From Prochlorococcus sp. AG-449-J16 (GTDB taxonomy: Bacteria > Cyanobacteriota > Cyanobacteriia > PCC-6307 > Cyanobiaceae): a DNA stretch of 64,000 bases. The notes under the pieces are model-generated. The model had not been told where the DNA came from, made no database searches, and saw only the letters and a list, made by a program, of their open reading frames with translations. Position 1 is the first letter of the stretch. Every line of letters begins with the position of its first letter. Made by a program: the position numbers and the translations under genes. This document shows positions 1 to 64,000 of this stretch, one piece after another. The DNA lies in contig QCQK01000003.1 in NCBI GenBank assembly GCA_003209565.1, positions 8,656-72,655 on the forward strand, written 5' to 3'.

Positions 1-493
1 CTTCATTTGTTCCCACAGCGAAAGTGTAAAGTGTTCCTCTATCAATTACGACAGTAGCTAATTCGTGTCTCGCCTGTTCATTTAAATTTAATTCATACTC
101 TAAATCATAGAAAATATGATTGGATGCCTCCCTCTTATTGGCATTTATAAGTTTTACCTCTCTGCCTGAACCTTCGGGAGCAATGACTTTATCAATTAAT
201 GTTTGACCTACTTCACTTGGGCTTCCTAATTGCTCTAATTGAACCTCTTTCTTTACATCAGAAATAACTAGACTTAAGGTCTCATTACTATTTATTAGAT
301 CATGATAAATAATTTCAGGTCCTCCATCGACTTTTACTCTCGTCCATCCTGTTGGATACAAAAATGCATATCTTCCATCTGGACTTTGATAAGCTTCTAA
401 TCCTGCATTTAGTCCGCCACTACAAGCACTCAGTGTTAAACACAAAAAAATCAAAAATAAATATTTGAAAGGTTTAAATTTAATATTTTTCAT
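1..493 (-). CDS. psbP: Photosystem II extrinsic lipoprotein PsbP (CyanoP), 3' end runs off the window
   Basis: Not in ORF track. Manual translation from ATG at 493: MKNIKFKPFKYLFLIFLCLTLSACSGGLNAGLEAYQSPDGRYAFLYPTGW...; lipobox LSAC and PsbP motif Y.FLYP.GW; divergent from recR. Confidence 0.88.
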   Translation of the reverse strand, partial: MKNIKFKPFKYLFLIFLCLTLSACSGGLNAGLEAYQSPDGRYAFLYPTGWTRVKVDGGPEIIYHDLINSNETLSLVISDVKKEVQLEQLGSPSEVGQTLIDKVIAPEGSGREVKLINANKREASNHIFYDLEYELNLNEQARHELATVVIDRGTLYTFAVGTNE

Positions 494-590
494 TTTGTTT
501 GAAATTACTAACTAAAAACATAATAAGACATTAAAAGCAAACAATTATGGCAATTCAGAATTTTGCGTCTAAATTATCCCTAGAAATAGT

Positions 591-1196
591 TTGATTTTGA
601 TTACTTATACCAAACCGCTTTCAAAATTAATTGGTCATTTTGAGAAATTCCCAGGGATTGGCCCAAGAACAGCGCAACGATTAGCCCTGTTTATTTTAAA
701 ACAACCTGAAAGTACAATAAGAGATTTTTCAAAGGCTTTGTTAGAAGCACATAGTAATGTTGGTCGTTGCAAAAAATGTTTCAATTTGACTTCAGAAGAT
801 GAATGTGAAATTTGTAAAAATACTGAAAGAAATCAAAAACTAATCTGTGTAGTAGCAGAAACTAAAGATTTGCTTGCTTTGGAGCGAGCTAGAGAATTTA
901 AAGGTGTTTACCACGTTATTGGTGGTTTAATATCCCCAATGGATTCTGTTGGTCCTGAACTCTTAGAAATAAGAAGCTTGGTAGAAAGAGTTAGTAAGTC
1001 TGAAATAGATGAGATCATATTGGCATTGACTCCCAGTGTTGAGGGAGATACAACAAGTCTTTATATTGGAAAATTGTTAGCCCCTTTCACTAAAGTTACG
1101 AGGATTGCATATGGCCTCCCAATGGGTAGTGAACTTGAATATGTGGATGAAGTTACACTTGCGAGAGCCTTAGAAGGAAGAACAAAATTAAATTAG
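591..1196 (+). CDS. recR: Recombination mediator RecR
   Basis: Hh[14 protein letters not shown]4 zinc finger CKKC..CEIC, Toprim domain; start may be the second TTG (597). Confidence 0.97.
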
Positions 1197-1199
1197 ACA

Positions 1200-2099
1200 A
1201 TGAGAAAAAATAATCTAATCAAGAAAGAAAAAATCTTAAGACTTCCATCTTGGATAAAATTTCCTATTAGTAAAGCTTCCGAGTTCGAAAAAATACAAAC
1301 ACTCATCAAAAAATCAAATATTCATACTATTTGTGAAGAAGCAAGATGTCCAAATAGAGCAGAATGTTATGCCTCAGGGACAGCCACTTTCTTACTGGGT
1401 GGATCGATATGTTCTCGTTCTTGTGCTTTTTGTCAGGTAAATAAAGGTAGACCTACTTCTATCAATATTGATGAATGTATTCAAGTAGCTGAAGCAGTGA
1501 AAGTACTAAATTTGAAATATGTAGTTTTAACATCTGTAGCTAGAGACGATCTCCCTGATCATGGTGCAAATTTATTTATATCTACAATTGATGAGATTAG
1601 AAAAATTGATTCAACAATCAAAATAGAGGTTTTAACTCCTGATTTATGGGGTGGTGGCAAAAATTTTGATGAAACTAATAACCTTCAGACTGAGAGATTG
1701 AAGATGATTTTAGAAAAAGATCCAATATGCTTTAATCACAATCTTGAAACTGTTGAAAGACTGCAAAAAGAAGTTAGGAGAGGTGCAAATTATAAAAAAT
1801 CCCTTAGTTTATTGAAAAAGTCAAAAGATATTGCTCCTCATATTCAAACTAAATCAGGAATTATGTTAGGTCTTGGGGAAACATTGGATGAAATAAAAAA
1901 TACAATTTATGATCTTAAAAAAATAGATTGTGATCAAATTACAATTGGCCAATATTTAAGGCCCTCATTAAATCATTTGGCAGTTAAGAAATATTGGGAT
2001 CCATCAGAGTTTGAATATTTATATCGCTTCTCTAGGGAATTAGGATTTAAGAAAGTATCTTCTGGGCCCTTAGTTAGAAGTAGTTATCATGCGGGTTAA
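1200..2099 (+). CDS. lipA: Lipoyl synthase
   Basis: CEEARCPNRAEC auxiliary cluster motif, radical SAM CSRSCAFC, C-terminal RSSY. Confidence 0.97.
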   Translation: MRKNNLIKKEKILRLPSWIKFPISKASEFEKIQTLIKKSNIHTICEEARCPNRAECYASGTATFLLGGSICSRSCAFCQVNKGRPTSINIDECIQVAEAVKVLNLKYVVLTSVARDDLPDHGANLFISTIDEIRKIDSTIKIEVLTPDLWGGGKNFDETNNLQTERLKMILEKDPICFNHNLETVERLQKEVRRGANYKKSLSLLKKSKDIAPHIQTKSGIMLGLGETLDEIKNTIYDLKKIDCDQITIGQYLRPSLNHLAVKKYWDPSEFEYLYRFSRELGFKKVSSGPLVRSSYHAG

Positions 2100-2596
2100 C
2101 TTTCTCCAATACATGAAAGTTTCTTTTCAAGTTTTTTTAAAATTGAATTACATTCACCGTGCATAAGCGTGCCTGCACCTCCCCAGACCAATCTTAAAAA
2201 AAGATCTACTGGGCTGGAACCAACTTCTTTAACAACTTTGAAGCCTATTAACTTGAAATATCTTACGAGTTTTTTACTATATCCTTCACTATCAAAAATT
2301 GCTAAAAGTCTTGCTTTATTGCTTGATTTTTTTTCAATTGCCCAAGCCATAGTTGTTGCCCAAATTAATTCTGAAACAAAAGCGGGAGCTTTACTAAGGA
2401 TTCTTAATGTATCAAGCTGAATACCTTGTTTATTTAAATAAGTCCAACCTTTCATTTCGGCCCAAATTTTTATGATGTTATCTTTTTTTTCTGCAACAAC
2501 GATTCTGAAGAAACATAACCCGAATGTTTCTCTAACCTGTATTTTAATTGATAGTCCCAAGGAACTTGATAATTTGTCTAATTCTTCAACTTTCAT
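2096..2596 (-). CDS. Conserved hypothetical protein (cyanobacterial/plastid type)
   Basis: 166-aa ORF with LVRYF..GF and RLVWGGAG motif; fills the gap between lipA and the rhodanese gene. Confidence 0.75.
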   Translation of the reverse strand: MKVEELDKLSSSLGLSIKIQVRETFGLCFFRIVVAEKKDNIIKIWAEMKGWTYLNKQGIQLDTLRILSKAPAFVSELIWATTMAWAIEKKSSNKARLLAIFDSEGYSKKLVRYFKLIGFKVVKEVGSSPVDLFLRLVWGGAGTLMHGECNSILKKLEKKLSCIGES

Positions 2597-2608
2597 ATTT
2601 TTGGGAAA

Positions 2609-3541
2609 TTAATTTTTATAAATTGTCTGCTCTACCCCTTTTAATCTATCGATCTGTTTTTGCCTTTCTTCAAACCTTTTCCTATCATCATCACTGAATT
2701 GATCTACGCAGAAATGACATTGGATACCTTTTCTATATTCTTTTCTTTTTTGATCTTGAATTGAAACTGGCATTCCACATGCATGACAAATGGAGTAGGA
2801 CCCCTCTTCTAATTCTTGATCTAAAGCAACTCTTTTATCAAAAACGTAACATTCACCCTCAAATAAGTTTTCTTCTTCTGATATGTCATCAAGGTATTTA
2901 AGGATGCCCCCTTGTAGGTGATAAATATTTTTATAACCTTTCTTTTTCAGTAAACTTGTAGCTTTTTCACATCTGATACCTCCTGTACAAAACATTGCAA
3001 TATTTGTAGATTCTTTATTTTTTAAATAACTATCTAATTGATCATCTACCCATCTGGGAAATTCGCTAAAGTTTCTCGTATTTGGGTTAATAGAATTATG
3101 AAATGTCCCTATAGAAACCTCATAATGATTTCTAGTATCAATGACTATTGTATTTTGATGCTTGATTAACTTATTCCAATTGGCTGAGTCAATATAAGTA
3201 CCATTATCTTGTGAAGGGTTTATTCCATTTACACCCATGGTAACTATTTCTTTCTTTATTTTTATTTTTAATTTTTTGAAGACTTTCTTTTTTGAAAAGT
3301 TTACTTTAATATTCAAATTTCTATTACCTGCATATTTATTAAGTAAATTGATAACAATATTAATTATATTTTTCTCAGCACAAATAGTTCCATTAATACC
3401 TTCACTTGCAAAAATTAATAAACCTGAAAGATCGTTTTCATTTTCGATTTCAAATAATTTATTTTTTAGATCAAGAATTAAGTTTTCTTGAAATGGGAAG
3501 AAAGAGTAAAGAGAAACAATTTTATAATTTTTGCCTTTCAT
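2609..3541 (-). CDS. trhO: Rhodanese-related tRNA U34 hydroxylase (TrhO/UPF0176 family)
   Basis: [41 protein letters not shown] motifs. Confidence 0.88.
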
Positions 3542-4545
3542 AGAGAAGATAATGTTTTTTCACAAGTTTCAAAATCTTTGTTAAATGATATTCCAACTTC
3601 TCTAAGAAGTTTTCTATCTGATTGAAAAGATGGATTAGAAGTTGTGAGCAATTCATCTCCATAAAAAATTGAATTTGCCCCACATTGAAAACATAAAATT
3701 TGGGCTTCTTTTGAAAGATTTTCTCGACCTGCACTTAATCTTATTTTACTTTTGGGCATAAGAATTCTGGCTGTAGCTATCATCCTTATCATCTCAATAG
3801 AATCAACTTCTTTATTATCTTCCAAACCAGTACCTTCAATAGCTACAAGGGAATTTATAGGAACACTTTCAGGGTGCGGATTCATGTTTGAAAGTACTTC
3901 CAAAAGAGATGCTCTATCACCATTAGTTTCGCCCAATCCTATTATTCCTCCGCAACAAACATTTATTCCTGCATTTCTTACTCTTTTGATAGTATCGAGT
4001 CTGTCTTGATAAGTTCTAGTCGTAATAATATTTTTATAGTGCTCAGGACTAGTATCAAGATTGTGGTTATACGCGGTCAAACCTGCATCAGCTAGTCTAG
4101 AAGCTTGTTCTTCTGTAAGCATCCCTGCAGTAACACATGCTTCCATTCCTAAATGTCTAACACCTCTGACCATCTCTAACATTGCATTAAAAGATTTCCC
4201 GTCTCTAATTTCTCTCCATGCCCAACCCATACAAAACCTATCTGCACCCTCATTTTTTGCAATTTGAGCTCTTGCTAAAACCTCATCAACTTGAAATTGT
4301 GGATGACTTTTGATTTCACTAGCACTATATATTGATTGACTACAATACGAACAATTTTCTTCACATCCACCAGTCTTTACGCTGAACAACGATGCTAATT
4401 GAATATTGTATTTGTTGAATTTCCTGTGGACTATTTGTGATTCCCATATTAAATCAATCAGAGGCATATTAAGTATCTCCAATATCTCCTCCTTATCCCA
4501 ATCGAATCTAATTCGGCTTAATAACTGATTATTCGAATTAATCAT
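3538..4545 (-). CDS. bioB: Biotin synthase
   Basis: [15 protein letters not shown] radical SAM motif, [21 protein letters not shown]. Confidence 0.97.
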
Positions 4546-4551
4546 TTTAGT

Positions 4552-5355
4552 TTAGGAAGGCAATTGAGAATCTTGATTAGATTCATTTGATAATGATTCT
4601 ATACCGCCAAAACGTCTATTCCTTGATTGGTAATCAATTATTGCTTTTAGAAATTCGAATTCATTAAAGTCTGGCCAAAGCACATCAGATATATAAATTT
4701 CTGAATAAGCTAATTGCCATAGCAGGAAATTGCTTATCCTTTTTTCTCCGCTAGTTCTTATTAGCAATTCTGGATCCTTAATTCCTCGTGTTAATAGCTC
4801 TGAGTTAAATAATTCTTCATTAACTTCACTTGGTTTTATTTCACCAGTACAACATTTTAATACTAGTTCTTTTGCAACTTTTACTATTTCTTGTCTACCT
4901 CCATAATTGACACAAACATTTAATAAAAATTTATTATTGTTTTTAGTTAGAGATTCTGAACTAGAGATTATTTTTTTTAAAGTTTCTGGGAAAGGTGTTA
5001 AGTCTCCAATAAATTTTATTTTTGTTGATTCTTCGTTTATCTCTTCAATTTCGTTTCTCAAAACTTCGCTAAAAAGATTTATGAGAAAATCAACTTCTTT
5101 TGTTGGTCTAGTCCAATTTTCAGTTGAAAAAGCATAAACAGTAAGTACTTTACATCCTAATTTTTTTGATGCTTTGAGAATTTCTTTTAAAACACTAACA
5201 CCTCTTTTATGACCATATGATCGAGGTAAGCCTTTTTTAGTCGCCCATCTCCCATTTCCATCCATAATTATTGCAATATGTTCTGGAACTTTTTGCTTAT
5301 CTATTCTTTTTGATAAGTCATTATTTTCCTTGTCAATTATTTTTCCTATAATCAT
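4552..5355 (-). CDS. uppS: Undecaprenyl/polyprenyl diphosphate synthase (cis-prenyltransferase)
   Basis: HIAIIMDGNGRWA, YAFSTENW, IRTSGEKRISNFLLWQ, RRFGG. Confidence 0.97.
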   Translation of the reverse strand: MIIGKIIDKENNDLSKRIDKQKVPEHIAIIMDGNGRWATKKGLPRSYGHKRGVSVLKEILKASKKLGCKVLTVYAFSTENWTRPTKEVDFLINLFSEVLRNEIEEINEESTKIKFIGDLTPFPETLKKIISSSESLTKNNNKFLLNVCVNYGGRQEIVKVAKELVLKCCTGEIKPSEVNEELFNSELLTRGIKDPELLIRTSGEKRISNFLLWQLAYSEIYISDVLWPDFNEFEFLKAIIDYQSRNRRFGGIESLSNESNQDSQLPS

Positions 5356-5358
5356 TAG

Positions 5359-6267
5359 TCAATCCTTTTTGTTAATGAAGATTTCTGATTCCTCGGTCTC
5401 TTTTTCATTGATATCACTGATAATATTATCACTTGAGTTTGTCTTTTGGGATAAAGCATTTTTACTTAAAGATGATTTACTTGTTCCCATAGAATTCTGA
5501 TTCCCAATTAAATTCGCAAGAAGTTCTTGTAACCTGCTGCTGGTAATTGGTCTTTCAAGTTTTCCTTGGTTTGCTAATGATAACGTACCTGTTTCTTCAG
5601 AAACAACGATACAAATACATCTGTCAAATCTTTCTGTAATACCAAGCGCAGCTAGATGTCTTGTGCCATACCTACTAATACCTTGCCTAGATAAAGGAAG
5701 TATTACCCCTGCAGAAATTATTTTGTTACCTTTCACAAGAACTGCTCCATCATGTAAAGGTGTATCTGTTGCAAAAAGATTTATTAAAAGGTCAGTTGAC
5801 AATTGTGCATCAATATTTGTACCTGAATATAAAAAATCTTCAGGCCTTAAATCACTCCCCAAATCTACAACTATTAAAGCGCCTCTCCTATTCTGAGAAA
5901 GTTTTCCTGCTGTATCAACTAACTGAGTAATAGTAGTTGACGTTGCTCTAAATTCCTTTGGTGGATTTCCTAGCAATACAGCTAGCCTACCAGTGCCTAA
6001 TAATTCCATTAATCTTCTTAACTCTCCTTGCCAAAGGATCGCTAATGAGAGAGAACATGCGAGGACTACTGCATCAATTAATTTTGATGTTAATGGTAGG
6101 TATGCAAATCTTTGAATGAACCATGCTGTTGAGACTAAAAAAAGATATCCTCTCAAAAGCCACAATGTCCGTTGTTCTTTTACTCTAGAGAATAATAAAA
6201 GTCCGAAACCAAGGGCGAATAAGACATCTAATAAAAGTTTAAAATTTATAATTCCCCAGAAATTCAC
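5359..6267 (-). CDS. dacA: Diadenylate cyclase (membrane-anchored CdaA type)
   Basis: 3 N-terminal TM helices, TPLHDGA, GTRHLAA, VSEETG; lysA-dacA-uppS order. Confidence 0.92.
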   Translation of the reverse strand: MNFWGIINFKLLLDVLFALGFGLLLFSRVKEQRTLWLLRGYLFLVSTAWFIQRFAYLPLTSKLIDAVVLACSLSLAILWQGELRRLMELLGTGRLAVLLGNPPKEFRATSTTITQLVDTAGKLSQNRRGALIVVDLGSDLRPEDFLYSGTNIDAQLSTDLLINLFATDTPLHDGAVLVKGNKIISAGVILPLSRQGISRYGTRHLAALGITERFDRCICIVVSEETGTLSLANQGKLERPITSSRLQELLANLIGNQNSMGTSKSSLSKNALSQKTNSSDNIISDINEKETEESEIFINKKD

Positions 6268-6295
6268 ACTAAAAGCAAAATTAATTTAAATGTAC

Positions 6296-7669
6296 CTAAT
6301 TCTGTTTAATAAAGCGATCAGGCAAAACATCATATTTTAAAAGATCAAATGGACTTTCTCTTTTTTGAATAATCTCTGCTTCTCCATCACAAACTAAAAC
6401 AGCTGCAGGTCTAGGAATTCTGTTGTAATTAGAACTCATTGAATTATTATAAGCACCAGTACCGAAAACGCATATAAGGTCTCCTGTTTTGCAATTTGCT
6501 AGTTCAATCTCCTTAAACAACACGTCTCCTGATTCGCAGTGTTTGCCTGCAATGGTATATTTTTTTTTCGAATTAGTATTAAAAGGATTATTTACCAAAC
6601 ATGCAGAATAATTTGATTGATATGTTATTGGTCTTGGATTATCACTCATCCCACCATCAACAGAAACATATGTTCTGATCCCAGGAATTTCTTTAAAAGA
6701 CCCAATTTTGTAAATTGTTATTCCTGCGGTAGAAACTATGGATCTCCCAGGCTCGCACATCAATGTAGGTAAATTTAAATTGTGTTTTTTACAAGCTTTG
6801 ACAACAGAAGTGGAAATTGTTTTTACCCATTCATCAATCGAAGGGGGATCGTCGTTTTCTGTATATTTAATGCCTAAACCTCCACCTACATTTAATTTTT
6901 GTATATTATGGCCGAATTTTTTGGCGACCAAAATAACATTTACCATTATTTCACCAAGATCTTTATGTGGTTCTAGTTCAAAAATTTGGGAACCTATATG
7001 AGCATGCAAGCCTTTTAATTTTAGGTGTTTTGTATTGCTAATTTTATTAAATAAAATATCTAGATATTCAATTCCGAAACCGAATTTGCTATCAAATGAA
7101 CCCGTCCTTATATATTCATGTGTATGGCATTCTATCCCAGGAGTAAAGCGAATCATTATTTCTAAATCACTATTAAATGAATTTGAGATTTCCTCTAATC
7201 TTTCTAAGTCATGATCATTATCTACAATAACTTTAATATTATTTTTTACTGCAAACTCTATTTCTTTGTTTGATTTGTTATTACCGTGAAAGACGATGTT
7301 TTCATTTGGGACTCCACCTTTAAGCGCAGTTAATAATTCTCCTTCTGAAACCGCATCAAGACCTAACCCTTCTGAGGAAACTAGGTTACTCATGAATATA
7401 GAACTATTTGCCTTTGATGCATATATTGGAAGAGAATCTCCTGGGTAATGTTTTTCTAATGCTTTTTTATAAGCTCTACAAGAGTTTCTTAAAGTCAGTT
7501 CATCTAAAATATAAAGAGGGGAATCATATTTTTTAACTAATTCTTCAATAGAACATCCACCAATTGATAATTTTCCATCACTTCCAATTAATGTAGTAAT
7601 GGGTACGATATTTCTATTTGGACTATTAATATCAATCGTTTGTTTTAAGAAGGAGTTTTTTTCTTTCAT
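6296..7669 (-). CDS. lysA: Diaminopimelate decarboxylase
   Basis: YASKA PLP lysine, HAHIGSQ, EPGRS, GKHCESGD, GAYNNSMSSNYN. Confidence 0.97.
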   Translation of the reverse strand: MKEKNSFLKQTIDINSPNRNIVPITTLIGSDGKLSIGGCSIEELVKKYDSPLYILDELTLRNSCRAYKKALEKHYPGDSLPIYASKANSSIFMSNLVSSEGLGLDAVSEGELLTALKGGVPNENIVFHGNNKSNKEIEFAVKNNIKVIVDNDHDLERLEEISNSFNSDLEIMIRFTPGIECHTHEYIRTGSFDSKFGFGIEYLDILFNKISNTKHLKLKGLHAHIGSQIFELEPHKDLGEIMVNVILVAKKFGHNIQKLNVGGGLGIKYTENDDPPSIDEWVKTISTSVVKACKKHNLNLPTLMCEPGRSIVSTAGITIYKIGSFKEIPGIRTYVSVDGGMSDNPRPITYQSNYSACLVNNPFNTNSKKKYTIAGKHCESGDVLFKEIELANCKTGDLICVFGTGAYNNSMSSNYNRIPRPAAVLVCDGEAEIIQKRESPFDLLKYDVLPDRFIKQN

Positions 7670-7753
7670 TGGAGAATATTAAAAAAGTTCTTTAAATATG
7701 TCTTATTTTATAATAAATTTGATTGAAATTTTTTGATTTTTTTTCATTACTAA

Positions 7754-8194
7754 ATGATATCTATTAAACAAATAAATGAGAAAGATATTGATTTATGTTA
7801 TGAATTAGATTCTAATACAATTTCCCTATGGAGTAAAAGGCAATGGGCTAGCGAATTCAAGAAAGAAGGCATAAAAGTCTTTGGTTTATTACTTTCAAAT
7901 TTGGTTATAGGAATATGCGTTTTTCATGTGGTGCTTGATGAGGCACAAATAAATTTTTTTGTAGTAAATCAAAAATATAGAAAAAAGGGGTTTGGAACAT
8001 ACCTTATGAGTTATTTAATAAAAGAATGTGAGAAATTAAATTTAACTAAATTATTTCTAGAGGTCTCAAATACAAATTTTACAGCTGAAAAATTTTATAA
8101 TAACTTTGATTTTTCTACTGTGGGAATAAGAAGAAATTATTATAGTGATGGTTCAGATGCTCTCCTAAAAGAAAAAAAATTGACAACTAAATAA
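7754..8194 (+). CDS. rimI: GNAT N-acetyltransferase, RimI-like
   Basis: V...YRKKGFG, FLEV...N..A..FY...F.....R.NYY. Confidence 0.82.
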   Translation: MISIKQINEKDIDLCYELDSNTISLWSKRQWASEFKKEGIKVFGLLLSNLVIGICVFHVVLDEAQINFFVVNQKYRKKGFGTYLMSYLIKECEKLNLTKLFLEVSNTNFTAEKFYNNFDFSTVGIRRNYYSDGSDALLKEKKLTTK

Positions 8195-8373
8195 TTTAAA
8201 AATTTTATTGTTCGGATAACCAGAATGGTTGAAATTACTTTAATTTATTGCTATATCACTAAAAAAGTTTAATTTAATTCAAAAAAACATATCATTGGGT
8301 ATTCACAAAAGCTCATTCTGAACACAATATTGACATATTACTGGTAGGTTAGTAATAGGATTTTAATCTTCTG

Positions 8374-10902
8374 ATGTTTGAAAGATTTACAGAAAAGGCT
8401 ATTAAAGTCATTATGCTTGCCCAAGAAGAAGCTAGAAGACTTGGTCATAATTTCGTTGGAACAGAACAAATTTTATTAGGTTTAATTGGAGAAGGAACAG
8501 GCGTCGCAGCAAAAGTTCTTAAATCATTGGGGGTTAATCTAAAAGATTCAAGAATAGAGGTTGAAAAGATAATTGGAAGAGGATCAGGTTTTGTTGCAGT
8601 AGAAATCCCATTTACTCCTAGAGCGAAAAGAGTTTTAGAATTATCTCTTGAGGAGGCTCGTCAACTGGGTCATAACTATATAGGCACCGAGCATCTTCTT
8701 CTAGGATTAATAAGAGAGGGGGAGGGAGTAGCTGCGAGAGTTCTTGAAAATCTTAGCGTTGATCTTTCAAAAATTAGGACACAAGTAATAAGGATGCTTG
8801 GAGAAACTGCTGAAGTTGGAAGCGGAACTAATTCAAGCAAAGGAAATTTAAAAACTGCAACACTTGATGAGTTTGGAACAAATTTAACAAAATTAGCTAG
8901 TGAATCAAAGCTTGATCCGGTGGTTGGCCGTCATGCAGAAATAGATCGTGTAGTCCAAATATTAGGAAGAAGAACGAAAAATAATCCTGTTTTAATCGGA
9001 GAACCTGGGGTAGGCAAAACTGCTATTGCAGAAGGATTAGCTCAACGAATACAAATGGGAGATATTCCTGATATCCTTGAAGATAAAAGAGTTTTAACTC
9101 TTGATATAGGTCTTTTAGTAGCTGGAACAAAATATAGAGGTGAATTTGAAGAAAGATTAAAAAAAATAATGGAAGAAATTAAATCTGCAGGTAATGTAAT
9201 ACTTGTAATTGATGAAGTACATACCTTAATTGGTGCTGGAGCTGCCGAAGGAGCTATAGACGCTGCAAATATTCTTAAACCAGCCTTAGCTCGTGGAGAG
9301 CTTCAATGCATTGGAGCTACAACTCTTGATGAATATAGAAAACATATTGAAAGAGATGCTGCTTTAGAAAGAAGATTCCAACCTGTTATGGTTGGAGAAC
9401 CATCTATTGAAGATACAATCGAAATACTGAAGGGTCTTAGAGAACGCTATGAGCAGCACCACCGTCTAAAAATTACTGATGATGCCTTAGAGGCAGCTGC
9501 AAATCTAGGTGATCGTTATATATCTGATAGATTTTTACCTGACAAAGCCATAGATCTTATTGATGAGGCTGGTAGTAGAGTTCGTTTAATAAATTCTAAA
9601 CTCCCACCTGAAGCAAAACAAATTGATAAAGAACTAAGACAGATACAAAAGAAAAAAGAAGAATCCGTTAGAGATCAAAACTTTGATCAAGCTGGCCAAT
9701 TAAGAGAAAAAGAAATTGAGTTGTCTTCAAAAATTAAAGAGGTTCTTGAAAACAAAAAAGAATCTACAGTAGATAATGAACCCAATATTGATCCTAATTC
9801 GGTTGAAAATAAATCAAAACTTTTACAAACTCCCCTCGTTAGTGAAGAAGATGTTGCACATATCGTCGCCTCATGGACAGGAGTTCCTGTTCAGAAATTA
9901 ACAGAAACTGAATCAGTAAAGCTTCTAAACATGGAGGAAACACTCCACCAAAGACTTATTGGCCAAGATGAAGCCGTTAAAGCTGTCTCTAGAGCTATTA
10001 GAAGAGCAAGAGTTGGACTAAAAAATCCTAATAGGCCCATAGCTAGCTTTATTTTCTCAGGACCTACTGGTGTAGGAAAAACTGAATTAACTAAATCCTT
10101 AGCTTCATATTTCTTCGGAAGCGAAGAAGCCATGATAAGACTTGATATGTCAGAATTTATGGAAAGACATACAGTTAGTAAACTAATAGGATCACCTCCT
10201 GGCTATGTTGGTTTTAATGAAGGTGGTCAACTTACTGAGGCAGTCCGAAGACGTCCCTACACTGTTGTTCTCTTTGATGAAGTAGAAAAGGCCCATCCAG
10301 ATGTTTTTAATTTACTATTACAACTACTCGAGGACGGAAGATTAACAGATTCCAAGGGTCGAACTGTTGATTTTAAAAATACATTGTTAATAATGACCTC
10401 CAATATCGGTTCAAAAGTAATCGAGAAAGGTGGCGGCGGATTAGGATTCGAATTCTCAGGTGATTCAGTTGAAGATAGCCAATATAACAGGATTAAATCA
10501 TTAGTTAATGAAGAATTAAAGCAATACTTCAGACCTGAATTTTTAAATAGACTTGATGAAATAATTGTATTCAGACAATTAACTAAAAATGAAGTTAAAC
10601 AAATTGCTGAAATTATGTTGCAAGAAGTTTTTGTCCGACTACAGGATAAAGGTATAAAATTAAATGTCACTGATGCTTTCAAAGAAAGACTTGTTGAAGA
10701 AGGTTACAATCCTTCATACGGAGCGAGACCTTTGAGAAGGGCAGTTATGCGTTTACTAGAAGATAGTTTGGCTGAAGAAGTTCTTTCTGGGAGAATCAAA
10801 GATGGAGATAATGCTTTAGTTGATATAGATGATAATAAAAAAGTTACAATAAATATTTCTTCTGAAGAATCTTCTCAAGAGTTAGCAGGTGCTAACTTCT
10901 AA
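8374..10902 (+). CDS. clpC: ATP-dependent Clp protease ATPase subunit ClpC
   Basis: [26 protein letters not shown], two AAA+ modules ([16 protein letters not shown]), UVR domain, GGGGLGF ClpP-binding loop. Confidence 0.98.
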
Positions 10903-10917
10903 TCATTCAAAGTAAAT

Positions 10918-12009
10918 ATGCAGTCTATCTCTCCAGAAACGATATACAGGGGAAATTATGCTTGGGAAAAATCTTTACCTCAAATTACTAAACTAACTAA
11001 AAATCCATTAATTCTAGGCAGAGGGCTTCAAACTAATAATTTGAGAAATAATATTTTTAATGATTTAAAAAATCAAAAACTTAATGTAAATTCTGCTAAT
11101 TTACAATTTGATTGTTGTTACGAAGATATTTCAAGAGTTAAGAATATTATTTCAAATAATGATAATGATTGTGTTATCGCTGTTGGAGGTGGCAAAGTTC
11201 TAGACTCTGGAAAATATATAGCCGATTCTCTTAATATCCCTTGTATTACAGTTCCACTTAGCGCCTCTACATGTGCTGGTTGGACTGCCTTATCGAATAT
11301 TTATACAAAGGATGGTCAATTTATAAAAGATGTTGCATTAGGATCTTGTCCGAAAATACTAGTTTTTGATCATAAATTTATTCAAACAGCTCCATCAAGA
11401 ACTCTTGCAAGTGGCATAGCAGATGCCTTGGCAAAATGGTACGAATCCTCAATAACGAGTTCAAAAATAGATGACGGTCTTGTTCAACAAGCAATTCAGA
11501 TATCAAGAGTTTTAAGAGATCAACTATTAATAGATGGAGAAAAAGCATTTAAGGGTCAATTTGAAAATAATCCATCTTGGCAAAATACTGTAGAAGCATG
11601 TGGACTTACAGCAGGATTAGTTGGTGGTATTGGTGGAGAAAAATGTAGAACTGCAGCAGCACATGCTATTCATAATGCAATTACTCAGATAATCACCCCT
11701 AATAAATTCTTACATGGAGAGATTGTTGGGGTTGGTTTATTATTGCAATTAAGAATAGAAGAAATGAAAAATAATAATAAATTAGCTGATCAATCAATTA
11801 AACAATTATTTGTACTTATGAAAGAATTGAATTTGCCAACTACTATCGGACAACTTGGAATAAATGTTTTTGAAAATGATAATTTAGAGAAAATTGCTGA
11901 TTTTACTTGTCGAGATAAATCTGAGATTCACTTTTTGCCTTTTGAAATTAATAAACGGGACATAATAGAGGTTATTTCAAATTTTGAACAACAAAAAATT
12001 AAAACATAA
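10918..12009 (+). CDS. gldA: Iron-containing alcohol / glycerol dehydrogenase family
   Basis: VGGGKVLD, GIADALAKWYE, AHAIHN, LHGEIV metal-binding His. Confidence 0.85.
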   Translation: MQSISPETIYRGNYAWEKSLPQITKLTKNPLILGRGLQTNNLRNNIFNDLKNQKLNVNSANLQFDCCYEDISRVKNIISNNDNDCVIAVGGGKVLDSGKYIADSLNIPCITVPLSASTCAGWTALSNIYTKDGQFIKDVALGSCPKILVFDHKFIQTAPSRTLASGIADALAKWYESSITSSKIDDGLVQQAIQISRVLRDQLLIDGEKAFKGQFENNPSWQNTVEACGLTAGLVGGIGGEKCRTAAAHAIHNAITQIITPNKFLHGEIVGVGLLLQLRIEEMKNNNKLADQSIKQLFVLMKELNLPTTIGQLGINVFENDNLEKIADFTCRDKSEIHFLPFEINKRDIIEVISNFEQQKIKT

Positions 12010-12916
12010 ATATTTTTTGACTAAAAATAATTTTGAACAATTAAGTGATTTAAATGCAGAATTTTTCGAAACTGCAAAATTGTCACTATTAGATCCTTTA
12101 GGTCTTTATTTGGCAAATGATGTTAAGTGGATAAAACTCAACCAAAATTGGAACTCCTTAAAGTTCCCAGTGGTTATGGGAGGAAAAGGTCAACCTATAC
12201 TTCTTCTACATGGCTTTGATAGTAGTTTTTTAGAATTCAGAAGAATATATAAATCACTAAAAAGAAATTTTCAAGTTATCGTACCTGACCTTCTGGGTTT
12301 TGGTTTTAGTCCCAGGTGCGCAACAAATGAATACAATTCCTCGAAAATAATTTCGCATTTAATTGATCTCCTTAAGACATTAAAAATAACAAAGAATCTA
12401 AAAATTATAGGTGCCTCTATGGGAGGCTCAACAGCTTTAAATCTTGCTTATGAAATTCCTGATTCTATTGAAAAAATTATCCTTTTGTCCCCCGCCGGAT
12501 TGTTTGGAGAACCTAAGAGTATCCCTTTTCCTCTTAACCAAATTGGCGCCTCATTTCTTGGATTGCCTCAGGTTAGAAAAAGTCTTTGTAGGCAAGCATT
12601 TGCTTTTCCAGATGAATGCGTTGGCAAGATGGAAGAGCAAATTGCTTCAATTCATTTAGGTTGTAAAGGATGGAGGAATTCACTTGCATCATTTGCAAAA
12701 AGTGGTGGGTTTGCAGGAACTCTAAAATATATCCAAAATATCCCAATTAAAACATTATGTGGAGAAAATGATCGAATTCTTGGAAAAAAAGAGCTTAAAA
12801 AAATAGGAAATATTGAAAAATTAAATTTTGTAGGGTTACAAAATTGTGGTCATCTTCCGCATATAGATCTACCCTCATTATCTAGTAAAATTATCCAAGA
12901 TTATTTTTTGGAATAA
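11984..12916 (+). CDS. Alpha/beta hydrolase
   Basis: LLHGFDSS, GASMGG nucleophile elbow, GENDRIL, CGHLPH; true start probably slightly downstream. Confidence 0.9.
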   Translation: MNNKKLKHKYFLTKNNFEQLSDLNAEFFETAKLSLLDPLGLYLANDVKWIKLNQNWNSLKFPVVMGGKGQPILLLHGFDSSFLEFRRIYKSLKRNFQVIVPDLLGFGFSPRCATNEYNSSKIISHLIDLLKTLKITKNLKIIGASMGGSTALNLAYEIPDSIEKIILLSPAGLFGEPKSIPFPLNQIGASFLGLPQVRKSLCRQAFAFPDECVGKMEEQIASIHLGCKGWRNSLASFAKSGGFAGTLKYIQNIPIKTLCGENDRILGKKELKKIGNIEKLNFVGLQNCGHLPHIDLPSLSSKIIQDYFLE

Positions 12917-12928
12917 AAGATTTCTTAA

Positions 12929-13786
12929 TTAATTTAGATACTTGAGAATTATAAAAACATAATACAAAACAGATGGAGTAAAGATGTAACTGTCAATTCT
13001 GTCAAGAATCCCTCCATGTCCCGGTAAAAAAGTTCCGGAATCTTTTATTTTTGCATCTCTCTTCATCATAGATTCAATTAAATCTCCAACTAATGCCATA
13101 AGAGAAATTGAAATTCCATATATTATTCCAACAAATAATGGATTTTCCCAATTCAATAAAAATGCGAAAATTATTGCTAGTAAAGTTGAACAGGATATTC
13201 CTCCAATTAAACCTTCTATAGTTTTGCTCGGAGATATTGGAGATAGAGATGTTTTACCAAATGACTTCCCAATGAAATAAGAACCAATATCACTAGCTAC
13301 AATTAAAAAGCAAGAAGTTAAAGTTAAATGCAGACCTGTAGTATTTGATAAGTTCTCAAACGACATAAAACTCTGATTTGAACTGATCATCACTGAATCT
13401 AATCCCCTTAACTTAATCCAGTAACTAGGTAAAAAACCTAAATAGAATAATCCAAAAATAGAGGCTGCAATATCTGAAATTGTCCCAGGTTTTGGTTGCA
13501 AAAGTAACCAAGTACATATCCCAACTGAACAGATTGGCAAAATTGAATTTGAAATTTCTCCTTCAAGCACACCAATAGTCTCGAGATAAGTAGAAACTAT
13601 AATAATAAAGGATGAAAATAATGTGGTTTTTGTAGCTGGTCTTATTCCTTTAAATTCTGCCATTCTAAAAAATTCTAATAATGCTAGATATGTAAGCAAA
13701 GCAGTTGCCAATGTAAAAAACCATCCCCCCAACAAAACAACAATTAAACCAAAAATTCCTATAAGTAACCCGCTTCTTAATCTCAT
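12929..13786 (-). CDS. cdsA: Phosphatidate cytidylyltransferase
   Basis: Multi-TM; SPSKTIEG and KDSGTFLPGHGGILDRIDS signatures. Confidence 0.96.
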   Translation of the reverse strand: MRLRSGLLIGIFGLIVVLLGGWFFTLATALLTYLALLEFFRMAEFKGIRPATKTTLFSSFIIIVSTYLETIGVLEGEISNSILPICSVGICTWLLLQPKPGTISDIAASIFGLFYLGFLPSYWIKLRGLDSVMISSNQSFMSFENLSNTTGLHLTLTSCFLIVASDIGSYFIGKSFGKTSLSPISPSKTIEGLIGGISCSTLLAIIFAFLLNWENPLFVGIIYGISISLMALVGDLIESMMKRDAKIKDSGTFLPGHGGILDRIDSYIFTPSVLYYVFIILKYLN

Positions 13787-13795
13787 ATGAAATTG

Positions 13796-15193
13796 CTATG
13801 TTTCTAAGACTCTTATATTAAAATTTACCAGATCCTTGTTGCATAAACTTTGATTATTTATCCAATTAAACCTATCCATATCAATTTTTTCGCCAGGAAC
13901 TAGTAGAGGTATCCCAGGAGGATAAGGGCAAATAATATCTCCAGATATTTTATTTAATGATTGTGAGAAAGGAATACTCCGACTCTTACTTCTCCAAGCA
14001 ATTCCAATTTCGATTTCGGGAGCTTGAACTAATTTAAAGGGCGATCTGAGCACTTCTAAACTTTTTGATTTTTTGGAATTTAATAGTAATTTTTTCCATA
14101 ACTTTTCAAATAAATTAAGAAAATCTTTTTGATTTCCAAATCCTAAGCAAAAAGTGAGAGTCATCATTTCTGGTAATTCGGCAATAAGTCCATTTCTATA
14201 AAAAAAATTATCAGCAGTAAAACCATCAATCCCAGCCTTATAGGTATTTACTACAATTTTTAAGGGGTCTTGAGTTTCTATGAGAGGAATATTTTTTTGA
14301 ATTAATTTTCTATAAATACTTTTTGCCTCTAAAATTCTTTTTTGATATTTTGATAAACTTTTTTTGTTAAGCCAGTCTCTAATAGACTCTTCACAAGAAG
14401 AAAGTAATAAGGAACTTGGACTGGTGGTTTGCAGCAAATTAATACTTTTGATTAATTTATATTCATTTATTAGATTCCCTTTGTACCAAAGCGCCGCTGT
14501 TTGAGTTAATCCATTGAGTGACTTATGTAATGAATTAACCACTAAATCAGCGTTTGATGATAGGGCTGGTTTTGGTAAATTAAGATTTTCACAAAAAAGG
14601 AAATATGAACCATGGGCTTCATCAACTAAAACAGGTAAATTTTTTTGATGACAACAATCTATTAAAGGCTCTAAATCTCCGGCATAACCATGATAAGAGG
14701 GGTTTACAAGAATAACCCCTGCAATTTTATTCTCATCAAAATTTAATTTTTCAAATACATTTTCCAACCAAATTTTTGTAATTGGTTTGTAATGACCCGT
14801 TACGGTTGAAAATTCTAAGTCAAAAAATATTGGATTTATATTCTGCATCGCACAGATTTTTATGACACTTATATGAACATTTCTAGGCATCAGGATATTT
14901 TCGCCTGGATTTGCCATTGCAATTACTGCTGATTGTATTAATCCGGAAGCTCCATTAACTCCAAAAAAGCATCCTTTAGCCCCAAACTTGTCGGAGAATT
15001 CTCTTTGAGATTTAGCAATTAATCCGCTATGGGATAGTGGGGAGCCTATTTCTGGTAGTTCGGGTAAGTCCCAATACCCAGGTGGATTTTTTAACAACTT
15101 CACTAATTTATTTGGTAGAGCTGCCCCTCTGTTATGAGCGGGAAAGAATAAAGACTTTAAAAACTTTTTAGTCAGAAAAGATGAAATGCTCAT
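13796..15193 (-). CDS. Orn/Lys/Arg decarboxylase family (PLP fold type I)
   Basis: FPAH, VNGAS, VDEAHG, SLHKSL PLP lysine, TTSPS, PYPPGIP. Confidence 0.9.
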   Translation of the reverse strand: MSISSFLTKKFLKSLFFPAHNRGAALPNKLVKLLKNPPGYWDLPELPEIGSPLSHSGLIAKSQREFSDKFGAKGCFFGVNGASGLIQSAVIAMANPGENILMPRNVHISVIKICAMQNINPIFFDLEFSTVTGHYKPITKIWLENVFEKLNFDENKIAGVILVNPSYHGYAGDLEPLIDCCHQKNLPVLVDEAHGSYFLFCENLNLPKPALSSNADLVVNSLHKSLNGLTQTAALWYKGNLINEYKLIKSINLLQTTSPSSLLLSSCEESIRDWLNKKSLSKYQKRILEAKSIYRKLIQKNIPLIETQDPLKIVVNTYKAGIDGFTADNFFYRNGLIAELPEMMTLTFCLGFGNQKDFLNLFEKLWKKLLLNSKKSKSLEVLRSPFKLVQAPEIEIGIAWRSKSRSIPFSQSLNKISGDIICPYPPGIPLLVPGEKIDMDRFNWINNQSLCNKDLVNFNIRVLET

Positions 15194-15257
15194 AAAGTAT
15201 TATTGACATATATAGAATGGGATACATGGTAATCTTTTTTGATATTTTTTAACTTTA

Positions 15258-16913
15258 ATGAAAAAATCTTATTCGGAATATTCAGCAAAAGAAGATTTTT
15301 TTTGGTTGATTTTGAGACCATGGATTTTTATCCCAAGAGTTTTATATATCCTTTTAACTTTTATTTTTCTTTTTTTAAGAATACTTTTTCAAGGTAACAG
15401 TAAAAATAAAAATGTACAAAAAAATCTCTCGAAATATCTTTTTGATGTAATAACGGATTTAGGACCTTGTTTTATCAAATTAGGCCAAGCACTCTCAACT
15501 AGACCAGATCTTGTTAGACAAGATTGGCTTACTGAACTTACAAACTTACAAGATAATCTCCCAGCATTTGATCACAAAATTGCTTTAAAAATTATTGAAG
15601 AGGAACTTGGATCCCCTGCTAATGAATTATTTGAAGAGTTTCCAGATAGTCCTATTGCTTCAGCAAGCTTAGGTCAAGTTTATAAAGCAAAATTAAATAA
15701 TTCTTATCTAGCTGTGAAAGTACAGCGGCCAAATTTATACTTCCTTATAAGAAGGGATGTTGTAATCTTAAGGTTTTTAGGAACTTTTTTATCCCCACTT
15801 TTACCATTAAATATAGGTGTTGGGATTGGAGAGATAATAGATGAATTCGGTAAGGCACTTTTTGATGAAATTGACTATCAAAAAGAGGCTGAAAATGCTT
15901 TGAGGTTTGCAAATTTATTCAAAGAAAATCCAAATATTTTTATTCCTAAATTAGAAAAACAGTTTTCATCCAAAAGGGTAATCACAACCTCTTGGATTGA
16001 TGGAGTTAAGTTAAGAGATCGATTTTTACTAGAGGAAAATAACTTAATACCTGCTTCGTTTATAAAAACATGTGTCATCAGTGGACTGCAGCAATTATTT
16101 GAATTTGGATATTTTCATGCAGACCCACATCCAGGAAATATGTTTGCTCTCAAAGGAGGAAATTCAGATTTTGGGAATTTAGCTTATGTTGATTTTGGAA
16201 TGATGGATACTATTACAAATTCAGATAGACTAACTCTTATTAAGGCAATTGTTCACATAATAAATGAAGAATATTATCTTCTCGCGGAAGATTTCCAGAA
16301 ATTAGGTTTTTTAACCAAAGAACAAGATCTTCAAAAACTTGTTGAACCATTAAAAGAAGTTCTAGGAGGATCTTTTGGCGCTGAGGTTGGTAATTTTAAT
16401 CTTAAAAATGTAACTGACAAATTCTCAAAACTAATGTATTCCTATCCTTTCAGAGTTCCCAGTAGATTTGCCTTAATAATAAGAGCAGTTGTGAGTCAAG
16501 AGGGTTTAGCACTAAGGCTAGATCCTGAATTTAAAATTCTAAAAATAGCTTATCCATATATTGCAAAAAAACTACTGACCGATAATTCTGACGAGATTTT
16601 AGACATACTTTTAGAAGTAGTTTTTGATAAAAAAGGTCAAATTCAAATAGAAAAAGTTGAAAGTTTACTAAATATTTTATTTAAAGATTCAGAGAATATT
16701 AATTCAGATCTCATACCAGTAGCGAACGCTGGATTGAAATTATTTATCAGTAAAAAAGGATCCGAAGTTAGGAAGAATCTTCTTTTAAGTCTTATAAAAG
16801 ATGAAAAATTAGAATTTACTGATGCAAAAAAACTCTTAGCTTTAATTAGAGATACTTTTAGCCCTTTAAATATTGCAAAAAGTGCAGTACAAAATATATT
16901 TTCAACTGTTTAA
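15258..16913 (+). CDS. ABC1/UbiB atypical kinase
   Basis: GPCFIKLGQALSTRPD, ASASLGQVY, AVKVQRP, FHADPHPGN, DFG. Confidence 0.94.
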   Translation: MKKSYSEYSAKEDFFWLILRPWIFIPRVLYILLTFIFLFLRILFQGNSKNKNVQKNLSKYLFDVITDLGPCFIKLGQALSTRPDLVRQDWLTELTNLQDNLPAFDHKIALKIIEEELGSPANELFEEFPDSPIASASLGQVYKAKLNNSYLAVKVQRPNLYFLIRRDVVILRFLGTFLSPLLPLNIGVGIGEIIDEFGKALFDEIDYQKEAENALRFANLFKENPNIFIPKLEKQFSSKRVITTSWIDGVKLRDRFLLEENNLIPASFIKTCVISGLQQLFEFGYFHADPHPGNMFALKGGNSDFGNLAYVDFGMMDTITNSDRLTLIKAIVHIINEEYYLLAEDFQKLGFLTKEQDLQKLVEPLKEVLGGSFGAEVGNFNLKNVTDKFSKLMYSYPFRVPSRFALIIRAVVSQEGLALRLDPEFKILKIAYPYIAKKLLTDNSDEILDILLEVVFDKKGQIQIEKVESLLNILFKDSENINSDLIPVANAGLKLFISKKGSEVRKNLLLSLIKDEKLEFTDAKKLLALIRDTFSPLNIAKSAVQNIFSTV

Positions 16914-17021
16914 TTTTTATATTTATAGTTAATTAATTTACCTATGAATTTAATTCTATTAGGATTGGATATAATATTCTAAAAATGAGAAGTAAAGGAT
17001 TATTTAGCTTTTGAAGATTAA

Positions 17022-17516
17022 ATGAATATTTTTAAAAATCTCTTTTTATTTAATAAAAAATCTGAAAAAAATAAAGAATTTAGTCCTGGATTGGTTGACC
17101 AATCTTTAGAAATTGCGAAGTTAGTAAAAGAAGCAAGAATTCAACAAAAACTAACAATAAAAGAACTGTCACAAATATCAAAAATTCCTATACAAACAAT
17201 AAATTCTATAGAGAACAATAATAAAAACATTAGACCAAAGTATCCTTTTATAAGATCCATATTGTTTAAATTAGAGGAATGCTTAGTATTAAAAAAAAAT
17301 ACATTAGTAAATTTAGCAATTAGAGAAAAAGAAACTTTTAAGAAACAAAAAAAGGAATTTCTTTTAAGAAAATTTGATCTTATAAATACTTGGCAGGGAA
17401 GTTTATTATATTTTTTTATTTTAATGTCTACAATATTTATTTTAAAGAGATACTTTATTTTAAATGTTAATGTTATTGATATTCAGAATATTGAGAATAA
17501 AATCCTTGATAAATAA
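17022..17516 (+). CDS. XRE helix-turn-helix membrane protein (short RodZ-like)
   Basis: EARIQQKLTIKELSQISKIP...INSIE HTH followed by one C-terminal TM segment. Confidence 0.7.
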   Translation: MNIFKNLFLFNKKSEKNKEFSPGLVDQSLEIAKLVKEARIQQKLTIKELSQISKIPIQTINSIENNNKNIRPKYPFIRSILFKLEECLVLKKNTLVNLAIREKETFKKQKKEFLLRKFDLINTWQGSLLYFFILMSTIFILKRYFILNVNVIDIQNIENKILDK

Positions 17517-17530
17517 GCTTGAAAAAGTCT

Positions 17531-19051
17531 CTATTTTCTTGTTCTTCCAAATTGACATCCAAGCTCACTAAAGTTTCTAATATCTTCCTCTATTTCATCT
17601 AAAGGTTTATTTAGTCTCCATTTCCAGTTGTTTTTTGTAGTACCAGGTATATTTAATCTACTAGAGTCATCTAGAGATAATATATCTTGGATTGGAGCAA
17701 TAAAAAGATTAGCATTTGTTCCCATACCTATTTTAATTAAACTCCATGAAGGATTTTCTGAAAATTTGAACTCATCTTTGATTCGTTTTTTGGAGTAATT
17801 ATCTAAACATTCCCACCATGAGAGGGAAGTCGAGTTATCGTGAGTTCCTGTATAAACTACCCAATTTTCTCCTTTAATATTTTTAGGCAAATATGGGTTA
17901 TCATCATTCCCATCAAAAGCGAATTGTAAGATCTTCATGCCAGGAAGTTCAAAATTGTCCCTTAATTTTTCTACATCAGGAGTAATAACTCCAAGATCCT
18001 CCGCGATAATTGGTAGATAATCGGTCCCTAAATCATTTTTTAGTTTTTTTAGTAAAGTTCTTCCTGGAGAATTTATCCATTTTCCACTAATTGCTGTTTT
18101 AGATTTGCCATTAACTCTCCAGTAACCCGACAAAGCTCTGAAATGATCTAATCTTAATAAATCTACGAGTTTAAATTGCCTTTTAAATCTTTTTCTCCAC
18201 CAATCAAAATTTGTCTTCTTATGTTTTGACCAAAAGTAAGTTGGTGTTCCCCATAATTGCCCTATTGATGAAAAATAATCAGGTGGCACCCCACTTTGAA
18301 AAATTAAGTCTCCATTTTTAAAAATTGAGAATAATGATTTATTACTCCATACATCGGCGCTGTCCCTAGAAACATAAAAGGGCAAATCTCCAATTAACTT
18401 TACATTATATAATTTTGCATAATTTTTAATTGCTTTCCATTGCTCATCTAAATGCCACTGAATTAATTTCTGAATAAGTATCTTTTCACTGTTTTTCTTT
18501 ATCCAAGATTTTAAAGTCTTGTTGTTTTTTATTTTAAAGTCTTGAGGCCATTCCCACCAAGGCAACATATTAAATTCCTCACGGATAACAACAAATGTTG
18601 CATAATCTTCAACCCAAGAATTCTTACTAATCCATTTATAAAAATCGAGCTTTCTCTCTTTAGATTGGATGCCCCAATATTGCAAAAGAAGAGAGCCTAT
18701 TTTTTTTAATAAATCATCTGCAACATCAAAGTCAAAGTGATTCTTATTCTGATTTTTGTGTCCTAATTCTTCTTGATTAGAAATGAAGATAAAACCTTTC
18801 TCGATTAAATAATCTATATCAAGAAACCATGGGTTAAGAGCAAAACTTGATGGTGAACTATACGGAGATCCTGTAGAGTCAGTTGGTGTAAGAGGTAAAA
18901 ATTGCCAATATTTTATCCCATGCTTATGAAGCTTTTTTATCCACTCTTTAGCCCCTCTACCAAAAGTTCCACATTCTCTTCCTCCTGGTATACATGAAGG
19001 ATGCATAAGTACGCCTAACGATTTTTTTGTAAGAACATTCTGAAGAGGCAT
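17531..19051 (-). CDS. malQ: 4-alpha-glucanotransferase (GH77)
   Basis: GVLMHP, SPYSS, GDLPFYV, RLDHFR, IAEDLG, YTGTHDN. Confidence 0.96.
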   Translation of the reverse strand: MPLQNVLTKKSLGVLMHPSCIPGGRECGTFGRGAKEWIKKLHKHGIKYWQFLPLTPTDSTGSPYSSPSSFALNPWFLDIDYLIEKGFIFISNQEELGHKNQNKNHFDFDVADDLLKKIGSLLLQYWGIQSKERKLDFYKWISKNSWVEDYATFVVIREEFNMLPWWEWPQDFKIKNNKTLKSWIKKNSEKILIQKLIQWHLDEQWKAIKNYAKLYNVKLIGDLPFYVSRDSADVWSNKSLFSIFKNGDLIFQSGVPPDYFSSIGQLWGTPTYFWSKHKKTNFDWWRKRFKRQFKLVDLLRLDHFRALSGYWRVNGKSKTAISGKWINSPGRTLLKKLKNDLGTDYLPIIAEDLGVITPDVEKLRDNFELPGMKILQFAFDGNDDNPYLPKNIKGENWVVYTGTHDNSTSLSWWECLDNYSKKRIKDEFKFSENPSWSLIKIGMGTNANLFIAPIQDILSLDDSSRLNIPGTTKNNWKWRLNKPLDEIEEDIRNFSELGCQFGRTRK

Positions 19052-19305
19052 GTTTTAATTATATTTTGATTCTTTAAAATTAAATTGTTATTAATTCTCT
19101 AAATTCAACGATATACAAAAATTTATTTATTGACAAATAATACCTAATACTAGGGTTTTACAGAAAACTCAAAAGAAACCGTTTTTGGTCGAGATTTTCT
19201 AGATTTTGTTTAATAGATGTGACTTTTGAAAAGATCTAGTCATTATCTTTTGCGAAATTCAGATAAACGACTACGATAAGTACATAGTGTTATATTGCTA
19301 ATTTC

Positions 19306-20301
19306 GTGACAAGTTTTATCACGGCAGTGCAGAATAAAGAATCAAATTTTAATCTAAGTAATAGTAGATTAAGGCTCGTAAGTGGAACAACCAACCCTAA
19401 ATTAGCTGAAGAAATAGCATCATACTTAGGGATTGAAAATGTACCTTTAATATCTAAACGGTTTGCCGATGGAGAACTTTATGTTCAGATACAGCAATCT
19501 ATTAGAGGTTGCGATGTATTCCTCATACAACCGACATGCGCCCCTGTAAACGATAGTTTAATGGAGCTTATGATAATGGTCGATGCTTGCAAAAGAGCAT
19601 CTGCAAGACAAATAACTGCGGTTATCCCTTATTTTGGATATGCAAGGGCAGATAGAAAAACTTCTGGAAGAGAATCTATAACTGCAAAACTCACCGCTAA
19701 TTTACTAGAGAAATCAGGAGTCGATAGAGTTCTTGCTATGGATTTACATTCGGCCCAAATACAAGGTTATTTCGATATCCCATGTGATCATATTTACGGG
19801 TCACCTGTTTTGATTGATTATTTAGAATCTTTAAATTTAGAGGAAGTTGTAGTAGTCTCTCCTGACGTAGGTGGGGTGGCAAGAGCGAGAGCATTTGCAA
19901 AATTAATGAAGGACGCTCCATTGGCGATAATTGACAAAAGGCGATCAGCTCATAATATTGCCGAAAGTTTAACAGTTATTGGCGAAGTTAAAGGTAAAAC
20001 GGCTATTCTTATTGACGATATGATAGATACAGGTGGCACAATTTGTTCTGGAGCTAACTTATTAAAAAAAGAGGGAGCTAATAGAATATTTGCATGTGCT
20101 TCGCATGCTGTCTTTTCTCCTCCTTCTTATGAAAGATTAAGTACTAAAGATTTATTTGAACAAGTTATTGTGACTAACAGTATACCAGTTCTTGTTAAAG
20201 ATAATTTCTCACAGTTAAAAGTCCTTTCTGTAGCAAACATGCTAGGTGAAGCCATTTGGAGAATTCACGAAGAAAGTTCCGTTAGTTCAATGTTTAGATA
20301 A
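19306..20301 (+). CDS. prs: Ribose-phosphate pyrophosphokinase
   Basis: FADGE, PYFGYARADRK, VSPDVGG, DDMIDTGGT. Confidence 0.98.
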   Translation: MTSFITAVQNKESNFNLSNSRLRLVSGTTNPKLAEEIASYLGIENVPLISKRFADGELYVQIQQSIRGCDVFLIQPTCAPVNDSLMELMIMVDACKRASARQITAVIPYFGYARADRKTSGRESITAKLTANLLEKSGVDRVLAMDLHSAQIQGYFDIPCDHIYGSPVLIDYLESLNLEEVVVVSPDVGGVARARAFAKLMKDAPLAIIDKRRSAHNIAESLTVIGEVKGKTAILIDDMIDTGGTICSGANLLKKEGANRIFACASHAVFSPPSYERLSTKDLFEQVIVTNSIPVLVKDNFSQLKVLSVANMLGEAIWRIHEESSVSSMFR

Positions 20302-20310
20302 TCAACTAAA

Positions 20311-20757
20311 TTATTTTTTATTTTGCTTAACAAGTTGCTTTAACCTTTCTTCATAGTCATTTTTAATATTATTTGGGATGCTTTCAGGACAAATATTAAG
20401 TGCACTTCCAACAATCTGAAATGTGCCCGCATTATATATTCTTTTTTCGTCAAGCTTTTTATTTCCTAATTCCTTAATGGCCCCACCATGCTTGCCAATT
20501 ATCACATTTGCAAATGTTGCACTGGCAATCCCAAGACCCTTCTTGAAATCAACTTCAGCTTTAGAAGCTATGCAAAGGTAGGATGCCCCCATTTGTCGAT
20601 ACAGGAAAAGATCTTTTTCAGAAGCAGGGATTAAATTTTGCTCTGCTTTAGTTTGTTTGTTTATTGAATTAATCTCAAAAAGTGTAAAGGGTAAAATAAG
20701 GCTTGTCCCCAACAACTTTAGAATTCTTTTTGAATAAATATTAATACCCATTAACAA
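20311..20757 (-). CDS. Conserved hypothetical exported protein (picocyanobacterial)
   Basis: N-terminal signal-like segment; YLC and ICP cysteines; fills the intergenic gap. Confidence 0.7.
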   Translation of the reverse strand: MLMGINIYSKRILKLLGTSLILPFTLFEINSINKQTKAEQNLIPASEKDLFLYRQMGASYLCIASKAEVDFKKGLGIASATFANVIIGKHGGAIKELGNKKLDEKRIYNAGTFQIVGSALNICPESIPNNIKNDYEERLKQLVKQNKK

Positions 20758-20811
20758 AAAAGATTTACTTCAAGATAACATTTTTTTTTAACCATTTATT
20801 GATAATAGGAC

Positions 20812-21354
20812 TTACTTAATAATTTTTATTTCGTGATGATTCTCGACTATTTTTAATTTATTTTTGTTCCATGAATATATTACTCTGAACCTATAATTAT
20901 CCGAATCTACTAGTCTTGTGTGTTCAAGAATATGCCAATCTTCATAAGAAGATTCAAAAATCATTTCGTGTTCATCAACTTGCTTAATATTTGATATACC
21001 CTCAACATTACTTAAATAAAAATTTTCTCTAACAAGTTGGTGACCCTTTAAAAATGCTTGCATTTCACCTTTTTCTTTGTAATGAGGATTTTCTTCAAAG
21101 AACTTATATTTCTTTTCTGGATACCAGGTAAATTTATAGTGCGACTCCCATTCAGATTTATTCTCAAGAGCTTGAATATTTATATTCATGGATAATGTAT
21201 AAGCTCTTTGTTTTTCGTTAAGAAAATATGTTCTATTAGATTTCCAAAATCCAATATTTCTAGAAAACCACCTTTTTAAATTGCTATTTAAACTAATTTC
21301 TGGAGAATTATTTTCACCAAAATTTAAATTTTTCTTTTGATTAATAAAAACCAT
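20812..21354 (-). CDS. CpcS/CpeS-like phycobiliprotein lyase family protein
   Basis: WFSRNIGFWKSNRTY resembles the S-type lyase N-terminal motif (F..S.G.W.S.R); beta-rich, with ENHHEIK near the C-terminus. Confidence 0.6.
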   Translation of the reverse strand: MVFINQKKNLNFGENNSPEISLNSNLKRWFSRNIGFWKSNRTYFLNEKQRAYTLSMNINIQALENKSEWESHYKFTWYPEKKYKFFEENPHYKEKGEMQAFLKGHQLVRENFYLSNVEGISNIKQVDEHEMIFESSYEDWHILEHTRLVDSDNYRFRVIYSWNKNKLKIVENHHEIKIIK

Positions 21355-21460
21355 TTATAAAAAAAACCTATCTATTTCATAGCTTATTTGTAGAATAAAA
21401 ATAAATATCTTAAGGTGTTTATAAGGATTAACAGCTTTTCAACACTTCAGGGCGAATCAT

Positions 21461-22579
21461 TTGAATGATAAAAAAGAGCTAAAATTAATACTAGTTGCAT
21501 CTAGAAATCAACTTTCTAGTGGAGATATTAAATCTCTCATAGCTTATTTAGAGTCAGATGATTGTGAATTTGAGATATCCCTTCAGATTTCTGAACCAAC
21601 CGAACAACCTGAATTACTTGAATTACATAGATTAGTGGCTATACCAGCTCTTATAAAGGTTTCTCCAGCTCCCAAGCAAATATTTGCAGGAAGTAATATA
21701 TTCTCTCAGCTACAGAAATGGTTGCCAAGGTGGACACAGGAAGGCCTGACAAAAAATCTAGGGATTAATTTGCAACCATCCAAAATGGATTCAATCAGGA
21801 CTCAAAAAGAATTTCTTCTGGAAGACGAACTTCTTGTTTTAAGACAAGAAAATGAGACATTAACAAAAAGAATAGAATCTCAGGAAAGATTATTGAGGAT
21901 GGTCGCCCATGAATTGAGAACCCCCTTAACTGCAGCCACTTTGGCTGTTCAAAGTCAAAAGCTTGGACAAATAGATATTTCAAAATTGCAAGAGGTAATT
22001 AAAAGACGTTTAGAAGAAATTGAACTATTATCTCAGGATCTTTTAGAGGTTGGAACAACAAAATGGGAAGCTTTATTCAATCCTCAAAAAATTGACTTAG
22101 GTAATATTAGCGCTGAAGTAATACTTGAATTAGAGAAATTCTGGAGATTGAGGAATATTGAAATTGATACTGATATCCCATCTGATCTACCAAGTGTATT
22201 CGCAGATCAAAGAAGAATGAGGCAAGTATTTTTAAATTTAATTGAAAATGCTATTAAATTTTCTAAAGATTCTGGATCAATTAAAATCACAATGATTCAT
22301 AAGACAACTCAATGGGTAGAAATAACAATTTGTGACAAAGGTGCTGGTATTCCCATGAGCGAACAAAAAAGAATTTTTCTTGATAGAGTTAGGCTCCCAC
22401 AGACTTCCGAAGGAACTTCAGGATTCGGGATAGGATTATCTGTATGCAGGAGAATAGTACAAGTCCATGGAGGAAGAATTTGGGTGGTATCTGAAATTGG
22501 CGAAGGTTCTTGCTTCCATTTTACCGTTCCTGTGTGGCAAGGACAAAATAAAGAGCAACAATACTTGACGAAAGGCTAG
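21461..22579 (+). CDS. sasA: Circadian output sensor histidine kinase SasA
   Basis: KaiB-like N-terminus ([25 protein letters not shown]), H-box [10 protein letters not shown]1/G2 boxes. Confidence 0.93.
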
Positions 22580-22594
22580 CCTTACTCTTAATTT
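22565..22594 (+). promoter_or_regulatory. Putative sigma70 promoter for tRNA-Glu overlapping the sasA 3' end
   Basis: TTGACG (22565-70), 18-nt spacer, TAATTT (22589-94), ending 26 nt upstream of the tRNA. Confidence 0.45.
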
Positions 22595-22620
22595 TTAATA
22601 AGCTGTTGAGCTAATTTCCT

Positions 22621-22693
22621 GGCCCCATCGTCTAGAGGCCTAGGACACCTCCCTTTCACGGAGGCGACAGGGGTTCGAATCCCCTTGGGGCTA
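22621..22693 (+). tRNA. trnE: tRNA-Glu (UUC)
   Basis: GGCCCCATCGTCTAGAGGCCTAGGACACCTCCCTTTCACGGAGGCGACAGGGGTTCGAATCCCCTTGGGGCTA: full cloverleaf, anticodon TTC, CCA not encoded. Confidence 0.97.
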
Positions 22694-22706
22694 TTTTAAA
22701 AATAAA

Positions 22707-23243
22707 CTAATTTATTAATGATTTTGCTTGCTTATCTACTGCAAGTAGATTCTCTGAAAGATCCTTTTTTAGTCTTTTTTCTATCATTCCTATAGGCATC
22801 CATTGACAGCCCTGAACAGTAAGATCGTAAATCAATGAATTTTTTGAAGTATTTTTGATGTTTTGAATTTTCCAACTTCCTTCAAATTTCCTGAAATCTC
22901 CTCTTATTAATTTAAATTTTAAAAGGCCAAGCTCCTTTTCTTCAAATAAATCGATAGTTACTTCTGCTGAAAATTTAATTCCAAGGAAATCTTGAGCACC
23001 AACTTGTTTAAGGTGGACATTATTTTTATTTTGATATATTTTTTTGCTTGATAGTAGATTTGGAATGTAAATATTTAATCGATCATAATCTGTTAAAACA
23101 TTCCACAACGAATCTAAACTTGCAGAAGTTGTTAGTTGAGCCGCAAGTCTTCTAGTTCCGTTAGAAAACTTTTCCATAGTTTGCTCAATTGTCCTGTAGT
23201 CATTTGTTTTAAAATGATCCACTGATTCTTGAGGATTATTCAT
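22707..23243 (-). CDS. SRPBCC/START polyketide cyclase-dehydrase family protein
   Basis: LWNVLTDYDRL..YIPNL, GDFRKFEGSWKI motifs. Confidence 0.85.
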   Translation of the reverse strand: MNNPQESVDHFKTNDYRTIEQTMEKFSNGTRRLAAQLTTSASLDSLWNVLTDYDRLNIYIPNLLSSKKIYQNKNNVHLKQVGAQDFLGIKFSAEVTIDLFEEKELGLLKFKLIRGDFRKFEGSWKIQNIKNTSKNSLIYDLTVQGCQWMPIGMIEKRLKKDLSENLLAVDKQAKSLIN

Positions 23244-23400
23244 AAATAAATTTTTTAATTAGATAAAAAATTATTTCTGTGTAACTATACTGTTTAAAAC
23301 AACAAATACTTAAAAATAAAAATAATTTTGTTTATTTATTCCGATCTCAAAACGTAACCATTTTTGTAAAATCACTACAAATTAAACTACAAATTGATAA

Positions 23401-24567
<1,167 letters not shown>

Positions 24568-24676
24568 ATTTTTATATTTAGTTTTAAGTTTAACCAACTC
24601 AATACTTTTTGGTTTAGACACAATTTGTAGCTAATCTTCGAAAAAAAGAGGATTTTAAAAAAAGAATACTAAAAAT

Positions 24677-26200
24677 ATGTCTTCAACTTTAAGTAATCCT
24701 CTAAGATTAGGTTTACGGCAGGAAAGAGTCATACCTCCACAATGCTTAGTAATATTTGGTGCTAGTGGAGACCTTACTCATAGAAAATTAATACCAGCCT
24801 TATTTGAACTCTACTTGCAAAGAAGGATTCCTAGTGAATTTGGAATAGTTGGTTGTGCTAGAAGACCTTGGACTGACAATGAGTTTAGAGAAAAGATGAA
24901 AGTAAAGCTATCTAATCAAATATCTGGTAAAGAACGTGAGTGGGAACAATTTTCTAATTATCTTTTCTATGAACCAGTTGACTTACAACAAAGTGATGAT
25001 GTCGTAAGGCTTTCTGAAAGATTAAATGAAATAGATAAAACACAAGCAACTCATGGGAGTAGAACATTTTATTTATCAGTATCTCCGAATTTCTATGCAA
25101 GTGGATGTGAAGCTCTTAAAGCAGCTGGCCTTTTAGATGATCCTAAGAAAAGTCGTTTAGTGATTGAAAAACCTTTTGGAAGAGATTATTCAAGTGCAAA
25201 AAAATTAAATAAGATCGTTCAAAGTTGTGCTGAAGAAAATCAGATTTATAGGATTGATCATTATTTAGGTAAAGAGACAGTTCAAAATATTCTTGTCTTG
25301 AGATTTGCCAACACTATTTTTGAACCAATCTGGAACAGAAATTATATTTCAAATGTTCAAATTACTTCATCTGAGACAGTAGGTGTTGAAGATAGAGCAG
25401 GTTATTACGAAAGCTCAGGTGCTCTAAGAGATATGCTCCAAAATCATATGACTCAAATGCTTGCTGTTACTGCTATGGAGCCTCCTGGAAAATTTGAACC
25501 AGAAGCTATAAGAAATGAAAAAGCCAAGGTACTTCAAGCTTCAAAACTTGCTGATGAAAATGAACCGTGGAATTGTTGTATAAGAGGTCAATATGGAGAG
25601 GGAGGAAATATCTCAAATCGACTCAAAGGATATAGGCAAGAAGATGGTGTTAATTGTAATAGCACAACAGAAACTTATATTGCGACAAAAGTATTCGTTG
25701 ATAATTGGCGTTGGCAAGGAGTCCCTTTTTATTTGAGAACAGGGAAAAGACTACCTAAAAGACTTGGAGAAATAGTCTTGACTTTTAAAGATGTTCCTGT
25801 TCATTTATTTGAATCAACAATTATAAATCCTGCTCCAAATCAACTCATCCTTAGAATTCAGCCAAACGAGGGTGCTACTTTCAAATTTGAGGTAAAATCT
25901 CCTGGTTCTGGTATGAAATCTAGACCTGTTGAGATGGAATTTTCTTATGATGAATCTTTTGGAGAACCCTCAGATGAAGGCTATGTAAGATTATTAGCTG
26001 ACGCAATGCTTTCTGACCCAACCTTATTTACTCGAAGTGATGAAGTAGAGGCTGCTTGGAAACTTTATACGCCATTAATAGAATTGATGGATAATTCTCC
26101 TTGGAAGTTACCTATTTATAATTATGAATCTATGACGTGGGGACCTCCTGAATCTGATCAATTACTTTCAAAAGATAATATTTTCTGGCGCAGACCTTAA
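24677..26200 (+). CDS. zwf: Glucose-6-phosphate 1-dehydrogenase
   Basis: GASGDL, EKPFG, RIDHYLGKETV. Confidence 0.98.
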   Translation: MSSTLSNPLRLGLRQERVIPPQCLVIFGASGDLTHRKLIPALFELYLQRRIPSEFGIVGCARRPWTDNEFREKMKVKLSNQISGKEREWEQFSNYLFYEPVDLQQSDDVVRLSERLNEIDKTQATHGSRTFYLSVSPNFYASGCEALKAAGLLDDPKKSRLVIEKPFGRDYSSAKKLNKIVQSCAEENQIYRIDHYLGKETVQNILVLRFANTIFEPIWNRNYISNVQITSSETVGVEDRAGYYESSGALRDMLQNHMTQMLAVTAMEPPGKFEPEAIRNEKAKVLQASKLADENEPWNCCIRGQYGEGGNISNRLKGYRQEDGVNCNSTTETYIATKVFVDNWRWQGVPFYLRTGKRLPKRLGEIVLTFKDVPVHLFESTIINPAPNQLILRIQPNEGATFKFEVKSPGSGMKSRPVEMEFSYDESFGEPSDEGYVRLLADAMLSDPTLFTRSDEVEAAWKLYTPLIELMDNSPWKLPIYNYESMTWGPPESDQLLSKDNIFWRRP

Positions 26201-26202
26201 AA

Positions 26203-27504
26203 ATGAAACCTCAACTAACACTCCAAACCCCATTAGAGCTGCCTTGTCAGGAAATTTCTAATTACCTTAATAAATTATGGATTTCAGAAGATAAAGATAA
26301 TACTGGGGCTAACACTTTTACGCTAATGATCTGGCAACCTGCTTGGCTAGAACAATGTTTGGTTCAAAAAGGATTAGTAAATGGACCAATTACTGGAAAT
26401 TTAAGTCCAGAGATAATTAAAGTTGCTAAAAAATTTATATTAGATCAAGGACTTCCTATCACTACTTCTCTTGATAGTGAAGAATTATTAAATTTGTTGA
26501 AGGAAAATTTATCTAATAAAGACTTTGAAGATTTTAGAGGACAATTTTTTGAATCATCAATAAGTACATTGAATCCAAGAAGACTAATAACTCTAGCGCC
26601 TACTTTAAATGAAAATTCAGGCATCAAAACTTTTGTGTCCGCTTACTGTCCATTAAGTGATACTTCATCTATGCAACCCATATGCGGGGATTTAGTTGTA
26701 ATTAGGGGGGGCTCAGCTTCAATATCCCATAAAGGACTAAAAATAATTGATGAATTATCTATTAATGAATTACCTTCTTGGTTGTGGTGGAATGGAAGCT
26801 TGGATGAATCGCCAGAAATTTTTGAATATTTTACCAATTATGGTTTAAGGCTAATAATTGATTCTGCTCTTGGATCGCCTAGCAGATGTTTAAAAGTTTT
26901 AGATCAATTAAATAATTCAAATAAAGCTATTAATGATTTGAATTGGGTTAGGTTGAAAAATTGGAGGGAATCATTGGCAATGATTTTTGATCCGCCTTCG
27001 AGAAGACCAATTTTGGATCATATTACTGATATTGATATTGATATCGCAGGAGATCATATGATTCAAGCTTTGTTTTTGATCTCATGGATTAGCGATAAAC
27101 TTGGTTGGTCTTTTATAAGAGTTGAAAGGGATACCGAATTAACAAAAATAGAGTTTAAAAGTATTAATGGCGAAATAATTTCTACATCAATTAATCCCAT
27201 ATCTTTGGGAAATCCAACTATTCATTTAGGACAAGTAATTGGATTGAGGTTGATTTCAAAAATTAGTGATGTTCAAAAAAATAATACTTGTGTAATTCTT
27301 GGTTGTGAATCAGTGGAATGTATGCGACTTGAAGCAGGGGGAATGGCTAATATGGAACTAATAGAACAAGTTGTCCCAAATTCTTTTTCTACATCAGAGT
27401 ATGATGTAAGTAAATTATTGGGAAGCAGTAGAGGTAATACAAGTCCTCTTTTTGAAAATTCTATTAATATAGCCCTTCAAATATTTAATGGTTTTAATAA
27501 CTAA
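26203..27504 (+). CDS. opcA: G6PDH activator OpcA
   Basis: MKPQLTLQTPL start, SAYCP, WLWW, DLNW.RL..WRE; directly after zwf. Confidence 0.93.
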   Translation: MKPQLTLQTPLELPCQEISNYLNKLWISEDKDNTGANTFTLMIWQPAWLEQCLVQKGLVNGPITGNLSPEIIKVAKKFILDQGLPITTSLDSEELLNLLKENLSNKDFEDFRGQFFESSISTLNPRRLITLAPTLNENSGIKTFVSAYCPLSDTSSMQPICGDLVVIRGGSASISHKGLKIIDELSINELPSWLWWNGSLDESPEIFEYFTNYGLRLIIDSALGSPSRCLKVLDQLNNSNKAINDLNWVRLKNWRESLAMIFDPPSRRPILDHITDIDIDIAGDHMIQALFLISWISDKLGWSFIRVERDTELTKIEFKSINGEIISTSINPISLGNPTIHLGQVIGLRLISKISDVQKNNTCVILGCESVECMRLEAGGMANMELIEQVVPNSFSTSEYDVSKLLGSSRGNTSPLFENSINIALQIFNGFNN

Positions 27505-27507
27505 TAA

Positions 27508-28899
27508 ATGCCTTGTGTAATATCTTCTCCTTCAACGGATAGCGGGAAAACAACATTATCTCTTTTGATATCTTGTTGGGCCTTCTCAAAAGGTATAAAG
27601 GTACAAACTTTCAAGGTTGGCCCAGATTATCTTGATCAACAACAACTTAGTTCAATTGGCCAACCTATTTGTAGGAATTTAGATATTTTTTTAAGTGGTG
27701 AGGAATGGGTTCAAGAAAGTTTCTTTAAACATTCTTTGAAATATGAGTTCTCATTAATTGAAGGAGCAATGGGTCTATTTGATGGATTAGGGTCAACAAC
27801 TTATTCAAGCACAGCAAATATCTCTAAACTTCTTAATGTTCCAATAATTTTTATTATTAATGCTAGAGGTCAAGTAGCTTCTCTTTTGGCGACTGTTAGA
27901 GGTTTTAGAGATTTCGATAATGACTTGTCAATAGCAGGAATTATATTTAACAATGTTAGTTCAGATAGACATAAAAAATTAATCGAAGAAGTTTTTAAAA
28001 ATGAGGATATAGAAATTCTTGGTTTTTTGCCATCTGATCCAAAAATAACTTTAAGTAAATCTAATCTAGGTTTGATATCTCCATTGGATAATGGTAAGGA
28101 AATTGATGTTGAATATTTTGCAAATTATGCCGAAAGAAATCTTGATATATTTTCTTTTATTAAATATCTGAAATCTCCTCAAAAGAAAATATTTGATTCT
28201 GTCAGTTTTGAAGATTATAAAATAGATAAAAGTAAACCTATTGCAATTGCAGAAGATAGAATCTTTCATTTTCAATACCCTGAAACTAAGGAGTTTTTGA
28301 GTGAAATAGGAATACCATTGATTTCATGGAGTATTTATGATGATGAAGAAATACCTAATGAGGCTTCATCTTTAATTATTCCTGGGGGGTTCCCTGAAAA
28401 ATATGCTGATCATATAAGTAACTCTATAAAAAGCTTAAGTTCGTTAAGGAAATTCCGCAAAAATGGATTTATATATGCAGAGTGCGGAGGGATGATGATT
28501 TTAGGAGACTTTGTAAAAGATGAAAATGGTAATAACCATAAAATGAGTGGCATTCTTCCTTTTAGATCAAAAAAAAGTAAACTTTCATTAGGTTATAGAT
28601 ATGTTATGGGTTTAAAAGATACTCCGATCATTAAACAAAATCAATTAATTAGAGGACATGAATTTCATTATTGGGAAATTGAAAATGATTTATCTAAACT
28701 TGATTTAAGAAAAGCTGAGCATAAAAAGAAACTTTCCTCCCCATGGAAAATAAAATCTTGGGATACTGAATACAAAAATGAAGGCTTTTTTGATGAAAAA
28801 TTACATGCAAGTTGGATTCACCTACATTTGCCAAGTTCTCCAGAAGTCGCAAAAAACTTTATAGATGCCACTCAAGTTAGTTTTTCAAAGGATTCTTAA
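27508..28899 (+). CDS. cobB: Cobyrinate a,c-diamide synthase
   Basis: SGKTT, FKVGPDYLD, EGAMGLFDG, YAECGG, GHEFHY. Confidence 0.93.
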   Translation: MPCVISSPSTDSGKTTLSLLISCWAFSKGIKVQTFKVGPDYLDQQQLSSIGQPICRNLDIFLSGEEWVQESFFKHSLKYEFSLIEGAMGLFDGLGSTTYSSTANISKLLNVPIIFIINARGQVASLLATVRGFRDFDNDLSIAGIIFNNVSSDRHKKLIEEVFKNEDIEILGFLPSDPKITLSKSNLGLISPLDNGKEIDVEYFANYAERNLDIFSFIKYLKSPQKKIFDSVSFEDYKIDKSKPIAIAEDRIFHFQYPETKEFLSEIGIPLISWSIYDDEEIPNEASSLIIPGGFPEKYADHISNSIKSLSSLRKFRKNGFIYAECGGMMILGDFVKDENGNNHKMSGILPFRSKKSKLSLGYRYVMGLKDTPIIKQNQLIRGHEFHYWEIENDLSKLDLRKAEHKKKLSSPWKIKSWDTEYKNEGFFDEKLHASWIHLHLPSSPEVAKNFIDATQVSFSKDS

Positions 28900-29375
28900 T
28901 TTATTATCAAGTCAAATATTTTGAGAGGAGAACCTAAAAAAAACATGCCAGGCAAAGTGATTAATGGTCCTAAAAAACTCCCCACTATAACTTCGATTTT
29001 AGTATGGCCAAGGGTTTCTTTCAAAAGTAATTCAGATTTAGGGTCTAGTTTTTTAGATAGTTTATTGATTTCTGCAGCTTGAATTCCAGCAGATTTTCGA
29101 ACACCACTAGCGTCATACATAACTATTAGCGCTACAGCAACTGATAATGCAAATATTGAGCTATCAAATCCCAATTCATAACCTATGCCAGATGTAGCAC
29201 CAGTTATTAATGCGGAGTGACTTGAAGGCATACCACCCGTCTCGAACATAATTCCAAATCTTATCTCTCCAGTTGAAAAGAAATTGAATACAATTTTGAA
29301 AAATTGAGCTAGTAAACAGGATAATAAGCTCCAGAAAAGAACTGAATTATTAAAAAAAGGAAAAAACTCAGACAT
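28896..29375 (-). CDS. Divergent PAP2 family membrane protein
   Basis: GGMPSSHSA, MYDASGVR, LGHT..EV. Confidence 0.9.
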   Translation of the reverse strand: MSEFFPFFNNSVLFWSLLSCLLAQFFKIVFNFFSTGEIRFGIMFETGGMPSSHSALITGATSGIGYELGFDSSIFALSVAVALIVMYDASGVRKSAGIQAAEINKLSKKLDPKSELLLKETLGHTKIEVIVGSFLGPLITLPGMFFLGSPLKIFDLIIN

Positions 29376-29388
29376 GAATTAAAACTAT

Positions 29389-30291
29389 TTATCTGTCTCT
29401 GTTTGTAATAAAGTCGGCTAATGATATTAAATGCTTTGCATCTGCCCCCCAAGGTTCAATTGCTTTTTTTGCTTTTTCAACTAAATCAAATGCTCTTTTC
29501 TTCGACTCCTCCATTCCAAGTAATTTTGGATAAGTAGTCTTATCGGCTAAAAGATCTTTGCCGGCAGTTTTACCAAGCTTTTCACTACTTGAAGTTAAAT
29601 CAAGAATATCATCTATTATTTGGAAGGCCAAACCAATCCCCTCTGCATATGTTGTTAAAGCTCGTAATAGCTTTTCGTTAGCGCCTGCGATCATCGCGCC
29701 TGTTCTTACACAAGCCTTTAATAAAGCTCCAGTCTTATGAAGATGAATATATTCGAGAGTATTAAGGTCGACTTCTTTACCTTCGCATTCTAAATCAACA
29801 ACTTGTCCCCCTACGAGGCCTGGTGCACCTGCGACTAGGGATAATTCGCCAATTACATTTAATAATCTACTTGGATCTACTCCAGGGCTCCTTAAAGAGA
29901 CCATTTCAAAGGCCCTAGTTAATAAAGCATCACCTGCAAGAATAGCTATCGCATCTCCATAAACTTTATGATTCGTTGGCCTGCCTCTCCTCAAGTCATC
30001 ATTATCCATCGCCGGCAGATCGTCATGAATCAAGGACATTGTATGGATCATTTCTATCGCTACTGCAGTAGGAACAGCAAGTGATGGTTCTCCCCCAGCC
30101 AGTGAGCAAGATGCTAAACATAAAATTGGACGTATTCTTTTACCTCCAGCTAAAAGGGAATATCTCATTGATTCTCTTAATATTTCTGGATTCTCAGGGC
30201 CCAAGGAAAAATCAAGAGCTTCTTCTACAACCTTTTTTGTGTTTTTAAGATATTTTTCAAAATCAGAAATGCTATCTATAACTTCAGTCAT
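29389..30291 (-). CDS. crtE: Geranylgeranyl diphosphate synthase
   Basis: [34 protein letters not shown]. Confidence 0.95.
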
Positions 30292-30327
30292 TTTTTCCCT
30301 TTAGTAAAAAATTTTTCATCTTGGAGT

Positions 30328-31236
30328 TTATGGCAAAAGGTTATTAAGGTTTGATGATAAACCAAATTGTTTTTGCCAGCTAAAAATAGTATTTACAAGT
30401 AACATTGTTACTGTCATTGGCCCAACACCTCCTGGTACAGGTGTGTAAGCAAATACTTTAGAAATGACATCTTCTAATAATACATCGCCACATAATCTGG
30501 TTTGATTTTTATTGGAACTTTTTAATCTATGTATTCCAACATCAATAATGACTGCTCCTTCTTTCACAAAACTAGAATCCACAAGATTGGGTTTTCCTGC
30601 AGCAGCAATTAATATGTCGGCTTCTCTACAGATTTTATTCAAATTTAATGTTTTTGAATGAGTCATTGTTACCGTGCCATTTAGATTCAACAACATAAGA
30701 GATAGGGGTTTACCAACAAGCAAACTTCTTCCAATGACAACAATTTTCTTGCCTTCAATTTTAATATTTTGGGATCTTAATAAATTAATAATTCCTGCTG
30801 GTGTGCATGATCTCATCGCAGGCTCATTTTTCACTAATTTCCCGATGTTCATCTCATTTAATCCATCTACATCTTTTCTTGGATCAATATAGCTGATCAG
30901 TTTTTGCTCATCAAATTTCTTTGGGATAGGAAGTTGTAGCAACATTCCATCAATATTCGTGTCTGAGTTTAGTTTTTTTATTAATTGTTCAACTTCTATT
31001 TGCTCTACATTATCTTTTAGATGAAAGATGAAGCTTTTTATTCCAACCCTTGAACATGCTTTTTCCTTATTATTAACGTAAACACCACTTGCTGGGTCTT
31101 CGCCTATTCTTATTACAGCTAGACCAGGTGCTCTTTTTGCAAATGTTTTATTACTAGAAATATATTCATTTAATTTGCCCTCAATTTCAAGAGATAATTT
31201 TTTACCATCTAGTTTTAATGACATTTCGAAAAACAT
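30328..31236 (-). CDS. folD: Methylene-THF dehydrogenase/cyclohydrolase
   Basis: [30 protein letters not shown]; real start probably the second Met (MSLKLDG). Confidence 0.97.
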
Positions 31237-31298
31237 CTCCTTTTTACACCTAGCATGCCTATAATTTTAAATTAATCAAATAGATTTATTTATATTCT

Positions 31299-32771
31299 GT
31301 GCAAAACATTACAACTACCTTAAAAAAATTGTTTTATCTGTGGAAGAGGAGTCAAGTTCCCATAAAACAACCAACTAAAATTTCAAAAATTGATAATTTA
31401 ATAATTTTTCTGATTTGCATTTTAATTTCAATAATTTCTTCTTATAAAGAACTTCTTATTTCCCCATTAAATATCTCAGATATTTTTTCCTGGCTTTTGA
31501 CCTTTACTGAAGCATTTGTGGGTTCCTGGATTTTGATCTTAGTTTCAAAAAAGGAAAATCCTACAATTTCTTCAAGACAAATCATCTTAATCGTAACTCT
31601 TCTTTTGGCAGTGCAGGCTTCGAAATTAGCCTTGGTTTCAACCATTAGTCCATTATCTTTGATAATTCCTCCAGCATTAATAATATCTCAAGGAATGGGA
31701 AGCATAACGGCTTTAGCTTGGGTATCAATAGCAAGCATTACTTGGCCTGACCCAGCAGTTCCTGTTAATAACAATTTATTTTTTATTTTATTAGTTTGCG
31801 CTTCTGTGGTATCTCTACTTGGAGGAAGAATAAGAAGTAGAGCTCAGTTACTTCAGCTATCAATTTTTGTTCCTATTGGCGCTTTTTTAAGTCAATGGAT
31901 ATTGATAGGTAAAGATAAAATTTCTTTTATTGAAAAACAAGAATTTGTTTTTGCTAAAGATAATATATTTTCAGATTCTTTATTGTTAGCGATAGTGATG
32001 CTTTTTACTATTTTGTTTATTCCTATTTTCGAATCGATTTTTGGATTGTTAACTAAAGCAAGATTACTCGAATTAGCTGATAAAGAGAAACCTCTCATTA
32101 GAAGATTATCTCTTGAAGCTCCCGGTACTTTTGAACATACCTTGCTTATATGTGGCTTAGCAGAGGAAGCAACAAGAATGATTGGTGGTGATATTGATCT
32201 AATTAAAACTGGAGCTCTATATCATGATGTTGGTAAATTACATGCTCCTAATTGGTTTATTGAAAATCAAGATGGTTCAAAGAATCCTCATGATGAAATA
32301 GATGATCCTATTAAAAGTGCAGAAGTATTACAGGCACATGTTGATGAAGGATTGAAGTATGCTAGGAAAAATAGGTTGCCTAAACTGATAGCTAATTTTA
32401 TTCCAGAACATCAAGGTACTCTAAAAATGGGATATTTTTTTCAAAAAGCTAGAGAAAAAAATCTCGATATTAATGAAAATTATTTTAGATATAAAGGCCC
32501 TATTCCACAGTCAAAAGAAACGGCTATTTTAATGCTTGCAGATGGATGTGAAGCAGCACTAAGAGCTATGAATATTAATGCATCTGATAAAGAAGCTTTG
32601 GAAACAATATCTAAAATTATCTACTCAAGACAAAAAGATGGCCAATTAGATGATAGTAATTTATCGAAGGGAGAAATTTTTTTAATAAAAAGGTCGTTCT
32701 TAAATGTTTGGAAAAGAATTAGACATAGAAGAATTCAATATCCAACTAGCAAGAATAACACTTTTTCTTAA
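31299..32771 (+). CDS. Multi-TM HD (HDIG) phosphohydrolase, 7TM-HD/PgpH-like
   Basis: About 7 TM segments, then APGTFEH, YHDVGK, FIENQ, EHQGT, MLADGCEAA. Confidence 0.88.
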   Translation: MQNITTTLKKLFYLWKRSQVPIKQPTKISKIDNLIIFLICILISIISSYKELLISPLNISDIFSWLLTFTEAFVGSWILILVSKKENPTISSRQIILIVTLLLAVQASKLALVSTISPLSLIIPPALIISQGMGSITALAWVSIASITWPDPAVPVNNNLFFILLVCASVVSLLGGRIRSRAQLLQLSIFVPIGAFLSQWILIGKDKISFIEKQEFVFAKDNIFSDSLLLAIVMLFTILFIPIFESIFGLLTKARLLELADKEKPLIRRLSLEAPGTFEHTLLICGLAEEATRMIGGDIDLIKTGALYHDVGKLHAPNWFIENQDGSKNPHDEIDDPIKSAEVLQAHVDEGLKYARKNRLPKLIANFIPEHQGTLKMGYFFQKAREKNLDINENYFRYKGPIPQSKETAILMLADGCEAALRAMNINASDKEALETISKIIYSRQKDGQLDDSNLSKGEIFLIKRSFLNVWKRIRHRRIQYPTSKNNTFS

Positions 32772-32778
32772 TTTAAAT

Positions 32779-33171
32779 TTAAAGCCTAATACTTCTACGA
32801 TGTTTTGGATTACACCAATATAGAAGAGCTAACGTACTTAATAATGTTGTTAAAAGAGTAAACCCCCCAATTCCAAAAATGTCTTGAAGAGTTATGAGCC
32901 TTACAACTGAATAAGGACCCAAACCAGAAATTACCATTGATAGAGAAACTAGAGTTAAAGTTACTCCCCATTTTCTCTCTGCTAAAAGAGCTGCTGAAGA
33001 AACTATTCCAACAATCGCAGCAGGCCATCCAAGACTTATGGCAAGGGTTATATTTGCAACTTTTAATGGAGGCCCATAACTTATTATTAATGCGATTATC
33101 GGGAGTGCAATTATGTTGCCGATTAAGCCAACCCACGAAAGTGACCAATATCCAAGTAACCTTTCTCTCAT
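32779..33171 (-). CDS. Conserved hypothetical membrane protein (4 TM)
   Basis: Hydrophobic 130-aa ORF downstream of leuA on the same strand. Confidence 0.75.
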   Translation of the reverse strand: MRERLLGYWSLSWVGLIGNIIALPIIALIISYGPPLKVANITLAISLGWPAAIVGIVSSAALLAERKWGVTLTLVSLSMVISGLGPYSVVRLITLQDIFGIGGFTLLTTLLSTLALLYWCNPKHRRSIRL

Positions 33172-33253
33172 TATTTACGACTTTAGTTATAAATTCAATC
33201 TACAGTATTAAGAGACTTTTTTTTAATGCTACTTAATAATCCTAAGAAATAAT

Positions 33254-34894
33254 TTAATTTGCAGGATTAGATATAAATGTATTATCAGAATTTTCTAAAT
33301 TATCAAATTGTGGATGAATTGAATTTTTTTTCTCAGAAAATACAAGTCTATTTAAAGCATTAACATAAGCATTCGCTGCTGCAACTACAACGTCCGTATC
33401 AGCAGAATGACCAGAATATATTTTATTATCCCTTCTTATTCTTATTGTTACTTCGCCCAAAGCATCAATTCCTTCTGTTACCGACTTAACTGAAAATTCA
33501 ATTAATTCATTAGGAACTTTAGCTAATTTATTTAAAGCCTCGCATACAGCATCAACGGGTCCAGTCCCTATTGATACAGCAGTATCCTCAGAATTATCTT
33601 CTGTGTTTAAAAGCGAAATGGTAGCAGTGGGTTTAGATGTGTTACCGCAACTTACTTGTACAAGACTTAATTGAAATTTAGCTTCAGGTAGCTGAACCTG
33701 TTCACTAACAATTGCTTCTAAGTCTCTATCAGTAATTTCTCTTTTTCTGTCAGCTAAATCCTTAAAACGGGCAAAAGCATCATTTAAATCTTCTCGACTC
33801 AAATCATATCCCATCTCTTCTAATCTTGCTCTTACTGCACTTCTTCCACTAAGTTTACCCAAAGATATTTTGTTGTCACTCAAACCAACAGTTTTTGCAT
33901 CGATAATTTCGTAAGTTAGTCTATTTTTTAGAACACCATCCTGATGAATGCCTGATTCATGTGCAAAAGCGTTAGCTCCCACAATTGCTTTATTAGGTTG
34001 CACTGTCATTCCAGTTAAATTTGAAACAAGTCTAGAGGTTTTTGTTATTTCTTCTGTTCTTATAGCCGTAAGAGGAGTTGGTGAATCTGGATTTCTTTTG
34101 AAAAAACTATTAAAAAAACTTTTCCTAACATGCAGAGCCATTACTAATTCTTCTAACGAGGCATTCCCAGCTCTTTCCCCAATTCCATTGATAGTACATT
34201 CTAGTTGCCTTGCTCCATTTTTTACTGCCTCAAGAAAATTGGCTACTGCTAAACCTAAATCATTATGACCATGAACCGAAATTACTGCATCATCAATATT
34301 TGGAACATTTTTATTTATATCGGCAATTAGTTTGCCAAATTCACTAGGAGTTGTAAATCCTACAGTATCTGGGATATTTATTGTTGTCGCTCCTGCAGAA
34401 ATTGCTAGTTGAATCACTTCGTATAAAAAATCAGGATCACTCCTTGAGGCATCTTCACAAGAAAACTCAATATCATCTACCAATGATTTTGCATAATTTA
34501 CCATTTCTGGAACTATTTGAAGAACATCTTTTCTGGATTTTTTAAGTTTATGTTTAAGATGAATATCACTTGTCGCAATAAAAGTATGTATCCTTTTCTT
34601 GGGAGCTGGACATACTGCTTCGTAACATGCTTTTATATCTCCTTTAGACGCTCTAGCTAAACCGCATATTGTAGGGCCATGTTCTTTCCCTACAGCATTT
34701 GCAATTTTATTAACAGCTTTAAAATCTCCTGGACTTGCGAAAGGGAATCCAGCCTCAATAACATCAACCCCTAATCTTGCTAATTGATGGGCTATAGCAA
34801 GTTTTTCTTCAAGATTTAAACTGGCACCAGGTGATTGCTCTCCATCTCGAAGAGTTGTATCAAATATCAAGATTCTTCCAGGATCTTTTGACAT
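33254..34894 (-). CDS. leuA: 2-isopropylmalate synthase
   Basis: [37 protein letters not shown], regulatory GPVDA. Confidence 0.98.
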
Positions 34895-35118
34895 GAGATG
34901 GAATAACCTAATCTCATATTAAGCTAATTAAAAAAAATTGACTAGATTTATTTAAATAAATTTGCTGCAAATTTATAACTTAAACAATATTGGTTAAAAT
35001 TCTGAAGAAAAAAATGAAATACTTAAATTATTAAAGTATTCTTTTAGGATCAATGCTTCCTTTTATAAAAGGTAAATTTTGATTTTTTATAGAATTTAAG
35101 GCATAAATTATAAAAAGT

Positions 35119-36702
35119 ATGAATGGGCGATACCCCCAAAAAAATTTTTTAGGTCAGTTAGCGATAGTTTTACATGCTCATATGCCTTATGTCAGGAAAA
35201 ATGAAAAAAACTCGTTAGAAGAGGATTGGTTATTTCAAGCGATTTTGGAATGTTATATACCACTACTTCAGTCAATAGAATCTTCCAAAAATGTAGATCC
35301 TGAAAATACAAAACTTACTATTAGTTTGTCTCCAACATTATTATCACTTCTAAATAATAAAAAAATTCAAGAAACTTTCCCAAGCTGGATTAAAACAAGG
35401 AATGATTTCCTTAACGAACTGCCACTAGAAGAAAAAAATGCCTCTGGATTTTTAATGAAAAATCTTAATGATAAATACTTATATTGGCAAAATTGTTCTG
35501 GAAATTTAATTGAGAAGTTTAGGGTATTAAATAACTCTGGAAATTTGGATATTCTTACTTGTGCCGCTACCCATGGCTATTTACCAATTTTAAGGGAGAA
35601 TCCTGAAACTGTTAAAGGACAAATTAAAACAGCAATTAGGAATCACGAAAATATTTTTGGAACAAAGCCTCTTGGCATTTGGTTGCCTGAATGTGCATAT
35701 TATGAAAAATTAGACGAAATTCTGTTTGATTCTGGAATAAGGTATTCAATCTTAGACGGCCATGGGATTCTAAATTCCACACCAAGGCCGAGGTATGGTG
35801 TGTATGCTCCAATCTGCTCGAAAAAAGGAGTTGCCTTCTTCGGAAGAGATAGTGAGTCAACTTTGCCCGTTTGGTCTGCAAAGGATGGCTTCCCTGGAGA
35901 CAAAGTTTACAGAGAATTTCACAAAGATTTGGGATGGGAATTACCTGTCTCCAAGCTTCAAAAAAAAGGTATATCAACTAAAAGACCTTTGGGTTTGAAG
36001 TTTCATAAAATTACAGATGGAAATATACCTTTGGGGAAAAAAGAGTTTTATTTAGAGAATGAAGCCAATAAAAAGGCTGAAGAACATGCCGATGCTTATC
36101 TTATTGAGAGATCTAAACAATTAGAAAAATTGACTTTATCCTCTTCCTTTAAACCTTTATTGGTAGCTCCATTTGATGCAGAGTTATTTGGTCATTGGTG
36201 GTATGAGGGACCTTTTTTTATTAAAAATATTTTAAAGAACTCTGGTAAATATTCTATTAAGCTTACAAATTTAAAAGAATTCTTACTTCAAAAACCACAT
36301 CTTCAGATTTGTGATCCAATGCCATCAAGCTGGGGGCAAGGTGGTTATCATAATTATTGGATTAATGATGCAAATGCATGGATTGTTCCAGAAATTACAA
36401 AAGCAGGCTCATTCTTTGTTGATTTATGCTCGAAAAATGCTGGTGATGAACAATCTATAAGACTTTTTAATCAAGCAGCAAGAGAATTACTTCTCGCCGA
36501 GTCTTCAGATTGGAGTTTTATCTTAAGAGCCGGTACTACGACTGAACTTGCAAAAGAGAGAATAGAAAGACACTTGTTCAGATTCTGGAAATTAGTTGAA
36601 ATGATTAAAAATCATTCCAATTTTAATTTAAAATTTCTTCAAGATATTGAGGAAGAAGATAAAGTTTTCCCAGATATTAATATTAATGATTGGCAAAAAT
36701 AA
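35119..36702 (+). CDS. GH57 family 1,4-alpha-glucan branching enzyme
   Basis: LHAHMPYV, WLPECAY, PFDAELFGHWWYEG, ESSDW. Confidence 0.92.
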   Translation: MNGRYPQKNFLGQLAIVLHAHMPYVRKNEKNSLEEDWLFQAILECYIPLLQSIESSKNVDPENTKLTISLSPTLLSLLNNKKIQETFPSWIKTRNDFLNELPLEEKNASGFLMKNLNDKYLYWQNCSGNLIEKFRVLNNSGNLDILTCAATHGYLPILRENPETVKGQIKTAIRNHENIFGTKPLGIWLPECAYYEKLDEILFDSGIRYSILDGHGILNSTPRPRYGVYAPICSKKGVAFFGRDSESTLPVWSAKDGFPGDKVYREFHKDLGWELPVSKLQKKGISTKRPLGLKFHKITDGNIPLGKKEFYLENEANKKAEEHADAYLIERSKQLEKLTLSSSFKPLLVAPFDAELFGHWWYEGPFFIKNILKNSGKYSIKLTNLKEFLLQKPHLQICDPMPSSWGQGGYHNYWINDANAWIVPEITKAGSFFVDLCSKNAGDEQSIRLFNQAARELLLAESSDWSFILRAGTTTELAKERIERHLFRFWKLVEMIKNHSNFNLKFLQDIEEEDKVFPDININDWQK

Positions 36703-36707
36703 AAATA

Positions 36708-37919
36708 CTAATTTAACTTAAGCATTCCCAGTTTTACTTTTAAGGGTGAATTTATAAACATCTTACTCATCACGTAAATTAGTTTTGGAAGTGGAAGTGT
36801 ATTAGTAAGGAAACCTACCCATTCATTGGTGGATAATCTAAAGAAATTTGAGAAAAAGCTTCTTAATTTACTTTCATCAAAACTCATTAATCTTCTTAGG
36901 CCATATTGATAAAGTTTATGCCTTTGTGTTAATTCGTATGGCCATAGGACATCCCAACCTTTTGTTGCTATCTCTAGAGAACTTAGCTCAGGTTTTTTTA
37001 AAATGAATGCTAATTTTTCTGCAAGGAGCGGAGCCCTTCTTAATAATGATCCGATCATATAACCTGATGCAGGATGCACCATGCTTGCGGCACCTCCAAA
37101 ACCAAGAACAAATTGTTTTTTGAATGGAAGGGGCAAATTCATTGGGAAAAGGCAATTTTCCTCATGAAAAATTTCACTTACCTTAATACCCTTACTATTA
37201 AGTCTTTGAAGTAATCTTTTCTTAAGATTTTCTTGAGATAATGCAGGATAACTAGCTAATGATGTTTCTTCAACAAAAAAAGTTTCATTTCCTAGATCCA
37301 TTGCATAAAGAAAGGAGGGAGATGATAACTTTTCTTCATTATTTAAATGGTTTGGACGAAAATCCATCAAAACAAACTGTTCCTTATTAACAGGTGGTGA
37401 TGAAAATTTACCAACAATTCCATAAGCAGCTTGCTGAGCTATCTCGTTCTGAACTGGTCTTTTTACGAATTTACTTTTATGACCACTTGCGTCAATAACT
37501 AACCTTGCCTTTATTTTTAGACCTGAAAAACAAATTACTTCAGATAGTTTATTTTTCTCTCTAATGTCTTTTGCAGTTTCATGCAACCATTCAATCCCTT
37601 TACATTTTTTTAAAAGTTCATTTTGAAAGGCTTCTTGATTTATTAAACCATAATCGTAGCAATGTTTTGTAGGAGCATCTCCCTTTTTATTTTCCCCATT
37701 CCCAAAAAAACTAACTGTTTTAGACCATCTGTGGGATAACAATGAATCTAGTCCTAATTCCTCTAATTCAGACGCCCATATACCATATGTATTCTCCCAT
37801 TTTTCATTAGGAGATTTTGTTGATATTCCCTTTATATTTAAATCCTGCTTGGCTAATTCTGAAGCTAAACATAATGCTGCAGGTCCAGAACCTAAAATTA
37901 AAATATCAAGTATTTCCAT
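36708..37919 (-). CDS. crtL: Lycopene cyclase (CrtL type, probably beta-cyclase)
   Basis: ILGSGPAA dinucleotide fold, YGIW, QAAYG, FVEETSL, VHPASGY. Confidence 0.9.
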   Translation of the reverse strand: MEILDILILGSGPAALCLASELAKQDLNIKGISTKSPNEKWENTYGIWASELEELGLDSLLSHRWSKTVSFFGNGENKKGDAPTKHCYDYGLINQEAFQNELLKKCKGIEWLHETAKDIREKNKLSEVICFSGLKIKARLVIDASGHKSKFVKRPVQNEIAQQAAYGIVGKFSSPPVNKEQFVLMDFRPNHLNNEEKLSSPSFLYAMDLGNETFFVEETSLASYPALSQENLKKRLLQRLNSKGIKVSEIFHEENCLFPMNLPLPFKKQFVLGFGGAASMVHPASGYMIGSLLRRAPLLAEKLAFILKKPELSSLEIATKGWDVLWPYELTQRHKLYQYGLRRLMSFDESKLRSFFSNFFRLSTNEWVGFLTNTLPLPKLIYVMSKMFINSPLKVKLGMLKLN

Positions 37920-37943
37920 ATCATTTAATCAATCATTTTTCTT

Positions 37944-40541
37944 TTAATTTTTTTCACCTGAACTAATTTGAACATTTTCCTCATTTTGTTCACGAGGCAC
38001 TAATACTACTTCTGATAAATGATCACCTTCATCCAATCTTTGTAATTTTACTCCAGTAGCTGCTCTGGATTGTTGAGAAATTTTATCTGCGCTTGTTCTA
38101 ACTATCACGCCTTTTTCGGTCACAAGAAGTAATTCTTCTCCCTCTCCAAGAACCTTCAAACAAACTAGTACATCATCTTTGATTCTGAATTTAATCGCTC
38201 TTAAACCCATACCAGCTCTTTTTTGTAATCTAAACTGAGTCACAGGGACTCTCTTCCCAAGTCCGAATGCACTGGCTATTAAAACCCAGGGACCATCTGA
38301 AGAGTTTTCCTCTAAATTATCATCAACCTCTTTAGTGAGGTCTTCTATTTTAGCCAATTTATCAACTAAATTAGATGTTAAAACATCCATGGAAACTAGA
38401 TTGTCTCCTACTCTCAAATTCATGGATTTAACCCCTCTTGCTGTCCTGCCAAGTGGCCTTAATTCATTATTATCTAGTCTGAAATGAATAGCCATTCCTG
38501 TTTCTGATCCAATTAAAACACTATCACCTTCTTTTGATAATCTTACCCAGGTTAGGGCATCTCCATCTTCAAGATTAATTGCTATTAATCCATTTGAGCG
38601 AATTTTTGAAAAAGCTGAAAGTGCAGTTCTTTTTATGAAGCCAGCCTTGGTTAGCATTAAAAGATAACGATCATCGACAAATGAATCCACAGCAACTAGG
38701 GATGTTATTTTTTCTTCTCTTGGGATAGGGAGAAGTTGAACTGATGGAGTACCTTTTGCTGTTCTGCTACTCATAGGAACTCTATAAGCTGGAAGAGCAT
38801 AAGCTACACCTCTATCACTGAAAAGCAAAAGAGTGTCATGGTCGTTACAGCTTATAAATAATTTCACGTCATCATCTTCTTGAGTTTTAGTGCCAGCTTT
38901 ACCCCTTGAACCACGACTAGTAGATTCAAATTCATTTACAGGCATTCTTTTTAAATAACCTGCTTCTGTTAACAGAACTACGGATCTGTCATTAGCTATG
39001 AGATCAATATCATCTAATCCTCCACCTAAATCTAATATTTCTGTTTTTCTAGGAGAAGAGAATCTTTCATTGATTTTATTAAGTTCTTCAAGAATAATTT
39101 CGTTAATTTTTTCTTTACTACTTAGTATTTGCTCATATTGGATGATTCTTTGTGTTAGTTCATCATGTTCTGCTTTGATTTTATCTGACTCAAGAGCAGT
39201 TAATCTTCTTAACTGCATTTGTAAAATAGCGTCTGCCTGCGTAGAAGATAATTCATGATCAGTCTGTAATTTTTCTCTAGCTGAAATTGAATCTTTCGCT
39301 GATCTTATTAAATTTATTATTTCATCCATAGCATCCAAGGCTAATAAAAGACCCTTTACTATATGATCTCTTTCTTCAGCCTTTTTTAATAAAAATCCTG
39401 TTCTTCGCCTTATTGTTTCTACTCTAAAATCTAGAAATACATCTAACATTTTCCTGAGTGAGAGAGTTGTGGGCTCTCCTTTAACAAGGGCTAGAATATT
39501 GGCGCTAAAGTTGTTTTGTAGAGGTGTTAACTTAAATAAATTATTTAGGACAACTTGTGGATAGGCTTCTCTTTTCAACTCAATAACAATTCTCATTCCA
39601 TCTCGATCACTTTCATCTCTAATATCGGAAATCCCTTCTAATTTTTTTTCATTAACCATATCTGCAATTCTCTCAATCAAGCCCGCTTTGTTAGTTTGAA
39701 ATGGAAGTTCCGTAATTATTACGGCATCTTTTTCTGCTCTACCAGCTGATTTAATTTGCTCAATATTTGCCACACCTCTCATAGTTATTGAACCTTTTCC
39801 TGTTTTGAAAGTTTCTCTGATTCCATCTCTCCCTAAGATTTGTCCACCAGTTGGAAAATCAGGACCCTTAATTAGTTCAAAAAGTTCTCTATCTTCAATA
39901 GAAGGGTTTTTGATGATTGATTTGAGACCATTGATTAATTCTCCCAAGTTATGGGGTGGAATGTTAGTTGCCATTCCTACTGCTATTCCAGATGATCCAT
40001 TTAAAAGTAGTTGGGGGATTCTAGCAGGTAAAACCGTAGGCTCTTGTTGAGATCCGTCAAAGTTATCAGCGAAATCTACAGTTTCAGATTCAATATCCTC
40101 CAGTAAACTTTCATCTGTGAGAGATTGTAGACGAGATTCGGTATATCTCATTGCTGCAGGAGGGTCGTTATCTACAGAACCAAAATTTCCATGACCATCT
40201 ATAAGCGGCATCCTCATAGAAAAATCCTGAGCCATCCTCACTAAAGCATCATAGACAGCAGTATCACCGTGAGGGTGGTATTTGCCTAGTACTTCCCCTA
40301 CAACTCTTGCGCATTTTCTATATGGTCTGCCACTAGTTAAACCAAGTTCATACATTGCATAAAGAATTCTTCTATGAACAGGCTTTAATCCATCCCTCGC
40401 ATCTGGAAGCGCACGGCCTACAATGACGCTCATTGCATACTCAAGATAAGAGTGAGACATCTCATTTCTCAAGTCTGTCTGAATAATTCGATCGCTATCT
40501 TCGCTTAATCCAGAGTTGCCGGAATCTATAATATCAGACAT
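37944..40541 (-). CDS. gyrA: DNA gyrase subunit A
   Basis: [25 protein letters not shown] catalytic Tyr, beta-pinwheel CTD. Confidence 0.95.
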
Positions 40542-40721
40542 ATAAAAAACCTTTCTTTAATAATAATCGCTGATTGTCATAATGAATAAAAAAAAAGATA
40601 TATTTAATTCCTAAATACTCACATTTACACACAAATTAAAAAAAAACCTGTTGTTTTTGAATAAACCTTGGCTTATTGCCCCTTTAGTTGTTAATTTAAT
40701 CAGAATATATAGTAAAATTTC

Positions 40722-41885
40722 GTGAATATTGAACTTGGTTTAAACAAAAAAGTCAGAAGGGCTTATGGCATCGACGAAATAGCATTGGTTCCTGGCAATA
40801 AAACTCTTGACTACGATTTGACTGATCCTTCCTGGTTTATAGGCAATTTAAAGAGAGAGGTTCCTATCGTCGCTAGTGCTATGGACAGTGTTGTTGATGT
40901 GAATACAGCAGTAGAACTAACCAAGTTGGGTGCTTTAGGCGTTATTAATATGGAGGGAATACAAACAAGGTATAACAATCCTGATGATATTTTAAATCAA
41001 ATATCATCTCTAGGGAAAAATGACTTTGTTCCATTTATGCAGAAGGTATATAGTGAACCAATAAAGGAAGAATTGATTTTACAAAGAATAAATGAGGTTA
41101 AAGAAAGAGGAGGCATCGCTGCTTTAAGTGGGACTCCACAGGCTGTCATTAAATTCAAAGAAACTCTTAATAATTCTCAAATTGATTTATTTTTCCTTCA
41201 AGGAACAGTCGTTTCAACTGAGCATATTGGAATGGAAGGTAAGGAAATCTTAAATATTAAAGATCTCTGTCAATCTATGAAAGTCCCAGTAATAGCAGGT
41301 AATTGTGTTACTTACGAAGTTGCCAAACTTCTGATGAATGCTGGAGTCTCAGGATTAATGGTTGGTATAGGCCCTGGAGCAGCATGTACTTCAAGAGGTG
41401 TTTTAGGAATTGGAATTCCTCAGGCAACTGCAATTGCTGATTGTAGTTCGGCAAGAGATGATTATTTTAAAGAAAGTGGTCGTTATATTCCTATTATTGG
41501 AGATGGAGGAATAGTAACGGGTGGAGATATTTGCAAATGTTTAGCCTGTGGTGCAGACGCTGTAATGATTGGTTCGCCAATAGCTAAAGCCTCAAATGCC
41601 CCTGGTAAGGGATTTCACTGGGGTATGGCTACTCCAAGCCCCATTTTGCCAAGGGGTACAAGAATTCAAGTTGGGTCTACAGGATCCCTAGAAAGGATAA
41701 TAAAGGGTCCTGCTTTACTTGATGATGGTACACATAACTTGTTAGGGGCTATTAGAACATCTATGAGTACTCTTGGGGCTAAAAACATCAAAGAAATGCA
41801 AGAGGTTGAAATAGTTATTGCACCATCTCTTTTAACAGAGGGTAAGGTTTATCAAAAAGCTCAGCAGCTTGGGATGGGTAAATAG
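40722..41885 (+). CDS. guaB: IMP dehydrogenase family (GuaB3, no CBS domains)
   Basis: SAMD, GIGPGAACTSR catalytic Cys, DGG, WGMA. Confidence 0.92.
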   Translation: MNIELGLNKKVRRAYGIDEIALVPGNKTLDYDLTDPSWFIGNLKREVPIVASAMDSVVDVNTAVELTKLGALGVINMEGIQTRYNNPDDILNQISSLGKNDFVPFMQKVYSEPIKEELILQRINEVKERGGIAALSGTPQAVIKFKETLNNSQIDLFFLQGTVVSTEHIGMEGKEILNIKDLCQSMKVPVIAGNCVTYEVAKLLMNAGVSGLMVGIGPGAACTSRGVLGIGIPQATAIADCSSARDDYFKESGRYIPIIGDGGIVTGGDICKCLACGADAVMIGSPIAKASNAPGKGFHWGMATPSPILPRGTRIQVGSTGSLERIIKGPALLDDGTHNLLGAIRTSMSTLGAKNIKEMQEVEIVIAPSLLTEGKVYQKAQQLGMGK

Positions 41886-41966
41886 TCTATTGGGATTAAA
41901 ATCATAAACCTTAGTTAATTGTGCATTTAATTGAACAATTTTCGTATTTAGAGTTATTATAAAATG

Positions 41967-42023
41967 ATGGGGGAAACCCCATACTCCTCACACACTAAAT
42001 CGCCCGATTATTCGGGCTTTTTT
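41967..42023 (+). ncRNA. yfr1: Yfr1 cyanobacterial small RNA
   Basis: 5' hairpin ATGGGG-GAAA-CCCCAT, conserved ACTCCTCACAC (41983-93), terminator GCCCGA-TTAT-TCGGGC-T6, -10 TATTAT at 41955-60; known guaB-yfr1-trxA position. Confidence 0.95.
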
Positions 42024-42115
42024 AGATATTTTTGTTACTTATATTATTTTATCTGTAATGAAATCATCACTTAAAAGAATTGCCTGCTAAATTTTCTAAA
42101 AGGAATACTTAAATT

Positions 42116-42439
42116 ATGTCATCAGCTCCAGCCGTAACTGATTCTTCATTTGACAAAGATGTACTGCAAAGTGATTTGCCAGTATTGGTTGATTTTTGGG
42201 CGCCATGGTGTGGTCCATGCAGGATGGTTGCACCAGTTGTAGAAGAAATCTCAAAAGACTTTGAAGGGAAAATTAAGGTTTTTAAATTGAATACCGATGA
42301 AAACCCAAACGTTGCTAGTCAATATGGAATTAGAAGTATCCCAACATTAATGATCTTTAAAGGAGGTCAAAAGGTTGATACAGTTGTTGGAGCCGTACCA
42401 AAAGCAACTCTTTCTAGCACTTTAACTAAGCATTTATAA
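42116..42439 (+). CDS. trxA: Thioredoxin (m-type)
   Basis: WAPWCGPC active site. Confidence 0.98.
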
Positions 42440-42451
42440 CTATAAAGAGCT

Positions 42452-43069
42452 TTGCATAAAATTGGACTTATAGACTATGGGATGGGTAATATCCATTCCG
42501 TAACAAAATCTCTAGAAAGTCTTGGAGAAGAAATATTATTAATTAAAAATTTTAATGATTCCATGTCATGTAAGGCGATAATACTCCCTGGAGTGGGGGC
42601 CTTTGATCCTGCAATGACTAATCTAATAAATACGGATTTAATAAATGATTTGAAAAATTGGATTAAAAGTGGGAAGTCTTTTTTGGGTATTTGTTTAGGC
42701 CTTCAACTCCTTTTTGAATCTAGTGAAGAAGGTAAAGTTCCAGGACTAGGTATTTTAAATGGAAAAATACAAAGAATTCCTAATGTTGTTAATCAAAGGA
42801 TCCCTCATATGGGTTGGTGCCAACTTTTACCTACAAAACAAAATACCTTATTAGGGTTAGAAGAATTAAATAATTGGGTCTATTTTGTACATTCCTTTCA
42901 TGCAATTCCAGATGATTTAAATATTATTGCAGCTCAGGTTAATTATGGTTCTGAAAAGTTAACAGCGATGATTGAGAGTGATAATTTATTAGCATGTCAA
43001 TTTCATCCAGAAAAATCTGGTAAAACAGGAGAAAAATTTTTGAGAAGATGGCTTAATAATATTCAATAA
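42452..43069 (+). CDS. hisH: Imidazole glycerol phosphate synthase glutaminase subunit
   Basis: IDYGMGN, LPGVG, GICLG, QFHPEKS. Confidence 0.96.
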   Translation: MHKIGLIDYGMGNIHSVTKSLESLGEEILLIKNFNDSMSCKAIILPGVGAFDPAMTNLINTDLINDLKNWIKSGKSFLGICLGLQLLFESSEEGKVPGLGILNGKIQRIPNVVNQRIPHMGWCQLLPTKQNTLLGLEELNNWVYFVHSFHAIPDDLNIIAAQVNYGSEKLTAMIESDNLLACQFHPEKSGKTGEKFLRRWLNNIQ

Positions 43070-43082
43070 CTAATAATAAAGG

Positions 43083-43682
43083 ATGAAGACAAACTTAAGA
43101 TTAATAGGTGGTAAAAGACTTCAAAGTCCTAAGAATATTTATACGAGGCCAACAACATTGAGAGTAAGAGAGGCTTTATTTAATATATTGAATAATAAAG
43201 TTGAAAATAGTAATTGGTTAGATTTATTTAGTGGCACAGGTGCCATATCTTGTGAAGCATATAATCATGGGGCAAGAAAAATAATTGCAATTGAAAAAAA
43301 CAAAAACAACTCAAAAATTTGTTTGAGAAATCTACTTTCGTTGCAAGATATAGATAGTAGGAAAAATGATATCGATGTTATTTGTAAGGACGTTCTGAAC
43401 TGGACAAAACCAAACTACGAAAGAAACTTGACATCCAAAATTATAGATTTAAACAAATTAAAATTTGATTTTGTTTATCTGGACCCACCATATGATGTGG
43501 ACTTCCATGAATTAGTTTTAACTCAAATATTCAATTGTAATTTTTTAAAAAAAAATTCAATAGTTATTTGTGAACATTCTCCTAACCTATATTTAAAAAA
43601 AAGTTCATTATGGGAAACTATAGATGTTAGAGACTATGGGCAGTCAAGACTAACATTTTTAATCAATGTCCAACATCCCTGA
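43083..43682 (+). CDS. rsmD: 16S rRNA m2G966 methyltransferase
   Basis: [23 protein letters not shown]. Confidence 0.92.
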
Positions 43683-43778
43683 ACCCCTTCTGTATTGATT
43701 CCATGCACTGACGAACAATCCAAGAAGAGTTATTGGAACTAAACCTAAAACAATTCCACATAGAAGAGGCTCGATCAT
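43659..43778 (-). CDS. petG: Cytochrome b6f subunit V
   Basis: Not in ORF track. Manual translation [39 protein letters not shown] (39 aa). Confidence 0.96.
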
Positions 43779-43833
43779 TTTTTTGCCTTTTTTGAATTTC
43801 TTATTCACAATTGTTACATAGAGAATATTTTTT

Positions 43834-44220
43834 GTGTCAACATCTTCATCATCTGCAGCAGAAAGAGACTTTAAAAGAGATTTTTTGAAAATCTTTTTTA
43901 TTATTTTTGTTGTTTTATTGATATGTTTTTCAATATTTTTCGTAAATCATCATGAAAATAATAAATATATTATTGAAACTCTTGAGCTTAATGGCTCTGC
44001 TGAGGAAGGTAATGCTCTTTTTAAGGTAAATTGCGTTGGATGTCATGGAATTACAGCAAGGGGATTAGTAGGCCCTGATTTACACTCAATAACTCAGCGT
44101 TTGAATGATAAGGAGATAATTAAACAAGTTACTGGCGGCCTCACTCCTCCTATGCCAAGTTTTGAAATTGATCCTGTAAATATGTCCAATTTATTAAAAT
44201 ATCTTCATAGCCTTGAATGA
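43834..44220 (+). CDS. cytM: Cytochrome cM
   Basis: N-terminal TM, CVGCH heme motif, GPDL, PPMP axial Met; divergent from petG. Confidence 0.88.
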
Positions 44221-44969
44221 TTTTGGAGAAAAATTTTTCTAATTTAAATTTAATATTAGTTGAACCAAATGGCTCTTTAAATGTTGGAAGTGTTGCTAGA
44301 TTGTGCTCTAACTTTGAAGTTGATGAATTAAGAATTGTTTCTCCAAAGTGCGATATTTTCTCTTTAGAAGCAAAAAAAATGGCACTTAAAGGTCGAAAAT
44401 TTCTTGAACATTGTAAGATTTTCGATAGTCTTGAAAAAGCAATTTTAGATTGTGATTTAGTTTTAGCATCTTGTGGAAGGATCGAAGTAAGTAAAGATTC
44501 ATTTTTTGAATCTTCTGAAGATATATTTGATTGGACTTTATCCTTTAAGAAGATAAATAATTTAGCAATTATATTTGGAAGAGAAGATAGAGGTTTAACT
44601 AACAGTGAATTGCTTCTGGCAAATAAAACTTTTAATATTCCAACTTCACAGAAAAATCCTTCGTTAAATCTTTCTCACGCTGTTTCAATAGTTTTGTATG
44701 AATTAAACAAGTCTTCTAAAAAGAATTTAAATAATGAATTAAAAGTTTTTAATCTTGCATCGTCAAAACAAATACATGATTCGTTTGTGGAGATCGAGGA
44801 AATGCTTTTGCGAGTTGGATATCTCTTAGAACATACCTCCAACACAAAAATTAGTAAATTTAAGAATTTTATTTTGAGGGCAAATACATCAATGCACGAA
44901 ATAAATGTTTTAAGAGGAATTGTCCATCAAATAAACTGGTTTTTAAATAATTCCAAAAAAAATAAGTAA
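44217..44969 (+). CDS. trmJ: SPOUT tRNA methyltransferase (TrmJ/LasT)
   Basis: LVEP....NVGSVAR, FGREDRGL, PSLNLSHAV. Confidence 0.88.
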   Translation: MILEKNFSNLNLILVEPNGSLNVGSVARLCSNFEVDELRIVSPKCDIFSLEAKKMALKGRKFLEHCKIFDSLEKAILDCDLVLASCGRIEVSKDSFFESSEDIFDWTLSFKKINNLAIIFGREDRGLTNSELLLANKTFNIPTSQKNPSLNLSHAVSIVLYELNKSSKKNLNNELKVFNLASSKQIHDSFVEIEEMLLRVGYLLEHTSNTKISKFKNFILRANTSMHEINVLRGIVHQINWFLNNSKKNK

Positions 44970-45086
44970 GTATAAATTTGATTAGTTATTATTTACTTCT
45001 TGTTTTAATTTGATATGGATATTTACTAAAAACATTTTCTGAAGTAGCATCTATTGATTATTTGAATATTTAAGAAAACTAAAACT

Positions 45087-46175
45087 GTGCCTACAACAAA
45101 GAAAAGAAGAGTTTTCCCTTTTACAGCTGTAATTGGTCAGGAAGAAATGAAATTAGCTCTCTTATTAAATGTTATTGATCCAAGAATTGGAGGAGTAATG
45201 ATAATGGGCGATAGAGGGACTGGAAAGTCCACTACAATCAGAGCCTTAGCTGATTTGTTGCCTGCAATCGATGTTGTTAAAGACGATCCATATAATAGTT
45301 CACTAGTCGATCCTGATTTACAAAGTAAAGAAGTTTTGGAAAAAATAACTCAAGGAGAAAATCTAGAGAGTATTCAAAAACAAGTACCTATGGTTGACTT
45401 GCCTTTGGGAGCAACTGAAGACAGGCTTTGTGGAACCATTGATATAGAGAAAGCTTTGAGCGAAGGTGTTAAGGCATTCGAACCAGGTCTATTGGCAAAA
45501 GCTAATAGGGGTTTACTATACGTTGATGAAGTAAATTTACTTGATGATCATTTAGTTGATGTACTTTTAGATTCGGCAGCTTCCGGATGGAATACAGTTG
45601 AAAGGGAGGGGGTCTCGGTTCGACATCCTGCCAGGTTTGTCCTTATTGGTTCAGGGAATCCAGAAGAAGGTGAATTAAGGCCTCAACTATTGGATAGGTT
45701 TGGAATGAGTGTTGAAGTTAAGACAGTTAGAGATGCTGAATTAAGAGTTCAAGTAGTTGATCAAAGAACTTCTTTTGATGATAATCCTGATGAGTTTTCA
45801 TTGAGTGTTGAGAAACAACAGTATGAACTTCAGCAAAAAGTTATTAAAGCACAAGAAATACTAAATTCTGTTCAAATGGACGATGATTTAAGATTGAATA
45901 TTTCTGCAATCTGCGGAGAACTAGATGTGGATGGTTTACGTGGAGATATTGTTACAAATAGGTCTGCAAGAGCAATTGCAGCATTTGAGGGAAGAACTGA
46001 AGTCCAAGAAGATGACATAGCAAGGGTAATCTCTTGCTCTTTAAGACATAGACTTAGAAAAGATCCCTTAGAACAGGTTGATTCAGGTGAAAGAGTCATT
46101 CAAGCTTTTTGCAAAGTTTTTGATTATGATGAAAAAGAAAATTTTTCAAAATTTCAATTGTCTGCTGAAGCTTAA
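45087..46175 (+). CDS. chlI: Magnesium chelatase ATPase subunit I
   Basis: [46 protein letters not shown]. Confidence 0.98.
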
Positions 46176-46180
46176 TAAAA

Positions 46181-46654
46181 GTGAGAATAATTGGGATAGA
46201 TCCTGGCTTAGCTAGAGTTGGTTATGGAATAATTGAGATCAAAAATGAAAGAAAGATATTACTAGACTGCGGCGTTATTGAGACAGGTAAAGATAAAAAA
46301 GAAGAAGATAGACTTTATGAGATATTCCAAGATCTTAGTGAATTAATAAATCATTGGAACCCAACTGCAGCGGCAGTGGAAAAATTTTTCTTTTACAGGT
46401 CAAGCACTACCATTAGTGTGGTGCAGGCCAGAGGTGTGATTATGATGGTATTGGCCTCTAAGAAAATTCTTGTAAGTGAGTATTCACCTGCTCAGATAAA
46501 ATTAACAATTGCCGGGTCTGGAAAGGCATCTAAGAAAGATATTCTTGATGCTGTAATGTATGACTTAGATCTTAATAAACCTCCAAAACCTGATGATTCA
46601 GCAGATGCATTGGCCATAGCACTTACAAAACTAAATGAGGTCGGCTTTAACTGA
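46181..46654 (+). CDS. ruvC: Holliday junction resolvase RuvC
   Basis: [27 protein letters not shown]. Confidence 0.96.
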
Positions 46655-46663
46655 AAATTTAAT

Positions 46664-47221
46664 ATGGTAATCTTTGAAAACAAGAAATTGGAAAGGGATA
46701 CTTTTAGAAAACTTAGAGATGGGATATCTCTTAATCAAAGAAAAAATGTAGAAAAGAATGTAAGAATATATATTGATTCATTTTTTAAGGGCTATAAAAA
46801 TATTGGTTATATAGCCATATATTGGCCTCTAAAAAATGAAGTTGATATAAGAAGTCTCAAGAAAAAATTTACTTTAGCTTTGCCTAGATGTAAAGATAAA
46901 AAAGAGTTGTTATTTTATCCTTGGGACGAAAAACCTCTTACCAAAGATACTGAGGGGATACTAAGTCCAAATAACTCCTCCCCATTAAGTCATTTGCAGA
47001 TAAGTATGATATTTGTACCATGTCTTTCCGTTGATAAAAATTTAACAAGATTAGGTTATGGAGGAGGTTATTTTGATAAATTAAGGAGAGATAATGATTG
47101 GAGAAATGTTCCATGCATTGGCGTATTAACTTCTAATTGTGTAAGTACTATTCCATTAACCAGAGCTGATTGGGATATTCCTCTATCGGGCTTTATCACA
47201 GAAAAAGAAATATTTGTATAA
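46664..47221 (+). CDS. 5-formyltetrahydrofolate cyclo-ligase
   Basis: YWPLKNEVD, VPCL.VD, RLGYGGGYFDK. Confidence 0.92.
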   Translation: MVIFENKKLERDTFRKLRDGISLNQRKNVEKNVRIYIDSFFKGYKNIGYIAIYWPLKNEVDIRSLKKKFTLALPRCKDKKELLFYPWDEKPLTKDTEGILSPNNSSPLSHLQISMIFVPCLSVDKNLTRLGYGGGYFDKLRRDNDWRNVPCIGVLTSNCVSTIPLTRADWDIPLSGFITEKEIFV

Positions 47222-47260
47222 TAGAAGATTCATAAAGTGATTAATTTATAGTTTTAAAAA

Positions 47261-47680
47261 ATGGAAAATCAGGAAAAATACAATAATTTATCAAAATTAG
47301 TAGAAAAGTTGAAGAAATCAGAAGATCCAAAAAGAAAATATGAATACATTTTGTGGTTAGGCAAAAAATTGACAGAACCAGATAGTGAAATACTTGTTGA
47401 AGAAAATAAAGTTAAGGGATGCGTTTCAGAAGTTTTTGTTAAGGCGACTATTAAAGCCGGGAAATTATTTTGGGAAGGATATTCTGATGCTCTTATAACA
47501 AAGGGTTTGTTGGCCTTTCTAATAAGTGGATTAAATGAGTTAACACCAAATGAAGTTGTTGAAATAGATAAGAAATTTATAGATGATACTGGTTTGAAAG
47601 CAAGCTTAACCCCTTCACGATCAAATGGTTTTTTAAACATTTTGTTGAAAATGCAGTCTCAAGCAAATGAATTTTTGTAG
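47261..47680 (+). CDS. sufE: Fe-S cluster sulfur acceptor SufE
   Basis: NKVKGCVSEV, SDALITKGL, LTPSRSNGF. Confidence 0.93.
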   Translation: MENQEKYNNLSKLVEKLKKSEDPKRKYEYILWLGKKLTEPDSEILVEENKVKGCVSEVFVKATIKAGKLFWEGYSDALITKGLLAFLISGLNELTPNEVVEIDKKFIDDTGLKASLTPSRSNGFLNILLKMQSQANEFL

Positions 47681-47724
47681 ATCTAATAATATAAAATTAA
47701 ACTCAAAGTTAAAAGAAATAAAAA

Positions 47725-49026
47725 ATGAGAAAATGCAAAATTGGAATTGTAGGTTTTGGAACTGTAGGTTCAGGTATTTATAAAATTTTAAGTTCTGAGG
47801 TTGATTCACATCCAATTCTAAAAGAAATAGAAATTGTAAAAATTGCAGTTAGAGATATTAATAAAAAAAGGGATATTGACCTAGATAATAATTTATTAAC
47901 TGATGATCCATTTAAATTAATTAATGACCCCTCTATAGATGTAATTGTTGAAGTAATGGGTGGGGTTGATTTAGCGAAAGATATTATTCTGCAGTCATTA
48001 AAATTAGGTAAATCTGTTGTTACAGCAAATAAAGCAGTCATTGCAAGATATGGAGAAGAAATATATAAAACTGCATCTAAAGAAGGAGTTTATATATTGT
48101 CAGAGGCGGCAGTTTGCGGGGGTATTCCTATAATTGAACCCTTAAAAAGATCATTAAAAAGTAACAGCATAAAAAAAATGGTTGGGATAATAAATGGCAC
48201 AACAAATTTTATTCTTTCAAAGATGACAAATGAAAAAGCTGATTACAAGGAGACCTTAAAATTAGCCCAAACCCTTGGTTATGCAGAATTTGATCCAACT
48301 GCAGATGTTGAGGGTCATGACGCTGCTGATAAGATTTCAATCCTTAGTGAACTTGCATTTGGAGGGAAAATCAAAAGGGAGGAGATTAATTCTGAGGGCA
48401 TTAGTAAAATTAATTTAAAGGATATCGAATATGCCAATAAATTAGGATTTGAAATAAAACTTATAGCTCTCTCCGAAAGGGGACAAATTAATAATAATGA
48501 TTCACTAGCTTTGAATATTTGGGTAGGACCTTCTTTGATTCCAAAATCTCATCCATTAGCAACAGTTAAGGGAGTTAATAATGCCTTATTGATAGAGGCT
48601 GATCCTCTTGGAGAGATAATGTTATATGGTCCAGGTGCAGGGAGTGGTCCAACTGCTGCATCAGTAGTATCAGATATATTAAATCTGCATGCCGCCTCAG
48701 TAAAAAATAATAATTCAATCGATCCATTATTATCTTTTTATTTCTGGAGAAATTGTCATATCATTGAATCTTCGCAAATAAATAAAAAAAATTATCTTAG
48801 AATTATTTGTCTTGATAGTCCAGGTGTCATAGGAAAGATTGGAGATATTTTTGGAAAGAATAATGTATCAATCGAATCAATTGTTCAACTTGATGCTAGT
48901 GAGGATAAAGCTGAAATTGTCGTTATTACTCATGAGGTGAATAATGGAGATTTTGAGAGATCGAAAGATGAAATAAATTCGCTCCATGAAGTCAAAATTA
49001 TTGCAAGTCAATTAAGTTGTATTTAA
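47725..49026 (+). CDS. hom: Homoserine dehydrogenase with C-terminal ACT domain
   Basis: GFGTVG, VTANK, NGTTNFIL, GPGAG. Confidence 0.96.
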   Translation: MRKCKIGIVGFGTVGSGIYKILSSEVDSHPILKEIEIVKIAVRDINKKRDIDLDNNLLTDDPFKLINDPSIDVIVEVMGGVDLAKDIILQSLKLGKSVVTANKAVIARYGEEIYKTASKEGVYILSEAAVCGGIPIIEPLKRSLKSNSIKKMVGIINGTTNFILSKMTNEKADYKETLKLAQTLGYAEFDPTADVEGHDAADKISILSELAFGGKIKREEINSEGISKINLKDIEYANKLGFEIKLIALSERGQINNNDSLALNIWVGPSLIPKSHPLATVKGVNNALLIEADPLGEIMLYGPGAGSGPTAASVVSDILNLHAASVKNNNSIDPLLSFYFWRNCHIIESSQINKKNYLRIICLDSPGVIGKIGDIFGKNNVSIESIVQLDASEDKAEIVVITHEVNNGDFERSKDEINSLHEVKIIASQLSCI

Positions 49027-49075
49027 AAAAATAGTTTGCAAATTTCTTTATAGCTTGGTAAACCGAATAAAGTAA

Positions 49076-49369
49076 GTGTTTGGTTTTAGCACCTTAATGA
49101 TTCATTCAAAACTATTAGATAATCATAATGAAAATAATAATTTAATATTTTCTGAAAACCTCTATAAAGGTGCTTGTGTAAAAATTAAAAATAGCAATAA
49201 GACTTTTCAAGTAATTGGTCTAAATATAGGTAAAGAAATTTGTTGGGTGAGAGAGTGGCCTTTTGCCTCTAATTCTAAAAAAACATTTGCTTTAGAAATA
49301 AGTCAAATAACCTTACAAACTTTTTGCTCAAATAATTCTTCAGAAAAATTAAGTAATTATGAAATATGA
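49076..49369 (+). CDS. Conserved hypothetical protein
   Basis: FQVIGL and CWVREWP motif; start probably at internal Met (MIHSK, 49097). Confidence 0.65.
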   Translation: MFGFSTLMIHSKLLDNHNENNNLIFSENLYKGACVKIKNSNKTFQVIGLNIGKEICWVREWPFASNSKKTFALEISQITLQTFCSNNSSEKLSNYEI

Positions 49370-50937
49370 AAAAAACAATTGTTTTATCATTATTTATTGT
49401 TTTAATTTCTTTTTTACAGAATTCTTGCGGCTCAAAAAGAATATCTAAAAAAATCATAGTGGCAAGTTCTGGAAAAATTGAATCTTTAGATCCAGCTAGA
49501 GCAAATACTCTTAAAGCAATTCAATTAATCAGTTCTTTAGGAGACACATTATATGAATTAAATTCTGATGGAGAATTAATCCCTGAATTGGCCTCGGGGA
49601 TGCCAATTATTTCAAAGGATAGGCTTCAAATAACTATCAATTTGAGAAAGAATGTTTTTTTTCACGATGGAACTGTATTTAACTCAAATGCTATAAAGTT
49701 TACTTTTGATAGATTCAAAAGAATCGGAACGATGAATTACATTTTAGGAAATAAGATTAAATCAATAGAAACGCCGAGTGAATATTCAGTGATAATAAAT
49801 TTGAATAAACCATCAAGTTCTTTAAATGGTTTACTCACATCAGTAAATTTAACTCCAATATCTCCTACATTTTACAAAAAATATTCTGATAAGTTTCTAA
49901 ATGAAAAATTCGTTGGTACTGGCAAGTATGTGCTGACTAGTTTCTCTAATGAAGTTCAATCAATTGATCCATATTTGAATTATTGGGGTGAAAAGCCCTT
50001 AAATAAGGGTGTTAACTTTGTGGGGTATTCAAATTCATCTTCTCTTTTTGGGGCTTTAAAAAGTAAACAAATTGACGTGCTTTTATCAAATTCAATTGAT
50101 GATAGCCAGAGAAAAAGATTAAATTACTTAAGCAAAAATAAACAGTTTAATGAAGGTAATAGTCCTTTTACTGAATTAAGTTTTATAAGCCTTAAAACTA
50201 GTTCTTATCCCTTAAATAATCTTAATTTAAGACTGGCTTTGGCAAAAAGTATTAATAGAAAATTGATAAGTGAGAAAGTAAGTTATGGATTAAGGAAGCC
50301 ATCTAGATCAATTATTCCTCCGATATTAAAAAAAGATAATCAAGAACTTTGGCCTAAATATGATTATTTAGAAGCGAGAAGGTTATTGCAAAAAGAAAAT
50401 TATTGCAATGGAAATATTCTGAAAATACCTCTTACTTATAGATCGAATGTACCAGCTGACAAGCTTATTGCTCTGACATGGCAAGAAGAAATTAAAAGTT
50501 CTTTGAAAGATTGTCTTAATATTGAACTCAATGGGGTTGAATCAACAACAGTTTATAAGAATCTAAGTTTAGGGATTTATACGGCAGTTCTTCTAGATTG
50601 GACTGGAGCTTATTCTGATCCAGAGGCCTATCTCACCCCTCTTTTAAGTTGTAATGAAATAGTTGATGGAATATGTAAAAAAGGAGAATCAGTTTATAGC
50701 GGTAGTTTTTGGGGATCTAATAAAGTGGAAAGTTTATTTCTTGAGAGTGAAAAAATAAGTGGAATTAAAAGATTAGAAAAACTTCTTGAAATTGAAAAAA
50801 TAGCAGCAAGTTCAATACCTTATATTCCTATTTGGATTTCCTCTCAAAAAGCATGGTCTCAAAATAAAATATCAAAACCTATTTTTAATGGTGCAGGAAT
50901 CATCTCATTGAGTGATCTTGAGTTAATTAATGAGTAG
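49366..50937 (+). CDS. ABC transporter peptide/nickel substrate-binding lipoprotein (family 5)
   Basis: Lipoprotein-like Cys (NSC), SLDP, PELA, FHDG, VGTG.Y. Confidence 0.9.
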   Translation: MKKTIVLSLFIVLISFLQNSCGSKRISKKIIVASSGKIESLDPARANTLKAIQLISSLGDTLYELNSDGELIPELASGMPIISKDRLQITINLRKNVFFHDGTVFNSNAIKFTFDRFKRIGTMNYILGNKIKSIETPSEYSVIINLNKPSSSLNGLLTSVNLTPISPTFYKKYSDKFLNEKFVGTGKYVLTSFSNEVQSIDPYLNYWGEKPLNKGVNFVGYSNSSSLFGALKSKQIDVLLSNSIDDSQRKRLNYLSKNKQFNEGNSPFTELSFISLKTSSYPLNNLNLRLALAKSINRKLISEKVSYGLRKPSRSIIPPILKKDNQELWPKYDYLEARRLLQKENYCNGNILKIPLTYRSNVPADKLIALTWQEEIKSSLKDCLNIELNGVESTTVYKNLSLGIYTAVLLDWTGAYSDPEAYLTPLLSCNEIVDGICKKGESVYSGSFWGSNKVESLFLESEKISGIKRLEKLLEIEKIAASSIPYIPIWISSQKAWSQNKISKPIFNGAGIISLSDLELINE

Positions 50938-51952
50938 AAATTTAAATAAACTACTAAATTATTCCTTATTAAAGATTTCATTTATACCGATAATGTTATG
51001 GATAATTTCTTCATTAGTTTTTATTTTATTAAGAGTTGCTCCCGGCGACCCTGTTGATGCCATACTTGGATCTGGTGCAGATGAGGTTTCTAGGGAATTT
51101 CTAAGAAATAAATTGGGGCTAAATGAACCTTTAGTAAATCAATATTTTTCATATATTAAAGATATATTGCACTTGGATTTTGGCCAATCTCTTAGTACCC
51201 AAGAGCCAGTCCTAAATATTATTATTAAGTCATTTCCTGCAAGTCTTGAGCTTGGATTCTTTTCAATATTATGTGCCACACTAATAGGATTCCCATTGGG
51301 ATTAATTGGCTTAAGAAATAGAGGGACAAAGACTGATTATATTGCGAGAATATTAGGAATTGCTACATATGCGATCCCTCCTTTTTGGGGTGCAATGTTA
51401 GCGCAATTATTATTTTCTGTATTCTTTAATATTTCCCCAATTGGAGGTAGGTTTCCAATATTTCAGCAACAACCTCAAATTACAGGTTTTCTAGTTTTAG
51501 ATAGTATTCTTTCAAATAATATTATTGCTTTGAAAGATAGTCTTTATCATCTCGCACTTCCTTCGATTACCCTTGGTTTTTTATTAAGTGGTATATTCAG
51601 CCGCTCATTAAGAGTAAATTTGGATAAGACATTAAAAAGTGATTATGTAAATGCTGCTAAATGTAGAGGAATATCTAGGAAAAAAATATTTTTAAACCAT
51701 GCATTGCCTAACGCTCTATTGCCAATTGTCACTATTTCTGGTTTGACTATGGCCTCATTAGCAGGAGGAGCTCTATTGTTCGAGGTAACTTTTTCATGGC
51801 CAGGTATAGCTTTAAGATTACATGAAGCTATTTCTCAAAGAGACTATACCTTGGTTCAAGGAATTGTAATTTTTACCTCTATGCTTATAGTCTCTTTAAA
51901 TCTCTTCGTTGATATCTTAATCGCATATTTAGATCCAAGGATAGAGTATTAA
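50930..51952 (+). CDS. ABC peptide transporter permease (DppB/OppB-like)
   Basis: APGDP, GLNEPL..QY, EAA-like DYVNAAKCRG, E.TFSWPGI, LDPRI. Confidence 0.92.
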   Translation: MSRNLNKLLNYSLLKISFIPIMLWIISSLVFILLRVAPGDPVDAILGSGADEVSREFLRNKLGLNEPLVNQYFSYIKDILHLDFGQSLSTQEPVLNIIIKSFPASLELGFFSILCATLIGFPLGLIGLRNRGTKTDYIARILGIATYAIPPFWGAMLAQLLFSVFFNISPIGGRFPIFQQQPQITGFLVLDSILSNNIIALKDSLYHLALPSITLGFLLSGIFSRSLRVNLDKTLKSDYVNAAKCRGISRKKIFLNHALPNALLPIVTISGLTMASLAGGALLFEVTFSWPGIALRLHEAISQRDYTLVQGIVIFTSMLIVSLNLFVDILIAYLDPRIEY

Positions 51953-53499
51953 TTTTCGGAGATTTTTTTTATTGTCTCAAGATCTAAAATATGGAAATCA
52001 AGTCCTAAATCTCTTTGGTTTTTAACTACTGTAGGGATTTTTTGCTCTTTAATATTTTTTAAAAATTCAACTATAAATTTCGAAGATAAATCTTGCACTA
52101 ATATTGGCTCTGAACCAATAAAAGATTCACTTATTTTAAATACGTCATTATTTTCTTTATAGCTTTTATTAATTCTTATTGGAGAGAAATGACTTGCCCC
52201 TTCAATAATTAGAAATCTATTTGATGGATTATTTAAAGCAGAAAAAACTCTAAATTGTTCATTCATTAATGGTGTAATAAGGTCATACGTGCCTCCTATT
52301 AGAAGAGTTGGTATTTTAATGCCTGTACTATTTTCTTTTGGCCATACTAAACTGCCAAATGAATTGAAACCTATAATCGCACTGGCCTTATTAGCATTAT
52401 TTTTCTTAGGGAATGGTATTTCGCTCAACTGACATTGAAGTAATTTAGATAAATTTGTTACCGCAAAGTCTTTTAATGCTGAATTACATTTGTCCTCTAG
52501 TTGATCAGTAGGTTTATTTCCTTCATATAAAAGTGCTATTAAAGCACCAAGTGAATGCCCCATTAAAATATATGAATCATTAGGTAAACCAAATTCTCCA
52601 TTTTCATGAGCTTTTAATACACCATCTAAATCTTTAATTCTATTTAAGAAAAAGTCTGCACTCCCAGGAATTGTTTCCTTACCTTCGAGTACTTTCATGA
52701 ATGATTCTAAATTACTCCCTCTATGATCTATGAATAATATTGGCCAACCTCTTTTAGCCAATTCGTTTCCTATCCATTTGAAATTATTAATTTCGCCTCC
52801 AAGACCTGGCATAAAAATTATCAGTTCTTTATCATTATTTGTTTTATTGCTTTTCCATATTTCAATTTCAAAAGGTTTCACTCGGTGAGGAGCATAAATT
52901 TTTTTATCAATTTTTATTAGATCTTGAGTTGATTTTTTTTCAGTATTTTTGAAGGGATTTTGGTTTGTTCTTTCAAGTTTATTTAATTTAGATAAAAGTT
53001 CTTGCTGCGTTGATAATTCATTTTTCCAAGATGAAATTATTAAAATTAAATTATCAATATCTAGTGAAATTTCTTCTGATGGTAAAGCTTTTATAATTTC
53101 TAAAATTGAAACTTCTTTTTTTTCATCTAATAAATTTTCTATAGTGTTATAAATTTCTGTTCCATTATCGTCATTTGGAACTTTAATGCTTTTGCTTAAT
53201 TCTGTAAGAATTTTGCGCCCTATCCAACTTCTTAATATTTCTCTATTTAATCCCTCTTCCTTGAAAACTGGAAATTCTAAAAATTTTGATAATTCAAAAA
53301 CTCTTAATAATCCATTTTTTTTTAACCAATCTATTAATTCTGTTGAATCATCTTTATATTTTTCTAATTTTGATAATTGTTCTATAGTAAGAGGGATTTC
53401 CATCTCTTCAAATTTAATATTTATCTTTTCAGCAGCCTTTAAACCATTATTAAAAAATAAACCACAAAAACTAAAAAAAATTATAAAAATGTATTTCAC
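51949..53499 (-). CDS. Exported alpha/beta hydrolase with AAEKI-type N-terminal domain
   Basis: Signal peptide then AAEKI, GHSLG nucleophile, YD, HFS. Confidence 0.82.
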   Translation of the reverse strand: MKYIFIIFFSFCGLFFNNGLKAAEKINIKFEEMEIPLTIEQLSKLEKYKDDSTELIDWLKKNGLLRVFELSKFLEFPVFKEEGLNREILRSWIGRKILTELSKSIKVPNDDNGTEIYNTIENLLDEKKEVSILEIIKALPSEEISLDIDNLILIISSWKNELSTQQELLSKLNKLERTNQNPFKNTEKKSTQDLIKIDKKIYAPHRVKPFEIEIWKSNKTNNDKELIIFMPGLGGEINNFKWIGNELAKRGWPILFIDHRGSNLESFMKVLEGKETIPGSADFFLNRIKDLDGVLKAHENGEFGLPNDSYILMGHSLGALIALLYEGNKPTDQLEDKCNSALKDFAVTNLSKLLQCQLSEIPFPKKNNANKASAIIGFNSFGSLVWPKENSTGIKIPTLLIGGTYDLITPLMNEQFRVFSALNNPSNRFLIIEGASHFSPIRINKSYKENNDVFKISESFIGSEPILVQDLSSKFIVEFLKNIKEQKIPTVVKNQRDLGLDFHILDLETIKKISEN

Positions 53500-53501
53500 T
53501 T

Positions 53502-54731
53502 GTGATTAGTCCAAATAGTTTAAAAATTAGCAAAAATTGGTGGATTCAATTTCCATATCATTTGAGGTTAATAACCAAGATAAGATTTTATGCTGCATTT
53601 GGAGCAGGAGGTGTTATTTATTTAACATCACTTATTTTTAATAACATAGGGTTATCGGCAACAGATATTGGTTTGGGGTTTACTATTTCAGCAATAATTG
53701 GAACTGTGACAAGACTTTTAACAGGTAATTATCTTAATAAAACAGGGAAAATACAATTTCCAATAGTTACTTCTTCAATACTAAGTATTGCAGCTAGTTT
53801 ATGCCTGATTTTTTCAAGAGATACCTTTTTGTACATAATTGGACAATCATTTGTTGGGGCTGCTGCAGGAATATATTGGCCTGCAGCCGAGTTTGGGGTG
53901 CCCTATTTTTGCCATCCTATCGAAACACGCAAAGCTTATGCCCTTGTTAGAAGTTCGGAGGCTTTAGGAATATTTCTAGGGGTATTCTTAGGGGGTTATA
54001 TGACTAATTTTTTGTATTCTAAATCAATTTTTATTAATGATATATTTTGCATGTTCGTTATAACATATTTAATATCTAGAAATAGTTCTTCTATTAAAAA
54101 AAACTTAGAAAATTTTCAAAAAAAATTAGTAGATCCAATTAATCATGGACAATTGAAATGGAATAAAAATTCAACAATAATAATTTTATCTATTTTATTG
54201 ATCACTACCTCTTTAGCTTTGATTCAAGTAACTTTGCCTCTGGATCTTGTTAAAGGTGGTGTTTATCGCAATGCATTAAGCAAAGAAATTATTAGTGTTC
54301 TAATTTCTATTCAGTTAATTTTATTATTGTTTTTACAATGGCCTGTCGGTTCTTGGATATCTAAGAAAGAAAGATTATTTGGCTTAAAATTTAGTTTAAT
54401 AAATTTCTCTTTCGCTTCATTTTTATTATTTATTTCTAGTTATTTAAATATCCCAGCTTTTTATTTAATTTCTTTTTCATTGATTTTAGTAAGTTTAGGG
54501 ACTGCTTCATTTCTTCCAACATCAACAGATGTCGTTTTCAGAATAGCTCCTTCAAATAAAAAAGGTTTTGCACTTGCTCTATTATCACAATGTTTCGCTA
54601 TGGGTTATTTCTTTGGACCATTTGTTTCAGGACGCATATTAGATCTATTTGGTTATGCTTCAATAATCTGGCTTTCAATTTCATGTTGTTGCTTTTTTGT
54701 ATTTGCAATTCTATTTAAGAGATTATTTTAA
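53502..54731 (+). CDS. Major facilitator superfamily transporter
   Basis: About 12 TM helices in a 6+6 pattern; GP.VSG.ILD.FGY near the C-terminus. Confidence 0.85.
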   Translation: MISPNSLKISKNWWIQFPYHLRLITKIRFYAAFGAGGVIYLTSLIFNNIGLSATDIGLGFTISAIIGTVTRLLTGNYLNKTGKIQFPIVTSSILSIAASLCLIFSRDTFLYIIGQSFVGAAAGIYWPAAEFGVPYFCHPIETRKAYALVRSSEALGIFLGVFLGGYMTNFLYSKSIFINDIFCMFVITYLISRNSSSIKKNLENFQKKLVDPINHGQLKWNKNSTIIILSILLITTSLALIQVTLPLDLVKGGVYRNALSKEIISVLISIQLILLLFLQWPVGSWISKKERLFGLKFSLINFSFASFLLFISSYLNIPAFYLISFSLILVSLGTASFLPTSTDVVFRIAPSNKKGFALALLSQCFAMGYFFGPFVSGRILDLFGYASIIWLSISCCCFFVFAILFKRLF

Positions 54732-55099
54732 TTAATCTTTTCTAATTCAATAATTCTTCTCTCTCTAAGAAATAAGAAAAAAGGTGCAGAGAATGCGAAG
54801 GCTATAAGAAAAGTTCCAATATATACAACCCACATATTCTTCATGTTTAGTTTTTTTGATTCATTTACTATCCATATAAAAATAGCGCTTGCTCCTACTA
54901 ATAAGTCTCTAGAAATTGACTGAGCTGCAGGGTTTGCATTGGCTAAAGAAATGAAGTTATTTATATCAAAGCTATTTCCATATTCCCTAGCAAATTCGAA
55001 ATTTGCCATCATTGGCAGGACAGCACCTAAAAATGATAGAAAAAGGTAAAGATAAGATAGTATCTGTTTATTATCTTTTAAAATGTTGAATGAATTCAC
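54728..55099 (-). CDS. DUF2834-like membrane protein
   Basis: FI..ANANPA....RDL, IAFAFSAPFFLFLRER. Confidence 0.75.
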   Translation of the reverse strand: MNSFNILKDNKQILSYLYLFLSFLGAVLPMMANFEFAREYGNSFDINNFISLANANPAAQSISRDLLVGASAIFIWIVNESKKLNMKNMWVVYIGTFLIAFAFSAPFFLFLRERRIIELEKIN

Positions 55100-55140
55100 T
55101 TTTCAAAAATATTTCCCTTAATAATAGTATTTAAAAGCTT

Positions 55141-56010
55141 ATGGTTGTTGAAAAGAATAATAAAGTTGAAGACTATAAATTTAAAAAAGGAAATTTAAAT
55201 TTTGCTGTTGTTGGTCATGTTGAGTGGATAAATTTCTTAAAGGTCGATCAATTACCCAAACCTGGAGTTATTTCTCATTCTGAAAAGTCCCAAGAGTATC
55301 CAGCTGGTGGAGGCCCTATTATTGCGAAAATACTTTCTGATTTAACTTTAAATAAAGTTCATTTTTTTACGTCATTAGGTAATGATGATTATGGAGATAA
55401 GTGTTTCAAGATTCTCTCAAATATGGGAATTAAATTGCATGTAGCTTGGCGTGATAAACCAACTAGAAGAGGATTTAGTTTAATTGATTCTCAAGGTGAA
55501 AGAGCAATAACAGTTATTGGAGAAAGGTTAGCTCCAACTCATAAAGACAAGTTAGAATGGAAGATTTTTGAAAAAATGGACGGAATTTTTATTACTGCAT
55601 CTGATTCAGAGATTTTTAAAATGGCTAGATCAGCTTCAATACTGTGTACAACACCAAGGGTAGGATTAAATACAATTAATAAATCAAATGTTCTTTTAGA
55701 TGGATTAATAGGCAGTAATCTTGATCCCGGGGAAGTTTTTTCTTTTTCTGAATTATCGTTAAAACCAAAATATACTTTTAAAACCGAGGGAGAGAATGGT
55801 GGCATACTATTCCCAGGAGGAAGATATAAGGCTCTTAAAAACAAAAAATTAAAGGTTGATTCTTATGGCTGTGGCGATTCTTTTGCTGCTGGGATTCTTT
55901 ATGGAATGGCATCTAAGTGGAATATAGATAAAAGTTTAAATCTTGCTAGAGTAATGGGAAGAGACGCTAGTGAATTTTTCGGACCATATGCAATTAGTGA
56001 TGAAAAATAA
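55141..56010 (+). CDS. PfkB/ribokinase family carbohydrate kinase
   Basis: AGGG, LGNDDYG, GERAITV, VDSYGCGDSF anion-hole motif. Confidence 0.9.
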   Translation: MVVEKNNKVEDYKFKKGNLNFAVVGHVEWINFLKVDQLPKPGVISHSEKSQEYPAGGGPIIAKILSDLTLNKVHFFTSLGNDDYGDKCFKILSNMGIKLHVAWRDKPTRRGFSLIDSQGERAITVIGERLAPTHKDKLEWKIFEKMDGIFITASDSEIFKMARSASILCTTPRVGLNTINKSNVLLDGLIGSNLDPGEVFSFSELSLKPKYTFKTEGENGGILFPGGRYKALKNKKLKVDSYGCGDSFAAGILYGMASKWNIDKSLNLARVMGRDASEFFGPYAISDEK

Positions 56011-56217
56011 TTGATTAAAAATTATATGACTAATTCAGATAATAAAAATAAAAATCAACTTGTAGAAAACATTATTGTTTTGTTTTTATTTACTGTTTTT
56101 TTAGTTTTTAAATCTTTAAAAACTTTATCTAAAATTTTTACTTATGGAATCATAAAGAAGGAAATTTTAACTACTAAAAGTAACTTAGGCGTAGATATAA
56201 AAATAAAAATTAAGTAA
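56011..56217 (+). CDS. Small hypothetical membrane protein
   Basis: Single hydrophobic helix; start probably ATG at 56026; abuts both neighbours. Confidence 0.5.
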   Translation: MIKNYMTNSDNKNKNQLVENIIVLFLFTVFLVFKSLKTLSKIFTYGIIKKEILTTKSNLGVDIKIKIK

Positions 56218-56570
56218 TGAATATATTTTTAGTTTTTCTAATTTTAGGAGTTATTTTTTTGGGTTACAAAAAAATTAACTCAAAAAAAACAAAGAACTTA
56301 AAATTAGATAAATTTAAAAATAAACTGCAGAGCACGCAAACAAATATTGAAAGAATTTTTTTAAGGGAGGAAGAAAAAACCTTCTCAAATCCTAATATAA
56401 ATATTTATATTGGAGTTTACGATAATGAAGAAAGTATTAATAGAAAATCAAATATACACAGAGCAAGACTTTCAAAATTTAAGAAATCCAAATTAAATGG
56501 TTCAATGATATTTCAAGACGATGAGCAAAGAATTTATAAATTTAATAATGGAAAAAAGGTTTACTTATAA
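56217..56570 (+). CDS. Hypothetical protein with N-terminal membrane anchor
   Basis: N-terminal TM, basic C-terminal domain (NIHRARLSK); TAATG overlap with upstream ORF. Confidence 0.65.
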   Translation: MNIFLVFLILGVIFLGYKKINSKKTKNLKLDKFKNKLQSTQTNIERIFLREEEKTFSNPNINIYIGVYDNEESINRKSNIHRARLSKFKKSKLNGSMIFQDDEQRIYKFNNGKKVYL

Positions 56571-56579
56571 TTTTAATTT

Positions 56580-57098
56580 CTAACTACACTCAAGACTCTC
56601 TCTTGTTGAAACGCCTGTTGTTGGATTGATCCCATCAGCAATTTCACAAAGATTTCTTTGATCTTCGCTGTCAAGAATAGCGTAAGAAAAATCTGCTCCT
56701 TCTATTTGAGCTCCTGCAAAACTGCTTCCTGATGCGATCATATTTATTAAAACAGCATTTCTAAGATCTGTTTTTTGGAAATTAACTCGATCAGAAAGAG
56801 TATCGGTCAAGTCTATGCCATTTAAGTTAGAACCTTTTAAATCAGATAGGGTTAAGGTTGTCCCATGTAAATCAACGTCACTAAAATCAGCGTCTCTCGC
56901 AACTGCTCCAGCTATAGAAGACAAATGAAGATCCTCTCCATGGAAATCAAATCCTGTAATATTGGATCTTACATAACTTGGAACTTCGTCTCCCTCGCCC
57001 TTGACAGCTACATTTGCCCCAGCAAAAACTGGAGAGGATATAACTAAGAAAGAAAAAGTTAAGCATAAAAAATATTTTAAAAACCTAAAAAATTTCAT
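56580..57098 (-). CDS. Exported pentapeptide-repeat protein
   Basis: Signal peptide (PVFA), A(D/N)LXX repeats, LC..A.G.NP.TG..TRESL.C C-terminal disulfide cap. Confidence 0.92.
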
Positions 57099-57181
57099 AC
57101 TAAAGAATTTGAATAATATTATTTTATAACAATTAGATAATTTTTAAAATTGATATTTAAATTTAGAACACCTTTTTAAGA

Positions 57182-57655
57182 TTATTTAACACTATAAATT
57201 TTAAATCTAGGTTCTAAATTTGTTATACAATCTAGGAGTTTTTTATTATCTTTGCTATTAGTAACCTTGAATTCAGATTCAACTGAGCCGCCTTCATCTC
57301 TAATGGCTTGATTTAAAACTATGGAACCGTTTTCGTCAGATACTGATCGATGAAAAGTTCCTCTTGGTATCCTTAAAATATATCCGCAAGATTCTAATCT
57401 AACTTTGTAAAAAGGATAATCCCATCCAAAATTAACAAGGAAGAATGTTCTTCCCCCAGAAATAGCCAATAGATTATCTTCTTGATTGTGATGTATGTAA
57501 AATTGCCAGTTATTTAATTCTTCATCATTTGGCGGACTAATTGCAGGACCGCTGTGAATCACTAAATCCCTAAAATTTGAATTGTTAATACTAATATCAA
57601 AAAATCTGACATCTTTTGTATCTCGAAATTTTTCATAGCTTATCAATTCAAACAT
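57182..57655 (-). CDS. Cupin-fold (RmlC-like) protein, function unknown
   Basis: Likely start MFELISY at 57655; cupin motif 1 YIHHNQEDNL and motif 2 IPRGTFHRS. Confidence 0.72.
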   Translation of the reverse strand: MFELISYEKFRDTKDVRFFDISINNSNFRDLVIHSGPAISPPNDEELNNWQFYIHHNQEDNLLAISGGRTFFLVNFGWDYPFYKVRLESCGYILRIPRGTFHRSVSDENGSIVLNQAIRDEGGSVESEFKVTNSKDNKKLLDCITNLEPRFKIYSVK

Positions 57656-57829
57656 TTTTGATTTGTTTGATTTGATAATTGGAATTTCTAAACTTGAGTT
57701 CAATTTTCTCCGAAGATTAAACAAATGAAAACAGATAAATTCCTTTAAGAACGTATCAATTAACACTAAAAAAGAAACATATTTTTTTTATTTTTTTTTT
57801 CTTAATTTAAGAGATTATAAATTTAGAGT

Positions 57830-58687
57830 TTATTTGATTTCAAGAGGTTTAATTTCCCAGGATAAAGTATTTTCTAAATTATTTTTTCCTATAAAGTTCC
57901 CAGTAATTACAGAGGTTAAATTAGATTTGGAAGATGATACCAATGTTAAATATCTTTCGTCTATTAATCCTTTTCCGCTTGGATCAAAACCTCTCCAACC
58001 AGCACCTGGAATATATAATTCAGCCCAAGCATGTAAATCTAACTCAGAGGGTAACGGATCTTCAAAATGATAACCACTTACAAACCTACTTGGGATACCA
58101 ATAGACCTACAAGCCTCAACCATCAGCATTGCTAAATCTCTGCATGAACCTATACGTTCTCTAAGTGTCCTGCTAGCCGGCCATGCTGGGCCTATATGCC
58201 TTTTGGTATATTTAACCCGATCTTGAATAATCTCAATTAATTGGTAGGTAAATGATAATGCGTTATTAATGCTTCCTGCTAAAGCTTCTTGGGCGAGTTC
58301 TACGGCAGAGGGATCGTGTTGTCCATTTGGCATCCATCCCTCCAATGCTCCCTGTAAATCTCTATTTATAATGCTTCTACAAAAAGGTAATGTTAAATCT
58401 CTATTTTTAACTACATCAATAATGTTTGGATGTTTTGTAGTTTCAACTTCGCTGATTGATTCAATAATTAAATTATCTGTTAATCCATTGAATCTGATTC
58501 TGTTAATCTCTTCTCCGCTGGCAGCAAGTAATGGATAAAGAATTTCTGGTTCTGGGCTTATTTTTAATTCAAAATTCTTGAGTTTTTGGAAGCCATTTGA
58601 CCTTGGCTTTATACATAATCTATGCTCGCCTAATTGGACAGGCTCTTCGTATTTATATTCAAGTTTGTGAATGTATTTAATTCTCAT
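57830..58687 (-). CDS. Transglutaminase-like protein with N-terminal beta-sandwich
   Basis: H...Y.Y..PV N-terminal domain; Cys-His-Asp triad GSCRD / LHAWAE / GFDPS; SRFVSGY. Confidence 0.92.
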   Translation of the reverse strand: MRIKYIHKLEYKYEEPVQLGEHRLCIKPRSNGFQKLKNFELKISPEPEILYPLLAASGEEINRIRFNGLTDNLIIESISEVETTKHPNIIDVVKNRDLTLPFCRSIINRDLQGALEGWMPNGQHDPSAVELAQEALAGSINNALSFTYQLIEIIQDRVKYTKRHIGPAWPASRTLRERIGSCRDLAMLMVEACRSIGIPSRFVSGYHFEDPLPSELDLHAWAELYIPGAGWRGFDPSGKGLIDERYLTLVSSSKSNLTSVITGNFIGKNNLENTLSWEIKPLEIK

Positions 58688-58698
58688 TAATAAGCTTA

Positions 58699-59640
58699 TT
58701 AATTAATAAAATATTTTTCTTGAATGAGATCATTTAATTTATTTAAATCCATTTGCAATGAATCTATAGCCTCATGTAAACCATCATTAATTATATCTTC
58801 AATTCTGATATAACTCCACTTTGCTTTAAGCAAACCTCGCATGCATTCTAATTCTGATGGATTTTCAATAGATGGAGAGGTATCTATCGCTTTAAGTGTA
58901 TTACTTATCCCATCAAGACAGTACCTTACTGATCTCGGAAAAATTGGATCAAGTAAAAGAAATCTCGCAACTGAATTAGGCTTTATAGAATTCTGCACTG
59001 CTTTCCTAAACATTTGATAAGCTCCAGCTGAACGTAAAAGTGCAATCCATTGCAGCTCATCAAGAACCCCTCCAAGTTCATCTAAGCTAGGTAAAAGTAA
59101 ATAATATTTAACATCTAAAATTCTGGATGTTTTGTCAGCTCTCTCGATTAATCTTCCAAGAATGCTAAATCTCCAAGCAAGATCTTTGCTTAGAGTTGCA
59201 TCTGTAATTCCATAAAAAAGCTGACATTCCCTCCTTATTTCACTTAGTTGTTCTTGCCTTGGTTTATTCCATATTGACTCTCCTTCTTGCATATTCCAAT
59301 ATAAAACATTAATTTGTTCCCACATTTCTGTGGTCATAACATCTCTGATTTGTCGTGCATTTTCTCTTGCCATTTGAATGCAAGAAATTATGCTGTTTGG
59401 GTTTAAACGATCTCTTATTAAAAAATTAATAACATCATCAGGTTTTTTCTCTGGAAATCTTTTATCAAATGATTCTCTGTCACTTGAAGCATCAATTAAC
59501 GGAAGCCAAGGTTCTGCGCTTCCTGGCGGACAATCTAATGACATTGCTTCACTTACTTCCACGAAGCGAGATATGTTTTCTGCACGTTCTAAATAACGAT
59601 TTATCCAATAAAGAGATTCTGCTACACGACTTAAAAGCAT
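58699..59640 (-). CDS. Alpha-E domain protein (DUF403)
   Basis: MLLSRVAESLYWINRYLERAEN start at 59640, ARENAR, GRLIERAD, FPRS. Confidence 0.92.
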   Translation of the reverse strand: MLLSRVAESLYWINRYLERAENISRFVEVSEAMSLDCPPGSAEPWLPLIDASSDRESFDKRFPEKKPDDVINFLIRDRLNPNSIISCIQMARENARQIRDVMTTEMWEQINVLYWNMQEGESIWNKPRQEQLSEIRRECQLFYGITDATLSKDLAWRFSILGRLIERADKTSRILDVKYYLLLPSLDELGGVLDELQWIALLRSAGAYQMFRKAVQNSIKPNSVARFLLLDPIFPRSVRYCLDGISNTLKAIDTSPSIENPSELECMRGLLKAKWSYIRIEDIINDGLHEAIDSLQMDLNKLNDLIQEKYFIN

Positions 59641-59641
59641 A

Positions 59642-61084
59642 TTATTTACCAACAACCCATGTATCTTTGCATCCTCCACCTTGAGAAGAATTGACGACTA
59701 ATGATCCTTTTTTTAATGCTACCCTCGTAAGCCCACCAGGGCTTACCCATGAATCTTTCCCTCTCAAGATATATGGTCTTAAATCAACATGACAAGGAAA
59801 AAGTTCTCCATCACATAACGATGGCACAGTAGATAATTCTAAAGTTGGTTGTGCTATGAAATTTCTAGGATTTTTTTTAATTTTATTAGCGAATTCTTCT
59901 ATCTCACTTGTTGTTGAGTGAGGTCCAATTAACATTCCATAACCCCCAGCTTCTGCTACAGACTTAACGACAAGTTTGGGTAAATTTTCTAAGACATAAT
60001 CTCGATCCTTTTGATAATGACAAATATAAGTTTCTACATTATTAATAATAATTTCTTCATCAAGATAATACTTAATCATTTTTGGAACAAATGAATAAAT
60101 CATTTTGTCATCTGCTATTCCAGTCCCAGGTGCATTTGCTAAAGCAACATGACCTGCCTTGAAAACATCTAATAATCCGCTAACACCAAGGCAGGAATCT
60201 TTTCTGAAATTAAGAGGATCCAAGAAATCATCATCAATTCGTCTGTAAATTACATCTACTCTTTTTAATCCAGAGGTAGTTTTTAAATATACATAATCGT
60301 CATTACAAACTAAGTCATGACCCTGAACTAGTTGGATGCCCATTTCTTGAGCTAAATAACTATGTTCAAAATAAGCACTATTAAAAATTCCTGGAGTTAG
60401 TAGAACTATCTTGGGAGTGTCTGTCCAAACAGCAAGTTCTTGAAGTGTTTTTAAAAGATATGATGGATACTCATCAATTGGTTTTACTATTCTTCCAGAG
60501 AAAAGATTAGGGAAAATATTTTTCATAACTAATCTATTTTCTAAAAAGTAAGCAACCCCAGAAGGGCACCTTAAATTATCTTCTAAAACATGCCAATCTC
60601 CATTTCTGTCTCTTATTAAATCAAGTCCTGAAATTTGACACCATTTATTTAGAGGAGGTTTAAAACCTATCATCTGAGGTCTCCAACCTTCTGAACTCTC
60701 TATTAATTCTCTTGGAATTATTCCATCATTAATTATTTTTTGAGAATTATAAATATCATCTAGGAATAAATCAATTGCCTCAAGCCTTTGTTTTAGACCT
60801 TTTTCTAAGGTTACCCAATCATCTTTACTAATTATTCTAGGAAGTGGATCAAAAGGTAATATTCTTTCAGTACCTTTTAAACCAGTATCGTTTAATCTAA
60901 AAGTTGCACCATGTCTTAATAATAATTTTTTTGCGGCAGAGTGATTCCTGTTTAGTTCTTCAAGACCCATATTATCCAAAGAGGAAAGAAGTGGAATCAA
61001 TATTTCTCTAGCAGAATTAACATTATCCTTAAAGTATTCATCAAAACTATTTTTAGGCTGATAACTTGAAAACATATATTTCAT
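59642..61084 (-). CDS. Circularly permuted type 2 ATP-grasp ligase
   Basis: PFDPLPR, GLDLIRD, VLEDNLRCPSGV, YFEH, VIYRRIDD, G.ADDK, GGYGML, VDLRP, VVNSSQGGG.KDTWV. Confidence 0.93.
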   Translation of the reverse strand: MKYMFSSYQPKNSFDEYFKDNVNSAREILIPLLSSLDNMGLEELNRNHSAAKKLLLRHGATFRLNDTGLKGTERILPFDPLPRIISKDDWVTLEKGLKQRLEAIDLFLDDIYNSQKIINDGIIPRELIESSEGWRPQMIGFKPPLNKWCQISGLDLIRDRNGDWHVLEDNLRCPSGVAYFLENRLVMKNIFPNLFSGRIVKPIDEYPSYLLKTLQELAVWTDTPKIVLLTPGIFNSAYFEHSYLAQEMGIQLVQGHDLVCNDDYVYLKTTSGLKRVDVIYRRIDDDFLDPLNFRKDSCLGVSGLLDVFKAGHVALANAPGTGIADDKMIYSFVPKMIKYYLDEEIIINNVETYICHYQKDRDYVLENLPKLVVKSVAEAGGYGMLIGPHSTTSEIEEFANKIKKNPRNFIAQPTLELSTVPSLCDGELFPCHVDLRPYILRGKDSWVSPGGLTRVALKKGSLVVNSSQGGGCKDTWVVGK

Positions 61085-61122
61085 AATTTAGTAATTTTTA
61101 CTTTAGCTTCAAATCTATATTC

Positions 61123-61136
61123 GTATTTATGGATAC
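61123..61136. promoter_or_regulatory. Putative NtcA binding site
   Basis: Exact GTA-N8-TAC (GTAtttatggaTAC) 38 nt upstream of the ATP-grasp start; on the minus strand TAAAAA(T) begins 22 nt downstream. Confidence 0.6.
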
Positions 61137-61213
61137 CAAAAATAATATCTCTTAACTCGATCTATTTAATTATTTGGATCATTGAAGTATATTTCTTAAA
61201 AATCTAAAAAAGT

Positions 61214-61450
61214 ATGAATTCTGGCAATTGGCAATTTGTGTTTTTTAGATATTTCGCAAGCTTTCTTTTTATACTGTCTCACAGTTTGCTGGTTCTTGAT
61301 CATCTACCAGTAGGGGCGGCACTTCACGGCCTTGGAGAAGTTTTTATTGCGCCTTGGGCTTTTAGAGAAAGAGCATGGGATCTTGTGGTTATTGCAGTTT
61401 TATTTTTCTTTTTCGATATCTGGGGACTTATAAACACTCCTTGGAATTAA
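61214..61450 (+). CDS. Small conserved hypothetical membrane protein
   Basis: 78 aa, 2-3 hydrophobic segments, Trp/His-containing (LHGLGE, APWA, AWDL). Confidence 0.7.
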   Translation: MNSGNWQFVFFRYFASFLFILSHSLLVLDHLPVGAALHGLGEVFIAPWAFRERAWDLVVIAVLFFFFDIWGLINTPWN

Positions 61451-61481
61451 CTGATATTATTTATTTACAGATTCTGGGAAA

Positions 61482-61715
61482 ATGATATTAAAAATTAAGT
61501 CTTATTTTTATCAAATTTATAAAATAATTTTACTTTTATTACTTACGAATATTTCCATTTTGTATGCACATAATTTATTTAATGGTGGTTGCAAAACACA
61601 TTGTGGGCAAAAATTTAAAGTAATAAGTAATAAAAACAAATTAAAAAATATTGATGATCAAATAAATATTGAGAGTAAGAATTCTTGTTTAAACAAATCA
61701 CTATGTAGAGGTTAA
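61482..61715 (+). CDS. Small exported Cys/His-rich hypothetical protein
   Basis: Signal-like N-terminus ending ILYA-H; CKTHC and CLNKSLC. Confidence 0.55.
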   Translation: MILKIKSYFYQIYKIILLLLLTNISILYAHNLFNGGCKTHCGQKFKVISNKNKLKNIDDQINIESKNSCLNKSLCRG

Positions 61716-61739
61716 TCTATCGAGATTTTTTAAATTATT

Positions 61740-62015
61740 TTATGAAAATCTTTCTTTGATAATTGTCATTAAAGTACTATTTGCTTGATAATTTTTATTA
61801 GGAGGATTTATTTGGTTTTTAATTTAAAAAATAAAAGTATAAATCAACGGTAGAAGTAGTGATGAAGCAGCAACTAAAGCGATTATCTGGTTTAACCTAA
61901 CATATGGTTTTTTTACTAGATCCTCTCCGCATAATCCACAAATCAAATTACCTTTTAAAGATTGTTTTTGAAATTGATATTTAGGATTGCAATATGGGCA
62001 ATAATATCGAACCAT
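61740..62015 (-). pseudogene. Zn-ribbon plus TM protein with an internal in-frame stop (or a truncated allele)
   Basis: CPYC...CGLC, then a TM helix; TAA at 61824-26 is followed by 27 further open codons in frame to TAA at 61740. Confidence 0.55.
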
Positions 62016-62072
62016 TTTTAAATTTTATTGTTTTAATCATTATCTATAAAACTTGAAGAAAGTCATCTTATT

Positions 62073-62105
62073 AAAAAAAAAGAGGGCTAATTTAAGCCCT
62101 CTTTT
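62073..62105. terminator. Intrinsic terminator hairpin, U9 tail on the minus strand
   Basis: A9-GAGGGCT-AATTTA-AGCCCTC-TTTT. Confidence 0.85.
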
Positions 62106-62200
62106 ATCTCTTACTTATATTTTTTACTGAAGTTATTAACGCACCTAAATCATGGATCCTTGTTAAAAACTTCTTTTAAGCTAATGCTCACCAAAATTAA

Positions 62201-62290
62201 CTAATTGTCTTTAACTGGGGCAAAAACTCTAGAATTAAGCTTGTTTCTTAAAGGGCACCTAAACGATGCAGAAGAAGGAAGCTTAGACAT
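62201..62290 (-). CDS. Putative 29-aa small ORF
   Basis: MSKLPSSASFRCPLRNKLNSRVFAPVKDN; lies between the SD-led micro-ORF and the terminator. Confidence 0.3.
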   Translation of the reverse strand: MSKLPSSASFRCPLRNKLNSRVFAPVKDN

Positions 62291-62331
62291 TAATAAAAAA
62301 TAATTGGAGCAGTTAATTAAATTAGTTCGGC

Positions 62332-62364
62332 TTATTCCGAAATTTCAGGCAGGCTATCGATCAT
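62332..62364 (-). CDS. Putative 10-aa micro-ORF / leader peptide
   Basis: AGGAGGT (62379-73), 8-nt spacer, ATG; MIDSLPEISE-stop; stop overlaps hairpin TTCGG-N6-CCGAA. Confidence 0.35.
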   Translation of the reverse strand: MIDSLPEISE

Positions 62365-62576
62365 TTTGAAAGACCTCCTAGAACTCAACAATATAAAATT
62401 AGGAAAATATTTCTCTAAAGACAATCCGTTTTTATACGCATTGCTTTTTAATTAAAAATGTCCGAGAGTAGTAATCAATCGTGCTAATTTTTTTAAGATA
62501 TTTTTAGTAAGTTTTGCTTATTTCTTTTGATATTTAATTCGTCTATCTTAATTTTAAATAATTGAGGAAATCTTTT

Positions 62577-62732
62577 ATGAATCATTCGAATGAAGTTAGT
62601 AAAACTGATAAATCAAACCCCATAGACGAATATTTTCAATGTCTCTCATATTGCGACATTCACCCAAAAGGTATAGATAATGACTGTGAGGTCATTTGTA
62701 TGGAAAGACATTTAAAAGCTAACTATTGGTAA
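62577..62732 (+). CDS. 51-aa Cys4 mini-protein (CxxxC...CxxxC)
   Basis: Not in ORF track. MNHSNEVSKTDKSNPIDEYFQCLSYCDIHPKGIDNDCEVICMERHLKANYW; GAGGA SD 8 nt upstream. Confidence 0.7.
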   Translation: MNHSNEVSKTDKSNPIDEYFQCLSYCDIHPKGIDNDCEVICMERHLKANYW

Positions 62733-62750
62733 TTAATAAATTTCTACTTT

Positions 62751-63824
62751 TTACTTAAATCCCTTTGAAAAAAGGTTAGTACGAACTTTAAATTTCCATA
62801 CATTTACAACACCTTTTGCATTGACTGCTGCAAGTGCACAATCATCAGGTCTCCATGATATTGCTCCTACTAAATCTCCTGCGAATGCAGCCCCAACGGG
62901 ATCTCCATTGCCATCATTTTTTAGGAAACTTGCGACAACAGAACCATCCCTAGATCCTGAGGCTACAAGCATACCTTTATTTGAAAAGGCTAAGCTCGAA
63001 ATAGGTTCTGTATGGTGACATAGCTCTCCTGGCATAGTGCCCTCCGGACCATTGCCTATAAAGCTCCATACTGTAATTCTTTCACTGCCGCTAGTTGCTA
63101 ATAATTTTCCGCTGTCATCAAAAGAAAGGTGACTTGGTTTTCCAGGGTATCCAGTCATTTCGGCATCCATTCCTGTTGATCTTCTCCAAAAATGAACTGA
63201 ATTGTCTTGACTCCCACAGGCGACTATATCTCCATCAGGGCTTAATTCCATAGAGACCAATGATCCTTGCCACTCCAGCTTTTGATTCGTTTTATTATTA
63301 ACAATGTCAAAGAATGTCACTCTGCCGTAGCATGCAGTTGCGAGCTCATTTTTATTTGACCATGTTATTGCACTTACTGTGCTTGGATGGTCTTCTGAGA
63401 TCCATTTCTCTTCTCCAATTTCATTAAAAACATATACTTTTTTTGAGGAAGCTATCGCTAGAAATAAACCGTCATTAGACCACTTGAGGTGTTCTACCCA
63501 ACCTTTGCCAAGATCAAGTGTTTTAATAACTTTACCTTCATGGCAATTACAAATTTGAACATTTCCATCTTGACCTGATGTTGCAAAAATTTCACCCTCT
63601 GGATGAATTGCCATTTCTAGTAGACCACCAGAGTGAGTATTTTCTTTTTTCCAAATAATTTTTCCAGTATCTCCTTCGAATGCAAAAATACCACCCGCAA
63701 CGTCGCCAACAATAAATTGTTTCCCTTTAAGAGCCCAGCCACATGCTATGGCATAATCGCTAACTTCAGCAGTCCATCCTTCATGGAACATGCCTCTTGG
63801 GCTAAATGGTTCTATATCAGGCAT
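62751..63824 (-). CDS. WD40 repeat protein
   Basis: Repeated ...S.DG...A.G..D..V..W blades (ATSGQDGNV, ACGSQDNSVHFW, ASGSRDGSV). Confidence 0.9.
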   Translation of the reverse strand: MPDIEPFSPRGMFHEGWTAEVSDYAIACGWALKGKQFIVGDVAGGIFAFEGDTGKIIWKKENTHSGGLLEMAIHPEGEIFATSGQDGNVQICNCHEGKVIKTLDLGKGWVEHLKWSNDGLFLAIASSKKVYVFNEIGEEKWISEDHPSTVSAITWSNKNELATACYGRVTFFDIVNNKTNQKLEWQGSLVSMELSPDGDIVACGSQDNSVHFWRRSTGMDAEMTGYPGKPSHLSFDDSGKLLATSGSERITVWSFIGNGPEGTMPGELCHHTEPISSLAFSNKGMLVASGSRDGSVVASFLKNDGNGDPVGAAFAGDLVGAISWRPDDCALAAVNAKGVVNVWKFKVRTNLFSKGFK

Positions 63825-64000
63825 TTATCAAAGCCTTCTTGCATCTCTTTCTCATTTAAATTTCTACCGATAAAAACAAGTTGATTTCTACGAGGTTCGT
63901 TACCCCATTCTTTATCAGGTTGTGCAGTAAATAACATGTGAACTCCCTGAAAAACTATTCTCCTTGGGTTGCCTGAGTAACTTATGAAACCTTTTGTTCT
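63812..64000 (-). CDS. CobW/COG0523 metallochaperone GTPase, C-terminal part (5' off window)
   Basis: Manual translation RTKGFISYSGNPRRIVFQGVHMLFTAQPDKEWGNEPRRNQLVFIGRNL...KCLI; R.KG, FQGV and LVFIG are CobW_C motifs; overlaps the WD40 start. Confidence 0.88.
   Translation of the reverse strand, partial: RTKGFISYSGNPRRIVFQGVHMLFTAQPDKEWGNEPRRNQLVFIGRNLNEKEMQEGFDKCLI

Follow-up and report, generated by a model that had tools for sequence, protein, structure and literature searches.

A described system close to the locus analyzed here is the four-gene Anbu operon found in Pseudomonas, Yersinia, Hyphomicrobium and many cyanobacteria, which comprises COG2308, COG2307, COG1305 and COG3484, the last being Anbu (Valas & Bourne 2008; Iyer et al. 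2009; Fuchs 2017; Piasecka 2018). The module was predicted in 2008-2009 and is widespread in bacteria, and COG2308 also occurs in genomes without Anbu (Valas & Bourne 2008). In Yersinia, the ligase orthologue frees orthophosphate from ATP, and pull-downs with Anbu as bait gave no stable complexes, in a design that could not show ligase/Alpha-E binding (Piasecka 2018). Homologous operons in Pseudomonas putida and Burkholderia cenocepacia are induced by nitrogen limitation or depend on NtrC. Rv2411c-Rv2409c and Rv2567 of Mycobacterium tuberculosis, which we take to belong to the same families in an actinobacterial setting, presumably include a natural fusion of ligase and Alpha-E (Rv2567); Rv2411c and Rv2567 have been named as ATP-binding candidate enzymes and, when tested, do not make GABA-trehalose. 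A literature search turned up no function for the three-gene set and no characterisation of its product, as the preliminary description of this DNA had stated, and the orthologues PMM1038-1040 were not found mentioned in the running text of papers. Two functional leads, a preprint on uS11 isoaspartate and a HEPN paper, proved false, the text matches being to 'alpha-E119' and 'DUF4037'.

Other enzyme systems offer mechanistic comparisons. In E. coli GspSA, an ATP-grasp ligase links an amine to the carboxylate of a peptide, and the Cys-based amidase paired with it undoes that bond; eukaryotic glutathione synthetases are circularly permuted ATP-grasps. The likeness to GspSA is one of proposed mechanism: the ligase studied here has no detectable sequence similarity to GspSA or glutathione synthetase and is not a member of either family, the hydrolase has a transglutaminase rather than a CHAP fold, and Alpha-E is present as a third protein. 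The Pup-proteasome system (PafA/Dop) is a conceptual analogy only, combining ATP-dependent amide ligation with a proteasome-family protease; PafA has a glutamine-synthetase-like fold, and the present locus differs in having neither a tag gene nor a proteasome homologue.

The window, a 64-kb stretch of DNA from a Prochlorococcus of high-light clade II (AS9601-like), carries three co-oriented minus-strand genes in the order ligase, Alpha-E, transglutaminase, as read from its open reading frames (Table 1). They are adjacent and ordered as the COG2308-COG2307-COG1305 system requires. One nucleotide separates ligase from Alpha-E (ggt-aaa-TAA-t-ATG) and 11 nt separate Alpha-E from the transglutaminase-like gene (TAA + 11 nt + ATG), and this close spacing of stop and start codons is consistent with coupled translation. 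PMM1038-PMM1039-PMM1040 of MED4 are direct orthologues, as are the AS9601 genes (e.g. ABM70428.1), with ligases about 91% identical; Rockhopper called the MED4 genes as one operon (Read et al. 2017), and MED4 shares the gene order, spacing, NtcA-type box and candidate -10 element found here. The MED4 ligase has one extra N-terminal codon, which is no difference of substance. Gene order was identical at all 28 picocyanobacterial loci examined, which strongly supports the trio as one conserved, co-oriented unit. The arrangement, the family assignments and the intact catalytic motifs given in the preliminary description were all confirmed. Judged by its protein families, the trio is the known COG2308/COG2307/COG1305 'Anbu operon' module, widespread in bacteria and here without Anbu; it has already been described bioinformatically, and what this window holds is an ordinary, previously annotated representative of a known family. 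Our additions are the conservation of the NtcA-type box, its match to the MED4 start, the Alpha-E duplication, the domain fusions and the urease association.

Table 1 Features of the locus, with positions in the 64-kb window.
Feature	Position	Strand	Remarks
Transglutaminase-fold (papain-like) Cys-His-Asp enzyme, 285 aa, COG1305, PMM1040 orthologue	57830..58687	-	PF08379 + PF01841
Alpha-E, 313 aa from ATG, COG2307, PMM1039 orthologue	58699..59640	-	PF04168, E 6e-96
Circularly permuted ATP-grasp ligase, 480 aa, COG2308, PMM1038 orthologue	59642..61084	-	PF14403, E 4e-161
Predicted transcription start, leaderless or nearly leaderless mRNA	61085..61088	-	By homology to MED4
Candidate -10 element TAAAAA	61095..61100	-	22 nt after box; imperfect TAN3T match, lacking the final T
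NtcA-type box GTATCCATAAATAC (GTA-N8-TAC, palindromic consensus)	61123..61136	-	Starts 52 nt upstream of ligase ATG

The ligase matched PF14403 (CP_ATPgrasp_2) at 536 bits against a cut-off of 32, with no Pfam match beyond two CP_ATPgrasp families at E <= 0.01, and no NCBIfam model matched any of the three proteins. Profile searching of the PDB returned 3n6x alone (E 1e-148, residues 13-478), with no sequence-level link to glutathione or Gsp synthetases. That entry, Mfla_0391 of Methylobacillus flagellatus, is a full-length homologue from structural genomics, and its name 'putative glutathionylspermidine synthase' is an annotation, not a finding. The motifs LEDNLRCPSG, VIYRRIDDDF and NSSQGGGCKD (EDN..PSG, YRR and SQGGG) all align to 3n6x and are invariant in 12 cyanobacterial sequences. 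Ligase identity was 91-99% within the genus, 63-75% within the family and 53-59% in other cyanobacteria. A structure model from 12 cyanobacterial sequences was compared with Foldseek, which placed 3n6x first (E 5e-37), then glutathione and homoglutathione synthetases (E 3e-9 to 1e-7), the eukaryotic glutathione synthetases being the apparent top neighbours after 3n6x, and then GspS, YjfC and YgiC. Matches to 8fbz, 3kal, 2hgs and 2io8 had probability 1.0 and E 3e-9 to 1e-4, for a query model with a pLDDT of only 61 that served for a coarse neighbour list alone. The transglutaminase-like protein combines Bact_transglu_N (PF08379, E 4e-15) with Transglut_core (PF01841, E 1e-19); its triad C182, H219 and D235 is invariant in eight cyanobacterial orthologues, and its PDB matches were 3isr (E 3e-10) and TgpA 6g49 (E 2e-4).

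Alpha-E matched PF04168 at 322 bits and consists of two tandem helical-bundle halves of ~150 aa, each with one LERA(E/D) motif (RYLERAEN and RLIERADK). The halves align to each other with an HHalign probability of 99.5% (E 2e-23), and Alpha-E is, on this sequence comparison, an internal duplication. Among 105 diverse Alpha-E sequences, E18-R19 and E166-R167 were at least 90% conserved; W12, R19, R25 and E166 were invariant, along with many near-invariant Arg residues. An AlphaFold2 (AF2) model was all-helical with a pLDDT of 94.9, and Foldseek found nothing for it in the PDB at E <= 0.001. A structure search independent of Foldseek returned generic helical bundles only, the best at Z 9.5 over half of the model, short of the stated noise threshold for helical proteins, and a sequence search of the PDB gave chance matches to ribosomal protein L29 only. 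An alternative GTG-started reading of 326 aa overlaps the ligase gene and is probably unused, because alignments to Pfam and to homologues begin at residue 2 of the ATG-started protein. In other organisms, natural fusions join ATP-grasp to Alpha-E, Alpha-E to transglutaminase, or all three domains; the first type accounted for 15 of the 21 long proteins listed, including one cluster with 26 members. Because such fusions exist, the three proteins probably work together. The C-terminus of Alpha-E is unconserved and its conserved residues form internal Arg/Glu/Trp/His clusters, a pattern that, together with the fusions, fits a putative subunit rather than a tag acceptor.

Absence of Anbu was assessed genome-wide. 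No PF00227 match was present in the window's own assembly (1.32 Mb, 52 contigs, 81% complete) or in two sets of 24 and five same-genus genomes, and an Anbu protein from the same family used as query found none in 61 same-genus genomes, of which 22 are 90% complete or more. The PF00227 search was able to detect Anbu, as is shown by its matches in 21 of 100 genomes of the window's own family and, beyond that family, in 13 of the 16 cyanobacterial families sampled. Outside picocyanobacteria, Anbu and ligase co-occurred exactly, in the same 13 of the 16 families sampled. Among the 100 near-complete family genomes, 79 carried the ligase and 58 of these had no Anbu. The description of the locus as Anbu-less is upheld; its reading as a special 'minimal version' is not supported as stated, for lacking Anbu does not set this genome apart: among marine picocyanobacteria the trio without Anbu is the commoner condition, the usual partner having been lost in most of them. 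A downstream gene of 157 aa was rejected as an Anbu replacement, its orthologue being present in Anbu-bearing genomes as well. The trio itself is dispensable, because about a fifth of the family and one complete same-genus genome have lost it, with no obvious replacement.

Upstream of the ligase gene, an NtcA-type box occurred at a fixed distance in 33 of 33 picocyanobacterial loci. It had the same position in all 12 close relatives, took the form GTAGTTTTAAATAC in five more divergent same-genus genomes, and was also present in four genomes of a second genus with LLI-sized genomes, the GTA-N8-TAC form being common to that genus and every HL genome; 14 Synechococcus/Cyanobium-type loci had a five-of-six version, GTAGCAxxxxxxAC (GTAGCA-N6-AC), at -54 to -60. 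The N8 core is TCCATAAA here and GTTTTAAA in the MED4-sized genome. GTAN8TAC occurred five times in the 64-kb window against 6.3 expected, only one of these matches (61123..61136) occupying a promoter position; because the count is at chance level, the argument for NtcA rests on position and conservation, not enrichment. A scan for consensus promoters and terminators showed nothing decisive at the operon ends. In MED4, a primary start at 981473 was mapped '1nt upstream of gene PMM1038' and appears in the tables for N-deprived cells (S9 and S11) only, being absent from those for N-replete cells (S8 and S10) (Read et al. 2017). With the promoter of the MED4-sized genome set against that of the window, the same -10 hexamer lies 7 nt upstream of this start, and the box is centered about -42.5 from it, near the -41.5 of class II NtcA-activated promoters. 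Position and conservation strongly support an NtcA-type box ahead of the trio, in a putative class II promoter with a predicted, nearly leaderless mRNA. Compared with the four-gene Anbu operon, which has the same three families in the same order, the locus shares the association with nitrogen limitation and differs in its putative regulator (NtrC/sigma-54 in proteobacteria, an NtcA box here), its predicted leader and the lack of COG3484 in the genus genomes searched. Expression of the MED4 operon is low and RNA-seq shows no strong induction: PMM1039 had a log2 fold change of -0.91 at 24 h (p 0.21, n = 2), and PMM1038 and PMM1040 fall outside the table of the top 50% by expression. Metatranscriptome contigs from four studies span the whole trio and several bridge the Alpha-E/transglutaminase junction; because contigs also run through the gap that holds the promoter and on into the divergent gene, and carry-over of DNA is possible, they indicate presence in RNA libraries only and are weak evidence for the trio.

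The reading that we consider somewhat probable is a module induced by nitrogen stress, made of a ligase with Alpha-E as its subunit and an amidase. Nitrogen scarcity, signaled by high 2-oxoglutarate, would lead NtcA to switch the operon on. The ATP-grasp enzyme, with Alpha-E as an obligate partner or subunit, would use ATP to turn a carboxylate into an acyl-phosphate that is joined to an amine, by analogy with glutathione synthetase and glutathionylspermidine synthetase, the substrate most likely being a small peptide-like or amino-acid-like metabolite. The transglutaminase-fold enzyme would attack an amide through a thioester intermediate, followed by hydrolysis or transfer. Like the two halves of glutathionylspermidine synthetase/amidase, the trio may form a ligase/amidase pair, here serving nitrogen salvage or reallocation. 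Because Prochlorococcus genomes of about 1.65 Mb have retained the three proteins after losing Anbu, the trio would be the working core, with Anbu an accessory that marine picocyanobacteria have shed. The promoter architecture would assign the trio to the response that these organisms, dominant in nitrogen-poor oceans, mount to nitrogen stress, and the search for a function narrows to small molecules, nitrogen limitation and possibly urea-related metabolism. For heterologous work, the trio is a minimal three-gene set.

Pupylation-like tagging was the first proposal made on bioinformatic grounds, as summarized elsewhere (Iyer et al. 2009): the ligase would couple amino acids or a peptide to a protein, be it Alpha-E or some other, the transglutaminase-fold enzyme would take this tag off, transfer it or cross-link it, and in other bacteria Anbu would degrade or trim what had been tagged. 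The exact co-occurrence of Anbu and ligase outside picocyanobacteria favors it, as does the annotation of some transglutaminase relatives (TgpA, 6g49) as protein-glutamine transferases. We nevertheless regard it as unlikely: conservation of the trio extends to no small ORF that resembles a tag, the locus lacks the proteasome-like partner, and the structural neighbours of the modeled ligase appear to be small-molecule ligases. The earlier suggestion that amino acids are added to Alpha-E itself found no support, given the unconserved C-terminus, the internal position of the conserved residues and the fusion of Alpha-E to enzymes in other taxa. Two small divergent ORFs (61214-61450 and 61482-61715), considered as precursor peptides, were rejected, since neither was found adjoining the trio in other genera. 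A nitrogen-rich storage peptide or polymer, raised in the preliminary description as reversible nitrogen storage, could in principle be made and broken down by a ligase and a hydrolase in one operon, and marine picocyanobacteria are not known to have cyanophycin. Storage fits poorly with a promoter of the NtcA-activated type, which is used under nitrogen scarcity, with a MED4 start listed in N-deprived cells only, and with proteobacterial homologues likewise induced by nitrogen limitation; building a store during starvation makes little sense, and co-transcription of ligase and hydrolase would imply a futile cycle, such that we hold storage to be very improbable. That the three genes are mere neighbours without a common function is scarcely credible against a gene order kept over the whole family and beyond, domain fusions in all combinations, the MED4 operon call and the joint loss of the genes.

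A further alternative is that the compound on which the trio acts can be used only with urease or the ure/urt regulon, as when an amide- or ureido-type compound is activated with ATP and then hydrolyzed. Among the 100 near-complete family genomes, ureC was present in 78 of 79 with the ligase and eight of 21 without, and the complete same-genus genome without the trio also has no ureC. By hand count, about 50 of the 78 genomes that carry both genes have ureC less than 5 kb from the ligase gene; every such pair that was read shares one strand, and in two annotated loci only a PilZ-domain gene separates the two. Abundances of DUF403/404/407 and Bact_transglu_N in marine metagenomes group with those of urea-metabolism domains (Buttigieg 2013). 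These associations are weakened by the non-independence of synteny and co-loss within one family, and by the distance of about 60-200 kb between ure genes and trio in the window's genome and all HL genomes with both positions known. The trio occurs without ureC in two other cyanobacteria, ureC occurs without the trio in three, locus tags in P. putida put the operon far from ureD, and the folds propose no chemistry, so that dependence on urease seems doubtful to us, well on the improbable side. A compound reading, also quite unlikely if a shade less so, would make the trio a route of nitrogen salvage that NtcA switches on and that is tied to urea use in the most abundant phototrophs of the ocean: the ATP-grasp/Alpha-E ligase and the transglutaminase-fold amidase would process a metabolite containing nitrogen, Alpha-E would represent a ligase subunit of a new kind, its fold unrelated to any solved structure, and the core reaction would proceed without Anbu.

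The ligase (ATP-grasp, COG2308), Alpha-E (COG2307) and transglutaminase-fold genes form an ordinary, annotated representative of a family that bioinformatic work delineated in 2008–2009. Pfam matches bore out the three-family assignment of the preliminary description, with CP_ATPgrasp_2/CP_ATPgrasp_1 for the ligase (E 4e-161), the Alpha-E domain for the second protein (E 6e-96) and Bact_transglu_N plus Transglut_core for the third; an NCBIfam search of the three proteins returned no model for any of them. The tight gene spacing that had been claimed was read again at both junctions (TAA-t-ATG between ligase and Alpha-E, then TAA, 11 nt and ATG), and the motifs that had been called intact were all found and conserved, namely EDNLRCPSG, YRRIDDDF and SSQGGGCKD in the ligase, RYLERAEN and RLIERADK in Alpha-E, and C182, H219 and D235 in the transglutaminase-fold protein. 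The window has ~31% G+C and corresponds to C3:8656-72655 in a 1.32 Mb assembly of 52 contigs (81% complete). Exact-sequence look-ups placed its proteins among Prochlorococcus proteins, and protein ABM70428.1 of AS9601 in the transglutaminase cluster.

Coordinates of the trio, its neighbours and the upstream box in the window, and of PilZ-domain genes in two Synechococcus-type loci (L052, L053)
Feature	Position	Strand	Remarks
Ligase	59642..61084	-	480 aa; ORF list
Alpha-E	58699..59640	-	313 aa counted from ATG; ORF list
Transglutaminase-fold protein	57830..58687	-	285 aa; ORF list
Cupin-like gene	57182-57766 (true start probably 57655)	-	next downstream of the trio; weak ARD match, E 0.035
Pentapeptide-repeat protein	56580-57098	-	172 aa; downstream of the cupin-like gene
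Two small ORFs	61214-61450 and 61482-61715	+	divergent from the operon
WD40 beta-propeller protein	62751-63824	-	357 aa; family unusual for so small a genome
GTA-N8-TAC NtcA-type box	61123-61136	-	read in sequence
PilZ-domain gene	L052 5432-6094	+	between ureC and the ATP-grasp gene
PilZ-domain gene	L053 5911-6486	-	between ureC and the ATP-grasp gene

When proteins were clustered at 90% identity, the ligase (480 aa) and Alpha-E (313 aa) shared one cluster. This is a database artefact that matters for homologue counts, and gene calls running across the 1-nt gap presumably link the two. Ligase matches in two genomes of the comparison sample (G004:C1:958223-959659 and G035:C16:14209-15612) each contained one in-frame TAG and may be pseudogenes or sequencing errors.

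We assessed the absence of Anbu, the proteasome-like peptidase often encoded with the trio in other bacteria, using the Proteasome model PF00227. The whole-genome search found no Anbu in the 81%-complete source assembly, nor in 24 same-genus genomes and five further complete ones, and an Anbu protein from a same-family genome had no match in 61 same-genus genomes (22 at least 90% complete). The PF00227 search was sensitive enough, since among 16 cyanobacteria from other families it recovered Anbu in 13, exactly those that carried the ligase. S. elongatus PCC 7942 has both Anbu and the trio. The picocyanobacterial family was sampled with 100 near-complete genomes; the ligase was present in 79 and Anbu in only 21, all of them ligase-bearing and all larger (2.6–3.9 Mb). 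The description of the operon as Anbu-less thus stands for the assembly and its genus, but the absence is not particular to the source genome; it is a real, lineage-wide state of small-genome picocyanobacteria. COG2308 had already been noted in genomes without Anbu (Valas & Bourne 2008). About one fifth of the family has lost the whole system, and one complete same-genus genome lacks both ligase and Alpha-E.

The order ligase, Alpha-E, transglutaminase was kept in 28/28 picocyanobacterial loci examined, which range from 31% to high G+C. Searches among longer proteins recovered natural fusions of ATP-grasp with Alpha-E (15 of the 21 long proteins listed, one cluster having 26 members) and of Alpha-E with transglutaminase, and some proteins held parts of all three families. 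In the MED4-sized genome of our sample (1,657,990 bp) the ligase lies at 981,480-982,913. Read et al. 2017 (supplements, PMC5607370) name the trio PMM1038, PMM1039 and PMM1040, for which Rockhopper called a single operon at 981474-984734 (Table S19). Metatranscriptome contigs from four studies span the entire trio stretch; since they run across the promoter gap as well, they are taken solely to show that the stretch is present in RNA libraries.

GTA-N8-TAC occurs in the window at chance frequency (5 observed vs 6.3 expected), and the box upstream of the ligase gene, in the 61085-61213 gap, is the sole occurrence in promoter position. Its start lies 52 nt upstream of the ligase ATG in 12/12 close relatives, and five more divergent same-genus genomes have a box at the equivalent place with another N8 core (GTAGTTTTAAATAC). 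A second genus with LLI-sized genomes carries it at -56/-58 in four genomes, and Synechococcus/Cyanobium-type loci have GTAGCAxxxxxxAC at -54 to -60 in 14/14 cases, with one mismatch allowed. An imperfect -10 element, TAAAAA, follows 22 nt downstream of the box. At NtcA-activated promoters the canonical box centre is at -41.5. For MED4, Read et al. (PMC5607370) place a primary start at 981473 ("1nt upstream of gene PMM1038"), which is listed under nitrogen deprivation at 12 h and 24 h (Tables S9, S11) and is absent from the nitrogen-replete Tables S8 and S10. This start makes the PMM1038 mRNA leaderless, and relative to it the box centre falls at about -42.5 in the MED4 sequence, one base off the canonical position. 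An internal start at 981600 appears in all four tables, S8–S11 (PMC5607370). Just upstream of the equivalent position, the window has a promoter-like site inside the ligase gene (TTGATT-18-GATAAT, 61000..60971, minus strand, region ~60958-61000), which may be a conserved internal promoter.

Expression levels in MED4 count against strong induction, as PMM1039 changed by log2FC -0.91 at 24 h (p 0.21, n=2) and PMM1038 and PMM1040 fell outside the upper half of expression (PMC5607370). Outside cyanobacteria, poor nitrogen sources induce the homologous operons, or these depend on NtrC/sigma-54; PP_2685 and PP_2688 of the P. putida operon reached log2 values of 4.4 and 4.0, and the B. cenocepacia operon is I35_5080-5083. 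In field communities of Microcystis, genes labelled "transglutaminase family", matched by name only, drop together with nblA, urt and glnA once ammonium is added.

The only solved homologue of the ligase is 3n6x, a structural-genomics entry. Our ligase model was poor (pLDDT 61), yet its Foldseek neighbours form a coherent series: 3n6x ranked first, followed by human, soybean and yeast glutathione/homoglutathione synthetases, with ligase Cp1B and then E. coli glutathionylspermidine synthetase/amidase, YjfC, YgiC and GshB further down. The named neighbours all join an amine to a small-peptide carboxylate, which suggests that the ligase resembles glutathione and glutathionylspermidine synthetases in fold and chemistry, while Pfam and a PDB profile search indicate that it is not a member of their families. 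Alpha-E was modeled as all-helical (pLDDT 94.9) with homologous halves (HHalign 99.5%, E 2e-23), each holding an LERA(E/D) helix; its conserved residues, mostly Arg, Glu and Trp plus a His, lie inside helices and include an Arg/Glu cluster of R15, E18, R19, R25, R92-R99, E166, R167 and R173, its C-terminus is not conserved, and sequence and fold searches of solved structures gave no informative neighbour. The transglutaminase-fold protein matched the putative Cytophaga hutchinsonii cysteine protease 3isr and had a weak match to TgpA. The trio is most likely a ligase/amidase module that would be induced by nitrogen stress, with Alpha-E acting as a subunit of the ligase. Use of the ligase for tagging is a possible reading of the same three genes, while the reversible nitrogen storage raised in the preliminary description was judged unlikely.

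Within the family, ureC was present in 78/79 ligase-bearing genomes vs 8/21 ligase-less ones, and was absent too from a complete same-genus genome without the trio. A hand count put ureC no more than 5 kb from the ligase gene in ~50 of the 78 genomes that carry both, and wherever the strands were read the two genes shared one. A PilZ-domain gene divergent from the ligase separates the two in two annotated loci, L052 and L053, where the flanking urease cluster reads ureD, ureA, ureB, ureC, then probable accessory and urtA genes. Abundances of trio-type domains in metagenomes also cluster with urea-metabolism domains (Buttigieg 2013), in agreement with the association. The trio and ure loci are ~60–200 kb apart in HL Prochlorococcus, and exceptions occur both ways at class level. 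The trio–urease link within the family is a lead rather than a finding, because it is not universal and the genomes are kin. Lineage-wide loss of Anbu with the trio kept, the NtcA-type box at a fixed position with its leaderless start, and the association with urease narrow the search, and leave the kind of system as before.

Of the small divergent ORFs, one is hydrophobic (78 aa, 95–100% conserved within the genus) and the other contains Cys and a signal-like N-terminus (77 aa, 65–90% conserved); neither was seen beside the trio outside the genus. The ORF list gives the cupin-like gene 194 aa (157 aa in relatives), and a promoter-like site of its own lies where the transglutaminase gene ends. 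The cupin-like gene's orthologue (60–67% identical) is confined to ligase-bearing genomes, usually <10 kb from the ligase gene, and is convergent to the trio in the nine Synechococcus-type loci showing one; a paralogue at 45% identity has a wider distribution. We rejected the cupin-like protein as a replacement for Anbu because the orthologue is also present in Anbu-bearing genomes. Its MED4 start is 984870, "within PMM1041", with un-normalised values under nitrogen-deprived vs nitrogen-replete conditions of 680 vs 145 at 12 h and 607 vs 285 at 24 h (Read et al., PMC5607370).
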